From: Desulfomonilia bacterium
Lineage (GTDB): Bacteria > Desulfobacterota > Desulfomonilia > UBA1062
Assembly: GCA_050014195.1 (NCBI GenBank)
Contig: JBEKDT010000006.1
Coordinates: 64,001-128,000 of the forward strand
Direction: 5' to 3'
DNA length: 64,000 bases
Positions 1-64,000 of this stretch are shown piece by piece. The notes below the pieces were generated by a model. The model saw nothing but the letters and a program-made list of their open reading frames with translations. It searched no databases and was not told the origin of the DNA. Made by a program: the position numbers and the translations under genes. Numbering within the stretch: position 1 is the first letter of the stretch; each line of letters begins with the position of its first letter.

Positions 1-31
1 CTGCGTTCAGTTGAAATGGCATATCCCCTCC

Positions 32-595
32 TTAGGGTACATAGATGACGACCAGGAGCTCGGCCTTTTCTTTTGTAGGGTTGCTGAGCTTGTGGTGTAG
101 GGAGGAATTGAAGTGGATGCTCCCGCCCTTCTTCAGAGAGGTAATGTTCTGGCCGACCTGTATGGTCAGGCCCCCATCCAATACATAGACGAATTCTTCT
201 CCCTCGTGGTGGTATTCGACGCCTTTATGCTCGGTTACCGGGTCTATGGTGACGCGGTAAGCCCGCAGGTGTTTTTCCTCACCCGGCTGGGTCAACGGTG
301 CATATGCGTAGGAGGCGACCCTCTTTTTGTGGCTCTTTGTGCGCCTCTTGGAGGCCTCCTTATCCTGGGTGCCCTGGAGCTGCTCGATGTCGACCTTGAA
401 GGTGCGTCCGAGCTGAAGCACGAGGGCGACAGGCGGGGCTACTTTCCCTTCCTCCACCTCTTCTAAGAGTGTGATTGCATAGCCCGTGTCTTTTGAAAGG
501 GCTTCAAGACTGAGCCCTTTCTCCTCCCTCAGGCTGCGGATTCTCTTACCGAACGATTCTTCCTGCTTTTTGCTCACATATCCCCCCATTTTCAT
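32..595 (-). CDS. XRE-family HTH transcriptional regulator with C-terminal cupin domain
   Basis: N-terminal HTH (GKRIRSLREEKGLSLEALS); cupin motifs HHEGEEFVYVLDG and HFNSSLHH. Confidence 0.9.
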   Translation of the reverse strand: MKMGGYVSKKQEESFGKRIRSLREEKGLSLEALSKDTGYAITLLEEVEEGKVAPPVALVLQLGRTFKVDIEQLQGTQDKEASKRRTKSHKKRVASYAYAPLTQPGEEKHLRAYRVTIDPVTEHKGVEYHHEGEEFVYVLDGGLTIQVGQNITSLKKGGSIHFNSSLHHKLSNPTKEKAELLVVIYVP

Positions 596-777
596 GCAGT
601 GTCGTCATGCAGCATGATCATTATTTCTAAAACAATTCCCATGATACCATAAAAACATGGCTCAGGGACAGCAGTTATGAGCTGTCTTAAATAATATGGT
701 ATTACAGAACTGCAGATCATGGGTCGATCTATTGATGGTATGTTGAAAAACACCTTGCACACGCCTATCCTTACTCT

Positions 778-1158
778 ATGATGAGTATATATACCTATCG
801 GGTGCTTGCCGATGCCGTTGTGTATTTACACCTTGCATTCATCCTCTTTGTGATCCTTGGCGGCATCTTTGTCATTTTCCGGCCCAAGATCCTCTGGCTG
901 CATATCCCGTGTGTCATCTGGGGTATGGTGATTGAGCTGGCCGGATTCATCTGCCCCCTCACTCCGCTTGAGAATTATCTGAGAGTACAGGCAAGGCAGA
1001 CCCCCTATTCGGGCGACTTTGTCATCCACTATATTGAGCCCGTCATTTATCCCGAAGGCCTCACCAGGGAGTTGCAGATTGTGTTTGGACTCATGGTGGT
1101 TATGGTAAACGCCCTTATATACGGCTCTTTGTTTCTGAGGAAGAAACGGCACGGGTAA
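778..1158 (+). CDS. DUF2784-like membrane protein
   Basis: LADAVVYLHLAFILF, ICPLTPLEN and FVIHYIEPVIYP motifs; hydrophobic segments. Confidence 0.85.
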   Translation: MMSIYTYRVLADAVVYLHLAFILFVILGGIFVIFRPKILWLHIPCVIWGMVIELAGFICPLTPLENYLRVQARQTPYSGDFVIHYIEPVIYPEGLTRELQIVFGLMVVMVNALIYGSLFLRKKRHG

Positions 1159-1183
1159 GAGAAGTTTTTAGGTGCGGAGGGTT

Positions 1184-1282
1184 TCACTTAACCCGTTTCT
1201 GAATGATGGTATCGCCCTGCTCGATGATCTGGATGCTGCGTTTTTTCGGTATGGCCTTTATGGTGAGGTCCTGTGTCTGGCC
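1184..1282 (-). pseudogene. possible 3' remnant of a lost gene
   Basis: 33 codons with C-ending codon usage (GQTQDLTIKAIPKKRSIQIIEQGDTIIQKRVK*); no start codon before an upstream in-frame stop. Confidence 0.3.
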
Positions 1283-1413
1283 GGGACTAAAGGGACTAAA
1301 TGACCCTCAGACAATGAGCAACCCTTCTCCTTGCAAGTGATACACGCAGCAATAAACGTTTTTAGGATTATTGGTTAAGAATTGAGAAGGGTAGCTGCGT
1401 TCTATTCACCCTT

Positions 1414-2193
1414 TTAAATGTGCTGATAAGGCAAACCCATAAGAAAATCATGGATCGCTCTATTTACTTCTCTAGGCTTTTCCATCGGTGAAACATGCCC
1501 GGAGTCTTCGATATTCATCTTGCATGCGCCTTTGATATTTTCAGCAAGGTATGCGCCGTATTTTGGCGGGGTGAGGATGTCGTCGCTTGCAGTAAGTACG
1601 AGGACAGGGATATTAATTGAGCTCAGCTGGCCCATGACATCAAAGGCATTGCACGCGCGGAAATCACCAAGCGCGACATCGGCCGTGCTCTGCATACATG
1701 CTGAGATCTTTCCCTTCAGCTCTTCTGAATTGTTTTTCTGAGAGACTAAGAATGTACAAGTTAGTTCCAAATATTCTGCATAACTCTTTTGAATGGTCTC
1801 AAAAATCACGGGCAGGACCTTGAGCCGTGCGCCGGTATTTATCAATACCCATGCAGGGAACACTTTGGGATGATTGATAAGAAGATGCTGTGTGATGGCA
1901 CCCCCCATGCTAAGCCCGCAGGGTATGGGCCTGGGAATCTGCGCCGAGTCAATGAACCTAAGAACAGACTCGGCATAATCCGAGATGTTTTCTCTTCCCT
2001 TTCCTTGGCTGGTGCCATGGCCGGGGAGATCGATGGCAACGGTATTCATATATGGTGAAAGTGCTTCAACCTGTGCCTCCCAGATGAGGCAGGATGTCCC
2101 TGCACCATGAATAAAGACCAGGGTAGGCTTGTCCAGATCAAGCGGCCACTTTCCCGTGATGTACCCAATCTCTCCTGCGCAGTGGTGTTCCAT
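1414..2193 (-). CDS. alpha/beta hydrolase
   Basis: FIHGAG, DLPGHG, GLSMGG nucleophile elbow, catalytic GH; start moved to ATG 2193 after a CAGGAG RBS. Confidence 0.88.
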   Translation of the reverse strand: MEHHCAGEIGYITGKWPLDLDKPTLVFIHGAGTSCLIWEAQVEALSPYMNTVAIDLPGHGTSQGKGRENISDYAESVLRFIDSAQIPRPIPCGLSMGGAITQHLLINHPKVFPAWVLINTGARLKVLPVIFETIQKSYAEYLELTCTFLVSQKNNSEELKGKISACMQSTADVALGDFRACNAFDVMGQLSSINIPVLVLTASDDILTPPKYGAYLAENIKGACKMNIEDSGHVSPMEKPREVNRAIHDFLMGLPYQHI

Positions 2194-2298
2194 AAATCTC
2201 CTGAGGCTGTTCGACGATATCATAAAAAATGAGCGAAACAAACAGAGACCGAACTGCCTCTGAACTCCAGACAATAGTGTTTATGCCTTAGTCACCTG

Positions 2299-3087
2299 TT
2301 ATCCGATTCTCAAACAACGCATGCTCAAGGAGGTGAAAACCTCCTCATAGGTAAAGACAATCTCCTCATCGGGATCACTCAGGGCAAGGCTGTACAAGAG
2401 GGGAACATAATGATCCACCGTGGGAACTGAAAGTGTTGCGGATTTCCCAATTTTTTCGTAATGGATTAGGCTGTCAAAATCCCTTTTGATTATGCTCTCC
2501 TTTACCCGCTCATCAAATTCAATGGCCCAGTCAAAGGGGGCATTGTCACTTCTGGAAAATACCAACCGAAGATTGTGCACGATGTTACCGCTTCCAATGA
2601 TGAGCACACCTTGTTTTCTAAGGGGCTTGAGATTCTGAGCCAGGGCAAAGTGGTAGTGCATGGGCTTATAGTAATCGATGCTTAATTGGAATACCGGGAT
2701 GTCGGCCTTTGGGAAGAGATGTTTCAGTATTGCCCAAGCCCCATGGTCCAAGCCCCATGTATTGTCTGTCTTAACATCAGGGATCAGTGTCTTTACTTCT
2801 TGGGCATATTCCGGTGCGCCGGGGGCAGGATACTTCACATGATACAATTCCTCCGGGAAGCCAGAAAAATCGTATAGTGTATCAGGTTTTGAGGTCGTGC
2901 TGACATAAGAGCCCCCTGTCAACCAGTGGGCTGATACAACAAGGATGGCGCCGGGCTTTTCTGCTAAAGACGTTCCCATGACTGAAAGGCTTTGGGTGAA
3001 AGGGTTAGTTAGGATGGCATTTGTCGGGATGCCGTGGCCGATGAAGAATACGGGCATCCTTGGTTGAGTTAGCGGTATAGCCTTCAT
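2299..3087 (-). CDS. ygiD: LigB-family extradiol dioxygenase (4,5-DOPA dioxygenase, YgiD-like)
   Basis: FIGHG, SAHW, YDFSGFP, GLDHGAW, GSGNIVHNL, PTVDHYVPL motifs. Confidence 0.9.
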   Translation of the reverse strand: MKAIPLTQPRMPVFFIGHGIPTNAILTNPFTQSLSVMGTSLAEKPGAILVVSAHWLTGGSYVSTTSKPDTLYDFSGFPEELYHVKYPAPGAPEYAQEVKTLIPDVKTDNTWGLDHGAWAILKHLFPKADIPVFQLSIDYYKPMHYHFALAQNLKPLRKQGVLIIGSGNIVHNLRLVFSRSDNAPFDWAIEFDERVKESIIKRDFDSLIHYEKIGKSATLSVPTVDHYVPLLYSLALSDPDEEIVFTYEEVFTSLSMRCLRIG

Positions 3088-3112
3088 GCTGATCCTTCTT
3101 TCCCTTCAACAC

Positions 3113-3904
3113 TTAATCCATGCGTTTTATGAATCCCACAAAAGCTTTGTTGAATGCTCCTGATTGTTCTATATTGACAAAATGGGCTGCATGAGGAATG
3201 GCTCTCAATTCCGAAGAAGTTATTCCGCCCCGGATAGATTCAGCAACAGACACAGGGGTACCGAGATCTTGCTCACCAACCAGCACCAGTACGCGCTGCT
3301 TAATAGCACCAAGGCAGTCCCGCAGATCCATATCACGGATCGCCGCGCAGCAGGCGCAATATCCCTCCACAGGCGTATTCAAGATCACCCGGCGTATCTT
3401 TTCGATCTCATTTGGCAGGCGCTTCCGACCTGCCTTGGTGAACCAACGGTCTATGGTGGCATCAACAACCGCTGCCATGCCCTTCTTCCTCACGAGATCG
3501 ATCCGCTCATCCCAGATTTCGCGCGGAGAAATGTGGGCCGCTGTGGAACTGAGTGTCAGCGAGATCAACCTGTCGCCATGCCTGGCGCCCAGCATCTGGC
3601 CGACCATGCCGCCCATGGAAAGGCCGCAGAAGTGGACCTTCTCCAGACCGAGCAGATCCATCAACCCTACGGCGTCGGCTGAGAGCAGTTCCATGGAGTA
3701 CGGACCTGCGGGTACTGCTGAGAGGCCATGGCCCCGGCCGTCATACCGGAGCACCCTGAACCCTCCCTGGATGAGTGCGGGAACCTGGCTGTCCCACATG
3801 GTGATATCGGCGGCAAGGGAGTTGGAGAGCATCACGACTACTCCCTGCTCGGGTCCGTCAACCCGGTAGTTGAGGGTCGTTGCATTCAGGTCGGCTCGGG
3901 GCAT
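3113..3904 (-). CDS. pcaD: 3-oxoadipate enol-lactonase
   Basis: SNSL, RYDGRGHG, GLSMGGM, RWFT, GYCACCAAI motifs typical of PcaD/CatD. Confidence 0.85.
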   Translation of the reverse strand: MPRADLNATTLNYRVDGPEQGVVVMLSNSLAADITMWDSQVPALIQGGFRVLRYDGRGHGLSAVPAGPYSMELLSADAVGLMDLLGLEKVHFCGLSMGGMVGQMLGARHGDRLISLTLSSTAAHISPREIWDERIDLVRKKGMAAVVDATIDRWFTKAGRKRLPNEIEKIRRVILNTPVEGYCACCAAIRDMDLRDCLGAIKQRVLVLVGEQDLGTPVSVAESIRGGITSSELRAIPHAAHFVNIEQSGAFNKAFVGFIKRMD

Positions 3905-4052
3905 GCGCTCCTTGATCCTTTATTCGTGTTTTTAAAATAGTGCCGCTAGTATTACATGAAGTGCACGGCATGACCCAGGTAAAAGAAAAATGCGATCGCC
4001 ACTAGGTGAAGGAGCCACCAGTTCATGGTAAACAGTCTGAATTTATTCATGG

Positions 4053-4550
4053 TTACCTCCAAAGCAGGTTGCCGAGGGTATACACAATGCTTAAGCCCAC
4101 CAGATGGACAAGCCACCATCCCATGTTGGGGTAACGGTATGTTACGCCGGCCTTGGGCTTTTTCGGATCATAGCCGAAGGTCTCCAGATCAAAGAGTGCT
4201 TTCCCGATAAAAAAGATCGTCCACAAAATGAGTATGTCAGGCAGTGTTGTCTCCAGGATGATTGACGCAAACGTGGTCTGGGCAGGCCAATGAGCAATTG
4301 AGAAGTGAGCCATGAGAATCGTGCCGATAATGGCCAACATGCCGTTTAAAACATAACCGTAAGAAAGAGTCTTCTTGAAGGAAAAAAGCAGGGGCACCAC
4401 AATGATGCTCAGGACGCCCGTAATGTACCCGACAACAATAGAAGGAATCTTTACAATCGGGTGAATTCGTATATGGAGCAATAATCCCCCAAGGGCCAGG
4501 GTGATAATGGCAATGAGTAAGAGTGACTTGACATAGGTTTTATTTGACAT
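4053..4550 (-). CDS. hypothetical integral membrane protein with several His residues
   Basis: about 5 hydrophobic segments; GGAGG RBS before ATG 4550. Confidence 0.7.
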   Translation of the reverse strand: MSNKTYVKSLLLIAIITLALGGLLLHIRIHPIVKIPSIVVGYITGVLSIIVVPLLFSFKKTLSYGYVLNGMLAIIGTILMAHFSIAHWPAQTTFASIILETTLPDILILWTIFFIGKALFDLETFGYDPKKPKAGVTYRYPNMGWWLVHLVGLSIVYTLGNLLWR

Positions 4551-4772
4551 AGTTCCTCCTTCAAGCAAATTTTCATCTTGGGTTGAGGAATATTTTACCC
4601 AACAGCACCTTATATATATTTACCACCATGCCCACGGGCAAGTAGCGGGCTTTGCTGAGACCATCGGGGGTATATGATACCAGTCCGGCTGAAATACTTA
4701 AAATTTCATCCATCCCTTTTTTGTTTGCTATTCGACCGGTATCCTATAATCACGTGAACAAGATTCCAGGAG

Positions 4773-5363
4773 GTGCCATTCATGGCAAAAGATATCTTCA
4801 GCGATGATAATCCGAATTCCTCCTCTGCCCATATGGTCAACCCGGACTTAAGCCCCCAAGAGCTGGTGATGATTGTGGATGAGCATAACGTCGCAATCGG
4901 CAGCTCACCGAGGTCTCTCATGCGGAAAGAAGGGCTTATTCACCGAGCGACATACACCCTGGTCTTCAACTCCGGCGGGCAACTCTTCGTGCAGGACCGC
5001 ACCATGACCAAGGACATTTTCCCGGGTTATCACGATCTCTGTGCCGGGGGCGTGGTGCTTGCCAATGAGGAATATGAGGAATCGGCAAGACGTGAGCTCG
5101 AAGAGGAACTTGGGATTACCGGTGTGCCCTTGAAGTTTCTCTTCGATTTTTATGGTGAATATGCAGGGCAGAAGGTCTGGGGCAGGGTATTCTCATGTAT
5201 TTCTGACGGGCCGTTCATCCTCCAAACTGAAGAGCTTGCCGGCGGGGCATTCCATGAAATCGACGAGGTAAAAGAATTGATAAGTAAGGAGCCCTGCACG
5301 CCTGACAGTGTGTATGTACTTGAACGCTATCTCACTATGCCCGGATCTTTTCATGGGGGATGA
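4773..5363 (+). CDS. NUDIX hydrolase, YfcD-like
   Basis: HRATY, GGVV...ESARRELEEELG Nudix box, C-terminal TPDS. Confidence 0.88.
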   Translation: MPFMAKDIFSDDNPNSSSAHMVNPDLSPQELVMIVDEHNVAIGSSPRSLMRKEGLIHRATYTLVFNSGGQLFVQDRTMTKDIFPGYHDLCAGGVVLANEEYEESARRELEEELGITGVPLKFLFDFYGEYAGQKVWGRVFSCISDGPFILQTEELAGGAFHEIDEVKELISKEPCTPDSVYVLERYLTMPGSFHGG

Positions 5364-5376
5364 CCCAATATTTTTA

Positions 5377-5405
5377 TTGACAATGGTTTGATGTCAAACT
5401 ATAAT
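5377..5405 (+). promoter_or_regulatory. sigma70 promoter with an operator palindrome in the spacer
   Basis: exact TTGACA-17bp-TATAAT; GTTTGATGTCAAAC (5386-5399) in the spacer. Confidence 0.9.
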
Positions 5406-5411
5406 TGACTC

Positions 5412-5834
5412 GTGAAGAAAGAGCTGGTCATCCTCCAGATCGGCAGGATCCGGGACAAGGCGAACAGCTTTCTGACCAGGGAGCTTGCCAGGCGCAAGCT
5501 GAAGGGCATCGCGCCGTCCCATGGGGATATCCTCTGGGCGCTGTTCACCTATGGCGATCTTCCCATGAAAAAGCTTTCAGAGATCATCAACAGGGATAAA
5601 TCCACAATCACGGCCCTGGTGAATAAGCTCATCAACTCCGGGTATTTACTGAGAAGAACGCATGAATCAGACAGCCGAAGCAGTATTATCTCTCTGACGG
5701 AAAAGGGCAGGGCCATGCAGAAGAATTTCTGGGATGTATCCGAGGCCCTGAGGAAGAAGGCATACCAGGGATTGACGGATGAGGAGATGGAGACCCTCAT
5801 GCGACTGCTGACCAGGATACATGACAACTTCTAA
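5412..5834 (+). CDS. MarR-family transcriptional regulator
   Basis: DKSTITALVNKL...DSRSSIISLTEKG winged-helix motif. Confidence 0.92.
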   Translation: MKKELVILQIGRIRDKANSFLTRELARRKLKGIAPSHGDILWALFTYGDLPMKKLSEIINRDKSTITALVNKLINSGYLLRRTHESDSRSSIISLTEKGRAMQKNFWDVSEALRKKAYQGLTDEEMETLMRLLTRIHDNF

Positions 5835-5849
5835 AAAAATTTTCTGCAA

Positions 5850-5869
5850 ATTGTTTGATATCAAACAAT
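5850..5869. promoter_or_regulatory. second MarR-type operator
   Basis: perfect 20-bp palindrome ATTGTTTGATATCAAACAAT matching the site in the marR promoter. Confidence 0.85.
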
Positions 5870-5890
5870 ATTATGTAAGAAGGAGTCAAT

Positions 5891-6856
5891 ATGGAATTTA
5901 ATGAAGCAGAGCCGGTGGCTTTTCGGAAAGAACCCGGTAATGGAGCATCCAAGGGTTTTGTTCAGATGAATTTTTCTCGAAAACCCAATACCTTTTCCCT
6001 TTATCTCAAGGGGATCTTCGCCAGGCACCAGGGATTGAGGCCCGGTGAGAAGCTGCCTGCAATGAAGGCACATTGGCGGGATTTTCGAATAGACCCGGTC
6101 CATCTAAAAAAGGTAAGCGCCCTGTGCAGTCTGTATCCGGGCAAGACAATGCCGCTGATATATCCCCTGACAGTCCTGTTTCCCCTGCACATGAGCACGA
6201 TCGCACGAGGGGAGTTTCCCCTGCTTTACCTCAGGATGCTCCATGTGAGAGACCACCTCCTCCAGCACCGCCCTGTAGATGTCGGTGAAAAGATGGAAAT
6301 ATCATGCATGATTACCGGGCAGCGTGTCATTCCCAAAGGGTCGGAGTTCGACATCCATTCGATCATGAGCTCTTCAGGCGAGCCGGTATGGGAGGGCATC
6401 AGCACCAATTTTTTCCCCGGATCGTTCGGAGAGCCCGGTCAGTCCTCTCCCCTTGCGCAGTTCGACCCTATGCCGGACCAGTGCAGCACAGTCCGATGGA
6501 TGATGCCTGAAGGGAAGGGGTTCAGGTTCGGTCTTCTTACAGGGGATTACAACGGCATCCATTACCTTGCACCCTATGCCAGGATGCTCGGGTTCAAACG
6601 TGACTTCATGCATGCCCAGCGGTCATTGGCTGAATGCCTGCGCGCCTTGCCGCCAGTGGAGGGGGATAATCCTATGCGCCTCGATGTCGCATTTAAGGGG
6701 CCGGTATACTATGGGACCAGTGCGCTCATGAAGTATACCGCCATCAAAGGCGGATTCCGTTTTGATCTCCACACCGACGATGATGAAAGGCCCTGTGTCA
6801 CGGGGAATGTCTTTAAGCCACAGAACGGCGTAAATCTCACAAAAAGTCCAGCATGA
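5891..6856 (+). CDS. MaoC-like double hotdog dehydratase family protein
   Basis: LTGDYNGIH...ARMLGFKRDFMH hydratase-2-like motif; FKGPVY. Confidence 0.8.
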   Translation: MEFNEAEPVAFRKEPGNGASKGFVQMNFSRKPNTFSLYLKGIFARHQGLRPGEKLPAMKAHWRDFRIDPVHLKKVSALCSLYPGKTMPLIYPLTVLFPLHMSTIARGEFPLLYLRMLHVRDHLLQHRPVDVGEKMEISCMITGQRVIPKGSEFDIHSIMSSSGEPVWEGISTNFFPGSFGEPGQSSPLAQFDPMPDQCSTVRWMMPEGKGFRFGLLTGDYNGIHYLAPYARMLGFKRDFMHAQRSLAECLRALPPVEGDNPMRLDVAFKGPVYYGTSALMKYTAIKGGFRFDLHTDDDERPCVTGNVFKPQNGVNLTKSPA

Positions 6857-6872
6857 AAAGAACACATTCAGG

Positions 6873-7433
6873 ATGAGAAGCAAGGAGGTGCACTTGAGGA
6901 CACTCGAACAAATTGGAATTACTGATTTGAAAGAACATCTCATCAAGAATTGGATGACCCACGACGGCATGTGGTTCTATCACTGTCTTAAGTCGTTCGG
7001 TATCGAGGAGGCCAACCGGCTGAACAAGGCAGCCATCAAATCCCTGGCAGCCATAGAATTCAAAAGGGCCATGCAGCTCTTCGGAATAAACCGCATAGAT
7101 ACCTTGGAAGACCTGAAAAACGCCATCGATGCAACTTTCAGTGTGAGCAAAGGCGACTTTATGAATTTCACGTATACCTTCCCGGAAAATGATCTGTTCC
7201 ACTGGGAGTGGCTCGACAGCAACTGCTTCGCCTTTCAGGGCATGAAGCGGATGGGGGCTGTCGAACATTATGAATGCGGGGTGATCTATCGCGTTCTGTG
7301 CTGGCTGGAAAATGCAGGTATCAAATATGCCCTCTCCCCGGAATTCAACGGGTGTCTCATGCACACGAAAGGAAAGTGTTCCGGCAATGTCAGGCTGTTG
7401 TTTCCAGGGCAGAACCGAAACCAACATGCATGA
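6873..7433 (+). CDS. DUF6125-like protein with Cys residues
   Basis: NWMTHDGMWF motif; several Cys in the C-terminal half. Confidence 0.65.
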   Translation: MRSKEVHLRTLEQIGITDLKEHLIKNWMTHDGMWFYHCLKSFGIEEANRLNKAAIKSLAAIEFKRAMQLFGINRIDTLEDLKNAIDATFSVSKGDFMNFTYTFPENDLFHWEWLDSNCFAFQGMKRMGAVEHYECGVIYRVLCWLENAGIKYALSPEFNGCLMHTKGKCSGNVRLLFPGQNRNQHA

Positions 7434-7459
7434 CTTGGATTAAAAACAAAGGAGGCAGT

Positions 7460-7891
7460 ATGAAAATTGATGAAGGGACACACAAGGCTATTCAGGGGCA
7501 TCTTGGCTACACGGATGAAGAGATGGCGTTATTCATGGAGAATCCCCGCAATCTGGATGTCATGTCCAAGGCCCCGGCCTTGATGGGCAAGACCATTGTC
7601 ATTGAGGTGGTGGAGGCGAGCGGGTGTAACTCTCAGCACAAGGCAGGCGATAAATTTATCTTCGATGGTGCAGGGAACCTCATCACCAAGCTCAACCCGG
7701 GGAAAATCTGCTGTTTCGCATTAGGCCAGATCCCGGGTCTTATCTTTGCCGCCAATGAGCTCCTCTATGCAGGGGTCGATCCGAACGAGATGCGCTTCAA
7801 GAGGACAGGGTGTTTCGATACCGGAGTGAAGTGCGGCGGCTGGGGCCACATCGTGATGGAGATCAGGGTGGAAGACCGCAAGAAGATATAA
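7460..7891 (+). CDS. TIGR04076-like Cys-rich protein
   Basis: GGAGG RBS then ATG 7460; GCNSQHKAGDKF, ICCFAL, GCFDTGVKCGGWG. Confidence 0.65.
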   Translation: MKIDEGTHKAIQGHLGYTDEEMALFMENPRNLDVMSKAPALMGKTIVIEVVEASGCNSQHKAGDKFIFDGAGNLITKLNPGKICCFALGQIPGLIFAANELLYAGVDPNEMRFKRTGCFDTGVKCGGWGHIVMEIRVEDRKKI

Positions 7892-7972
7892 TCATAAGGA
7901 GACATTCATGGAGATTATGATGAAATGAACAAGGCTGTACCAGCCTGACTGACACAAAGAACAGGAGGATAA

Positions 7973-8383
7973 TTGAGTATGATGATGACAAAAGAACAGG
8001 CCAGGGAATTTGCTTCAAGGTGGCTGCCTGCCTGGACCGGCAACAATCCGGAAAGACTTGCAGCCTTTTATTCCCATGATGTGGCATACCTCGACCCGAC
8101 CGTCCCTCAGGGTCTGAAGGGCAACGATTCATTGCTGAAATACTTCCGTAAGTTGCTTGCCCTCAACCCGGACTGGGTCTGGACACAGATCGAACCCATT
8201 CCAATGGAAGATGGCTTTTTGAATAAGTGGCATGCACAAATCCCTGTCGGCACAAAGACAATAGAATGTATCGGCGTGTGTTTCGTGCAGTTCGACAAAA
8301 AGGGACTGATCCGGCGCAACGAGGTTTACTTTGATTGTACAAGGTTGAATGAGGAGATAAATAAATTAAGGCAATCTACCTAG
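7973..8383 (+). CDS. NTF2/SnoaL-like protein
   Basis: WLPAWT, FYSHDVAYLDP, IRRNEVYFD; real start may be one of the next ATGs. Confidence 0.85.
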   Translation: MSMMMTKEQAREFASRWLPAWTGNNPERLAAFYSHDVAYLDPTVPQGLKGNDSLLKYFRKLLALNPDWVWTQIEPIPMEDGFLNKWHAQIPVGTKTIECIGVCFVQFDKKGLIRRNEVYFDCTRLNEEINKLRQST

Positions 8384-8418
8384 TTGACGTCCATTGGGAG
8401 GAACAGACGGTTCTTGGC

Positions 8419-8649
8419 TCATTTGACCGACCAGGTCTTGATGATGAATGCAACAAGCCAGAACACGGGTATGAGGCCGAGGGCGATGATAATGGCGGTA
8501 TAGTCCACCTCGATACCCAGCCTTGCGAAGTAATGAACCAAGCCTTGGTTGGTGCGGGCGCTGTGGGAAGCATAGATTACGATGGAGACTGCGGCAATGA
8601 TGGCCCCTGAGATCAGAGAGAGGGTGGTTATGTTCGGCATGTTCTTCAT
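8419..8649 (-). CDS. small hypothetical membrane protein
   Basis: two hydrophobic helices. Confidence 0.55.
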   Translation of the reverse strand: MKNMPNITTLSLISGAIIAAVSIVIYASHSARTNQGLVHYFARLGIEVDYTAIIIALGLIPVFWLVAFIIKTWSVK

Positions 8650-8875
8650 GACTGGTATACTATAATGAGGTCGTTTCCCCGGTTATGCAAGAAGGATCTT
8701 GCAATCCGGACAGATCAAATTCCTGGAATATCTTATATGAATATTTCGAACCTTGTTTTCTCTTCCTTGGCAAATATTACTATGTAGCCTGATGAAGGGA
8801 ACGAAGGCCTTGTGAATCTCCAACACCGAGACAGATTATTTATTGCGGGCTAAATATTTTTTTAGGAGGCGATAT

Positions 8876-9364
8876 ATGGTTACAAGAAACACTCCGGTCG
8901 ACATGGGGAAACGGTTGTTGTTCGGCTTTATCGCAGGATTTTTTGCCACCCTTGTTTTTCACCAGCTGACACTGGCTGTGCTCTGGATTGTGGGCTTGGC
9001 GCCATTTAAGCCTTTCTCGATGACAGCGACCCAGCCCTTCGGGATACCCGCAGTATTTTCCCTCGCATTCTGGGGTGGCATTTGGGGCATATTGTTCGCA
9101 TTGATAGAGGGCGGCTTTCCGCGTCGCGGCTATTGGTGGTGGGCCTTTCTGTTCGGCGCCATCCTCCCTTCCCTGGTTGCCCTTATGGTGGTGCTTCCCC
9201 TCAAGGGTATACCCATGGGGGGCGGCTGGCATATGTCTTTGTTACTGACGGCATTCCTGATTAACGGTGCCTGGGGCATCGGCACGGGGCTGATCCTCAA
9301 GGGGTTGTTGGGCAGGTTCAGCACCTCACAGGATGCAGGCAGTTTAATGCATAAAAGTGCCTGA
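8876..9364 (+). CDS. hypothetical membrane protein
   Basis: AGGAGG RBS, ATG 8876; about 4 TM segments. Confidence 0.8.
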   Translation: MVTRNTPVDMGKRLLFGFIAGFFATLVFHQLTLAVLWIVGLAPFKPFSMTATQPFGIPAVFSLAFWGGIWGILFALIEGGFPRRGYWWWAFLFGAILPSLVALMVVLPLKGIPMGGGWHMSLLLTAFLINGAWGIGTGLILKGLLGRFSTSQDAGSLMHKSA

Positions 9365-9435
9365 GAGCTGTTACGGGTGAGTCGGGAGGGTTTTATTGCG
9401 CCATATATGGATCTTGATGGACTTAAGCATTTTTT

Positions 9436-9464
9436 TTGACAGGTGCATATATCTCTCATATAGT
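9436..9464 (+). promoter_or_regulatory. sigma70 promoter
   Basis: TTGACA-17bp-TATAGT upstream of 9491. Confidence 0.7.
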
Positions 9465-9490
9465 TCGGTGGCCGATACATCTTAAAATCC

Positions 9491-10390
9491 ATGCAGGAGG
9501 TTCTGATTGTGGAAGCGCATGACAAGGTTGTGGACGGTTACAGGTTCCTGCCGCCGACCCTTAAGACCTTGTTGAGAAAAGAGATCCCTGAGACGGATTA
9601 TATAGGAGAGATCCCCTGGACCCCGCTGAGGAAGCCGGCTTCAGAGACCACGTTCTCCCTCATAACGTCGGCCGGAATAAGCCTGAAGCAAGACCTGCCC
9701 TTTGACATGGAACGGGAGAAGCGAGAGCCCTTCTGGGGTGACCCTACTCACCGCGAGATTCCCCGGGACACATCACAAGATCAGATCGACGCAAATCATC
9801 TCCATGTCGATACCCGATTTATCAAGGATGACATCAATGTGATCCTGCCGATAAATAGATTTGCCGAGCTGGAGAAAAATGGCGTCATCGGTAACCTGGC
9901 ACCGACCTGCTATTCGTTCTACGGTTACCAGCACGACTTCTCGTTCCTTCTCGAGACGACCATGCCCGACGTTTCCGCACGGATGCACGATGAAGGGGTC
10001 GAGGCGGTCATGCTTACCCCGGGCTGCCCCTTATGCTGCCGGTCCGTGGGCCTGGTGGCACGGTTTCTCGAGTCACAGGGATTCTCAACAATTTGCCTCA
10101 CCCCGATTCCCGAATTCAACCGGCTTATCGGCATACCCAGGGTGGCGGCCATCGAATACCCGTTCGGAAGACCTGTGGGCAAGGTGCATGACACTAAGGG
10201 CCAGCAGGAGGTCCTGATGCAGGTGATCTCCTGCCTGGAGAAGGCCGAGAAACCAGGTGGGGTATTCCATCTCCCGTTCACCTGGCCTGAAGAGCCGAAG
10301 GAAACAAAATGGCACCCCCCCGAGATCTCCCCGATACTCAAACTCTTCCAGACCGAGATCAAGAAGATGAGGGATCAGGAAGGGAAATAA
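9491..10390 (+). CDS. glycine/betaine/D-proline reductase selenoprotein B family homolog (PrdB-like), Cys form
   Basis: SLITSAG, DINVILP, and VMLTPGCPLCCRSVGLVAR aligning with the PrdB-type UxxC motif. Confidence 0.8.
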   Translation: MQEVLIVEAHDKVVDGYRFLPPTLKTLLRKEIPETDYIGEIPWTPLRKPASETTFSLITSAGISLKQDLPFDMEREKREPFWGDPTHREIPRDTSQDQIDANHLHVDTRFIKDDINVILPINRFAELEKNGVIGNLAPTCYSFYGYQHDFSFLLETTMPDVSARMHDEGVEAVMLTPGCPLCCRSVGLVARFLESQGFSTICLTPIPEFNRLIGIPRVAAIEYPFGRPVGKVHDTKGQQEVLMQVISCLEKAEKPGGVFHLPFTWPEEPKETKWHPPEISPILKLFQTEIKKMRDQEGK

Positions 10391-10558
10391 AACCGCAGCG
10401 AAGACCGGTAAGATAAAATCAGGAAGAAAATATCAGCTTGGTCCCCGACATAATGACAAGGCCTTTACCCTTCAGGTTCATTTTTGTTTTGCAGTGATTC
10501 GTGGTATAACAACAAGATCATTACCTGACTCCGAAGTCATGCCTGAGAGGAGATACCG

Positions 10559-11758
10559 ATGAAGCGAAGAGACTTTCTGAAAGGGGCTGCAGGGGCATCG
10601 CTCATGGCGGTGTGCCCGGTTACCGGCAGTGTGGGTGCACGCCAGGCCCCCAATAAGGCCGCAAAGCTTTCTCCGGGACGACCAACAAAAGTCTTTCTGG
10701 CAGGAGTGGGCAGAGGGGCTACAGAACAGGCGATTAAACTCTCGGTCCGCCAATCGGCCGAATCAGCCACGGATTTTTCCTGGCTGTCCAGAGGCGACGC
10801 TGTGTTCATCAAGCCGGTGGTCAATTCAGGACACCCCTATCCGGCCACCACCAGCCCCATTGCCGTCGCAGCCATGGTCGAGCTCCTCAAGGAAAAGGGG
10901 GCGGGCCGGGTAATCGTGGGAGACATGTCCGGTGTGGAAAACGTGAGATTCTCATCAACCGGGCTTACCGGCAGCTCCCGGAAATTGATGGAGGCTTGCG
11001 GCATGGCTAAGGCCGTACAGGCATCCGGCGCCGAGATGCATTTCTTCGAAGAAGCGGGATGGAATGCATTCTATGAAGACATCCCGGCTGCGGGCTCTCA
11101 CTGGAAGAATTCTCTAATGATGCCGAACGTCCTCAAGGAGGTTCAGCACATCATCCTCATGCCCCGCTGTTCCCGCCATATAATTGCAGGCAGCACACTT
11201 GGCATGAAGGCCGCGGTAGGTTATTGGCGCCACGACACACGTCTTGAATACCACCGCGACGCTGCCACCCTGCAGGAAAAGACGGCCGAAGGCAATACTG
11301 TGGAAACCCTGCGCACAAAGCAGAGGCTCGTGCTTTCGGCAGCAGACAAGATACTCACCACCTTTGGCCCGGACAAGGGATATGTCTTTACGCCGGAGAC
11401 CGGTATGATAATCGCCTCACAGTCGGTGGCGGCTCATGACATGGTGTCTCTGGCCTGGCTCCTGGACAACAGACGCACCATCCCTGAATCACAAAGGGAT
11501 GATTTCATGGATACCAGCAAACTGGCTCCAAGATTTGCCAATCACATAGTAGTAAGCTGGCTGGGCGGATGGGGACCGGCCCTGGCGTCGGAAACGCTTA
11601 CCAAGAACGATCTCAAAACCATATGGGATGATCGGGTCATCACGCATGCCTGCGAGGTCTTCGGCGGCGTGCCCGGGATTGTCCTGGAACCTGCCAACAA
11701 GGCGCTCCCCGAAGACTTGAAGAAGCGGTTGGGCCAAATGACCGCCTTTCCTGCCTGA
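10559..11758 (+). CDS. DUF362 domain protein with Tat signal peptide
   Basis: KRRDFLK twin-arginine motif; VFIKP, TLGMKAAVG, R..YH. Confidence 0.85.
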   Translation: MKRRDFLKGAAGASLMAVCPVTGSVGARQAPNKAAKLSPGRPTKVFLAGVGRGATEQAIKLSVRQSAESATDFSWLSRGDAVFIKPVVNSGHPYPATTSPIAVAAMVELLKEKGAGRVIVGDMSGVENVRFSSTGLTGSSRKLMEACGMAKAVQASGAEMHFFEEAGWNAFYEDIPAAGSHWKNSLMMPNVLKEVQHIILMPRCSRHIIAGSTLGMKAAVGYWRHDTRLEYHRDAATLQEKTAEGNTVETLRTKQRLVLSAADKILTTFGPDKGYVFTPETGMIIASQSVAAHDMVSLAWLLDNRRTIPESQRDDFMDTSKLAPRFANHIVVSWLGGWGPALASETLTKNDLKTIWDDRVITHACEVFGGVPGIVLEPANKALPEDLKKRLGQMTAFPA

Positions 11759-11943
11759 CCGGGGGATCCCCTAAAGGATGTAAACACTTAAGGGATTTGC
11801 TTCGGGTGTGTTGCATATCTCATTGATCTGCATCCAGGCCTTCGGCCCTTTTTCTCCAAGATAGAGATTGATGTTGAACAGTTGCATTTAATTGTAATAC
11901 ATCTGTTGATACGACATTCTTACAAAACATCATGGGAGGGGAT

Positions 11944-12990
11944 ATGGCTGTCATCAAGAATAAAGTCATGACTGCGCAAGAGGCCGTCAGCAGATTCGTT
12001 CAGGACGGCGATCACCTGGTTATCGGCAACTACACCGTGGGGACCTGTGCCGCCCTCGTATTCGAGGTCATCAGACAGCAGAGAAAGGGCCTGACCCTGT
12101 ATTCCCAGTCAGGGGTCTTTGACGTGGAAGTGCTGGTCGCAGGAGGTTGTGTAGACCGGCTTGTAACTACCTACGTATACCGGGCAGGCGGGAAGGAGGG
12201 CGGGTCTGCCGTGGAGAGGGCGATCAAGGCGGGCACCCTCGAGATGGAGGACTATACGAATTTCCAGTACAACGCCCGCATGGTGGCCGGCATGCACGGG
12301 TTCAGCTTCATGCAGGTCTTGGAGGGCGCCATGGTCACCGACCTGTTCAAAAAGCGCTCATTTATGGGGGAAGAAAAATATAAGGTGATCACCTGCCCGT
12401 ATACGGGCAGGCAGATTCTCACCGTTCCGGCGGCAAACCCCGATGTGTGCATCGTACACGTGCAGCGGGCCGACAAATTCGGGAACGCCCAGTACTGGGG
12501 GGCCCTCGGCAGTGTTGCTTCTGCGTCCCTCGCGAGCAAGAGGATCGTTGTATCGTGCGAGGAGATCGTGGAGCACGATATCATCCAGTCGAGCCCCCAC
12601 CTGACCCTTATCCCCGGATACCGGGTGGATGCGGTGGTCGAGGCCCCCTGGGGCGCTCATCCCACAGAGGTGCTGGGTTACTACAATCTCGACCGGATGA
12701 TGTATGCCATGTTTTTCCTGTCGGATATGACGGGCGACGGCCTGAAGGTATGGATGGACGAATGGGTCTACGGGTGCACTGACCGCCATGCCTACCTGGA
12801 TCATTATATGGCCAAGCACGGTGCGGAGATGCTCGATGCCATCAGGGCCAAATCCTATTTCTCCGCACCCGCGAATTACGGCTCCGCCTATACTTCGTGT
12901 TGGGACAACGACAACCTGGAACGCACCATGGGCATCACGTTGGAAGAAATGGAAAAGATCCTTGAGGATAGGGGGTTGCTCAATGGCTAA
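11944..12990 (+). CDS. family I CoA-transferase subunit A (GctA-like)
   Basis: VQDGDHL, IVHVQRADKFGNA, SCEEIV, PWGAHP. Confidence 0.9.
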   Translation: MAVIKNKVMTAQEAVSRFVQDGDHLVIGNYTVGTCAALVFEVIRQQRKGLTLYSQSGVFDVEVLVAGGCVDRLVTTYVYRAGGKEGGSAVERAIKAGTLEMEDYTNFQYNARMVAGMHGFSFMQVLEGAMVTDLFKKRSFMGEEKYKVITCPYTGRQILTVPAANPDVCIVHVQRADKFGNAQYWGALGSVASASLASKRIVVSCEEIVEHDIIQSSPHLTLIPGYRVDAVVEAPWGAHPTEVLGYYNLDRMMYAMFFLSDMTGDGLKVWMDEWVYGCTDRHAYLDHYMAKHGAEMLDAIRAKSYFSAPANYGSAYTSCWDNDNLERTMGITLEEMEKILEDRGLLNG

Positions 12991-13807
12991 GAAATACACA
13001 CTCGACGAACTCTTGATCATCACTGCTGCCCGGGAGATCCGTGACGGTGAGAACATCATCCTGGGGGTAGGACTGCCCACCACTGCAGGCGCCATGGCAA
13101 AGGCCCTCCATGCTCCGAACGCGACCCTGATGATGGAATCGGGTATCATCGATTTCAGGCCGCTTGTTCCCCCGAACCACATCGCCGATGCAAATTCCTG
13201 CAGGGGATTCTCCTATGCAACGGACCTGTTCTCTGCATTCACCATGACCTACCGGGGGTATGTCGATGTGTGCTTCTTGGGCGTTGCCCAGATCGACAAG
13301 TTCGGCAACGTCAATACCACGGTCATCGGGGATTATCATAACCCGAAGATGAGGCTGCCAGGCTCGGGAGGCGCACCGGACTTCCTGTCGTACGCAAAGA
13401 GGACGATCCTCACCATGCGGGGAGGGGAGTTTGTGAACAAGCTCGATTACTTAACCTCTCCGGGGTTCCTCGACGGAGGCGACAGCAGGGACAAATCAGG
13501 GCTCTTTCCGCCCGGCTCGGGGCCGGCCATGCTGCTGACCACCAAAGGGATCTTCCGGTTTGACGAAAAGACCAAGGAGATTTATCTCTCCAAGGTCCAC
13601 CCGGGCGTGGGTGTGGACCGCATCAGGAAAGACGTCCCCTGGGACCTGAAGATAGCACATGACCTCTCGGAGACGGACCGGCCGAGCGATGCGGAGATCG
13701 ATTTCGTCAGGCGCTTTGCACCTACCGAGGTGGTCGGCAGGAAGCTGATGTACGAGCTCGGGCTTAGCAATGCATTCAAGAAGGCCCAGGCACGGGGGAA
13801 GATGTAG
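12983..13807 (+). CDS. family I CoA-transferase subunit B (GctB-like)
   Basis: GVGLP, MMESG (catalytic Glu), AQIDKFGNVN, LPGSGG; start overlaps the subunit A stop. Confidence 0.9.
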   Translation: MAKKYTLDELLIITAAREIRDGENIILGVGLPTTAGAMAKALHAPNATLMMESGIIDFRPLVPPNHIADANSCRGFSYATDLFSAFTMTYRGYVDVCFLGVAQIDKFGNVNTTVIGDYHNPKMRLPGSGGAPDFLSYAKRTILTMRGGEFVNKLDYLTSPGFLDGGDSRDKSGLFPPGSGPAMLLTTKGIFRFDEKTKEIYLSKVHPGVGVDRIRKDVPWDLKIAHDLSETDRPSDAEIDFVRRFAPTEVVGRKLMYELGLSNAFKKAQARGKM

Positions 13808-13822
13808 CTGCAAATGGATAAT

Positions 13823-13860
13823 TTGAGGGTGGGTGGAGCTTGAGCGAAACCCACCCTCAA
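13823..13860. repeat. REP-like palindrome (GGGTGGG type) between convergent genes
   Basis: TTGAGGGTGGGT...ACCCACCCTCAA arms; relatives at 22129-22157 and 35888-35916. Confidence 0.75.
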
Positions 13861-13901
13861 AGGATGTACACGCTCAAGTGCTAAAGCACATTTCATTTCC
13901 C

Positions 13902-14906
13902 TCACTCCCCGAAGAACCTGCCCTCTTCCCATGCCACCTTGTGCTCCATGATGACCTGGAACTGGTGTCCCAAGTCCAGGATCTCTTTTTGCCAGAAGGC
14001 GTCGGTGCCCCAGCCGGGGTGATTGTTGCTGAAGTCATAATCATGGGCCTGTCTGGCCCACCAGGCAAGGAAATAGATGATACGCATGAACCGTAGGGGC
14101 TCGATGAGCTTAAGGGATGAGCGGTCGAATTCCCGGAACTGAGAGTACCCATCGAGCAGGAGATCGATCTCGCGCCGGGAGCGGCCTGCATGGTCGGGCA
14201 GGAGGAGCCAGAGGTCGTGGACAGGGGGGCCTGTCATCATATCGTCAAAATCAATCACCATGAGTCCTTCACCCGGCCGGTCGAGAAGGTTGCCCCGGTG
14301 GCAGTCTCCATGGATGCGGATAAACCCCGTGCCATCAAAGTCAGAGGAGATGCCCTCCACGATTCGGGAGGTGAGGTCTTCAAAGGCGGCGTTGTGCTCA
14401 GGGGTTACAAATCCGCCTTTGATGAGGTAATCCAGATCTGCACGGGTGGACTTCATGGGGTGCAGGGTGATCCTGTCCTGCGGAGTTCGGCGCTCACCTG
14501 CGAGATGGATGCGTGCCACAAGAGAGCCCACCCGTATCCAGTCTTCATCGGCGTTCAGCTCGAATGCGCGTCCGGCCTTCTTGGGAAAGAGCGCAAAGAA
14601 AGTACTGAGCGCGTTTCCCAGGGTGCTTCCATCGGCAAGCGTCAAGGGGCACACGACCGGGATCTCATCATCCGCGCAGTCAGCCAAGAATCGGTGCTCG
14701 TCCTCAAGGGCCTCCCTGCTCCAGCGCCCCGGCCGGTAGAACTTGGCGATAAGGCGTTTCCCTGCCTTGGACTGGATCTCATAGACCCGGTTGATATAGC
14801 TCGGCAAAGGCATGGCAAGCCCGGTCATGGGGATGCCGGTGGCATCCTCCACCATATCGAGCAGCACCCCTGGCGTGAGGTGCGCAAAGTCGGCATTCCT
14901 GGTCAT
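13902..14906 (-). CDS. srkA: stress response Ser/Thr kinase (SrkA/RdoA/YihE family)
   Basis: SYINRVY, KFYRPGRW, IHGDCHRGN, DFDD, IEPLR. Confidence 0.9.
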   Translation of the reverse strand: MTRNADFAHLTPGVLLDMVEDATGIPMTGLAMPLPSYINRVYEIQSKAGKRLIAKFYRPGRWSREALEDEHRFLADCADDEIPVVCPLTLADGSTLGNALSTFFALFPKKAGRAFELNADEDWIRVGSLVARIHLAGERRTPQDRITLHPMKSTRADLDYLIKGGFVTPEHNAAFEDLTSRIVEGISSDFDGTGFIRIHGDCHRGNLLDRPGEGLMVIDFDDMMTGPPVHDLWLLLPDHAGRSRREIDLLLDGYSQFREFDRSSLKLIEPLRFMRIIYFLAWWARQAHDYDFSNNHPGWGTDAFWQKEILDLGHQFQVIMEHKVAWEEGRFFGE

Positions 14907-15001
14907 GGTTTTCCTCCGTAATCACAAAGGTATATTTCAATTATGGTCCTCTTGTCTGCAAGGAAATTTAACCTTACCCTGCGAACGCAATCCGATTCAG
15001 T

Positions 15002-15027
15002 AAAAAAAAGAGCCCCCATGGGGGCTC
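15002..15027 (-). terminator. intrinsic terminator
   Basis: GAGCCCCC-AT-GGGGGCTC hairpin followed by a T8 run on the minus strand. Confidence 0.85.
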
Positions 15028-15095
15028 CTGAAGATTTTGTCGGGTGGTATGTTACCGGGATGGATACATTTCACTCTCGTCGGCCGGAGAAGTAC

Positions 15096-16436
15096 TTATG
15101 CCGCCAGCCGGTTGGATCTCCTCCAGATTCCCATGAGCTCGGCCTCCCGGATGAGCTCTTCGCGGAATGTCGGGTGCGCGATGTTGATGAGGGCCTCGGC
15201 ACGCTCCCAGGTGCTCTTGCCCTTGAGCATGGCCTTGCCGTACTCCGTAACCACATAATGGACAATGGTGCGGGGCACGGTAACGATAGAACCCGGCTCG
15301 AGAACGGAACGGATGCGCGACTTCACCTTGCCGTCCTTGTCTTTTGTGGTGGAGGACAGACAGATGAAGGACTTGCCTCCCTTGGAGTGGAAGGCCCCGA
15401 ACACGAAGTCAAACTGACCGCCGGTTCCGGAGATCTGGCGGGTGCCTGATGATTCCGAGGACACCTGGCAGAAGAGGTCCACTTCGACTGCATTGTTGAT
15501 GGCAATGGTGTTGTCATTAGCCCTGATGTTCTCGGGGTTGTTCGTGTAGTCCACCGAGTAGGAGGCGCAGCAGCGGTTCTGGTCGATGAAGTCGTAGAGT
15601 TTCCGGCTGCCCAGCGCAAAGGTGTAGACCATCTTGCCTTTGTCTGTGTGCTTCTTCATGTTGGTCACCCTGCCTGCCATGTACATGTCGACGTATGAAT
15701 CCACGAGCATCTCGGTATGCACGCCCAGGTCCTTGAGGCTGCTCTCGGCGATCAGCTTGCCCACTGCATTCGGCATGGCGCCTATCCCCAGCTGCAGGCA
15801 GCCGCCGTCCGGGATCTCTTCCACGATCAATGATGCGATCTTCCGGTCCACATCGCCGATCTTGGGCTCTGCCGTGCAGAACAGGGGCTTGTTGTCCGAT
15901 TCCACAATATAGTCCACCTTAGAGATGTGGATGGCCTCGTTCCTGCCGCCGTAGCAGTAGGGCACATTCGTGTTCACCTCGACGATAACGGTCTTTGCCC
16001 GGTCGGCTATATACTTGGAGATGGAGTTGGAAGGGCCGAAGTTGAAGTAGCCGTCCTTGTCCATGGGCGCCACCTTGACCATGAAGACATCCGTGTCGAT
16101 TATGCTGTAGAGGGAAGGGCCCTCGTGATAGAGCAGCGGGATGTAGTTGCACAGACCCCTGTCGTGAAGCGTGCGGTCGCCGCCGCTGAAGTGCCAGTTG
16201 TTGTAGGTGAAGTGCTCCTGATAGGGGTCGGCAGTGGCGATGGCAGCCATGCCCGGGAAGGTGAGCGCCCGGACTTTGACGTCGCGAAGCTCCTCGACCC
16301 TCCTGGCCAGCGCTGCATCGAGAAAGGTCGGGGCACAGGTGAAATGGCCGTAGTCGACCCAGTCTCCTGACTTCACCGCCTTGACCGCCGCATCGGCGTT
16401 AACGAGCTTCCTTTCAAACTCTTCCTTGTGGTTCAT
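15096..16436 (-). CDS. acetyl-CoA hydrolase/transferase family (butyryl-CoA:acetate or 4-hydroxybutyrate CoA-transferase)
   Basis: LQLGIGAMP, GVHTEM, ISGTGGQFDF, VVTEYG, IAHP. Confidence 0.92.
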   Translation of the reverse strand: MNHKEEFERKLVNADAAVKAVKSGDWVDYGHFTCAPTFLDAALARRVEELRDVKVRALTFPGMAAIATADPYQEHFTYNNWHFSGGDRTLHDRGLCNYIPLLYHEGPSLYSIIDTDVFMVKVAPMDKDGYFNFGPSNSISKYIADRAKTVIVEVNTNVPYCYGGRNEAIHISKVDYIVESDNKPLFCTAEPKIGDVDRKIASLIVEEIPDGGCLQLGIGAMPNAVGKLIAESSLKDLGVHTEMLVDSYVDMYMAGRVTNMKKHTDKGKMVYTFALGSRKLYDFIDQNRCCASYSVDYTNNPENIRANDNTIAINNAVEVDLFCQVSSESSGTRQISGTGGQFDFVFGAFHSKGGKSFICLSSTTKDKDGKVKSRIRSVLEPGSIVTVPRTIVHYVVTEYGKAMLKGKSTWERAEALINIAHPTFREELIREAELMGIWRRSNRLAA

Positions 16437-16577
16437 GGCCGCCTCCTTAAGATTCTCTTTCTTGTATGTCTATACGGCAGGCGGCGTTTAATAAAAATCG
16501 GCACAGGGCCGAATGTTGGGTGTGTGAATTGTGGCAGGTGGGATAGGTAAAATGCCTATGCTTCCGGGTCTAGGGAA

Positions 16578-16772
16578 CCCCTCACCCACACCCTCTCCCC
16601 ATGTATGGACAGAAGGGTATCCGGGATATTCTTCACCCTCTCCCGGCCTCCCCCATCAAGGGGGAGGAGGTAATTGACCCTCGAAAGTACCAACAATGGT
16701 GAGGGTGATGCATAATGAGTCGGAGGATTTAAGTCCCCTCCCCCCTTGCGAGGGAGGGTCAGGGAGAGGGGG
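16578..16772. repeat. cluster of three CCCTC(A/T)CCC...GGG.GAGG palindromic repeats
   Basis: copies at 16578-16617, 16634-16667 and inverted at 16735-16772; same family as 27487-27540. Confidence 0.8.
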
Positions 16773-16799
16773 TTCACCGTCGAATGGTCTCAAATCTTA

Positions 16800-17456
16800 T
16801 CATCCTCCCTGCGATTGCACCCATTCCACGGCGCGTTTGGCCAGCTCGGGCGAACTCTTGATGGTAAGCTTCTCCTTGATCTTCTCCCGGTAGCTGCCGA
16901 TGGTCTTGATGCTCACATTCAGCAGCGATGCCATCTCCTGTCTCCCCATGCCCCTGCCGATGAGGGTGAAGACCTCTAACTCCCGGTCCGACAAGGTGGA
17001 GACCGGGTCTTTGCGGATGGCCGATGAATCGATGGCTACCCGGCCGAGGATGGATTCCACGATGTCTTCGCTGAAGAACATCCTCCCGTTCAATACCTGC
17101 CGGAGCGCTGTAACGACCTTGCCCGTCATCTCCTGTTTCATGATATAGCCCCGGGCGCCGGCCTTCAGAGCCCTCTCGGCATACACCGCCTCGTCATGCA
17201 TGGACATGACGAGCACGAGCCGACCCGGGGACTGATCATGGATATATCTGATGAGCTCGAGGCCGCTCACCCCTTTCAACGAGAGGTCCACAATCACCAT
17301 ATCCGGTTTGAGCTTATCAAGAAGCCTTTTGGCCCCGGGGACATCCTCGGCCTCGCCGCATACCTCCATGTCGGTCTCCTCATTGATGAGCTGGCCGAGG
17401 CCCTTGCGGAAGATGGGGTGATCGTCAACGATCATTATGCGTGAGCGAGCTGACAT
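16800..17456 (-). CDS. NarL/LuxR-family response regulator
   Basis: IVDDHP receiver; LSDRELEV HTH. Confidence 0.95.
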   Translation of the reverse strand: MSARSRIMIVDDHPIFRKGLGQLINEETDMEVCGEAEDVPGAKRLLDKLKPDMVIVDLSLKGVSGLELIRYIHDQSPGRLVLVMSMHDEAVYAERALKAGARGYIMKQEMTGKVVTALRQVLNGRMFFSEDIVESILGRVAIDSSAIRKDPVSTLSDRELEVFTLIGRGMGRQEMASLLNVSIKTIGSYREKIKEKLTIKSSPELAKRAVEWVQSQGG

Positions 17457-19288
17457 ATAACCGAGGTCCCTCCCTTCGGGTTTTTCTTAATAACAAGATC
17501 GGCGCCGATCATGCGTGCACGGTGGCGCATGATGCTCAAGCCAAGCCCCTTCTTCCGGCCGATTTCATCAGGCAGGCCGGTGCCGTCATCGGCAATGGTG
17601 AGCGTGATGAACCCCTTTTTGGGCTTGAGGGTGATGGTGATATGCCCTGCCTTGCCGTGACGCACCGCGTTGTTCACCGCCTCCTGGATGATGCGGAAGA
17701 TATGTACGGCCGCGGCGTTGTCTTTCACTTGCACTGCCTTGCTCACATCCAGGCGGAAAGAGACGCCGAAGATGGACTCGACCTGTTTTGCAAGGTCGCG
17801 TATGGCAGTGAACAGCGCCCCCTCGTCGATGTATACGGGGCTCAAGCCCCGGGCAATGGTGCGGGTCTTGGTGATTGCCTCCCTGATCAGCGCAACCATC
17901 TCGTGTGCAAGCCCGGCATTGGTCTTTGACTTCTGCTCCAGACGTTTCTCCAGCAGCAGTGCAAGGGCCTCGATGCCGATGAGGTGCTGCTGCAGGTCGT
18001 CGTGTAGGTCCTGGCCGATCTTCTGCCGTTCCCGCTCGCCTATATCAAGGATCTCGCGCTCCAGGCGCCGCTGCTCGGTGACATCGGCGAATACGGAGAT
18101 AACGTGCGGCTCGCCCCTCAGGTCGATGGACTCGGCGGAATACACGATCTTACGCACCTCTCCGGACTTGACGCGGAAATCCACCTCCATGTCCTTGATA
18201 CCACCTTTTTCAACTACCTGGGCCATGATGTCCCGGCGGAATTCCGGGGAGGGCCAGAGGCCGATGTCGATGGAGGTATGGTCGATGACCTCGCTGCGGT
18301 CATACCCCGTGATCCTGAGGAACCCCTCGTTGACCTCGATGAAGCGCCCCTCCTTCATGATGGTGATGGCAATCGCATCCGGGCTCGACCGGAAGGCCTT
18401 TGCGAACTTCTCTTCCGAGAGCCTTAAGCGCTCTTCTGCTATTTTTCTGCTCGTGATGTCGGTGAATACCGCGAAGCTGCCGATGTAATTCCCATCGGGA
18501 TCATACATCGGTCTGGGCGATACGATGGTGTGGATGAGCTCGCCTTCATTGCTCTGCCATGTCACCTCATAGGGTTCGTACCGGTTCTCTTTGCGTTTGA
18601 GCATCTCATTGAGCCAGACGGTCTTGGAGTTCTCTGAGAGGAATTCATAGGCCTTTAAGCCTACAAGCTCTTCACGGGAATAGCCGAGCATCTCGCAGAC
18701 CTGGTCATTCACATAGGTGATGAGCCCGTCAGCGTCCTGCACGCCGAACCCGTCGCTCATGGTATCAACGAGCAGGCGGAATTGCTCTTCCTGTGCCCTA
18801 AGTGCCCTCTCCGCCTCTCTTATCTCGGTGATGTCCAGGAATGATGCGATGCTCTGGGATGTTCCGGGAAGCACCGCCACCGTGAGATAGCACTCAAGCA
18901 TCATGCCGGACCTGTTGATGAAACGGCATTCGTAGTTTCTGGGTGCTGATAGAGGATTCATGCGGCGGAAATGATGGTAGTCGACCATCCGCGCCCGATC
19001 GTCATGGTGGATGAAATTGACCCATGACATTGTGCCCTCGATCTCATCCCTTAAAAAGCCGGTAAGCTTCTCGAACTCCGTGTTCGCCATGGTGATGGTC
19101 GTATCCGGATCGATGAGGATGGTAGCGGCTCCGGTATTTTCAAAGATGGTCCGGTATTTTTTCTCAGAGGCCTGCAGCTCTTCCTCGGCCTGCTTCAGCC
19201 TTGTCTGTGAGGCCTCCAGCTCATAAACCCTGTGCCTCAGGGCATCGAGCTCCATCACTGCCTGTTCATGGTTTTCCGGTCCGGACAT
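17435..19288 (-). CDS. multi-PAS sensor histidine kinase (HisKA_3 type)
   Basis: three PAS domains; ERQKIGQDLHDDLQQ, QEAVNNAVRHG, DDGTG, GLGL; start placed at ATG 19288. Confidence 0.93.
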   Translation of the reverse strand: MSGPENHEQAVMELDALRHRVYELEASQTRLKQAEEELQASEKKYRTIFENTGAATILIDPDTTITMANTEFEKLTGFLRDEIEGTMSWVNFIHHDDRARMVDYHHFRRMNPLSAPRNYECRFINRSGMMLECYLTVAVLPGTSQSIASFLDITEIREAERALRAQEEQFRLLVDTMSDGFGVQDADGLITYVNDQVCEMLGYSREELVGLKAYEFLSENSKTVWLNEMLKRKENRYEPYEVTWQSNEGELIHTIVSPRPMYDPDGNYIGSFAVFTDITSRKIAEERLRLSEEKFAKAFRSSPDAIAITIMKEGRFIEVNEGFLRITGYDRSEVIDHTSIDIGLWPSPEFRRDIMAQVVEKGGIKDMEVDFRVKSGEVRKIVYSAESIDLRGEPHVISVFADVTEQRRLEREILDIGERERQKIGQDLHDDLQQHLIGIEALALLLEKRLEQKSKTNAGLAHEMVALIREAITKTRTIARGLSPVYIDEGALFTAIRDLAKQVESIFGVSFRLDVSKAVQVKDNAAAVHIFRIIQEAVNNAVRHGKAGHITITLKPKKGFITLTIADDGTGLPDEIGRKKGLGLSIMRHRARMIGADLVIKKNPKGGTSVICQLAHA

Positions 19289-19442
19289 CGTCCACCTGTT
19301 CCATGATAGCGTAAAGTCCACGTATCATCGTTTTGTTTTATGGACCTATATAAAGAACTAATAATCCTGATACACTGGGAAAGCAATGACGGGCGGGCTG
19401 TGTATGTATCCGACATATTGCTCATGAGATTTTTACACCCCA

Positions 19443-19584
19443 TGTAGGAGCGCCTTCAGGCGCGACCTGCCCTGTAGCTGCTGAAAACCTCAATGCGCAT
19501 GATGAAAAAACCGGAGCACTTTTAGCTGCGGCGTTATCCGATGATCCCGTCTTGCTTAGGGTCGCGGCTAAAGCCGCTCCTACA
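19443..19584. repeat. inverted REP doublet (GTAGGAGCG type, REPIN-like)
   Basis: TGTAGGAGCGCCTTCAGGCGCGACC ... GGTCGCGGCTAAAGCCGCTCCTACA. Confidence 0.85.
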
Positions 19585-19681
19585 ACGATATGGAAACTAT
19601 GGAAAAATTCGGGTTTTCTCGTTCAGAAAAGAGGTGGGAAATCATGAATCGACTAGACAACCTGCCTTACATGAGGGGCCC

Positions 19682-20266
19682 CTATGGCGCGAGTTTGACA
19701 CGCCGCCTGATATTCTCTTTATCCAGGGAGCGCAGAAAGATCGGGTTCTCGAAAAAGATCGTGTTGAAATGAAAGTCGAACATCTCGTGGATCGCATCGT
19801 CTACTGTCCAGTCCTGAACAATGATCCGGTATGCGGCAACTATATATCCGGCTCTGTCTCTGCCATATTCGCAGTGCACGAATACGGGCCAGTTATCCGG
19901 GTTTTCTACGACCTTCAGGAAGATGACGAGATCGTGCTCGTCCGGAAACCCCGGTAGTTCGGGCAGCCAGAGGTATTTAAGCTTTGTACCGGAAAGCATG
20001 GGAAGGTCGTCTTCGGAATACTTGAGATTCACAATGGTCTTCGCCCCGGCTGCCTCAAGGTTATGGAATCCCTCGAGTGTCGGCTGGGAGCCGCGCCAGA
20101 GGGCTTCAGATACTTTGGCAAAATTGGGTACACCTTTGATGCACGTATCGCACGGCTTCTCCATCGCACGGCTCGGCGGTATGTATGGTCGGTGTGCGCA
20201 GCCCGTACTCATAACCAGGATACCGATGAGGATGCCGATAGAGGTGGTCCGCACTGATGTTAGCAT
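19682..20266 (-). CDS. protein-tyrosine/dual-specificity phosphatase family lipoprotein
   Basis: lipobox-like STGC; HCEYGRDRAG CX5R motif; RGSQP. Confidence 0.85.
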   Translation of the reverse strand: MLTSVRTTSIGILIGILVMSTGCAHRPYIPPSRAMEKPCDTCIKGVPNFAKVSEALWRGSQPTLEGFHNLEAAGAKTIVNLKYSEDDLPMLSGTKLKYLWLPELPGFPDEHDLVIFLKVVENPDNWPVFVHCEYGRDRAGYIVAAYRIIVQDWTVDDAIHEMFDFHFNTIFFENPIFLRSLDKENIRRRVKLAP

Positions 20267-20444
20267 TAAGACCCCTTTAAGCTTTTTAGTATCTGTCTTA
20301 TGCAGAATAGGGCTTCAAGTTACCAGAGAGCAGGCTGTTTTTCCAGTCATAAAACACGAAGAGGGCGTTTCCGGAACATGCAATTTGATACATTCCATCC
20401 GCTGAACGGCTGACATCAAAAAACAGTTGTAAGCCGACAGGCCG

Positions 20445-20483
20445 TCCCACGGGCAAACCCTTCGGGTTTAGCCCGTGCCACCC
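20445..20483 (-). repeat. REP-like palindrome GGGTGGCACGGGC...GCCCGTGGGA
   Basis: second copy at 38520-38558. Confidence 0.75.
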
Positions 20484-20520
20484 GAATAATATCGTTTTGT
20501 CCCAGCCACCCGCCCGTCTT

Positions 20521-20922
20521 CTAAACTGTCCCTGCTATGCGACGCCACACCTCTTCGCTATAGAAGTGCCTAACTAATTCTTCTACGACTTCTTGCCGAG
20601 CGCTCTTTGTACGGACTGGATAACCTATAAGTTTTGCTAATTCACGAAGCTTCTTTACTGACAGTTGCACGATCTGCATTTTTAATTCCTCCGGTTTATC
20701 TCGTAGCAACTGCAATGAGCTAACGAAAGAATCGTCTATAATTGTAGAATCCTTATTCCCCTTCTTCCTGGATGTGTAAGGGGTCGTTAGAGAGATGATC
20801 ATCTTGCCACCAAGTCGCTCAAGCCTTCCAACGCCCTTATTCCCGAAGAATCTCTCAACCAATTCCCTAAGCTCAACAGATAAAGGTTGCCCTGCTTCAT
20901 GAGAAAACTCAACCTTTGGCAT
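20521..20922 (-). CDS. hypothetical protein with C-terminal HeH/SAP/Rho-N-like helical motif
   Basis: LSVKKLRELAKLIGY...RQEVVEEL; start overlaps the ParA stop; AT-rich. Confidence 0.7.
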   Translation of the reverse strand: MPKVEFSHEAGQPLSVELRELVERFFGNKGVGRLERLGGKMIISLTTPYTSRKKGNKDSTIIDDSFVSSLQLLRDKPEELKMQIVQLSVKKLRELAKLIGYPVRTKSARQEVVEELVRHFYSEEVWRRIAGTV

Positions 20923-21889
20923 TGTAGGCATCCATCCTTTCACTTATTTCTTTCGTTATAGCCAATAGACATTCTTCAATTGTTGGTTGTCCAGAAGTAC
21001 GTCTTGTAAAATCATATCGTGAAAACTTGGTCTTCTCGCTAAGAAAGCGAGCGATAACGTCTAATCTTGGTATTACACCAATAAGAGCATTGTCTCCAAG
21101 AACTTCTCGTTCTGTTTTCTCTAAGTCGTTCTGTATGTTCTTTATGAGGTCCGACTCAGCCGATTGCTGGGAATACACCTTGCCGCCAGGTAAGCCACCT
21201 GTCCTGTTTATTGCGTTCAATACATAACCCAATAATCGTGGACGGTCGCCTGCCGGAATCTGCTTCACCCAACGTAAGAGTCTTGGCATACCATAAACAG
21301 AAATAGCATCTGGTATTGTGACTGGGAGATAAAAAGAACATGCTCTTAGCATTGCTTGGGTGAGAAACATCTTGTTGGGTGGGCAGTCAACAAGAACATA
21401 GTGATACTTATCATATCCGTTAAGGAGTTGTTTGCAATATAAAAAAAGTTCATTCACTCTTCGTTCTTCATCACCAACGAGACTCTTGGCTATCTCCATG
21501 TCCATGATATCGACATCGAAAGATCCACGCACGATGTGAAGGTTTTTGGGGCTTAGGCTATCAGGAACTTCAAAGACATAGCTTTCAAGATTAGTTTTTT
21601 TGAGCTTTGTCCATTTTGAAGGTTTAACAAGATTGTATATAGTCAACTCAGTCTTGCTTACCTCTGCTGGATCGAAACCAACAGCAAGTGAGAGACTGCA
21701 TTGAGGATCGATGTCAAATAGCAGGACTCTTTTACCTGTCGTTTCTGCTAGATAGTAACCAAGGAGACATACAAGAGTAGTTTTACCGACACCACCTTTG
21801 TAATTCGCAATACATATTGAGCCTGGATGCTTTGTTGCGACAAAAGCTTTCAACTCCGCCGCTTTTCCAGCTGAAACTAAGGTGCCCAT
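20909..21889 (-). CDS. ParA/Soj-family ATPase
   Basis: NYKGGVGKTT deviant Walker A, DIDPQ, VDCPP; AAGGAGG RBS before ATG 21889. Confidence 0.9.
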   Translation of the reverse strand: MGTLVSAGKAAELKAFVATKHPGSICIANYKGGVGKTTLVCLLGYYLAETTGKRVLLFDIDPQCSLSLAVGFDPAEVSKTELTIYNLVKPSKWTKLKKTNLESYVFEVPDSLSPKNLHIVRGSFDVDIMDMEIAKSLVGDEERRVNELFLYCKQLLNGYDKYHYVLVDCPPNKMFLTQAMLRACSFYLPVTIPDAISVYGMPRLLRWVKQIPAGDRPRLLGYVLNAINRTGGLPGGKVYSQQSAESDLIKNIQNDLEKTEREVLGDNALIGVIPRLDVIARFLSEKTKFSRYDFTRRTSGQPTIEECLLAITKEISERMDAYNAKG

Positions 21890-21937
21890 GTTCGGTGCCT
21901 CCTTTTTTCTTTGCTTCCCTTGTTTTCGAGTTAGCTT

Positions 21938-22014
21938 CTCCAACGGTTACTATGCTGCACTTTTGTAGTATATCTGGATAATACATGCTATCGTTTCAGT
22001 GTAGTGTGTTGGAG
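21938..22014 (-). other. attC-like imperfect hairpin / putative recombination site
   Basis: CTCCAAC ... GTTGGAG ends, 77 bp, inner arms ACTACACTG / CAGCATAGT. Confidence 0.45.
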
Positions 22015-22085
22015 TGATCAGGGTTGCATTACCATTCCACATCTGAACAAATACTCTATATCCTTAAAATTATCCAGCCAGAGAA

Positions 22086-22157
22086 AGATTCCTCGCTGTC
22101 GCTCGGAATGACATTATGTGAGTTAATTGGTGGGTTACGCTAAAGCTCCAATCACCC
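22086..22157. repeat. half palindromic element (...CTCGGAATGAC) plus degenerate GGTGGG REP
   Basis: related to repeats at 38600-38636 and 13823-13860. Confidence 0.55.
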
Positions 22158-22204
22158 ATGAAACTTACTCCCGGTTAGATTGATATTCTGTAGGTGTTTT
22201 TTCT

Positions 22205-22381
22205 TCCCCCTCTGAACCCGGTGAGCGAGTGCAGGAAAATTCGGGTTAAAGCGGATACTGTTTGAGCGAAGCGAGTTTATCCGCGGCCCGAATTTTACAA
22301 ACGAGCGAACGGACCCGAAGGGCGGGTTCATTGGGGTGCCTTTTCTTTCGTCCTTTCTTTGGGCATGCAAAGAAAGGACAA
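22205..22381. repeat. long structured intergenic repeat (MITE/REP-like)
   Basis: nested stems (GAACCCG/CGGGTTC, AAAATTCGGG/CCCGAATTTT, GCGGATA/TATCCGC), central GAGCGAAGCGAG, terminal GTCCTTTCTTTG...CAAAGAAAGGAC hairpin. Confidence 0.65.
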
Positions 22382-22388
22382 AAATAAA

Positions 22389-23216
22389 TTACTGTCTGAG
22401 CCTGGGATCAATCGCATCCCTGATGCCTTCACCCAGAAGGTTGTAGCCGAGCACGGTGATCAGGATGGCCATGCCCGGGAAGAACGAGAGCCACCAGGCG
22501 ATGCCGAGCACGTTCTGGCCCTGGGTGAGCATATTGCCCCAGCTCGGTGTGGGAGGCTGGACGCCGATGCCGAGGAAAGAGAGCGCCGATTCGGTGAGTA
22601 CGGCAGCCGCGATGCCCAGCGTGGCGGAAACGAGCACGGGTGCCATGGCGTTGGGCAGGATATGGCTGAATATAATGCGTGCATTGCTCGCCCCCATGGC
22701 CTTGACGGCCAGCACGAAGTCCCGCTCCTTCAAGGTCAGGAACTCGGCGCGCACCAGGCGCGTGATGCCCATCCATGAGGTGAATCCGATCACGGCCATG
22801 ATATTGAAGATGGAAGGCTCCATGAAGGCGATGACGGCCAGGATAAGAAAGAAGGATGGGAAGCAGAGCATGATATCTACGAAGCGCATGATGACAATAT
22901 CTATAAGCCCGCCATAGTAGCCTGATATTGCGCCCAGCACTGTGCCGATGAGCACTGCAATGCCCACGGCCACGAATCCGACCTTGAGCGAGATGCCTGC
23001 ACCGTAGAGCATGCGTGTGAACACATCGCGGCCCAGTTCGTCCGTACCGAAGAGGTGAGCCTTGGAAGGCGGGGCCAGGATCTTGTTTACATCGATCATG
23101 GTGGGGTCGTACGGTGCGATGTACTGTGAGGTGACGGACATCACAAAGAACCCGAGTACGATAAGAAGCCCGGTGAGCGCCAGCTTGTCCCTGAAGAGCC
23201 GTGCGAAGAATCCCAT
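22389..23216 (-). CDS. peptide ABC transporter permease (OppC/DppC)
   Basis: FGTDELGRD, HILPNA, ESALSFLG. Confidence 0.93.
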   Translation of the reverse strand: MGFFARLFRDKLALTGLLIVLGFFVMSVTSQYIAPYDPTMIDVNKILAPPSKAHLFGTDELGRDVFTRMLYGAGISLKVGFVAVGIAVLIGTVLGAISGYYGGLIDIVIMRFVDIMLCFPSFFLILAVIAFMEPSIFNIMAVIGFTSWMGITRLVRAEFLTLKERDFVLAVKAMGASNARIIFSHILPNAMAPVLVSATLGIAAAVLTESALSFLGIGVQPPTPSWGNMLTQGQNVLGIAWWLSFFPGMAILITVLGYNLLGEGIRDAIDPRLRQ

Positions 23217-23217
23217 A

Positions 23218-24192
23218 TCATGCCACCCGTATGCGAGGGTCTGCGATGCTGTAGGCGATGTCCGCAATGAGGTTGCCCATCAGGGTAAGCACTGCGCCGA
23301 TGGTGAGGCTGCCCATGATCATGTTGTAGTCTCTCATCATGATGGCCTCGTAAAAGAGCTTGCCCAGGCCGGGTATGGAGAAGATGCTCTCGAAGATGAC
23401 GCTGCCGCCGATGAGCCCGGGGATGGAGAGGCCTAAGATGGTGATGACAGGCAGCAAGGCGTTCCGCATGGCATGCTTGTAGATAACAGTTCGCTCAGGC
23501 AGGCCCTTGGCTCGGGCCGTGAGGATGTAGTCCTGCCTGATGATCTCCAGCATGCTGGAGCGCATATACCTGCTCATGCCCGCCAAAGACCCGAAGGCCG
23601 AGATGAAGACCGGCAGGAAGAGGTGCCGTGTGGTGTCAACCACCTTGCCCCAGAGCGGCAGGTTCAGGTATTCCGGCGAATGGATACCCGAGATGGGCAG
23701 CCAGCCGAGCCTCACGCCCAGAAGATCCATGCAGATGAGCGCCAGCCAGAAGCCCGGGATGGAAAAGCCGATGAACACGAATACCGTGATGACCCGGTCC
23801 AGTACACTGCCCCGGTTGAGCGCCGAGATGACACCAAGGGGAATGGCTGCCAGGAAGATGATGATCATGGAGGAGATGTTGATGTAGATGGTGATGGGTA
23901 GCCGCTCCTTGACCTTGTCCCACACGGGCCTGGCGTCCGATGAGATGGAGTTTCCGAAGTCGAGCAAAGCCAGGTTCTTCATCCACAGGAAGTACTGGGT
24001 GGTCAGAGGCTTGTCGAGCCCGTAATGCTTGTTCAGCTGCTCGATGGCCTGGGGCGTGATGTCGGGGTTCATCTGGGTCTGCAGGTCCGTGGGTGAGCCC
24101 GGCGCCAGATGGATCACCGCAAAGCACACGATCGTTATGCCGATGAAGGTGGGGATGAGAATGGCAAGGCGCCTGATCAGATAGCCCGACAC
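23218..24192 (-). CDS. peptide ABC transporter permease (OppB/DppB)
   Basis: TARAKGL EAA loop, [10 protein letters not shown]; GTG start 24192 after AAGGAGG. Confidence 0.93.
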
Positions 24193-24202
24193 GGCCCCTC
24201 CT

Positions 24203-25858
24203 TCACTGCAGGGCAGTATATTTTTGCATGCCCTTGGGCACATACCACTTCTCAATGTTGTAGGTAATGCCGGCAGGGGCCGGGACGATCCCCTTGATGC
24301 GGGAACTCACCGCCGGCAGGCTGTAGGGTACATAGAGGAAGATGTAAGGCTGCTGATCTGCAAGGATCTCCTGAAAGCGGTCGTAGCATTGCTTGCGCTT
24401 TGTCTTATCATAGGTCTGCCTGCCGTCTTCGAGCAGCTTGTCCACCTCCGGGTCCTTGTAATTTACGAAGTTGAGGCCGCCTTTAACAGCCTGGCTTGAA
24501 TGCCATACATTGTACAGGTCCGGGTCCTGGAGAATGTTCCAGCCCAGGATCACTGCGTCGAAGTTGCCCTTGTCCACATATTCCTTCAGGAACACGGTCC
24601 ACTCGATGATGCGGATCTTTACCCCGATGCCGACGGCCTTGAGCCGCTGCTGGATGATCTGGGCCGTCTTCTCGCGCAAGGGGTTGCCCTGGTTGGTGAT
24701 GATGGTGATGGCAAGGTCGTGTCCGTCCTTCTCCACATAGCCGTCGCCGTTTCTATCAAGATAACCCGCCTGCATGAGGAGCTCGCGGGCCTTGTCCGGG
24801 CTGTAAGGGTACTTCGTGACATTGGTGTTGAACCACGTGGTGCCGGGCTTGTAAGGGCCGGTGGTCGGCTCACCCAGGCCGTTGAGGACACCTGTGATGA
24901 TCTCGCCCCGATCGATGGCATACGATATGGCCTGGCGTACCAGCTTATCGTCAAAGGGCTTCTTCTTCAGATTGAAGCCCAGGTAGGTGTATCCGTCGGA
25001 AAGAAACTTGTACTTTGTAAACAACCTGTTGAATTCCGTTGTCTCGGTCTGGCGGAGGTACTGCAACGGGGTAAGCCCCATCATGTCGATGCTTCCCGCC
25101 TTGAGCTCCAGGAACTCGGTGTTCTGGTCCGGGATGATGCGGTAGTTGATGCCCGTGAGGTATGGCATGCCGTCGAAGTACTTTTCGTTGGCCTTGACCG
25201 TAACCTTCTGGCCTGTCTGCCAGCTCACGAAGCTGAACGGGCCGGTGCCCACAGGGGCGCGGGCAAAGGGAGTCTTGGTAATGTCCTGGTCTTTTAAGAT
25301 ATGCTCGGGCAGCATCTGCAGGGCCCCCCAGCTGATAAGCGCAGGGGCCAGGGGCTTGTCGTATTCCACCTCGAAGGTGTACTCGTCGATGATGCGTGCC
25401 TTTTTCACAAGCTTATACTTTTCGGCGTAGGCCGTGGGCGTCTTGGGGTCGATGATGAGCTTGTAGGTGAACATGACGTCCCTGGCGGTGAACTTCTGCC
25501 CGTCATGCCAGAGCACGTCGTTACGCAGGTGGAAGCGCAGGAGCTTGCCGTCGTTTTCGATATCCCACGATCTGGCCAGGTCGCCCACGATGTTATAGTC
25601 CTTGTCATACTTGACGAGCCCGTTGAAGAGAAAGCCCGCCACCTCATGTGAGGAGGCATCGGAGGCGAGCATGGGGATCAGCGTGCTGGCATCGCCTATG
25701 GACGAGAGCACGAGAACATCTCCGTAGGCGGGCGTGAAGTCAGCGGCGGCCGGCTTGCCGTTGTTTGCGGGGATAACTGCCTTGTGATTCTCCTGAGAGC
25801 ATGCTACTATCAAGAAACAAGCCAATACCAATGCACTATATCTTTGAAATGAGCTCAT
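24203..25858 (-). CDS. peptide ABC transporter substrate-binding lipoprotein (family 5)
   Basis: lipobox [27 protein letters not shown]; start moved to ATG 25858. Confidence 0.92.
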
Positions 25859-25928
25859 ATACCCGCCACCATAGCAGAACAGATTCTCCTCGGCAAGACA
25901 CTGCGTTGAGGCAATTGAAGGAAGTCTT

Positions 25929-28900
25929 ATGAGATTCTTCTGCGATCTGCATATCCATTCCCGTTTTTCCAGGGCCACAAGTTCGAGCCTGACCATACCG
26001 GAACTCGGCAGGGCCGCTGTTCGTAAGGGCATAGCCGTGATCGGCACGGGAGACCTTACCCACCCTTCCTGGATAAAGGAGATGGAAGAGGAGCTTATCG
26101 AGGCCGAGCCGGGCTTGTACCGGCTCAAGAATGATCCGGCCCGGACACGCTTCATCCTGACCGGAGAGATCAGCACTATCTATAAGCAGGGCGATAAGGT
26201 CCGCAAGGTTCACCATGTCATCGGTGCGCCGGGTCTGGCCTCTGCAAAGAAGATAGGGGCCTCACTCGCAAAGGTCGGGAACATCCTCTCGGACGGAAGG
26301 CCCATCCTGGGGATCACATCGCGCAATCTGCTGGAGATAGTACTGGAGGCGAGCGCGGAGGCCTTTCTTATCCCGGCCCATATCTGGACCCCGTGGTTTT
26401 CGGCCCTCGGGTCGAAGTCCGGCTTCGACACCATCAAAGAGTGCTACCTCGACCTGGAACCCCATATCTTTGCCGTTGAGACAGGGCTGTCCTCCGACCC
26501 GCCCATGAACTGGATGGTCAGCAGCCTGGACCGCTATCACCTCGTCTCCAACTCGGATGCCCATTCGGCGGAAAAGCTGGGGCGTGAGGCAACGGTCTTT
26601 GATACCGGTCTGGACTATTATGCCATCCGTAAGGCCATGGCCACCGGTGACGGGCTGCTGGGCACCGTGGAGTTCTTCCCCGAAGAGGGCAAGTACCACC
26701 TGGACGGCCACCGGGACTGCTCCGTGGTGATCATGCCGGAAGAGACAAGAAGATATAAAGGGATCTGCCCGAAATGCGGCAAACCGCTCACCGTGGGTGT
26801 GTTGAACCGTGTGGAGGGGCTTGCCGACCGATCTGAAGGCGAGAAGCCGCAAAGTGCCAGGCCGTTCTATTCACTCATCCCGCTGGCTGAAATCCTCTCG
26901 GAGATCATGCAGGTCTCTAGCCCCACCAAGAAGGTGATGGCCGCGTCTGAAAGGCTTACGGAACGGCTCGGCGGCGAGTTGCCCCTGCTCATCGATATGG
27001 ATCTGGAAGAGATCAGATCCGCGGCGGGAGAAACTTTGGCCCTTGCCATCAAGCGCATGAGGGCAGGGGACGTGCACAAGGAGGCAGGGTACGACGGCAA
27101 GTTCGGCCGTGTACGGGTCTTTAGAGACAATGAGCAGGATATGCTCTTTGCCAAAGACTTTGCCGGTACCCCGGTGAGGAAGAAGAGGGCGGGGTCCGGG
27201 AAGAAAGATGCCCGACCTATCCTTGAAAAGGATCCGATACGGCTTGGTGTAGAACAGCAGGAGGCGGTTGAGTGGTCTACAGGGCCTCTTGCAGTCATAG
27301 CCGGTCCGGGCACGGGCAAGACGCGCGTCCTGGTGGAGCGGATCAGGCGGCTTTTGCAAAGGGGCGAAACCTCGATCCTGGCCGTTACCTTCACCAACCG
27401 CGCTGCAAGGGAGATTACGGACCGGCTCGGTTTGAGTGATTGTGGGAACAAGCCGGAGTCATACTGCGGCGGAACAACAATAACTGCCCCCTCACCCCCC
27501 CCTCTCCCCCTGGCAGGGGGAGAGGGCCAGGGAGAGGGGGTCGAAGTCTTCACCTTCCACTCCCTGGCGGCGCGCATCATGCACGAGGCAGGAATGAACT
27601 TCGAGATTGCCGATGAGTCCGTGCTGGAAAAGTTTGCTGCGCCTGCCATTGAAAAAGATGTAAAGAAATGGGCCCAGGACCTCATCTTCCGGCAGAGCAC
27701 GGTCAAAGAACTGGAAAGGGAGCAGGTAGCGCTTCTTGAGATCATGAAGTCACAAGGTTTCTTTACCTATGAAGGGCTCATCGCAGAGGCCACGCGGCTC
27801 GTTTCATCCGGGGTATGCACGAAGAGCTGGCAACATGTCATGGTGGACGAGTTCCAGGATATCAACCCCGTGCAGTACACCTTTCTCAATGCCTTGAGTA
27901 AAGGTGTTCGGAGCATCATGGTCATCGGCGATCCGAATCAGGCCATCTATGGATTCCGCGGGAGCAGCAAGGCGTCCTTTCATGACTTTATGCATGATAA
28001 TACCGGCTGTACACAGATACACCTGAGCACCACCCACCGCTTGAGCACCCAGATCGCAGAGGCATCCAATGCCTTTATCGGGAGTCAAGCCGTAAAAAGC
28101 CCCCGGGAGGGATCACCCATAAGGATCGTGCGGACCGATAAGCCGTATGACTTCCTTGCGCAGGAGATTGAGGCCCTTGCCGGAGGACTTACCCATTTAC
28201 GGGTGAAAAAGGCACATGGTGAATATGCCTTGAGCGACATCGCGGTGATCGTACGTACCCGGAACCAGGCATCACCTGTTATGGAGGCCCTTGCACGGGC
28301 ATCCATTCCCTATGATACCGCCTATGCCAGGCCGCTTTTTGAGATGAAAGGCATCAGGGAACGTGGAGAGCTGCTTATGGATAAAGGATGGGAGCATTCG
28401 GTAATCGGGGTGGGGGAGCGGGCCCTGGAATATATTGCATCAGGCATTGACCCCGCAGACGGGGCGGGGGAGAAGATCGCCGAGGCTTCAGGTTTTCTCA
28501 AAGGGTTGACCGGCGATGTACCGGGTAGAATCATGAAGATAGAGGAATCGGGGCTTTTCAAGCTGCCTCCTCTGGAAGCGGATAACCCTTTCTATCACTA
28601 TGCCCGTTTGTTTGCGGATGATATGGATGGATTCGTGGAGTACCTGAGGCTCAGCAATGACCAGGGTGCCTTAAGTACCGAGAAGGTCCATGTAATTACC
28701 GCACATGCGGCCAAGGGGCTCGAATTCAGTTGTGTCTTCATGGCGGGGCTCATCCGTGGGGTATTCCCGCTTGATAAGTCTTCTCTTGAGGAGGAGCAGA
28801 ACTTATTCTATGTAGCTATGACCAGGGCAAAAGAAATGCTCTATCTTGTATGTCCTCTTCAATCCGGATCGGAGTTCATGGACCGTATCCCTGTCCTGTA

Positions 28901-28964
28901 TATATCCGAGACGGAAGTGAGGCCCAAAAAACGAAAGCCCGGGCAGATGGTCTTGTTTGATTGA
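25929..28964 (+). CDS. PHP (endonuclease Q-like) domain fused to UvrD/Rep SF1 helicase
   Basis: DLHIHS, PAHIWTPW, NSDAHS, GKYH, CPKCG; AGPGTGKT, VDEFQD, GDPNQAIYGFRG, HAAKGLEF, YVAMTRA. Confidence 0.92.
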   Translation: MRFFCDLHIHSRFSRATSSSLTIPELGRAAVRKGIAVIGTGDLTHPSWIKEMEEELIEAEPGLYRLKNDPARTRFILTGEISTIYKQGDKVRKVHHVIGAPGLASAKKIGASLAKVGNILSDGRPILGITSRNLLEIVLEASAEAFLIPAHIWTPWFSALGSKSGFDTIKECYLDLEPHIFAVETGLSSDPPMNWMVSSLDRYHLVSNSDAHSAEKLGREATVFDTGLDYYAIRKAMATGDGLLGTVEFFPEEGKYHLDGHRDCSVVIMPEETRRYKGICPKCGKPLTVGVLNRVEGLADRSEGEKPQSARPFYSLIPLAEILSEIMQVSSPTKKVMAASERLTERLGGELPLLIDMDLEEIRSAAGETLALAIKRMRAGDVHKEAGYDGKFGRVRVFRDNEQDMLFAKDFAGTPVRKKRAGSGKKDARPILEKDPIRLGVEQQEAVEWSTGPLAVIAGPGTGKTRVLVERIRRLLQRGETSILAVTFTNRAAREITDRLGLSDCGNKPESYCGGTTITAPSPPPLPLAGGEGQGEGVEVFTFHSLAARIMHEAGMNFEIADESVLEKFAAPAIEKDVKKWAQDLIFRQSTVKELEREQVALLEIMKSQGFFTYEGLIAEATRLVSSGVCTKSWQHVMVDEFQDINPVQYTFLNALSKGVRSIMVIGDPNQAIYGFRGSSKASFHDFMHDNTGCTQIHLSTTHRLSTQIAEASNAFIGSQAVKSPREGSPIRIVRTDKPYDFLAQEIEALAGGLTHLRVKKAHGEYALSDIAVIVRTRNQASPVMEALARASIPYDTAYARPLFEMKGIRERGELLMDKGWEHSVIGVGERALEYIASGIDPADGAGEKIAEASGFLKGLTGDVPGRIMKIEESGLFKLPPLEADNPFYHYARLFADDMDGFVEYLRLSNDQGALSTEKVHVITAHAAKGLEFSCVFMAGLIRGVFPLDKSSLEEEQNLFYVAMTRAKEMLYLVCPLQSGSEFMDRIPVLYISETEVRPKKRKPGQMVLFD
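27487..27540. repeat. palindromic repeat translated in-frame within the helicase
   Basis: CCCCCTCACCCCCCCCTCTCCCCCTGGCAGGGGGAGAGGGCCAGGGAGAGGGGG; same family as 16578-16772. Confidence 0.8.
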
Positions 28965-28987
28965 GAATAAGGGGGTAGTTTTTTACT

Positions 28988-30238
28988 ATGATCACCGGAG
29001 CAGACGAGGTCACATACACCATTCTCCTCATCGTTCTCATCATCATTTCCGCCTTTTTTTCGAGCAGCGAAACCGCCTACATGAGGGTGAACAGATACCG
29101 GATCAAGAGACTTGCCGATGAGGGCAACTCCCGTGCAAAGCGGGTCGAGCACATTCTCAAGGAGCCCGGAAGGCTCATAAGCGTCATCCTGCTGGGAAAC
29201 AACTTTGTCAACATCCTCGCATCCGCTATCGCCACGGCGCTGTTCATCTCCCTATTCGGGGAGCGGGGCATTCTCTATGCAACGATCGCCATGACCGCTA
29301 CACTTCTCATCTTCGGAGATATCATCCCCAAGACCATTGCAGCTTACAGGCCGTCTGCAATTACCCTGTTTTTCTCAGGCTTCATCAAACTCATTGTCAC
29401 TGCCTTGAATCCCCTCGCACAGGTCCTCACGGCAGCCTCCAAGGGATTTCTTTCGCTGTTCGGATTTAAGATGGGAAAGATTGAAGATCTTACCGAGGAG
29501 GACGTGGGCTCTGTCATCTCAATGGGACATAAGGAGGGCTTCATCCCCGAGGCAAAGGCCAAGATGCTCGTCGGCATCATGGACATGGACGCAATCCCGG
29601 TTCGCAAGGTGATGCTCCCGCTTAATGAGATGGTATTCATCTCGGTCAACAGCGCCTTCGACGACGTAGTGCGGACGGTCACGACGAGGAACCACAGCAG
29701 GTACCCGGTGTACAAGGACAAGAAGGACAATATCGTGGGGTATCTGCATATCAAGGACATATGGCCGTTCATCAAGAAAAGGTCCGAGTTTGTTGTTAAG
29801 GATACCATGAGGGAGGCCCATTTCGTGCCTGAGACCAAGTCCATCTTAACGCAGCTCATCGACTTTCAGAACATGCACCTGCATATGGCCTTTGTCGTAG
29901 ATGAATACGGCACGGTAAAAGGGGGGATCACCCTTGAGGATATCATCGAGGAGATTACAGGAGACATAGCCGATGAGCATGACATCATCCGTCCGCCGCT
30001 TGTGCCGGTTAGCGGAAAAAGCTTCATCGTTACCGGCAGCATGAGCCTCTTAGACCTGGAGCGTTCTATCGGGCATGAGTTCCCCAGCGATTATGACACC
30101 CTGTCGGGCCTCATCTATGCACGGCTCGACCGCATCCCCGAGGAGGGTGATACCGTTATGTATGAAGACATGCAGCTCAAGATCGAGCGTATGCGCGGCA
30201 ATCGCATCGTCAGGGTGAGGGTGACGATGAAGGAGTAG
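28988..30238 (+). CDS. CNNM/HlyC/CorC family CBS-domain transporter
   Basis: SAFFSSSETA, GNNFVN, HSRYPVY, VVDEYG, EDIIEEITGDI. Confidence 0.92.
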   Translation: MITGADEVTYTILLIVLIIISAFFSSSETAYMRVNRYRIKRLADEGNSRAKRVEHILKEPGRLISVILLGNNFVNILASAIATALFISLFGERGILYATIAMTATLLIFGDIIPKTIAAYRPSAITLFFSGFIKLIVTALNPLAQVLTAASKGFLSLFGFKMGKIEDLTEEDVGSVISMGHKEGFIPEAKAKMLVGIMDMDAIPVRKVMLPLNEMVFISVNSAFDDVVRTVTTRNHSRYPVYKDKKDNIVGYLHIKDIWPFIKKRSEFVVKDTMREAHFVPETKSILTQLIDFQNMHLHMAFVVDEYGTVKGGITLEDIIEEITGDIADEHDIIRPPLVPVSGKSFIVTGSMSLLDLERSIGHEFPSDYDTLSGLIYARLDRIPEEGDTVMYEDMQLKIERMRGNRIVRVRVTMKE

Positions 30239-30310
30239 ACCAGACTTTGATATGAAGTGTAACCACTCAAACCTGATCTATGAAAGAAGGCATTTTTTTG
30301 ATGGCATTGT

Positions 30311-30856
30311 TTATTTGAGGGTTAATGGGAGACCGTTGTCATAATCTATATCTATATAATGATCACAGAACTCTTTCAAATTCGATAAATTCTTTTCCTC
30401 AAAATGCCGTTTAACGACAGAGGTTGAGCCGAGGATCTCCACTTCAATTTTTTTTGCATGTGCGAGGTGCCTGATAAAATCAGGATCGATATCGTGGTAG
30501 TAGGCCTTCTCCTCCACAAGTCCGACTGATAGAATGTTCCGATAACTCTCAGATCCCCTTCCGGATATTTCATAGTGTTGTCCGTCGACGACAAGGACAA
30601 GAGATTTTCCCGGGTTAATGTTGATAAAGAATGGACCTGCGTATACCACGAAAAGTGAATATGAAATTTGACCTTTCTTTTCAAATTTCTGGGCATCCAG
30701 CTCAGTTAAACAGATACCCCCCGATAATCTATTCCCCCTCATCCTAACTAAGTGAGCAGTTGTATCTTTATCATTAAAAATAGAATAAAAAGTGTTGTGC
30801 TCACATCCTGTTATAAGAAAGAGAGTTATAAGAATACACAAAATTATCTTTTTCAT
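30311..30856 (-). CDS. hypothetical lipoprotein
   Basis: MKK plus hydrophobic stretch and LITGC lipobox; AGGAG RBS; AT-rich. Confidence 0.8.
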   Translation of the reverse strand: MKKIILCILITLFLITGCEHNTFYSIFNDKDTTAHLVRMRGNRLSGGICLTELDAQKFEKKGQISYSLFVVYAGPFFININPGKSLVLVVDGQHYEISGRGSESYRNILSVGLVEEKAYYHDIDPDFIRHLAHAKKIEVEILGSTSVVKRHFEEKNLSNLKEFCDHYIDIDYDNGLPLTLK

Positions 30857-31141
30857 TCAATAAAATAGTTCTCCTAAAGACCTTTGAAGAACTACACTTT
30901 TGGCTACCAGATCATTTTGGTATAATTACTCTGATCCGATAAACGATACAGTCCCTCATTCATTTTATGATGCAATACCTCCTTTCCTTGGGCTTCAAAT
31001 GTGTGGGAATTCCTTGATTTGCTCCTCCTCACTTGTCAGTCTCATAATGCACAACTCTCCTTATTGGCCACCCTGTGGGTGGGGGATCAGAAGAGTTTCA
31101 ATTTTAATAATTATTACATAACATATTTATTATTGTTACAA

Positions 31142-31197
31142 TTACTATATAACGTATATAGTAACGAAAGTCAAGTAATCTACTATATAAAGTAGAT
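31142..31197 (-). promoter_or_regulatory. two palindromic sites flanking a putative -35 (TTGACT)
   Basis: TTACTATATA-ACG-TATATAGTAA and ATCTACT-ATATAA-AGTAGAT share TACTATATAA. Confidence 0.5.
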
Positions 31198-31289
31198 AGA
31201 ATCCGTATTTTTTCATCAAAAGAGATCCAGCCTCCAAAGAGACTCAGAAATGAAGGAATGGAAGAGTGTTCTTGACCGAGCGCCGGGGG

Positions 31290-31979
31290 CTAAGGCCTCG
31301 GGCCTTTCTTTTCCAGCAATAGTGTTGCATCAGAGGCCCTGACATAAATGGGCAGAACATCTATGGGTATGCTTCTCTGCGGCATTTCACAGGCCAGAAG
31401 GCCGAGCACCGAGGCGTGCGGGTGCCAGAGATGGGCAGGCCCTTCGTGATATCTCTCGGCCAATACATCCTTAAGCACGTCCCGGTAGAGGCCGCACCCG
31501 TTTCCTATGAACAGGGTGTCTTCTTCAACCAGGGTTGCGATCGCATCAGGCCTCAGATTCATAAAATTGGTGATCCTTGCGCCATCCCCGGCATACAGCG
31601 CGCAGAAGACCTCTCCCTTCTTGGCATCGAGGATGGGCATGACGGGCAAGGGTGAGGGTTGGGCCGCTCTGGCAATGGTATCAAGGGTGGATATGCCTAT
31701 AATCGGACAGTGAAGCGCTTCGGCAAGTCCTTTTGCAGTCGCGAGCCCGATCCTGATGCCTGTGAACGAGCCGGGGCCTGTTCCCACTGCTATGAGCCCG
31801 AGCTCATCCCTTTTGGTCCCGCCCTTTGACAACACCTCATCGATTACCGGCAGGATCATTCCTGCATGCCCTGTCTTGACCATGAGGTTGATCTCGCAGA
31901 TGGTCTCGCCGGACCTCGTGAGCGCAACGGACATCCGGCTCGTGGATGTGTCCAGGGCAAGGACCTTCATGGAGGTCAT
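31290..31979 (-). CDS. tsaB: tRNA t6A biosynthesis protein TsaB
   Basis: LALDTS, GPGSFTGIRIG, DAKKGEV, PIYVR. Confidence 0.95.
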   Translation of the reverse strand: MTSMKVLALDTSTSRMSVALTRSGETICEINLMVKTGHAGMILPVIDEVLSKGGTKRDELGLIAVGTGPGSFTGIRIGLATAKGLAEALHCPIIGISTLDTIARAAQPSPLPVMPILDAKKGEVFCALYAGDGARITNFMNLRPDAIATLVEEDTLFIGNGCGLYRDVLKDVLAERYHEGPAHLWHPHASVLGLLACEMPQRSIPIDVLPIYVRASDATLLLEKKGPRP

Positions 31980-33049
31980 CCTTTGAATATGCGTGTAATG
32001 TCGTTGTAGAAGGCAAACAGCATGAGCATTATCAGGATGAAGAGCCCTATCTGCTGGGCGATTTCACGGGGTCTCCCCTCCACGGGTTTACCGGTTATAG
32101 CCTCGATGAGGAAGAGCAGGAGATATCCGCCGTCCAAGACCGGGATAGGCAGCAGGTTGATAATGGCGAGATTGATGCTGATGAAGGCGATCAGGGAGAC
32201 GAACGGCAGCAGACCGGCCTTGAATGTCTGCCCGGAAACCTGGGCTATCATGATCGGACCGCCGAGACTATCCTTGACGCTGATGGTGCCCTTGATCATC
32301 TTCGAAAATGCAATGCCCGTGAGCTCGATGATCTTGTAACACTGCTTGAATCCGTAGCCGATGCCGCTTATGGGACCATACCTCTTCACGGCAGTTTTAT
32401 CACCTGAGCTGATCCCGATCATGGGCCGAGAGATCTGTTCGCCAAAGAGGTTTTTGCCCTTGGTCATGATGGGTGTCACATGCAGCATGAACACCTTGGA
32501 GTCACGCATGACCTCTATCTCTACACTCTTGCCCGGTGTCGAACTTTGAAGGGTGCTTGACACATCCTCCCATGCAGATACCTGCTTCTTGTTGATAGTC
32601 TGGACCATATCCCCGGGCAGCAAGCCTGACATATCGGCCGGTGAGCCTTTCTGCACATCGCCTACTATGGGCAGGAGGTAAGGTACGCCCACCCAGGAAA
32701 TGGTTGTGTAAATGACCACGGCTAAAACAAAGTTCGAGAAAGGGCCGGCAAATACGATTGCCCCCTTAACGCCAAGCCCTTTATGTGAGAAGGACTTCTT
32801 TGGATCGATGTGGGTAAGCTGTTCCTTGTTATCCGGGTCTTCTCCCAGCATCTTGACATATCCGCCAAGGGGGAAAGCGGCTATCTGGTATTCCGTCTCG
32901 CCGATCCTCTTCTTGATCAGCGCCGGCCCGAAGCCTAAAGAGAACTTCAACACGCCGACGCCGTTTGCCTTTGCCATGATGAAATGGCCCAGTTCGTGGA
33001 AGAAGATCAGGATTCCAAGGACAATAATGAATGCTAAGATCGTGATCAT
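31976..33049 (-). CDS. rseP: RIP metalloprotease RseP
   Basis: HELGH, PLGGYV, PDZ, NLLPIPVLDGG. Confidence 0.95.
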   Translation of the reverse strand: MITILAFIIVLGILIFFHELGHFIMAKANGVGVLKFSLGFGPALIKKRIGETEYQIAAFPLGGYVKMLGEDPDNKEQLTHIDPKKSFSHKGLGVKGAIVFAGPFSNFVLAVVIYTTISWVGVPYLLPIVGDVQKGSPADMSGLLPGDMVQTINKKQVSAWEDVSSTLQSSTPGKSVEIEVMRDSKVFMLHVTPIMTKGKNLFGEQISRPMIGISSGDKTAVKRYGPISGIGYGFKQCYKIIELTGIAFSKMIKGTISVKDSLGGPIMIAQVSGQTFKAGLLPFVSLIAFISINLAIINLLPIPVLDGGYLLLFLIEAITGKPVEGRPREIAQQIGLFILIMLMLFAFYNDITRIFKG

Positions 33050-34173
33050 GAAATGAACGCCTCTGCAGTCTCTCTTGATTTTCTGTCGAGTCTCATTACC
33101 TCTGCCGGACCTTCTACATCGGATTCGGCCAAGGTGTCCATGGTCTTTTTCACCACATGAGTAATCTCATCGAATCTGATCCGCCCTTGAATGAATGCAT
33201 TCACCGCCACCTCGTCCGCTGCGTTCATGATGCAGGGCAGCACATCAGGCCTGCGCATAGCATGCCTGGCCAGGTCCAGTGCGGGGAACTTCTTAACATC
33301 AGGCGGGAGAAAATCCAGTCGCAGGGAGTTGACGAGAGACAGCGGCGTGAGTGGGAGCTTCAAACGATTCGGCCAGGACAAAGCGTATGAAATGGCCATG
33401 CGCATATCCGGCACTGAGAGCTGGGCCTTGATGCTTCTATCCACGAACTCCACCATGGAGTGGACAATGCTCTGCGGGTGGATTGTCACTTCAATTCTGT
33501 CCATGTCGACTCCGAAGAGCCAGCATGCCTCAATGATCTCGAGGCCTTTATTCATCATGGTGGCCGAGTCGATCGTGATCCTCCTGCCCATGGACCAGGT
33601 AGGGTGATGAAGGGCCTCTTCGGGTGTAATTGCCTTGAAGGTCTCTGCCGGCCTGTCCCTGAAAGGGCCTCCGGATGCGGTGAGGATGATGCGGCTGATG
33701 GATGATCTCTCTTCCCCGGCAAGACACTGAAACACCGCAGAGTGTTCGGAATCTACCGGGATGATCGGTATGCCTTTCTTGTCCGCTTCAGCCATCAGGA
33801 AGGCCCCGCCGATGACGAGTGACTCTTTGTTGGCAAGCGCCAGGGTTGCGCCCGAGCGAACCGTCTCCAGGGAAGGCAGGAAGCCTGCCGCGCCGGAGAT
33901 GCCGTTTACCACGATATCGGGTTCAGCCCTCTTTATGATTTCCTCAGCAGCAGATTCGCCTTCAATGACATCACTACCGGATGGAAGTGGTTCCGATGGG
34001 GAAAGGATGCCGAGGTTCGTGACTCCGAATTCTTTTGCCTGGCCTGCAAGGAGCCTGATGTTGGACCCCGCAGTCAGCCCTACAAGCCGGAACTCGCCTG
34101 GACACATGCGGATGACATCCAGGGTTGACTCTCCGATGGAGCCCGTTGATCCGAGAACAACGACCTTTTTCAT
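33046..34173 (-). CDS. dxr: 1-deoxy-D-xylulose-5-phosphate reductoisomerase
   Basis: LGSTGSIG, LANKESL, PVDSEH, HPTWSMG. Confidence 0.97.
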   Translation of the reverse strand: MKKVVVLGSTGSIGESTLDVIRMCPGEFRLVGLTAGSNIRLLAGQAKEFGVTNLGILSPSEPLPSGSDVIEGESAAEEIIKRAEPDIVVNGISGAAGFLPSLETVRSGATLALANKESLVIGGAFLMAEADKKGIPIIPVDSEHSAVFQCLAGEERSSISRIILTASGGPFRDRPAETFKAITPEEALHHPTWSMGRRITIDSATMMNKGLEIIEACWLFGVDMDRIEVTIHPQSIVHSMVEFVDRSIKAQLSVPDMRMAISYALSWPNRLKLPLTPLSLVNSLRLDFLPPDVKKFPALDLARHAMRRPDVLPCIMNAADEVAVNAFIQGRIRFDEITHVVKKTMDTLAESDVEGPAEVMRLDRKSRETAEAFIS

Positions 34174-35001
34174 TCAGACTGCAACCTTGAGAATACCGTA
34201 GAGCAAACACCCCACGAACATGATGCCATCCATGCGGTCCAGCATCCCACCATGGCCGGGGATGAGGTTCCCCAGATCCTTGATCTGGAATTCCCGCTTG
34301 AACAGAGACGCGGTAAGGTCTCCCGCCAGGTCAAGAACGCCGATGCATGCGGACAGCAGGATCAGGAGCCAGACAGGATAGAAACCCTCCAGGGGATCCA
34401 ACTGATAATAGACGATAACCTTATTATATATAAGAAAGACGGCATAGCCGAGTACGATGCTCGAACATATCCCGCCGATGAAGCCTTCCAGGGTCTTCTT
34501 TGGGCTGAGCCTGGGCGCTATTTTGCGGCTCCCGAGGTTCTTGCCCACATAGTATGCCCCGACATCGGATCCGAAGACACCGACAAGGCCGAAGATCATC
34601 CAGAATCTGCCGTCCATGCCCACCCTTAACAATACCCAGAATCCGATCAATGCCATGGGATAGATCAGACCTGCCAGGGAATAGACAAGATCTTTAGCGC
34701 CTGCCCTGTTCTTCTCAAAGAGGAAGAGTGATGTGATCATGAGGATGACACCCGTGACGCCCACCACAAGAAAGCACCCGGCCATGTCTCCCTTATAGGC
34801 AAAAAGGAGGAACGGGACAGACGCGACAATGGCTACCAATGCCAGTGCTAAGGCGCTGGGGCTGATGGCCACCCGGAACAGCTCATACATGCATATGGGC
34901 ACCACCAGCATGGCGATAAGCAGCAATGCCCAGGCAGGACCGAAGACAGCAGGGATGGCGAAGATAATAATAAGGATAAGCGCCCCCATGATTCGTTTCA
35001 T
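34174..35001 (-). CDS. cdsA: phosphatidate cytidylyltransferase
   Basis: SPKKTLEG, GDL.AS.FKR, PGHGGMLDR; ATGA overlap with uppS. Confidence 0.95.
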   Translation of the reverse strand: MKRIMGALILIIIFAIPAVFGPAWALLLIAMLVVPICMYELFRVAISPSALALALVAIVASVPFLLFAYKGDMAGCFLVVGVTGVILMITSLFLFEKNRAGAKDLVYSLAGLIYPMALIGFWVLLRVGMDGRFWMIFGLVGVFGSDVGAYYVGKNLGSRKIAPRLSPKKTLEGFIGGICSSIVLGYAVFLIYNKVIVYYQLDPLEGFYPVWLLILLSACIGVLDLAGDLTASLFKREFQIKDLGNLIPGHGGMLDRMDGIMFVGCLLYGILKVAV

Positions 35002-35714
35002 ATGAGAGAGCCCCCCACCTGTTCGCCTGTCATGCCGAAGCGCCTCTGTCTGCTCGTAAACCACATGATGGCTTCATCCAGGGCATTCTCATTGAAATCG
35101 GGCCAGAGGATGTCGGTAAAGTAGATCTCGGTATAGGCCAGCTGCCACAGCAAAAAATTGCTCACCCGGCGCTCTCCTCCTGTCCTGATGAGAAGGTCAG
35201 GGTCGGGCATGAATGCGGTGTCCAGGGTGGAGGAAAAAGATTTTTCCGTAATCTCATCAGGGTTGATCCCGCTTGATACAAGCCTTTTCGCAGCCCTTAC
35301 TATTTCATCGCGCCCCCCGTAATTCAGGGCAATGGCCAGGTGCAGGTCGTTGTTGTCTTTTGTCAAGTCAAGGGTCATTTTGATCTTGTCCTGGAGCTTC
35401 TTTGAAAACCGGGACATATCACCGATGATATGGATGCACACCCCGCTCGTCTTGAGTCGCTTTACCTCTTCCTCGATGAAGTGCTCAAGAAGATTAAAAA
35501 GGCCTTCGACCTCTTCCTTGGGCCTGCTCCAGTTCTCAGATGAAAAGGCGTACAGCGTGAGGTATTTGATGGCCCTTGCTTTTGCCGCCTCAACGATCCT
35601 CAAGGTGGCCCTTGCTCCCATTTCATGGCCCTTAAGCCGTGGAAGGCCCTGCCTCTGAGCCCACCTCCCGTTGCCGTCCATGATGATGGCGAGGTGGTTG
35701 ACCTGGTTTTGCAT
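34998..35714 (-). CDS. uppS: undecaprenyl diphosphate synthase
   Basis: IMDGNGRWA, AFSSENW, NYGGRDE, RVSNFLLWQ; start uncertain (35714 or 35732). Confidence 0.96.
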   Translation of the reverse strand: MQNQVNHLAIIMDGNGRWAQRQGLPRLKGHEMGARATLRIVEAAKARAIKYLTLYAFSSENWSRPKEEVEGLFNLLEHFIEEEVKRLKTSGVCIHIIGDMSRFSKKLQDKIKMTLDLTKDNNDLHLAIALNYGGRDEIVRAAKRLVSSGINPDEITEKSFSSTLDTAFMPDPDLLIRTGGERRVSNFLLWQLAYTEIYFTDILWPDFNENALDEAIMWFTSRQRRFGMTGEQVGGSLI

Positions 35715-35774
35715 GAGTGAACTTGTTAACACAGGGGGTATGGGGGGTCAACAATCAGTAGGGAGAGAATTTAT

Positions 35775-35882
35775 GGGTGAACAGTGATCAGTGACCAGTG
35801 AATAGTGCAAAGCGAACCGTGCATAGGTCGCGTTTCAATCGCAGGGTCATTGCGAGGAGCTGAAGGCGACGCGGCAATCTCA
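35775..35882 (+). repeat. left composite arm: CAGTGAN heptamers, GAACCGTGCATAG, GTCATTGCGAGG...GCAATCTCA
   Basis: inverted counterpart at 38599-38764 with the three blocks in mirrored order. Confidence 0.8.
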
Positions 35883-35887
35883 CACTA

Positions 35888-35916
35888 GGGTGGGTGGAGC
35901 GTCAGCGGAACTCACC
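35888..35916 (+). repeat. GGGTGGG REP-like palindrome
   Basis: GGGTGGGTGGAGCGTCAGCGGAACTCACC resembles 13823-13860. Confidence 0.7.
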
Positions 35917-35992
35917 TCTAATATCTCTTCCATTGAATAACCCATCGAATGGGGCTGGAACCAATTCATCATCTTGACAACTGCCAGCCATA

Positions 35993-36052
35993 TATAAACG
36001 ACAAAGCTCACCGGCGCGCGTCAGCGCGTCCGTGTGGATGCCCTTGTTCGCC
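35993..36052 (-). mobile_element. integron attC site
   Basis: GGCGAAC...GTTTATA, 60 bp, imperfect hairpin with unpaired bases, 13 bp after the yoeB stop. Confidence 0.8.
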
Positions 36053-36065
36053 TGATCACATCTGG

Positions 36066-36329
36066 CTATTCGTAGTGTGTCCACATACGGATGACTTTTA
36101 CTGTTTTGATGTCATCAAGTATTTGGTAAATCAACCGGTGTTGGATGTTTATTCTCCTGGAACATGCTCCCGACAGATCTCCAAGAAGCTTCTCAAAAGG
36201 TGGGGGAGTCTGGTATGGATCTTCTTTAAGGATATCTAGCAGGTGCTCTGCCTGATGTTTTAGACCTGAATGTGCGATCTTCTTGGCATCTTTTTTTGCC
36301 TGTTTGGTAAAGACCAATCGCCAAGTCAC
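36066..36329 (-). CDS. yoeB: Txe/YoeB family toxin
   Basis: FEKLLGDLSGACSRRINIQHRLIY...MWTHYE. Confidence 0.93.
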   Translation of the reverse strand: MTWRLVFTKQAKKDAKKIAHSGLKHQAEHLLDILKEDPYQTPPPFEKLLGDLSGACSRRINIQHRLIYQILDDIKTVKVIRMWTHYE

Positions 36330-36568
36330 CAGTCAAGATCCTCATTGCACTCCTCTACAGGAGTCTCAAGTCCCTTCTGAATAGATTCACGCATACCCGG
36401 AATAGAAGTGAGGTACAAAGTTTCCTGGATTGCTCGCCAATCCTCCTCTGAAATTAGCACTGCGGAACTTCTTTTGCCTACAATCTGAACCGGCTCATGG
36501 GATTCTTTCACCTCATCGACAAGGCTATATAATCGTTTTCTTGCTTCTGTTGCTGTAAGTGTAGCCAT
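36326..36568 (-). CDS. yefM: Phd/YefM family antitoxin
   Basis: TATEARKRLYSLVD, AVLISEEDW, ETLYL; 4-bp overlap with the toxin. Confidence 0.93.
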   Translation of the reverse strand: MATLTATEARKRLYSLVDEVKESHEPVQIVGKRSSAVLISEEDWRAIQETLYLTSIPGMRESIQKGLETPVEECNEDLDW

Positions 36569-36583
36569 TATTATGAACCTCCT

Positions 36584-36625
36584 TAGCGTACGATATAGCG
36601 TACGCTACAAAACATCCAGTGTCAA
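36584..36625 (-). promoter_or_regulatory. TA promoter and operator
   Basis: TTGACA-17bp-TACGCT; two CGTACG palindromes 12 bp apart over the -10. Confidence 0.8.
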
Positions 36626-36635
36626 GCTATTTGAA

Positions 36636-36692
36636 GGCGAATGCCTGCGTCAGTGGGAGCCGGCTTTTTCGGCGATCCACCGGAAATTGGGG
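36636..36692 (-). mobile_element. degenerate integron attC site
   Basis: core GGATCGCCGAAAAAGCCGGCTCCCACTGACGC nearly identical to 37184-37246; ends read CCCCAAT / ATTCGCC. Confidence 0.72.
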
Positions 36693-36709
36693 ACGACGGC
36701 AAGCACTAC

Positions 36710-36976
36710 CTACCCCTTCTTACCCAGGATTGCCGCGATTTTCTGCGCAGGCGTGATGCAACTCTGTGGGGTTAAACTGAGATCAAATGCTTGATTGAGA
36801 ACCTCCATCACGAGCAGCTCTGGTTTTACGGAATTGCCCCGTACCTTTAGCCCAAAGATTATGTCGGAGGCCTCAACACGGTAACCATTAAGATCTGCAA
36901 CGTTTCTTGCGCCTTCTCCCAGTGGATTCCACTTGGCAAGAACGTTTGCGACAGCAGTGATTTGTTCTTCGTTCAT
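36710..36976 (-). CDS. hypothetical cassette protein (DUF1871-like)
   Basis: WNPLG...GY..EA.DI pattern; AGAGGA RBS, ATG 36976. Confidence 0.65.
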   Translation of the reverse strand: MNEEQITAVANVLAKWNPLGEGARNVADLNGYRVEASDIIFGLKVRGNSVKPELLVMEVLNQAFDLSLTPQSCITPAQKIAAILGKKG

Positions 36977-37167
36977 TTGTGTCCTCTGTGTTCTGGTCAC
37001 AATCTCGCCCAGAATTCCTGATATGGCATGACATGCTCATGCTTGGTTCGCCAATGTGCATCGATGCCGTCCCATCCGTTGCCTTGAAACACATGACCAC
37101 ACTCTGGACAAATGCGTGGCAAATCCTTATTTTGATTTTTATCGCAGCACGAACAGGATTTATTCAT
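36973..37167 (-). pseudogene. small zinc-finger-like ORF with in-frame TGA (not in ORF track)
   Basis: AGGAGA RBS; MNKSCSCCD...CPECGHVFQGNGWDGIDAHWRTKHEH...ARL*PEHRGHK*; the final stop overlaps the next ATG. Confidence 0.65.
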
Positions 37168-37183
37168 GAGTATCTCCTAGAGC

Positions 37184-37246
37184 CCCCAACACGAGCGTCA
37201 GCGGGAGCCGGATTTATCGGCGATCCGCTGCACGCACTCGTTCGGG
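37184..37246 (-). mobile_element. integron attC site
   Basis: CCCGAAC...GTTGGGG, 63 bp, arms GCGT(G)CAGCGG / CCGCTGACGC, 2 bp after the upstream stop. Confidence 0.85.
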
Positions 37247-37248
37247 AA

Positions 37249-37917
37249 TCATCTTTTCCATACCATCCGTCCAATTGACACAAACTTGTTGACCGTCAAA
37301 GAACCCCGTTCGTTGCGGGCTTTTGATCCAGGACGCCTCAATTCTTTTTCTGTTTCTGGCCTCTTGGCCTCATGAATTTCCCGAACCTGAAAATCATGAC
37401 CAAGTAACGCAAGCAGGACAACATCCCATTCTTTCTCCAGGTTGATACTGCCCAGTCGTTGGCCTGGCTTGGGATTATCCGCCATTGCTCGTGACTTGAT
37501 CTGGATAAACTCTTCGCGACCGTCCACTCTTCGCACGGCATCGTACCCTGATTGCCTCACCGGTGCCCTATCCAATCCGAGCAACCGGCATGTCTCATGT
37601 TCGGCGATCTCGCCGGTAACACCGAGGGGGCGCCCGGTAGTTTCGTAGTATTGTTTTGCAACGATCCTGGCTTCTTCAATCAATTGATTTACGTAGTCGT
37701 TGTTATAGCTTTCATGCTGTTTGTGTGGATAGAGCCACCCCTTGATGATTCCGTCCCGGAAAAGAGCAGAGGCATATTCCTCAGAGCTCAGGTTCGACCT
37801 GTTTTTCCTTCGTTCGACAAGTCCCTTTCTCTCGGCGTCTGAATACGATTTAATGCATGCGGATTCATTGCCGTCGTGCTCAACGAAAAGCTGTTTCATG
37901 AGTTCCCGCTGTTTCAT
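37249..37917 (-). CDS. putative PD-(D/E)XK nuclease (DUF6998-like) with extra N-terminal helical domain
   Basis: GEIAE...GYDA...IQIKSR motif. Confidence 0.7.
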   Translation of the reverse strand: MKQRELMKQLFVEHDGNESACIKSYSDAERKGLVERRKNRSNLSSEEYASALFRDGIIKGWLYPHKQHESYNNDYVNQLIEEARIVAKQYYETTGRPLGVTGEIAEHETCRLLGLDRAPVRQSGYDAVRRVDGREEFIQIKSRAMADNPKPGQRLGSINLEKEWDVVLLALLGHDFQVREIHEAKRPETEKELRRPGSKARNERGSLTVNKFVSIGRMVWKR

Positions 37918-37926
37918 GGTTTACTT

Positions 37927-37995
37927 CCCGAACTATTACTATACCGACACCACGAATATTGATATTTGTGAATTCGGTATAAGTGGCTAATAGAC
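37927..37995 (-). other. array head site (attI-like or degenerate attC)
   Basis: ATACCGA...TCGGTAT hairpin then AGTAATA-GTTCGGG; GTTCGGG complements the CCCGAAC closing this cassette. Confidence 0.55.
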
Positions 37996-38101
37996 ACGGA
38001 ATGTGGAAAAGATGTGGTGGCTAACCCATGACCGTGACAATATCTCCATTTCATAATATTATAGCCTACATGATATGATGGTCTGCCGTAAGATATTTAA
38101 A

Positions 38102-38479
38102 TGGTCTAAAGAGCCAATTGCAAAAATTAAAAAGGTTCATCACAGTAAAGCATACTCGGCTCATTGAAGAGCACACAAAAGGGATATTCCACCACGAAGG
38201 ACACGAAGAGCACGAAGAAGATCTAAAAACCAGAACAAACACTCTTGGATCCATTGAACCGGTCAACGATTTCAAAAGGCTTTCTTTCTTCGTGTCCTTC
38301 GTGGTGAGAACAATGGGCTGGGAAGAGGATGCAAACCACGAAAGTATGCTTCACAGAGAAGAACCATTAAAAAAGAGTCACCTCCGCGAAAGCGGGGGTC
38401 CAGAAGTCCATGAAGAGACTGGATTCGAAGCTTTCGTAGGAATGACATCCAAAGAGTTTTGCAATTACCTCTAAAGACT
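38102..38479. repeat. MITE-like segment with imperfect ~22-bp terminal IRs enclosing two palindromic elements
   Basis: GTCTAAAGAGCCAATTGCAAAA / TTTTGCAATTACCTCTAAAGAC; perfect 19-bp IR 38190-38208 / 38288-38306; GTCA...GGAATGAC element 38377-38446. Confidence 0.6.
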
Positions 38480-38519
38480 AAAATTACTCGGCCGGGTGGA
38501 TGGAATGAAAGAAGGCATT

Positions 38520-38558
38520 GGGTGGCACGGGCCAAGGCTGGAGGCCTTGCCCGTGGGA
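38520..38558 (+). repeat. REP-like palindrome GGGTGGCACGGGC...GCCCGTGGGA
   Basis: matches 20445-20483. Confidence 0.75.
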
Positions 38559-38598
38559 TTTATTTGTGGGTGTCATTGAATGAAACCTTCTCTACAGG

Positions 38599-38764
38599 AT
38601 GAGATTGCCACGTCGCCTTCGGCTCCTCGCAATGACCCCAGAATAATACTAATAATATTCCTCTATGCAACGGTTCTTTCATTATCTGTTCACAGTCACT
38701 ATTAAGTAATCGTTAATCACTATTCACTGTTAACTGATCACTGATCATTGGTCACTAAACACCC
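38599..38764 (-). repeat. right composite arm, inverted relative to 35775-35882
   Basis: 39-bp block with 2 mismatches, GAACCGTTGCATAG, CAGTGAN heptamers. Confidence 0.8.
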
Positions 38765-38887
38765 TGTATCTTCCGCCCCTTTTCAATCATTCTCCCAGCT
38801 CTGAAAAATTTATTTTTTGCCCCTTGACTTTCCCCTAATCATTGAGATACAGACTCTTGGTGCGCAAGCTATGGGTGCGCCCGGAAG

Positions 38888-38963
38888 GCTGGAGTAGCTC
38901 AATCGGTAGAGCAGCTGATTTGTAATCAGCAGGTTGCGGGTTCGAGTCCCATCTCCAGCTCCA
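38888..38963 (+). tRNA. tRNA-Thr(TGT)
   Basis: cloverleaf, loop TTTGTAA, GGTTCGA, CCA. Confidence 0.97.
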
Positions 38964-38974
38964 GAGAGACTTCG

Positions 38975-39059
38975 GGAGGGGTTCCCGAGCGGCCAAAGGG
39001 AACAGACTGTAAATCTGTCGGCGAAGCCTACGGAGGTTCGAATCCTCCCCCCTCCACCA
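38975..39059 (+). tRNA. tRNA-Tyr(GTA)
   Basis: long variable arm, loop CTGTAAA, CCA. Confidence 0.97.
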
Positions 39060-39121
39060 TAAGAATGAGGGATTGCAGGAGACGTGAGTCGTTTATGACT
39101 GCACAATCCTAAGAAAATGAT

Positions 39122-39198
39122 GCGGGAGTAGCTCAGTTGGCTAGAGCGTCAGCCTTCCAAGCTGAGGGTCGCGGGTTCGAATCCCGTTTCCCGCTCCA
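39122..39198 (+). tRNA. tRNA-Gly(TCC)
   Basis: loop CTTCCAA, CCA. Confidence 0.97.
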
Positions 39199-39225
39199 TA
39201 TCCCCTCTAGTTTTTGTGGAGACAT

Positions 39226-39303
39226 GCCCACGTAGCTCAGTAGGTAGAGCACTTCCTTGGTAAGGAAGAGGTTTCCCCGGTTCGATCCCGGGCGTGGGCT
39301 CCA
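39226..39303 (+). tRNA. tRNA-Thr(GGT)
   Basis: loop TTGGTAA, CCA; 7-nt variable region. Confidence 0.95.
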
Positions 39304-39349
39304 CCTGAAAAGGCTTGTGCGGAGAAAAAAATTATAAAGGGGGAAGTAC

Positions 39350-40546
39350 ATGGCTAAGGAGACATTCAAGAGGACGAAGCCGCATGTGAATGTGGGGACG
39401 ATTGGTCATATTGATCATGGGAAGACGACGTTGACGGCGGCGATCACGAAGCATTTGGCGAAGAAGGGCATGGCCGAGTACGTGGCGTATGACCAGATAG
39501 ATAAGGCTCCGGAAGAGAAGGAGCGAGGGATCACGATCAACACGGCGCATGTGGAGTATGAGACGGAGAAGAGGCACTATGCGCACATCGATTGTCCTGG
39601 ACATGCGGACTACATCAAGAACATGATAACGGGAGCGGCGCAGATGGACGGGGCGATATTGGTGGTGGCGGCCTCTGACGGTCCGATGCCGCAGACGCGT
39701 GAGCACATTTTGTTGGCGAAGCAGGTGAATGTGCCGGCGATGGTGGTATTCATGAACAAGGTGGACCAGGTGGACGATCCGGAGTTATTGGAGCTGGTGG
39801 AGCTGGAGCTTCGGGAGCTTTTGAGTGCGTATGATTTTCCTGGGGACGAGATACCGATCATACGGGGGAGCGCGTTGAAGGCTCTTGAGACGGATGATTC
39901 GGATGGTGCGGATGCGAAGTGCATATTTGAGTTGATGGATGCGGTGGACAGCTACATACCCGAGCCGGTCAGGGACATAGACAAGCCGTTTTTGATGCCT
40001 GTAGAGGACATATTTACGATCAGCGGGCGCGGTACGGTGGTGACGGGCCGAGTAGAGCGCGGGATCATCAAGGTAGGGGACGAGGTGGAGATAATAGGGA
40101 TACGACCCACGATCAAGACGGTGTGCACGGGCGTTGAGATGTTCCGGAAGACGCTGGATGAGGGTCGTGCCGGGGACAATGTAGGGGTGCTGATCCGTGG
40201 GACGAAGCGTGAGGAGGTGGAGAGGGGGCAGGTAGTGGCGAAGCCCGGATCGATCAATCCGCACGTGCATTTCAGCTCTGAGGTATATGTATTAAAGAAG
40301 GAAGAGGGTGGTCGTCACACGCCGTTTTTCACGGGGTACCGGCCGCAGTTTTATTTTCGGACGACGGACGTGACGGGGGACATCAAGTTGCCCGAGGGGG
40401 TGGAGATGGTGATGCCCGGGGACAACGTGACGATGGAAGTGACGCTGATAGCGCCTATAGCGATGGAAGAGGGGTTGAGGTTTGCCATTCGAGAGGGCGG
40501 CAGGACCGTGGCATCCGGCGTCATCGTCAAGGTCATCCCGGACTAA
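39350..40546 (+). CDS. tuf: elongation factor Tu (copy 1)
   Basis: [21 protein letters not shown]. Confidence 0.99.
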
Positions 40547-40561
40547 ATAAGGTAGACATCC

Positions 40562-40711
40562 ATGAGAGACATTATTACTTTGGCATGTTCCGACTGCAAG
40601 AGGCGTAACTATACGTCCACTCGGAACAAGAAAAAGACCACGGACAAGCTGGAGGTGAAGAAGTATTGTCCTTCCTGCAGGGTTCATACGCTCCACAAAG
40701 AGACAAAGTAA
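40562..40711 (+). CDS. rpmG: 50S ribosomal protein L33 (Zn-binding form; below ORF track cutoff)
   Basis: [17 protein letters not shown]...[17 protein letters not shown]. Confidence 0.96.
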
Positions 40712-40718
40712 AACGTGC

Positions 40719-40795
40719 AGGCCAGTAGCTCTAATTGGCAGAGCGCCGGACTCCAAATCCGGATGCTGGGGGTTCGAATCCCTCCTGGCCTGCCA
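40719..40795 (+). tRNA. tRNA-Trp(CCA)
   Basis: loop CTCCAAA; usual position before secE. Confidence 0.96.
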
Positions 40796-40815
40796 GTTTG
40801 GTTGGTAAGGAAGAT

Positions 40816-41028
40816 ATGGAAAACGAAAAATTAGCGGTAATCCTGAAGATCAAGCAGTTCTTCAAGGAAATCAGGGCCGAATGGGGCAAGGTCACCAAGA
40901 CCGGCAGGAAAGAGGTTATGAGCGGGACGATTGCAGTGATCATCTTGAGCGTAATAATCTCGGTGTTCTTGGCCGTTATCGACGCAGGCCTGTCCCAAAT
41001 GGTCAAGTTCATACTGAGTCTCGGGTAA
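40816..41028 (+). CDS. secE: preprotein translocase subunit SecE
   Basis: FFKEIRAEWGKVT plus one TM; synteny. Confidence 0.92.
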   Translation: MENEKLAVILKIKQFFKEIRAEWGKVTKTGRKEVMSGTIAVIILSVIISVFLAVIDAGLSQMVKFILSLG

Positions 41029-41033
41029 AAGCC

Positions 41034-41576
41034 ATGGATGAGAACTTAGAACATAAGTGGTACGTGGTACATACCCACTCAAATTACGAACACAAGGCGA
41101 AAAAGTCCTTGGAGGAACGCATCAAGGCCTTCAATTGCGAGGAATATTTCTCCGGAATCCTCGTACCCTCCGAGCAGATAAAGAAATCTGCCCCGGGAAA
41201 GAAGAAGACCTCGGCCAGGAAGTACTTCCCCGGGTATATTCTGGTCAGGATGGCCCTGACCGACAAGACCTGGCACGTGGTCATGAGTACGCCCAAGGTC
41301 ACGGGCTTCGTGGGTGGCAGGACTACTCCGTCCACCATCCCCGATGTCGAGGTGGAGACCTTGAAGTCGCAGCTCGAAGAAGGCATGGAGTCGCAGTCCC
41401 TCAGGTGCGAATTCGCCGTGGGTGATGCGGTTATAGTCAATGAAGGTCCTTTCCAGAACTTCAGCGGCATTGTGGATGACTGCAAACCCGATAAGGGAAA
41501 GGTGCGCGTGCTCGTGAGCATATTCGGTCGCTCAACGCCCGTAGAGCTGGGATTCGAACAGATAACCAAGAAATAG
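41034..41576 (+). CDS. nusG: transcription factor NusG
   Basis: KWYVVHT, FPGYILV, SIFGRSTPVEL. Confidence 0.97.
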   Translation: MDENLEHKWYVVHTHSNYEHKAKKSLEERIKAFNCEEYFSGILVPSEQIKKSAPGKKKTSARKYFPGYILVRMALTDKTWHVVMSTPKVTGFVGGRTTPSTIPDVEVETLKSQLEEGMESQSLRCEFAVGDAVIVNEGPFQNFSGIVDDCKPDKGKVRVLVSIFGRSTPVELGFEQITKK

Positions 41577-41594
41577 ACCATCAGAGGAAAGCAT

Positions 41595-42020
41595 ATGGCA
41601 AAGAAACTATTGGCAAAAATCAAGATTCATATCCCTGCAGGCGAGGCGAAACCCTCGCCCCCCGTCGGGCCCGCGCTGGGCCAGCACGGGGTGAACATCA
41701 TGGAGTTCTGTAAGGCATTCAATACCGCAACGGACAAGCAGCGCGGATACAAGATCCCTGTTGAGATCTCCGTGTATGCGGATCGATCATTCACCTTCAT
41801 CACCAAGAGCCCGCCGGCTTCAACACTGCTTCTGAAGGCGGCAGGCCTCGAGAAGGGATCATCGATCCCCAATAAGGACAAGGTGGGCAGGGTCACCAGG
41901 GACCAGGTAATCGAAATCGCGAAGCAGAAGATGAATGACCTCAATGCGCAGGACATGGACAATGCCGTCAATATCATTGCCGGCACCGCCCGGAGCATGG
42001 GGATCGAGATTGTAGACTGA
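41595..42020 (+). CDS. rplK: 50S ribosomal protein L11
   Basis: [17 protein letters not shown]. Confidence 0.98.
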
Positions 42021-42034
42021 AGGAGATACACGCT

Positions 42035-42739
42035 ATGGCGAGGTGTGGCAAAAAATATGCTGAGGCGAGGAACAAGGTTGACCCTCAGAAGAAATACGCG
42101 CTGACCGATGCGCTCGCGCTGGTGATCGACAATGCCTATGCAAAGTTTGATGAGAGCGTGGACGTGGCCTTAAGGCTTGGGGTCGATCCCCGGCATGCCG
42201 ACCAGATGGTCCGCGGCTCCGTGGTGCTTCCGCACGGTACGGGCAAGACCACAAGGGTCCTGGTGTTCGCCAGGGGTGAGAAAGAGAAGGAGGCCAAAGA
42301 GGCAGGGGCAGACTACGTCGGTGCAGAGGACATCGCCGAGAAGGTCCAGGGCGGGTGGCTCGATTTCGACAAGGTCATTGCTACGCCCGACCTGATGGGA
42401 ACCGTGGGCAAGCTGGGAAAGGTCTTAGGCCCCAGAGGCATGATGCCGAACCCCAAGCTCGGCACTGTTACGTTCGATGTAACCAAGGCGGTCAGTGATA
42501 TGAAGGCCGGCCGGGTTGATTTCCGCGTGGACAAGGTGGGCATCGTCCATTGCAGCGTCGGCAAGGTGTCCTTCGGCAAGGAGAAGATCTTTGACAACCT
42601 CAAGGTCCTGCTTGAGATGATCATGAAGCTCAAGCCGTCTTCTAGTAAGGGGACGTATGTAAAGGGCGTGGCCGTGTCCAGCACCATGGGTCCGGGTGTG
42701 AGGATTGATCCGTTTGAGGTTTCAAACATACTAAAGTAA
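42035..42739 (+). CDS. rplA: 50S ribosomal protein L1
   Basis: [17 protein letters not shown]. Confidence 0.98.
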
Positions 42740-42744
42740 ATAAG

Positions 42745-42832
42745 TCCTGGTCAAAGACAGCGGGAGCACGCGTGAGCGTGCTTAAACATTCCCGCCGAGA
42801 TCTGGGTATCCCCTAGGCACCCTTTGACAGGA
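42745..42832 (+). promoter_or_regulatory. L10 leader (rplJ autoregulatory RNA)
   Basis: AAGACAGCGGG...TTAA...CCCGCCGAG pattern between rplA and rplJ. Confidence 0.8.
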
Positions 42833-42865
42833 TTAATCCAAAAAAGAAAGGGGTGAGGTGTTTCA

Positions 42866-43381
42866 TTGAAAAAGGACGAAAAAGAACAATTAGTGCAGGT
42901 CCTGCATGATGAGCTGGGAAAATCCCAGGCGTTTTTCGTGACCGACTACATGGGTTTGACCGTGGAGAAGATCACGAAGCTCAGGCGGGACATTAAAGGC
43001 GCAGGCGGTTCATACCAGGTCGTCAAGAATACCCTTCTCAGAAGGGCGTCCGTTGGGACGCCTGCAAAGGGCATCGAGCAGTTTTTTGTAGGGCCGACGG
43101 CTGTCGCTATTGCCAAGACGGATGCTGTTGCCGTTGCAAAGGCCCTGGTAAATTTTGCCAAGGACAACGATCAGCTCGAGATCCAGGCGGGCATGCTGGG
43201 CGAGCGGGCCATCACCGCTCTTGACATCCAGGAACTCTCTAAGATGCCGCCTAAGGAAGTGCTGCTGGCGAGGATGCTTGGTTCCCTCAACGCCCCGGTT
43301 TCAAACTTTGTGGGCGTGCTATCGGCCATTGTCAGACAGTTGGTTTATGTACTGAAAGCCATTGAAAACAAGAAAGCGTGA
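42866..43381 (+). CDS. rplJ: 50S ribosomal protein L10
   Basis: DYMGLTV, VVKNTL, GPTAVA; TTG start. Confidence 0.97.
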   Translation: MKKDEKEQLVQVLHDELGKSQAFFVTDYMGLTVEKITKLRRDIKGAGGSYQVVKNTLLRRASVGTPAKGIEQFFVGPTAVAIAKTDAVAVAKALVNFAKDNDQLEIQAGMLGERAITALDIQELSKMPPKEVLLARMLGSLNAPVSNFVGVLSAIVRQLVYVLKAIENKKA

Positions 43382-43393
43382 AGGAGTATAAAA

Positions 43394-43777
43394 ATGTCAC
43401 AGATTACCCGTGAGGATGTTATAAAATTCATCGAGAGCATGACCGTTCTCGATCTGTCGGAATTTGTTAAGCAACTTGAAGAGAAGTTCGGTGTTACTGC
43501 TGCCGCCCCGGTTGCCGCTGTTGCCGCCATGCCGGGTGCTGCCCCTGCCGCAGCTGTAGAGGAGAAGACCACCTTTGATGTGGTCCTTAAGGATGTAGGC
43601 CCGCAGAAGATCCAGGTCATCAAGGTCGTGCGCGCACTCACCGACCTTGGCCTCAAAGAGGCGAAGGATGCCGTTGAGGGAGTGCCCAAGACAGTGAAGG
43701 AGGGCGTAAACAAAGAGGAAGCCGAAGACGCCAAGAAGAAGCTCGAAGAGGTCGGTGCAGTCGTCGAGATTAAGTAG
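43394..43777 (+). CDS. rplL: 50S ribosomal protein L7/L12
   Basis: EEKFGV, Ala hinge, GLKEAK. Confidence 0.98.
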
Positions 43778-43794
43778 AGAACAGGTACACCCTG

Positions 43795-43826
43795 AGCGGG
43801 GGATAGGCTCAGCCTGTCCCCCCGCT
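43795..43826 (+). terminator. GC-rich hairpin between rplL and rpoB (attenuator-like, weak U tract)
   Basis: AGCGGGGGATAGGCT / AGCCTGTCCCCCCGCT. Confidence 0.55.
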
Positions 43827-43878
43827 GCTTCCCTCGTGTAGGAATCATAACTCTTAAAAAAGAGGAAGACTAAAAAAG

Positions 43879-46800
43879 ATGATAGAAAGCATCCTTTTAA
43901 ATCCGCAATTAAGGCGAAAGAACTTCGGAAAGAGGCAGACCATCCTGGACATACCCGACTTGGTTGAACTTCCGAAGTCGTCCTATAGCGCTTTTCTGCA
44001 AAAGGACATACCGCCGGAGAAAAGGAAGAACATCGGTCTTCAGCAGGTGTTCAAATCTGTATTCCCGATCAAGGATTTCAATGAGGACGCATCGCTAGAG
44101 TTCGTGGAATACCGGCTGGGTGAGTCGAAGTATGACATGGATGAATGCCTCCAGAAGGGCCTCACGTATGCCGCGCCGGTGAACCTCAAGGTGAGGCTCG
44201 TTGTCTATGACCGCGACGAGGAGTCGGGCACCCAGAGCATCAGGGATATAAAGGAGCAGGAGGTCTACTTCGGTGAGATACCGCTCATGACCCCGAGCTC
44301 CACCTTCATCATCAACGGTACCGAGCGGGTCATTGTAAGCCAGCTCCATCGGTCGCCCGGGATCTTTTTCGATAAGACCACGGCCCGGGCCGCCACGGGC
44401 GGGAGAGTCCTCTATTCGGCCCGGATCATCCCTGCCAGAGGCTCCTGGCTCGATCTGGACTTCGATGCGAAGAGCATCTTATATCTCAGGATCGACCGCC
44501 GCAGGAAGATGCCGGTGACTACGCTCATGAAGGCCATGAGTTTCTCGAACCAGGATGTCCTTGCCATCTACTACCCCAAGGAACGCTACACCTTCGAGAA
44601 GAAAGCGGTCCACAAGCATATCGACATAGAGAACCTCCTGGGGCTGAAGGTTGACTTCGATATTAAGCTGAAAGGTTCCGATGAGGCGGTTCTCAAGGCG
44701 GGACGCAAGGTCACGGCCAAGATCGCGAGCAAGTACAAGGGCAAGGTCTTCGAGCCCATTGTCATGGAAGAGAGCGAACTTTTAGGCAAGATCATAGCCG
44801 ATGATATCGTGAACATGGAAACCGGCGAGATCATCGTGGACGCCAATGAGGAGATCACCGAAGAGCTCATTGAAAAGCTCCATGAACACGGCATCAAAGA
44901 GTTCAAGGCCATCTATTTTGATGAGATCACCTACAGCAGTTCGCTGAGCAAGACATTGGCCCTTGATAAAGTGGACACACCGGAAGAGGCCCTCATCGAA
45001 ATATACCGACGCTTGAGGCCGTCGAATCCTCCGACCCTTGAGATAGCGACCCATTTCTTCGATAATTTGTTTTTCAACCCCTCCTACTATGACCTCTCCC
45101 GCGTGGGCAGGATGAAGATAAACCAGAAGCTTCATATCAGCGAGGAAGAGGCACCGCTTGACTATACGGTGCTCCGCAAGGAGGACATTCTCTTCACCGT
45201 GAAATACCTCCTGCAACTGAGAGACGGCATGCAGGGCAGGTCCGTGGATGACATCGACCACATGTCCAACCGCCGCGTACGATCCGTGGGCGAGCTCCTG
45301 GAAAACCAGTACCGGATCGGGCTGGTCCGGATGGAGCGGGCCATCAAGGAACGCATGAGCCTGCAGGACGTTGAGACCATGATGCCCAACAACCTCATCA
45401 ACCCCAAGCCGGTGACCGCGGTCATCAGGGAGTTCTTCGGCTCGGGCCAGTTGAGCCAGTTCATGGACCAGACCAATCCGTTATCCGCCATCACCCACAA
45501 ACGCAGGCTCTCCGCCCTGGGTCCCGGCGGACTCACCAGAGAGCGTGCCGTGTTCGAGGTGCGTGACGTGCACCCCTCCCACTACGGCCGCGTTTGTCCC
45601 ATCGAGACGCCGGAAGGCCCGAATATCGGTCTCATCGTATCGCTCTCCACCTACGGACGCGTGAACGAGTTCGGGTTCATCGAGACCCCGTATTACGTGG
45701 TGAAGGGCGGGGTGGTTACCGATGAGATTCACTACTTAAGCGCCATTGAAGAAGATGAGCAGGTTATTGTTCAGGCAACCGAGCCCCTGGATGAAGATAG
45801 TAAGATCATTGCCGACTTGGTGCGCGTGCGCGTAAGGAACGGCCAGTACTCTACGGTCACCCGCGACCAGGTCACCTATATGGACGTGGCCACGAACCAG
45901 CTCTTTTCCGTGTCGGCAAACCTCATCCCATTTTTGGAGCATGACGATGCCAACCGGGCGCTCATGGGCTCCAACATGCAGCGCCAGGCAGTACCGCTGC
46001 TCTTCTCCAGGCCGCCCATAGTGGGAACCGGCATGGAGCAGCTTGTGGCCAGGGACTCGGGTGTGTGTGTAGTGGCCCACCGGCCCGGGACGGTGCAGGA
46101 TGTGGACAGCCAGCGTATCGTCATCAAGGCCGACACCATGGGCAAGGACCGGGAGGACACCGGAATCGACATCTACCGGCTCACCAAATTCAAGCGTGCC
46201 AACCAGAACACCTCCTTTAACCAGAAGCCTATCGTGCGAAAAGGGCTGCACGTAGCCAGAAACGAGATCATTGCCGACGGCCCGGCTACCCGAAACGGTG
46301 AGCTGGCCCTGGGCAGGAATCTGATCGTCGCCTTCATGCCCTGGGGCGGCTATAACTATGAAGACGCCATCCTCATCTCTGAGCGAGTGGTGAAAGAAGA
46401 CTTCTATACCTCGGTGCATATCGAGGAATTCGAGGTCATGGCCCGTGACGTCAAGCTCGGCAGCGAAGAGATCACACGGGACATACCGAATGCCGGCGAA
46501 GAGGCCTTAAAAGACCTCGATGACTCGGGCATTATCCGCATCGGCGCCGAGGTCAAACCCGGCGATATCCTGGTGGGAAAGGTCACCCCCAAGGGCGAAA
46601 CCCAGCTCTCTCCTGAGGAGAAACTGCTGCGCGCCATCTTCGGCGAGAAGGCCAGCGAAGTGAAGGACACCTCCTTAAGGGTCCCGCCCGGCATCGAGGG
46701 AACCATCATTGACGCTCGCGTCTTCAACCGCAGAGGACAGGATAAGGACGAGCGGACACTCCAGATCGAGCATATGGAGATCGATAAGCTGAGGAAGGAC

Positions 46801-48021
46801 CAGGAAGACGAGATCGCAATCATCGTTGATGGAGGCAGGAACAGGCTTGAAGACCTGCTCATCGGCAAAAAGCTCTCAGGGCCGATGCTCTCCCATCTGG
46901 GCGACACCATCATCGCCAAGAAGGGGAATGTCATCAAGAAGGAGATGCTCGACCAGCTGAGGATAGACGATTTCAAAGACATCCGCGTCGCAGAAGGAAA
47001 TGAGGTTGAGCAGGAGATCGAGAAGGTCATCACGAGGGTGGACCATCAGAAGAAGCTCATCCTGGACTTCTATGACTCCAAGATCGAAAAGCTCTCCGCC
47101 GGAGACGATCTGCCGCCCGGTGTGAACAAGATGGTGAAGGTCTATGTAGCCATCAAGCGCAAGCTATCGGTCGGCGACAAGATGGCCGGCCGCCACGGCA
47201 ACAAGGGCGTCATCTCGCGGATACTCCCCGAGGAGGACATGCCCTTCTTTACCGACGGTAGGCCGCTGGACATCGTACTGAACCCCTTAGGCGTACCTTC
47301 GCGCATGAATGTCGGCCAGATCCTTGAAACACACCTCGGCTGGGCCATGCACGGCATCGGCGAGGTGATCAACAAGATGATAGAAGAGAAATATCCGGAC
47401 GAGGAGCTCAAGGGCATGCTCAAAAAGGTCTATGGCTCAAAGAAGATAAGCAGGATACTTGAGAAGGCCTCCCGCGAAGAGCTCCTTGAGCTTGCCAGCA
47501 AGATCAAGGAGGGCGGGCTCACCGTATCGGTACCGGTGTTCGATTCCGCAACGGAAAACGACATAGCCGGCATGTTCAAGCTGGCAGGCATAACGGACGG
47601 CGGACGTGTCACCCTGTACGACGGCAGGTCCGGAGAGCCCTTTGACTCTAAGGTCACCGTAGGCATCATGTACATGCTCAAGCTCCACCATCTGGTGGAT
47701 GACAAGATCCATGCCCGGTCCATCGGCCCGTACTCACTCGTCACCCAGCAGCCTCTTGGCGGCAAGGCCCAGTTCGGCGGCCAGCGCCTGGGAGAGATGG
47801 AGGTCTGGGCCATCGAGGCCTATGGCGCCGCCTACACCCTGCAGGAGTTTCTCACGGTCAAGTCCGACGACGTGGCCGGCAGGACCAGGATGTACGAGTC
47901 CATCGTCAAGGGCCAGCATGAGCTGGAGCCCGGAATACCGGAGTCATTCAACGTTCTCACGAGAGAACTCAAAAGCCTGGGCCTCGATATCTCATTGATC
48001 GAGGGGCAAGGCCAACACTAA
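43879..48021 (+). CDS. rpoB: RNA polymerase beta subunit
   Basis: [34 protein letters not shown]. Confidence 0.99.
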
Positions 48022-48033
48022 GGGGGGATAACA

Positions 48034-52365
<4,332 letters not shown>

Positions 52366-52372
52366 AAAGTCC

Positions 52373-52402
52373 TTGACAGGAGAAGGGTTGGATTGTTAGA
52401 AG
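52373..52402 (+). promoter_or_regulatory. putative str operon promoter
   Basis: TTGACA with a weak -10 (TGTTAGAAG). Confidence 0.45.
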
Positions 52403-52469
52403 ACTGCGGCTATCTGAGCATGGATTAAGGAATTTTTTCCTATTGATGACACTAAGAGGATAGAAAGAA

Positions 52470-52841
52470 ATGCCCACACTGAATCAGCTTGTGAGGAAAG
52501 GCAGAAAGACCATCGAGAAGCGTCAGAAGACGAGGGCCCTACAGGCATGCCCCCAGAAGAGGGGCGTCTGTGTGAGGGTCTACACCACGACCCCCAAGAA
52601 GCCCAACTCGGCCCTGAGAAAGGTTGCCCGTGTGCGGCTTACCAACGGTTATGAGGTGACCTCGTATATCCCGGGCGAAGGCCACAACCTCCAGGAACAT
52701 TCAGTGGTGCTGATCAGGGGCGGCCGTGTCAAGGACCTGCCCGGTGTTCGCTATCACATCATCCGTGGCGTCATGGACTCCGAAGGAGTGCAGGAGCGCC
52801 GTAAAGGCCGGTCCAAGTACGGCACCAAGAGACCCAAGTAG
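52470..52841 (+). CDS. rpsL: 30S ribosomal protein S12
   Basis: [18 protein letters not shown]. Confidence 0.99.
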
Positions 52842-52850
52842 AGGTTTTTC

Positions 52851-53324
52851 ATGCCAAGGAAAAAGAGAGGAAGCCTGAAGAGGGGGATCTCATCGGACCC
52901 GAAGTTCGGTGACATCAACGTGGCAAAGTTCATCAACTGCCTCATGTGGGACGGAAAGAAGTCCGTGAGTGAGATGATCTTCTATGAGACATTGGAGCTC
53001 CTCGGCTCCAGGACCAAGGAAGACCCGCTTGAGGTATTCACCAAGGGATTCGACAATGTGAAGCCCTCCCTGGAGGTCCGATCCCGCAGGATCGGCGGCG
53101 CCACCTACCAGGTACCTCAGGAGGTTCGGCCCGACAGGAGGGACATGCTTGCCAGGAGATGGATCATCAATGCCGCACGCGAGCGCTCCGAACATACCAT
53201 GAGCGAGCGGTTGGCCGCCGAACTCCTGGACGCATACAACAACAGGGGAACTTCCATTAAGAAGAAAGAAGACACGCACAAGATGGCGGAGGCCAACAAG
53301 GCGTTTGCACATTATCGCTGGTAA
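52851..53324 (+). CDS. rpsG: 30S ribosomal protein S7
   Basis: [24 protein letters not shown]. Confidence 0.99.
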
Positions 53325-53335
53325 GGATTATTGTT

Positions 53336-55423
53336 GTGAAGAGATCAGTCCCGATAGAGAGACTCAGGAACATCGGTATCATGGCCCACATCGATGCGGG
53401 CAAGACCACGACTACCGAGCGCATCCTCTACTATACGGGGCGGAGCTACAAGATCGGCGAGGTGCATGACGGCCAGGCCACCATGGACTGGATGGAGCAG
53501 GAGAAGGAGCGCGGCATCACCATTACCTCGGCCGCCACGACCTGTTCCTGGAAAGACCACATCATCAACATCATCGATACCCCCGGCCACGTGGACTTCA
53601 CTATCGAAGTGGAGCGCAGCTTACGCGTGCTTGACGGGGCCGTGGCCGTCTTCTGCGCCGTAGGCGGCGTAGAGCCTCAGTCCGAGACGGTCTGGAGACA
53701 GGCTGAGCGTTATAAAGTCCCCAGACTCGCCTTTGTCAACAAGATGGACCGTGTCGGGGCCGACTTCCTGAATGTAGTAAGCCAGATCAAGAACAAGCTC
53801 GGGGCCAATGCCGTGGCACTCCAGCTCCCCATGGGGCAGGAGGAGCACTTCGCAGGCATCATCGACCTCGTCGAGATGAAGGCCGTCACCTTTGACGAAT
53901 CCAGCAAGGGTGCAAGTTACGGCTTTATCGATATACCGTTCGAGTACAAAGACATCGCAGATGAATACCGCGAGCGCCTCGTTGAATCACTCTGCGACGC
54001 CGATGATGCCATTATGGTGGCATACCTGGCGGGCGAGCAGATCGGAAACGAAGCCATCAAAAAGGCCGTTAAGAAGGGCACGCTCTTAGGCCTGGTAACG
54101 CCGGTTCTCTGCGGGTCGGCCTTCAAGAACAAGGGTGTGCAGCCGATGCTGGATGCCGTTGTGGACTACCTGCCGTCGCCTGTAGAGGTCGGTGCCGTCA
54201 AGGGAAAGAGCGAAAGCGGTGAGGATGCGAGCCGTAACCCAAGGGACGATGAACCCTTCTCCGCGCTGGCCTTTAAGGTGATGAACGACCCGTACGTGGG
54301 ACAGCTCACCTTTATCCGCGTGTACTCGGGCGTGCTGAATTCGGGCGATACCATCTATAACTGCAGCACGACCAAGAAGGAACGCATCGGAAGGCTCGTG
54401 CGGATGTATGCCGACAAGCGCGAGGAGATAAAGACGCTGTGTACGGGTGAAATCGCTGCAGTATTAGGACTCAAAAACACCATCACGGGCCACAGTCTGT
54501 GTGACCCTGATAAGCCCATTATCCTGGAGTCCATGGACTTCCCGGAACCGGTCATATCCATTGCCATCGAGCCCAAGAGCAAGTCCGACCAGGAAAGACT
54601 GGGCTTTGCGCTTTCCCGGCTTGCCATGGAGGACCCGTCCTTCAGGGTGCAGTCCGATCGTGAGACCGGCGATACACTCATCTCGGGCATGGGCGAACTC
54701 CATCTGGAGATCATTGTGGACAGGCTTAAGAGGGAGTTCAGCGTTGAGGCCAATGTCGGCAAACCCCAGGTGGCTTACCGTGAGACCATCACCAAGACCG
54801 TTCGGGAAACCGTCAAGTACGTCAAACAGACCGGCGGTCACGGGCAGTACGCCCATGTGGTCATATCCGTGGAGCCCCTGGAGCCGGCATCAGGTTTCGA
54901 ATTTGTGAACAAAATCGTAGGCGGCGTGATACCACGCGAATACATCCCTGCAGTAAAGAAGGGGATTGAAGAGTCTCTGGTGATAGGGCCCATTGCCGGA
55001 TATCCTGTCCAGGACATGCGGGTATCGCTCCTCGACGGGTCGTTCCACGAGGTGGATTCCTCCGAGCTTGCCTTCAAGATCGCAGGCTCCATGGCACTCA
55101 AGAACGCACTCAAAAAGGCAGGCCCCATCATGCTCGAGCCCATCATGGACGTCGAGTCGGTCTGCCCTGTTGACTATGTAGGAGATGTGATCAGCGACCT
55201 CTCTTCCCGGAGGGGCAAGGTGCTCGGCATGGACACCCGCTCCGATGTCAGGGTAGTGGCCGCCCAGGTCCCGCTGGCTGAGATGTTCGGCTATGCAACC
55301 GCGCTGCGCTCCTTGACCCAGGGCCGGGCAACCTTTACCATGCAGGTATCCCACTATGAGCCGGTGCCGGGGAACATCTCCGATACGTTAAAAGTTTCCA
55401 GAGGAGGGCAACTCTATGGCTAA
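53336..55423 (+). CDS. fusA: elongation factor G
   Basis: [24 protein letters not shown]. Confidence 0.99.
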
Positions 55424-56612
55424 GGAGACATTCAAGAGGACGAAGCCGCATGTGAATGTGGGGACGATTGGTCATATTGATCATGGGAAGACGACGTTGA
55501 CGGCGGCGATCACGAAGCATTTGGCGAAGAAGGGCATGGCCGAGTACGTGGCGTATGACCAGATAGATAAGGCTCCGGAAGAGAAGGAGCGAGGGATCAC
55601 GATCAACACGGCGCATGTGGAGTATGAGACGGAGAAGAGGCACTATGCGCACATCGATTGTCCTGGACATGCGGACTACATCAAGAACATGATAACGGGA
55701 GCGGCGCAGATGGACGGGGCGATATTGGTGGTGGCGGCCTCTGACGGTCCGATGCCGCAGACGCGTGAGCACATTTTGTTGGCGAAGCAGGTGAATGTGC
55801 CGGCGATGGTGGTATTCATGAACAAGGTGGACCAGGTGGACGATCCGGAGTTATTGGAGCTGGTGGAGCTGGAGCTTCGGGAGCTTTTGAGTGCGTATGA
55901 TTTTCCTGGGGACGAGATACCGATCATACGGGGGAGCGCGTTGAAGGCTCTTGAGACGGATGATTCGGATGGTGCGGATGCGAAGTGCATATTTGAGTTG
56001 ATGGATGCGGTGGACAGCTACATACCCGAGCCGGTCAGGGACATAGACAAGCCGTTTTTGATGCCTGTAGAGGACATATTTACGATCAGCGGGCGCGGTA
56101 CGGTGGTGACGGGCCGAGTAGAGCGCGGGATCATCAAGGTAGGGGACGAGGTGGAGATAATAGGGATACGACCCACGATCAAGACGGTGTGCACGGGCGT
56201 TGAGATGTTCCGGAAGACGCTGGATGAGGGTCGTGCCGGGGACAATGTAGGGGTGCTGATCCGTGGGACGAAGCGTGAGGAGGTGGAGAGGGGGCAGGTA
56301 GTGGCGAAGCCCGGATCGATCAATCCGCACGTGCATTTTAGTTCCGAGGTATATGTATTAAAGAAGGAAGAGGGTGGTCGTCACACGCCGTTTTTCACGG
56401 GGTATCGGCCGCAGTTTTATTTTCGGACGACGGACGTGACGGGGGACATCAAGTTGCCCGAAGGGGTGGAGATGGTGATGCCCGGGGACAACGTGACGAT
56501 GGAAGTGACGCTGATAGCGCCGATCGCGATGGAAGAGGGATTGCGTTTCGCCATTCGAGAAGGCGGCAGGACCGTGGCATCCGGCGTCATCGTCAAGGTC
56601 ATCCCGGACTAA
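55416..56612 (+). CDS. tuf: elongation factor Tu (copy 2)
   Basis: protein identical to copy 1; overlaps the fusA stop. Confidence 0.99.
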
Positions 56613-56649
56613 ATTTAAGGATATCGAGAAGAAAACAGGAGTAGACACG

Positions 56650-56958
56650 ATGGAGACCCAAAGGATACGCATACGACTGAAAGGTTACGACCACAAGCTC
56701 ATAGACCAGTCTGTGCAGGAGATCGTAGATGCGGCACGCAGGACCGGTGCCAGGGTGGCCGGGCCCATCCCCCTGCCCACGAAGATCGAGCGCTTCTGTG
56801 TCTTGAGGTCTCCTCACGTGGATAAAAAATCAAGGGACCAGTTTGAGATCCGCACCTTCAAGCGGCTCCTGGACATCCTTGACCCCACCCAGCAGACCGT
56901 GGACTCTTTGATGAAGCTGGATCTCTCGGCCGGGGTGGATGTGGAGATCAAGCTCTAA
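56650..56958 (+). CDS. rpsJ: 30S ribosomal protein S10
   Basis: [17 protein letters not shown]. Confidence 0.99.
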
Positions 56959-56964
56959 GCCAAT

Positions 56965-57606
56965 ATGGAGACAGCCATGATCAAGGGTATAATCGGAAAA
57001 AAGCTCGGTATGAGCCAGATGTTCAATGAGAACGGGGATCTTGTCCCGGTAACGCTCATTTTAATAGGGCCCTGTTATGTCGTCCAGAAGAAATTCAAGG
57101 ACAGGGACGGCTATGACGCCCTGCAGCTCGGCTTCGGCGAGAAGAAGGAAAAGCGTGTAAGCAAGCCGGACAAGGGGCACCAGGAAAAGGCAGGGAAGGG
57201 ATTTTTCTATAACTTGCGTGAAGTGGCATGCGACGACGTGAATACCGTGGAAGTCGGCCGGGAGATCAAGGTGAGTGAGGTCTTTGCCAAGGGAGAAGAC
57301 ATCAAGATCACCGGCATCTCAAAGGGCAAGGGATTTGCCAGCGTTGTCCGCAGGCACGGATTCGGCGGTTTGCCGGGAAGCCACGGCTCGCTCATTCTGA
57401 ATGAAACGGGCTCCATAGGCACCAATACCTCGCCGGGCAAGGTTATCAAGAACAAGAAGATGCCGGGCCACCTGGGCAACAAGCAGGTCACGGTCAAGGG
57501 TTTGAAGGTAGTGGATATCCAGGAAGAAAAGAATATGATAGCGATCCGCGGAGCAGTACCCGGTAGCAAGGGACAGCTCGTTATATTGAGGAAGCAAGAG
57601 GGTTAA
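56965..57606 (+). CDS. rplC: 50S ribosomal protein L3
   Basis: GKKLGMSQ, SKGKGF, GAVPG; start may be 56977. Confidence 0.98.
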   Translation: METAMIKGIIGKKLGMSQMFNENGDLVPVTLILIGPCYVVQKKFKDRDGYDALQLGFGEKKEKRVSKPDKGHQEKAGKGFFYNLREVACDDVNTVEVGREIKVSEVFAKGEDIKITGISKGKGFASVVRRHGFGGLPGSHGSLILNETGSIGTNTSPGKVIKNKKMPGHLGNKQVTVKGLKVVDIQEEKNMIAIRGAVPGSKGQLVILRKQEG

Positions 57607-57609
57607 GCC

Positions 57610-58233
57610 ATGCCGGTTGTTGATGTGTTCAACGTTGCAGGTGATAAGGTTAAAGAGATCCGGCTCGATGATGCAATATTCGGGTGCGAGGTGAAGTCCC
57701 ACCTGATTTATGATGCCGTTATCTGGCAGAGGGCCAATAGAAGGGCTGCAACCGCCAAGACTAAGACCCGCACCGAGGTGTCGGGCGGCGGTAAGAAGCC
57801 CTGGAAACAAAAAGGGACGGGCCGCGCCCGGGCAGGCACCAACCGCTCGCCTTTGTGGAGGCACGGAGGCGTGATCTTCGGCCCGAACAACAGGAATTAC
57901 GTCATCGGCCTGCCCAAGAAGGTCCGCAGGCAGGCGTTATGCTCGGCATTAAGCATGAAGACACATGAGAACATGCTCAAGGTCGTGGATGTAATCGAGT
58001 TTGCCGAGCCCAAGACCAAGCAGTATGTGAAGGCCCTTGGTGCATTGGGCATGGAAAATTCACTGGTGGTCGTCGGCGGTGCGGACCCGAACGTTTTATT
58101 GGCATCCAGGAACCACGCCAAGAGCAAGCTTTTGGATGTAAAGGGCCTGAATGTCTATGACATCCTCAAATACAAAGGCCTGGTGATCGACCTGAAGGCC
58201 GTCGAGCTCATCGAAGAGAGGCTGAAGTCATGA
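57610..58233 (+). CDS. rplD: 50S ribosomal protein L4
   Basis: [14 protein letters not shown]. Confidence 0.98.
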
Positions 58234-58520
58234 AGACTGCAAGTAGCATACTCAAGCGGCCGCTCGTCACGGAAAAAGGGACTCAGCTCAGAGAGAAGGA
58301 TAACAAGGTGGTCTTCTCCGTGGCGAAAGACGCCAACAAGATCGAGATCAAGCAAGCCGTGGAAGAGTTGTTCAATGTACATGTCGAAGACGTCAAGACC
58401 ATGGTCATGAAGGGAAAAATAAAGCGCTGGGGATACCGACCCTACCAGCGCTCCGATTGGAAGAAGGCGATCGTCACGCTGAAAGCCGGCGAGACCATCG
58501 AATTCTATGAAGGGGTATAA
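58230..58520 (+). CDS. rplW: 50S ribosomal protein L23
   Basis: [14 protein letters not shown]. Confidence 0.98.
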
Positions 58521-58523
58521 CCG

Positions 58524-59345
58524 ATGAGCATACGCGGCTTCAAACCAACATCGGCGGGCAGGCGCTCCATGACGGTCTCCACCTTTGATGAGATCACGAA
58601 AGTCGAGCCCGAGAAATCGCTCACCTTCCGCCTCAAGAAGAACAGCGGCCGGAACAATCTGGGCCGTATCACAGTGCGCCATCAGGGCGGCGGGAGCACG
58701 AGACTCTACCGTATCATCGACTTCAGACGCGACAAGGTGGGCGTGCCCGGCAAGATCATGACCGTCGAGTACGATCCCAACCGCTCCGCTCGGATATCGC
58801 TTGTGCAGTACACGGACGGCGAGAAGCGCTATATCCTCTGGCCGGAAGGCTTGAGCGTGGGCAGCACGATAATCACCTCGGAAGAGGCGGAGATCAGGAC
58901 GGGCAATGTCCTGACCCTAAAGGCCATGCCGCTCGGTACATTCGTCCATAATGTCGAATGCAAGCTTGGTAAGGGCGGTCAGCTTATCCGTTCCGCCGGG
59001 ACCTACGGACAGGTGCTCGCCAAGGAAGGCGGCTACGTGCAGATAAAGATGCCCTCGGGAGAGGTGCGCAAGGTCTTTGCCGAGTGCAAGGCCACCATCG
59101 GCCAGGTGGGTAATGTCAGCCACCAGAACATCACCATCGGCAAGGCGGGCCGGAAACGCTGGCTTGGTATCAGACCTACGGTGCGCGGTGTTGCCATGAA
59201 CCCTGTGGATCATCCGCACGGCGGCGGCGAAGGCCGGGTGAAGGGTAATCATCCGGTGACCCCATGGGGCGTTTCCACCAAAGGTCACAAGACCAGGAAA
59301 CGCACGAAGGACTCTAATAAGTACATCGTGAAGAGGAGGAAGTAA
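58524..59345 (+). CDS. rplB: 50S ribosomal protein L2
   Basis: [21 protein letters not shown]. Confidence 0.99.
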
Positions 59346-59348
59346 GCC

Positions 59349-59630
59349 GTGTCCCGTTCACTGAAGAAAGGGCCGTTTATCGATGACCACCTTCTGAAGA
59401 AGGTTCTCCAGGCCCAGGAGTCAGGCAGCCGTAAGGTTATCAAGACCTGGTCGAGGCGCTCGGTCGTCCTCCCTGAGTTCGTGGGGCTCACCTTTGCCGT
59501 GCACAACGGCAAGAAGTTTGTCCCCGTATATTGCACTGAAGAAATGGTTGGGCACAGGCTCGGAGAATTTTCTCCGACCCGCACCTTCTACGGCCATGCC
59601 GGCGACAGAAAGTCATCGAGAAAGGGGTAG
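59349..59630 (+). CDS. rpsS: 30S ribosomal protein S19
   Basis: [19 protein letters not shown]. Confidence 0.98.
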
Positions 59631-59633
59631 GCC

Positions 59634-59966
59634 ATGGAGGCGAAAGCGATTTTAAGACACACCAGGGTCTCTCCCCAGAAGACGAGACTCCTTGCGGACC
59701 AGGTAAGAAGCAAGCAGATCGCGGATGCCCTGCGCATGCTCAATCTGCTCGGCACCAAGCGCGCCCGTATCATTGCCAAGGTCCTGAATTCGGCTGTGGC
59801 CAACGCGATGCATACCGGCATGATGGATGTGGATAATCTCTATGTGAAGTCGATCCAGATCGACGAGGGTCCGACCACGAAGAGGTTTAGGCCCCGCGCC
59901 CAGGGCAGGGCCAACAGGATCATCAAAAGGACTTCGCACATAGCCGTTGTTCTTGAAGAGCTTTAG
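59634..59966 (+). CDS. rplV: 50S ribosomal protein L22
   Basis: SAVANA, RPRAQGRA. Confidence 0.98.
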   Translation: MEAKAILRHTRVSPQKTRLLADQVRSKQIADALRMLNLLGTKRARIIAKVLNSAVANAMHTGMMDVDNLYVKSIQIDEGPTTKRFRPRAQGRANRIIKRTSHIAVVLEEL

Positions 59967-59981
59967 GAAAGGGGTCGATAA

Positions 59982-60629
59982 GTGGGACAGAAGATTCATC
60001 CGTACGGGTTTCGGCTCGGGGTCACCAAGGACTGGAAGGCCAAGTGGTATGCAGAGAAGAGTTTCGGAGGCCTGTTCGTGGAAGACCGCGGGATACGCAA
60101 CTTCATCAACAAGAATTTAAGCCATGCAGGGATCTCAAATATCATCATCGAGCGGGCGGCCAACAAGGTGAAACTTGTCATCTATACCGGCAGGCCAGGC
60201 CTTGTGATCGGCAGGAAGGGTCAGGGCGCTGAGACGCTCAAGAACGACCTCGCCAAGTTCGTGCACAAGGAGATCATGCTGGAGATCAAGGAAGTCAGAC
60301 GTCCCGAGACCGATGCCCAGATCGTGGCGGAAGGTATTGCAAGCCAGCTCGAGCGCAGGGTCGCGTACCGCAGGGCCATGAAGAGGGCCGTGAGCCAGGC
60401 CTTACGGATGGGCGCACAGGGCATCAAGGTGGCCTGTGCGGGCAGGCTTGCAGGCGCCGAAATCGCACGCAGGGAGTGGTATCGGGAAGGGCGTGTGCCG
60501 CTCCACACACTTCGCAGCGATGTGGACTACGGCTTCAAGGAGGCCTTCACCATGTACGGGGTCATCGGCGTGAAGGTGTGGATATACCACGGTGACATCA
60601 TGAAGAAGGCCGAAGAGGCGAGCGCGTAA
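59982..60629 (+). CDS. rpsC: 30S ribosomal protein S3
   Basis: [20 protein letters not shown]. Confidence 0.98.
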
Positions 60630-60646
60630 AGGGAGATTTTAAAACC

Positions 60647-61063
60647 ATGTTGATGCCGAACAAGGTAAAGCATAGAAAACAGATGCGGGGCCGCATGAAG
60701 GGGAGCCCCGAGCGGGGGGCACGGGTGGCCTTCGGGACATACGGCCTGCAGACATTAGAGCCCCACTGGATTACGGCCAGACAGATAGAAGCGGCACGTG
60801 TCGCCATCACCCGTTTCATCAAGAGGGGCGGCAAGGTATGGATCAGGCTTTTCCCGGATAAGCCCATCACCAAGAAGCCCGCTGAGACGCGTATGGGAAA
60901 GGGCAAGGGTGCGCCGGAAGAGTGGGTTGCACCGGTGAGGCCGGGCAGGATACTCTTCGAGATCGACGGGGTAACCGAGGAGCAGGCCAAAGAGGCCTTC
61001 CGACTTGCATCCCACAAGCTGCCGGTGAAGACCAGGTTTGTGGTAAGGGAGGGGGTCCTATGA
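60647..61063 (+). CDS. rplP: 50S ribosomal protein L16
   Basis: RQIEAAR, RMGKGKG. Confidence 0.98.
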
Positions 61064-61245
61064 AGGTCAAGGAAATCCGGGATAAGACGGCCGGCGAGGT
61101 CTCCCAGATCAAGACGAAACTCGAGCGCGACCTGATGAATGCACGCTTCAACAAGGCCATGGGCCAGCTCAAGGACAAGACCCTTATCCTCAAGCTGCGT
61201 CGTGATATTGCACGGATCAATACGATCACCCGGGAGAAACAGTAA
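61060..61245 (+). CDS. rpmC: 50S ribosomal protein L29
   Basis: MKVKEIR...RRDIARINT; ATG 61060. Confidence 0.95.
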
Positions 61246-61502
61246 TGGCAGACAAATCGAGAAAGCTGGAGTTGGCCGGAGTGGTCACGAGCGACAAGAT
61301 GGACAAGACCGTGGTCGTGACCGTCGAGCGGCTGGAAAAGCACCCTGTCTTTAAGAAATATATCCGCAGGCGTGCCAGGTTCAAGGCCCATGATGAACGC
61401 AATGAATGCAAGCCCGGCGACAAGGTTCTTATCCGTGAGTGCAGGCCCATCAGTAAAGACAAGAGCTGGAGGGTTGTGAAGATCCTCGAGAGACAGGAAT
61501 AG
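61245..61502 (+). CDS. rpsQ: 30S ribosomal protein S17
   Basis: [17 protein letters not shown]. Confidence 0.98.
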
Positions 61503-61528
61503 ATAGGTTTTAGTGGCGGAGGCTACCC

Positions 61529-61897
61529 ATGATCCAACAGCAGACAAGGCTCAAGGTTGCGGACAATTCAGGTGCAAAAGAGGTGATGTGCATCAAAGTG
61601 CTTGGCGGAACCAGACGCAGATATGCCTATTTGGGTGACGTGATCGTTGCGAGCGTGAAAGAGGCCATTCCCCGTTCCAAGGTGAAAAAGGGCGATGTGG
61701 TCAAGGCGGTGGTTGTAAGGACCAAAAAGACACAGAAACGCGCCGACGGGACGAGCATCCGGTTCGACGAGAACTCGGCCGTTATTCTCAACAACCAGAA
61801 TGAGCCCATCGGCACACGCATCTTCGGACCCGTGGCCCGCGAGCTCAGGGCAAAGAACTTCATGAAGATAGTCTCGCTGGCACCCGAAGTGCTCTAG
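61529..61897 (+). CDS. rplN: 50S ribosomal protein L14
   Basis: [15 protein letters not shown]. Confidence 0.99.
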
Positions 61898-61911
61898 TTA
61901 GGAGTAGAACA

Positions 61912-62247
61912 ATGGCAGTAGTGAGGTATGAGACAGGCAGGATCAAGAAGGGTGATACGGTGGTTGTCCTTGCAGGCAAGAACAAAGGCAAGCAGGGCAA
62001 TGTAATCCGGCTGCTCCACAAGAAAGACAGGCTCTACGTGGAGCGTGTCAACCTTATCAAGAGGCACACGAAACCCACGCAAAACTCCCAGGGCGGTATC
62101 GTGGAGAAGGAAGCAAGCATCCATACGTCCAATGTGGCGTTTGTCTGCCCCAAGTGCAAGAAGGGTGTGCGCATCGGGTACAAGGGGCATGAAGACGGCA
62201 CCAAGGTAAGGGTCTGCAGATCCTGCGGCGAGGAATTGGATAAGTGA
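61912..62247 (+). CDS. rplX: 50S ribosomal protein L24
   Basis: [16 protein letters not shown]; CxxC pairs. Confidence 0.97.
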
Positions 62248-62255
62248 GGTTATAG

Positions 62256-62795
62256 ATGGCAAGGCTCAAGGATTATTACGTAAAGGAGATCGTGCCTGCC
62301 TTAAAGGCGGAATACGGATACACCAATGTCCACCAGATTCCCAAGGTCGTGAAGGTCGTCTTGAACATGGGTCTGGGTGAGGCCGTAGCCGACGTCAAGA
62401 TCATCGACAAGGCAGTGGAAGAACTTACGGCTATCACCGGACAGAAGCCGATCGTCCGGAAGGCACGCAAGTCTATTGCGGCATTCAAGCTCAGGGAAGG
62501 AATGCCTGTCGGTGTAGCCGTGACGCTCAGAGGCGGCATGATGTATGAGTTCTTAGATAGGCTCATCAATGCGGTCCTGCCCCGCGTGAGAGACTTCCGG
62601 GGCATCTCGCCCAAGGGTTTCGACGGGCGCGGGAACTACACGATGGGGTTGACGGACCAGACCGTGTTCCCCGAGATAGACTTCGACGCGGTTGACAAAC
62701 TCAGGGGTATGAATATAACCATTGTGACTACGGCTACAAGCGATGATCAGAGCAGGAGCCTGCTCGCAGCCTTTGGAATGCCCTTTCGGAAGTAA
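62256..62795 (+). CDS. rplE: 50S ribosomal protein L5
   Basis: [14 protein letters not shown]. Confidence 0.98.
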
Positions 62796-62804
62796 GAGGA
62801 TACT

Positions 62805-62990
62805 ATGGCAAAAAAATCTTTGATCGCAAAGCAGAAGAGGTCGCCGAAGTTCAAGGTGAGGCAGTATAACCGGTGCATGTTGTGCGGCAGGCCGCACGCA
62901 TATTATCGCAAGTTCGGCATCTGTAGGATTTGCCTGAGGAACTTTGCCATGAAGGGCGAGATCCCGGGCTTAAAGAAATCAAGCTGGTAA
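62805..62990 (+). CDS. rpsN: 30S ribosomal protein S14, short Zn-binding type
   Basis: RCMLCGR...ICRICLR. Confidence 0.97.
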
Positions 62991-63004
62991 GAGAGGAACA
63001 CTTC

Positions 63005-63397
63005 ATGCATACCGATCCCATTGCGGACATGATCACCAGGATTCGTAACGCGGCTTTAGCCATGAGGGAAAGTGTCGACATCCCGGCATCAAAACTCAAG
63101 ATCGATCTCGCCGAGATCCTCATGAAAGAGGGTTATATCAAGGCGTACCGGGTTATCGACGACGGAAAGCAGGGCACACTGCGGGTGAATCTGAAATATT
63201 TCAACTCCCGCCACGTCATCAGCGGCATCCAGAGGGTCTCGCGACCGGGCAGACGGATTTACAAGGGCGCAGGCGAAATCGCGGCCATACGCGGCGGCTT
63301 GGGCATTTCCATCGTGAGCACCTCTTCGGGCCTCATGACTGACCTTAAGGCCAAGGCCAGTAACGTGGGCGGAGAGGTCCTGATGAAGGTCTGGTAA
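63005..63397 (+). CDS. rpsH: 30S ribosomal protein S8
   Basis: DPIADMITRIRNA, SRPGRRIY; ATG 63005. Confidence 0.98.
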   Translation: MHTDPIADMITRIRNAALAMRESVDIPASKLKIDLAEILMKEGYIKAYRVIDDGKQGTLRVNLKYFNSRHVISGIQRVSRPGRRIYKGAGEIAAIRGGLGISIVSTSSGLMTDLKAKASNVGGEVLMKVW

Positions 63398-63406
63398 GGA
63401 GCAAAA

Positions 63407-63955
63407 ATGTCGATTTCAAGGATTGGAAAACTGCCTATTGCCATACCCAAGGGTGTGACCGTCACCCTGGATGGAGACACCATCAGGGTGAAGGGACCCA
63501 AGGGCGAGCTCTCTAAGAAGTGTGTGGGCAATATCGTAGTGAAGATCGAGGGTGGTGAGCTGCTGTTCACTCCCGGCGATGAAGAGCGAAAGACAAAGGC
63601 CTTCCACGGGCTCATGCGGGCGCTGGCCAACAACATGGTAACAGGCGTCACCGAAGGGTTCGTCCGGAGGCTCAGGATAGTGGGTATTGGATACCGCGGC
63701 GAGGCCAAGGGCAGCACGCTCGTACTGAGCGTGGGATATTCACACCCGGTGGAGTTCCCCCTTCCCAAGGGTATATCCGGCACAGTGACCAAAGAGGGTC
63801 TCATTGAGCTTACAGGCATTGACAACGAACTCTTAGGCGATGTTGCCGCCCGTATCCGCAAGGTCAGGAAGCCCGATTCCTATGCGGGCAAGGGCATAAG
63901 GTATGACGGCGAAGTGGTAAGGATAAAGCCGGGCAAGAGCGCCGCTAAAGGTTAA
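63407..63955 (+). CDS. rplF: 50S ribosomal protein L6
   Basis: SRIGKLP, GYSHP, GKGIRY. Confidence 0.98.
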   Translation: MSISRIGKLPIAIPKGVTVTLDGDTIRVKGPKGELSKKCVGNIVVKIEGGELLFTPGDEERKTKAFHGLMRALANNMVTGVTEGFVRRLRIVGIGYRGEAKGSTLVLSVGYSHPVEFPLPKGISGTVTKEGLIELTGIDNELLGDVAARIRKVRKPDSYAGKGIRYDGEVVRIKPGKSAAKG

Positions 63956-63984
63956 GGGCTTTTTTTATAAGGAGTAGGTAAACC

Positions 63985-64000
63985 GTGAGCAAAAAGAGTG
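63985..64000 (+). CDS. rplR: probable start of 50S ribosomal protein L18 (cut by window edge)
   Basis: AAGGAG RBS and GTG after rplF; identity from synteny only. Confidence 0.5.

Follow-up and report, generated by a model that had tools for sequence, protein, structure and literature searches.

A three-cassette array headed by a putative attI and lacking an integrase in the uppS–tRNA-Thr interval

The interval between uppS and tRNA-Thr in the window (the whole 64-kb stretch of DNA analysed here, from contig C6 of the 29-contig metagenome bin G000) is very probably an integron platform without an integrase, in which an attI is followed by three cassettes on the minus strand (Table 1). A CALIN, in the definition of Cury et al. 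2016 (PMC4889954), is a cluster of attC sites lacking an integron-integrase, and the array is an ordinary example of this known class, small at three cassettes, that retains its attI. Two or more attC sites in the same orientation make up a CALIN; here three are clustered, all on the minus strand and 548 and 643 nt apart, and both the TIGR02249 profile and tblastn indicate that an integron-integrase gene is absent nearby. Of the marks of a complete integron, the attI at the head of the array was recognised by homology and position, and an intI with the IntI-specific extra domain was not found. An earlier note on this DNA had described an integrase-less cassette array, and the matches to an attC covariance model (R3) and the absence of a neighbouring intI bear that description out. 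Taken alone, the locus is a textbook CALIN that adds a predicted DUF6998 restriction-like nuclease, a small-ORF pair and a YefM-YoeB module. It is the context that gives the locus its value: a recognisable attI, complete integrons, and orthologous integrase-less, attI-headed arrays with differing cassettes.

Table 1. Features of the array and its surroundings, in window coordinates.
Feature	Position	Strand	Description
39-nt palindromic repeat	left 35844..35882, right 38600-38638		copies bracket the island; arms 95% complementary
attC_c (terminal)	35993-36056	-	R'' GGCGAAC 36046-36052, R' GTTTATA 35993-35999; R3 36.5 bits, E 1e-6
Cassette 3 (643 nt)	35999..36641	-	yefM 36326-36568, yoeB 36066-36329
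attC_b	36636-36696	-	R'' CCCCAAT 36686-36692, R' ATTCGCC 36636-36642; R3 18.5 bits, E 0.034
Cassette 2 (548 nt)	36642..37189	-	56-aa zinc-finger ORF 36997-37167 and 88-aa DUF1871-like ORF 36710-36976
attC_a	37184-37250	-	R'' CCCGAAC 37240-37246, R' GTTGGGG 37184-37190; R3 49.9 bits, E 4.5e-10
Cassette 1 (743 nt)	37190..37932	-	ORF 37249-37917, 222 aa: DUF6998 domain and ~70-aa N-terminal domain
attI-like entry site	37927..37990	-	inverted boxes at + 37974-37981 and + 37940-37947; crossover after G at 37933
16-mer ATGTAGGCTATAATAT (top strand)	38056..38071	-	in the presumed former intI-attI spacer; contains TATAAT hexamer
MITE-like 375-nt hairpin repeat	38104..38478		inverted repeats at its ends and inside; 113 BLAST HSPs genome-wide

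The training set of model R3 comprised 38 attC matches on other contigs of G000 and no window sequence; the seed of its lineage (R1 to R2 to A4 to R3) included the window's own sites, so R3 is not independent of the family. Run over the whole 64-kb window with filters off, it matched the three attC-like hairpins that the earlier note had placed after a minus-strand gene each, and their coordinates agree with the model and the ORFs. Below E 2, the only other match in the window was the opposite strand of attC_a, and the next one stood at E 2.4. An Rfam scan of 35500-39400 returned nothing but the four tRNAs and two sRNA matches below threshold, leaving the hairpins uncovered. Covariation is seen in the central stem of the attC sites, where 6 of the 14 pairs carry compensatory changes.

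The three sites differ in their state of preservation. As DNA, attC_a folds at -18.6 kcal/mol with bulges C and CA on the '' arm (the 3' arm of the bottom strand), and attC_c folds at -14.9 kcal/mol with wobble pairs and a partly degenerate L' arm. attC_b is decayed: about 6 nt of its L'' arm are absent (a 6-position deletion in the R3 alignment), and its fold of lowest energy does not resemble an attC. An imperfect L''/L' palindrome with extrahelical bases on the '' arm, as expected of attC sites, is seen at attC_a, with its bulges, and at attC_c, with wobble pairs, but not at attC_b, where L'' is short. The proposal that the cores keep GTT/AAC likewise holds for attC_a and attC_c and fails for attC_b, whose R'' carries AAT and whose R' carries ATT; this AAT/ATT pair can still base-pair, and R'' pairs with R' at all three sites. 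The 32-nt core of attC_a is 91% identical to that of attC_b and has 1 mismatch to a site in a congener (G002:C5), inside a complete integron. The attC family occurs in that integron, whose intI scores 459.6 bits (cut-off 265).

The opening six bases of each cassette are complementary to the R'' core of that cassette (3 of 3 cassettes), as was noticed at the outset. In the pairs TTCGGG/CCCGAA, TTGGGG/CCCCAA and TTCGCC/GGCGAA all 12 of the 12 variable positions agree, with a probability of ~6e-8 by composition. A naive extraction of the cores from other arrays gives a match at 4 of 4 positions for 31 of 56 pairs of consecutive sites, and the arrays of G007, G003 and G008 add a further 10 matching pairs of 20. 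The core of attI matches R'' of the first attC in 10 of 12 attI-to-attC pairs. Such end matching is the footprint of integrase-mediated crossovers between attI and attC, between G and TT.

Positions 37927..37990 form a putative attI, identified by homology and position. Its top (minus) strand reads TATACCGA ... TCGGTATAGTAATAG, followed across the crossover point by TTCGGG, which complements R'' of the first attC. The complete integrons of G007:C12 and G012:C51 each have a homologue of it, 170-190 nt away from where intI starts, and the attI motif lies at this distance from intI in three complete integrons (G007, G008 and G012). Neither this site nor the decay of attC_b figured in the earlier note. 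The spacer between the boxes is ~20 nt longer than in other copies, an expanded form found in 1 of the 52 family genomes searched. The window attI is thereby an expanded type-B site, and G000:C9:44027 is a type-B attI of normal form. The attI1 of class 1 integrons is a simple site with two inverted integrase-binding boxes and upstream direct repeats. The window attI appears to share the two inverted boxes, with a crossover between G and TT in the right-hand box, and in type-A attI copies of the genus two direct repeats lie upstream as well; unlike these shared features, the expanded spacer sets the window site apart from attI1, to which it has no sequence similarity. Together, the missing L'' box of attC_b, the AAT/ATT cores and the expanded attI spacer suggest that the array is probably frozen. 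It would now be static and decaying, its integrase gone, and the L'' loss would fuse cassettes 2 and 3.

Upstream of the putative attI, the window has a 16-mer (Table 1) that recurs exactly in G012:C51, where it lies between intI and attI at a corresponding distance from the crossover. Aligned locally, these two spacers score 32, whereas the best of 300 shuffles scores 23; the window spacer does not significantly resemble those of G007, G008 or G000:C9. A sigma-70 and terminator scan gave 5 promoter-like sites versus 3.8 expected, none of them on the minus strand, hence no Pc was called near attI. The MITE-like repeat sits at the expected intI start. A 'GACCAT' at 38101-38106 was weighed as a possible trace of the start codon of intI and dropped, since the MITE-like element includes its GAC in the terminal repeat.

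No tyrosine recombinase had been seen in the window by eye, and the profile and alignment searches agree. Over the 29 contigs of G000, TIGR02249 gave 21 matches, none on C6, the best reaching 82.7 bits against a cut-off of 265; tblastn of congeneric IntI against the 64-kb window gave no match, the best E being 0.11. Matches above the cut-off were found in 9 of the 31 genomes searched and on no contig of G000. The genome-wide search that the earlier note had proposed thus yielded no intI in the assembly, only a remnant of ~47 C-terminal codons at G000:C10:179413-179553, not beside the window array. Assemblies often break at arrays and at intI, and G000 is a metagenome bin in 29 contigs, so that its intI could be unassembled or unbinned; the intI of G003, G004 and G018 is located at the end of a contig. 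The earlier suggestion that an integrase acts in trans or was lost finds support on both counts, with the action in trans set in the past: the C10 remnant speaks for loss, and cassette turnover at orphan attI sites speaks for past action in trans.

Two readings would deny the array its character as an integron platform. The uppS–tRNA-Thr interval is rich in small palindromic repeats, so that the hairpins could be ordinary terminators or REP-like palindromes with core matches due to chance. However, the R3 matches at E 4.5e-10 and 1e-6, the core match at 12 of 12 positions (probability ~6e-8), the homology of the window attC to sites in intI-bearing integrons and a terminator scan that is empty at the attC sites leave this explanation with a probability close to nil, and we consider it effectively refuted. 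An alternative is that IntI inserted the cassettes at a secondary chromosomal site (attG) rather than at an attI. The interval is a hypervariable intergenic region beside a tRNA cluster, and CALINs can arise in this way according to Cury et al. 2016. Yet the sequence ahead of cassette 1 is not arbitrary: it is a two-box motif ending in GTATAGTAATNG before TT at the crossover, as found before the first cassette in the complete integrons of G007 and G012, which makes insertion at an attG very improbable.

The origin of CALINs was raised as an open question by Cury et al. 2016 (PMC4889954). For an integron platform of the kind proposed here, two routes can be considered, and we put them at about even odds: a local intI may have been deleted beside attI, where the MITE-like repeat now sits, or an IntI with its gene at another location, later lost from the lineage, may have filled the array in trans. 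The second route belongs to a reading to which we give somewhat less than an even chance, namely that the array never had a local intI and is one of many dispersed attI sites served in trans by a single IntI, which in G000 was lost or is unassembled. Integrase-less docking sites are unusually numerous in the host genus. There are 11 matches to the type-A attI motif in G000 (reversed control 0), at least 7 of which head arrays, together with two type-B sites, and congeners have 1-7 each. For example, G007 has one intI (C12:115401-116339) and three type-A attI elsewhere, which head arrays of 7, 1 and 5 attC matches on the attI's strand with matching cores. At two pairs of orthologous orphan attI loci (G003:C39/G000:C15 and G003:C7/G000:C20), identity in the flanks is 93-96% and extends at least 7 kb upstream; the flanks lack IntI-like coding, and all that the cassette parts have in common is one 55-nt match. 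The cassettes at these orphan sites have therefore changed since the sister species split, which speaks for past action in trans. On the other side, the 16-mer of the window spacer is in register with the intI-adjacent spacer of G012 and the MITE-like repeat lies exactly at the expected intI start, so that in-situ deletion fits equally well. The sister species has a different attI type in the same interval, and the window locus itself thus affords no argument from orthology. Just short of an even chance, in our view, is the wider proposal of a distributed integron in the genus, in which many scattered attI, each with its own promoter-proximal module and array and mostly far from intI, are served in trans by one or few IntI, with the window array as a satellite. 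If this is true, such CALINs would be working cassette-capture sites and not debris, and G000, which has about a dozen arrays yet only an intI stump, would have been caught just after integrase loss. In this genus, both feeding in trans and decay after integrase loss are directly testable with congeneric IntI. Among the papers listed by full-text searching, the phrases 'multiple attI' and 'orphan attI' do not occur; the idea may still be published.

In its small size, in lying in a genome without IntI and in carrying cassettes mostly of unknown function, the window array resembles the CALINs described by Cury et al. (PMC4889954), who report that 83% have fewer than six sites and that half are in genomes without IntI. 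It differs in having a recognisable attI, which can be recognised because congeners have complete integrons, whereas the search that these authors describe sought no attI outside the known classes; the presence of an intI remnant elsewhere in the genome, and not by the array, is a further difference from their description. Like the sedentary chromosomal integron (SCI) of Vibrio cholerae with its toxin-antitoxin (TA) cassettes, as presented by Richard et al. 2024 (PMC13108822), the array is chromosomal, has partly homogeneous attC sites (the 32-nt core of sites a and b) and holds a type II TA cassette apparently with its own promoter. In contrast to that SCI, it has three cassettes, no integrase and one decayed attC, and is not conserved genus-wide at its locus. 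The attG/SALIN cassettes described by Loot et al. 2023 (10.1101/2022.09.11.507474) are likewise intergenic and outside a complete integron, but the window array was entered at an attI homologue and not at an arbitrary site, and has three cassettes versus one.

In 7 relatives, the gap between uppS and tRNA-Thr is only 133-430 bp, so that the comparison proposed in the earlier note identifies the island as an insertion. The 39-nt repeats that bracket it were considered as the ends of a mobilisation unit; further copies occur on C6, C5 and C17, and in run X21 the depth at the right copy rises to 862 against ~8, an abundance that makes the repeat not specific to the island. The MITE-like repeat has a metagenome-contig depth of 100-280, versus ~5-9 for the array. 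In contigs of four peat/wetland runs (X21-X24) the array is colinear. These contigs, which cannot reveal rare excision, have no joints at the cassette boundaries and have joints only within the MITE-like repeat, at 38217-38369.

The protein of cassette 1 is a predicted nuclease, as had been supposed from its sequence, and the prediction is supported by a modelled PD-(D/E)xK restriction-endonuclease-like fold with an acidic, acidic, (E/Q)xK motif. The structure model (pLDDT 81.5) gave NhoI (8q5n, E 4.6e-6) as the best PDB match by Foldseek, with the N-domain of Eco15I and PvuII also matched, at probability 1.0. Residues E103, E106, D126 and Q139-x-K141 are invariant or nearly so in 26 sequences. 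There are 1666 homologues at E<=0.001, the best of which, at 52-60% identity, bear PF22522; against this, its own Pfam profile, the protein scores 15.3, below the cut-off of 27. A related-locus search of genome contigs turned up one partial relative each in a Solirubrobacterales and an Opitutales MAG; model R2 found no attC near either, and thus no sign of cassette 1 in another array.

Pfam and NCBIfam matches for the ORFs of cassette 2 are weak only. The ESM atlas places the zinc-finger ORF with C2H2-like clusters (0.95), and 'DUF1871-like', the label first given to its neighbour, stands as a weak lead only (Pfam E 0.12; ESM atlas DUF1871 clusters, 0.91). The yefM-yoeB assignment of cassette 3 is secure: YefM matches PF02604 with 63.5 bits, and YoeB matches PF06769 as well as TIGR02116, the latter with 95.2 bits (cut-off 51.8). 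The antitoxin gene (Phd/YefM) precedes the toxin gene (Txe/YoeB) and overlaps it by 4 nt, the arrangement of a type II system. Promoter- and operator-like motifs of this cassette went unflagged by the consensus promoter scan; read directly from the sequence, a TTGACA hexamer at 36621-36626 followed by two AGCGTACG repeats lies upstream of yefM. The distal yefM-yoeB pair, apparently with its own promoter and operator, may stabilise the array by acting as an addiction module.

The array between uppS and tRNA-Thr(tgt) is a CALIN, an attC cluster without integrase as defined by Cury et al. 2016 (PMC4889954), that has kept a recognisable attI; the finding of the earlier note was correct and well observed. 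Every gene of the island is carried on the minus strand. The 222-aa ORF, the two small ORFs as a pair, and yoeB each have a hairpin behind them, precisely where that note had placed it.

Features of the island between uppS and tRNA-Thr, in window coordinates
Feature	Position	Strand	Remark
uppS	34998-35732		end of conserved block
Outer inverted-repeat pair	35778-35807, 38718-38747		brackets island
Inner inverted-repeat pair, 39 nt	35844-35882, 38600-38638		brackets island
Small repeat	35888-35925		
attC site c	35993-36056	minus	
yoeB	36066-36329	minus	cassette 3
yefM	36326-36568	minus	cassette 3
attC site b	36636-36696	minus	
88-aa ORF	36710-36976	minus	cassette 2; start is ATG behind AGAGGA ribosome-binding site
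Zinc-finger ORF, 56 aa	36997-37167	minus	cassette 2
attC site a	37184-37250	minus	
Cassette-1 ORF, 222 aa	37249-37917	minus	
attI	37927-37990		before cassette 1
MITE-like hairpin repeat, 375 nt	38104-38478		
tRNA-Thr(tgt)	start 38888		far boundary of island

In the seven relatives with both anchors on the locus compared, the uppS to tRNA-Thr gap is 133–430 bp and conserved at both ends only, which makes the island an insertion. The sister species G003, with a 95% identical uppS, has a gap of 8.4 kb, and homology to the window ends at 35874 and picks up again at 38734. This gap holds an attI of type A, one of two forms seen in the genus, and two other cassettes with self-matching cores, encoding ORFs of 247 aa and 212 aa with no Pfam match (2282-3849 of locus L013 = G003:C15:107000-117700); a TetR, acyl-CoA dehydrogenase, thiolase operon comes after them. 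The interval also gathers short palindromic elements. Look-alikes of the small repeat GGGTGGGTGGAGCGTCAGCGGAACTCACC are found in the same interval of the congener G002 and of G003. Two inverted-repeat pairs bracket the entire island, and the inner element, a short palindrome, has copies on contigs C6, C5 and C17 of the window's own genome (G000) and reaches a depth of 862 in metagenome run X21; one copy lies ~110 nt upstream of an attI-like site at G000:C5:182663. The bracketing repeats may or may not help attI modules to move.

Sites a and b have a 32-nt core in common (91% identity), which recurs with one mismatch in G002, on a contig with an intI of 459.6 bits (TIGR02249 cut-off 265), and with three mismatches on a 2.2-kb contig of G015, where three such sites stand in succession. 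A first covariance model, R1, was made from these six sites, with compensatory changes at 6 of the 14 stem pairs in the six-sequence alignment. With it, many more sites came up in four complete integrons (G002, G007, G008 and G012); they lie downstream of intI and without exception on the strand of the cassettes. So that circularity would be avoided, model R3 was made from 38 matches alone, out of 18 other regions of G000, and run over the entire window with filters off; on the minus strand it scored site a at 49.9 bits (E 4.5e-10), site c at 36.5 bits (E 1e-6) and site b at 18.5 bits (E 0.034), and, though it holds no window sequence, its ancestry goes back to a search for which sites a and b were the seed. 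A further score came from the opposite strand of site a (E 0.00014), and everything else in the window had E >2. Site b has an L'' arm short by ~6 nt in the R3 alignment, and the DNA fold of lowest energy for it does not resemble an attC. Independent support for attC identity comes from the adjacency of this family to true intI genes and from the bookkeeping of the cores.

Read on the top (minus) strand, the array runs ...GTATAGTAATAG/TTCGGG - cassette 1 - CCCGAAC..G/TTGGGG - cassette 2 - CCCCAAT..A/TTCGCC - cassette 3 - GGCGAAC..G/TTTATA. Each of the three cassettes opens with six bases that are reverse-complementary to the first six of its own R'' core box, at 12 of 12 variable positions (~6e-8 by base composition), which bears out the end matching described earlier. 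Among consecutive site pairs from the window, other G000 arrays and congeners, 31 of 56 match at all four variable positions under naive core extraction, and the same is true of 10 out of another 20, from G007, G003 and G008. Several mismatched pairs go back to a slipped register in the extraction or to an overlooked site. The end matching is the footprint of crossovers at G/TT. The statement that the cores keep GTT/AAC fails for site b, which has AAT and ATT, two changes that would still pair. The departure from GTTRRRY that had also been pointed out is real at position 4; since cores GTTCGGN and GTTCGCC are frequent across this genus, it is a habit of the lineage and no peculiarity of the array.

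The attI had been missed. It reads TATACCGA ... TCGGTATAGTAATAG/TT. In the complete integrons G007:C12 and G012:C51 the same two inverted boxes, ending GTATAGTAATNG/TT, stand ahead of the first cassette, 170–190 nt from the intI start. Type A, with two direct repeats and GCAAAAGTGCAGTATAGTWATTG/TT, occupies the same position in G008:C11. Of 12 attI-attC pairs, each with the first attC of its array, 10 show complementarity between the first R'' and the four variable bases that follow G/TT. In G012 the spacer between intI and attI has an exact 16-mer with TATAAT in common with the window (38056-38071), and its distance from the crossover corresponds in the two; local alignment of the two spacers scores 32 (maximum 23 in 300 shuffles), and no significant similarity was found in the remainder of the window spacer. 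The two boxes of the window's copy, which is of type B, are set apart by ~20 additional bases, a form seen in 1 of the 52 family genomes searched, G000 itself. Elsewhere, in the complete integron of G002:C5 (locus L021, ~11640-12475, minus), an ORF with tyrosine-recombinase-like motifs (...HTLRHCFATHLLESG...) lies between intI and the cassette array; it probably represents a mobile element that has inserted there and breaks up the attI region.

Beyond the attI, the MITE-like repeat begins where intI should (about 38100). Its ends are inverted repeats of 22 nt, with further inverted repeats nested inside; BLAST yields 113 HSPs for it across G000, and it is found at very high depth in peat metagenome contigs. 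As had been noted, there is no integron integrase by the array: no TIGR02249 match falls on C6, and the best in G000 (82.7 bits) is among matches in which the IntI-specific region is left out, a pattern expected of Xer-type recombinases. Nine of 31 genomes (G000 and 30 relatives) exceed the cut-off, eight of the nine being among the 14 congeners. An intI C-terminal stump of ~47 codons is present at G000:C10:179413-179553 (L062 3414-3554); its last ~21 residues are nearly identical to the congeneric IntI C-terminus, and it carries two in-frame stops and is cut off at an attC on the other strand. It can therefore be deduced that the lineage once had an integrase and that the assembly has none. 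An unassembled copy is conceivable, because G000 is a 29-contig bin and intI lies at a contig end in three relatives. One of these three is G018, which belongs to another genus; its intI is partial (357 bits, G018:C61:2-730), and uppS is on the same contig, with the intI ~13 kb off on the cdsA side.

The window array is small, and it is probably frozen and starting to decay. Across 23 studies, 24 runs from peat or wetland contain at least 89% of the sampled words of 35700-38900, and 16 of the 24 are flagged as possible sources of the window DNA. Contigs of four runs span the three attC sites, attI and the margin of the MITE-like repeat with 0–1 differences and have joints inside that repeat only, although these are contigs, where rare excision would not show.

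Another reading, to which we give nearly an even chance, is a distributed integron: in this genus many attI entry sites would be fed in trans. The type-A motif has 11 matches in G000 and none in a reversed control, and there are two type-B sites; attI-like sites lie on contigs C1, C2, C3, C5, C9, C11, C15, C20, C28 and C29, the type-B one among these being at C9:44027. At least seven G000 sites head an array whose first R'' matches the attI core. Among 150 candidate attC sites scored elsewhere in G000, 32 had E<=1, and one array on C1 has at least 16 sites. Type-A sites in congeners (7 in G003, 6 in G002, 5 in G004, 3 in G007, 2 each in G008 and G011) are mostly away from intI; G007, for example, has one intI and three type-A sites elsewhere, each with an array. 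Two orphan attI loci are orthologous between G003 and G000: G003:C39 (L072/L074) with C15, and G003:C7 (L071/L075) with C20. Their flanks are 93–96% identical over at least 7 kb upstream, with no IntI-like coding found in them, whereas the cassette parts have one 55-nt match and otherwise nothing in common. Since the G000/G003 split, attI sites with no integrase nearby have thus exchanged their cassettes, which argues for IntI acting in trans. The evidence from these other loci supports the distributed integron; for the window array itself we give supply by a trans-acting IntI a little less than an even chance.

As to the cassette contents, cassette 1 encodes a DUF6998 domain with 1666 homologues at E<=0.001, the best being mostly ~150–165 aa and 52–60% identical. 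Residues E103, E106, D126 and Q139-x-K141 are invariant or nearly so, and the AlphaFold model (pLDDT 81.5) matches the PD-(D/E)xK restriction endonucleases NhoI, Eco15I-N and PvuII in Foldseek (E 4.6e-6, probability 1.0, TM to target 0.58). The protein is therefore best read as a putative nuclease, which may serve in defence, in line with the earlier label. In cassette 2 the 56-aa ORF, labelled a zinc finger before, resembles one of the C2H2 type; the proposed DUF1871 likeness of the 88-aa ORF is weak (Pfam E 0.12; atlas 0.91). The YefM-YoeB pair of cassette 3 was recovered (PF02604; TIGR02116 95.2 bits), with a TTGACA hexamer and two AGCGTACG repeats read upstream of yefM. Richard et al. 2024 (PMC13108822) describe TA cassettes with their own promoter as typical of chromosomal integrons, where they penalise excision. 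The N-terminal domain of the cassette-1 protein (~60–70 aa; residues 1-70, window 37708-37917) can be aligned by eye to an extension at the C-terminus of three homologues, P0002-P0004, with the motif ...Y..AE..G.V.R.....L..E.YA..L..DG..KGW, so that the extra domain would stand at opposite ends in different members of the DUF6998 family.
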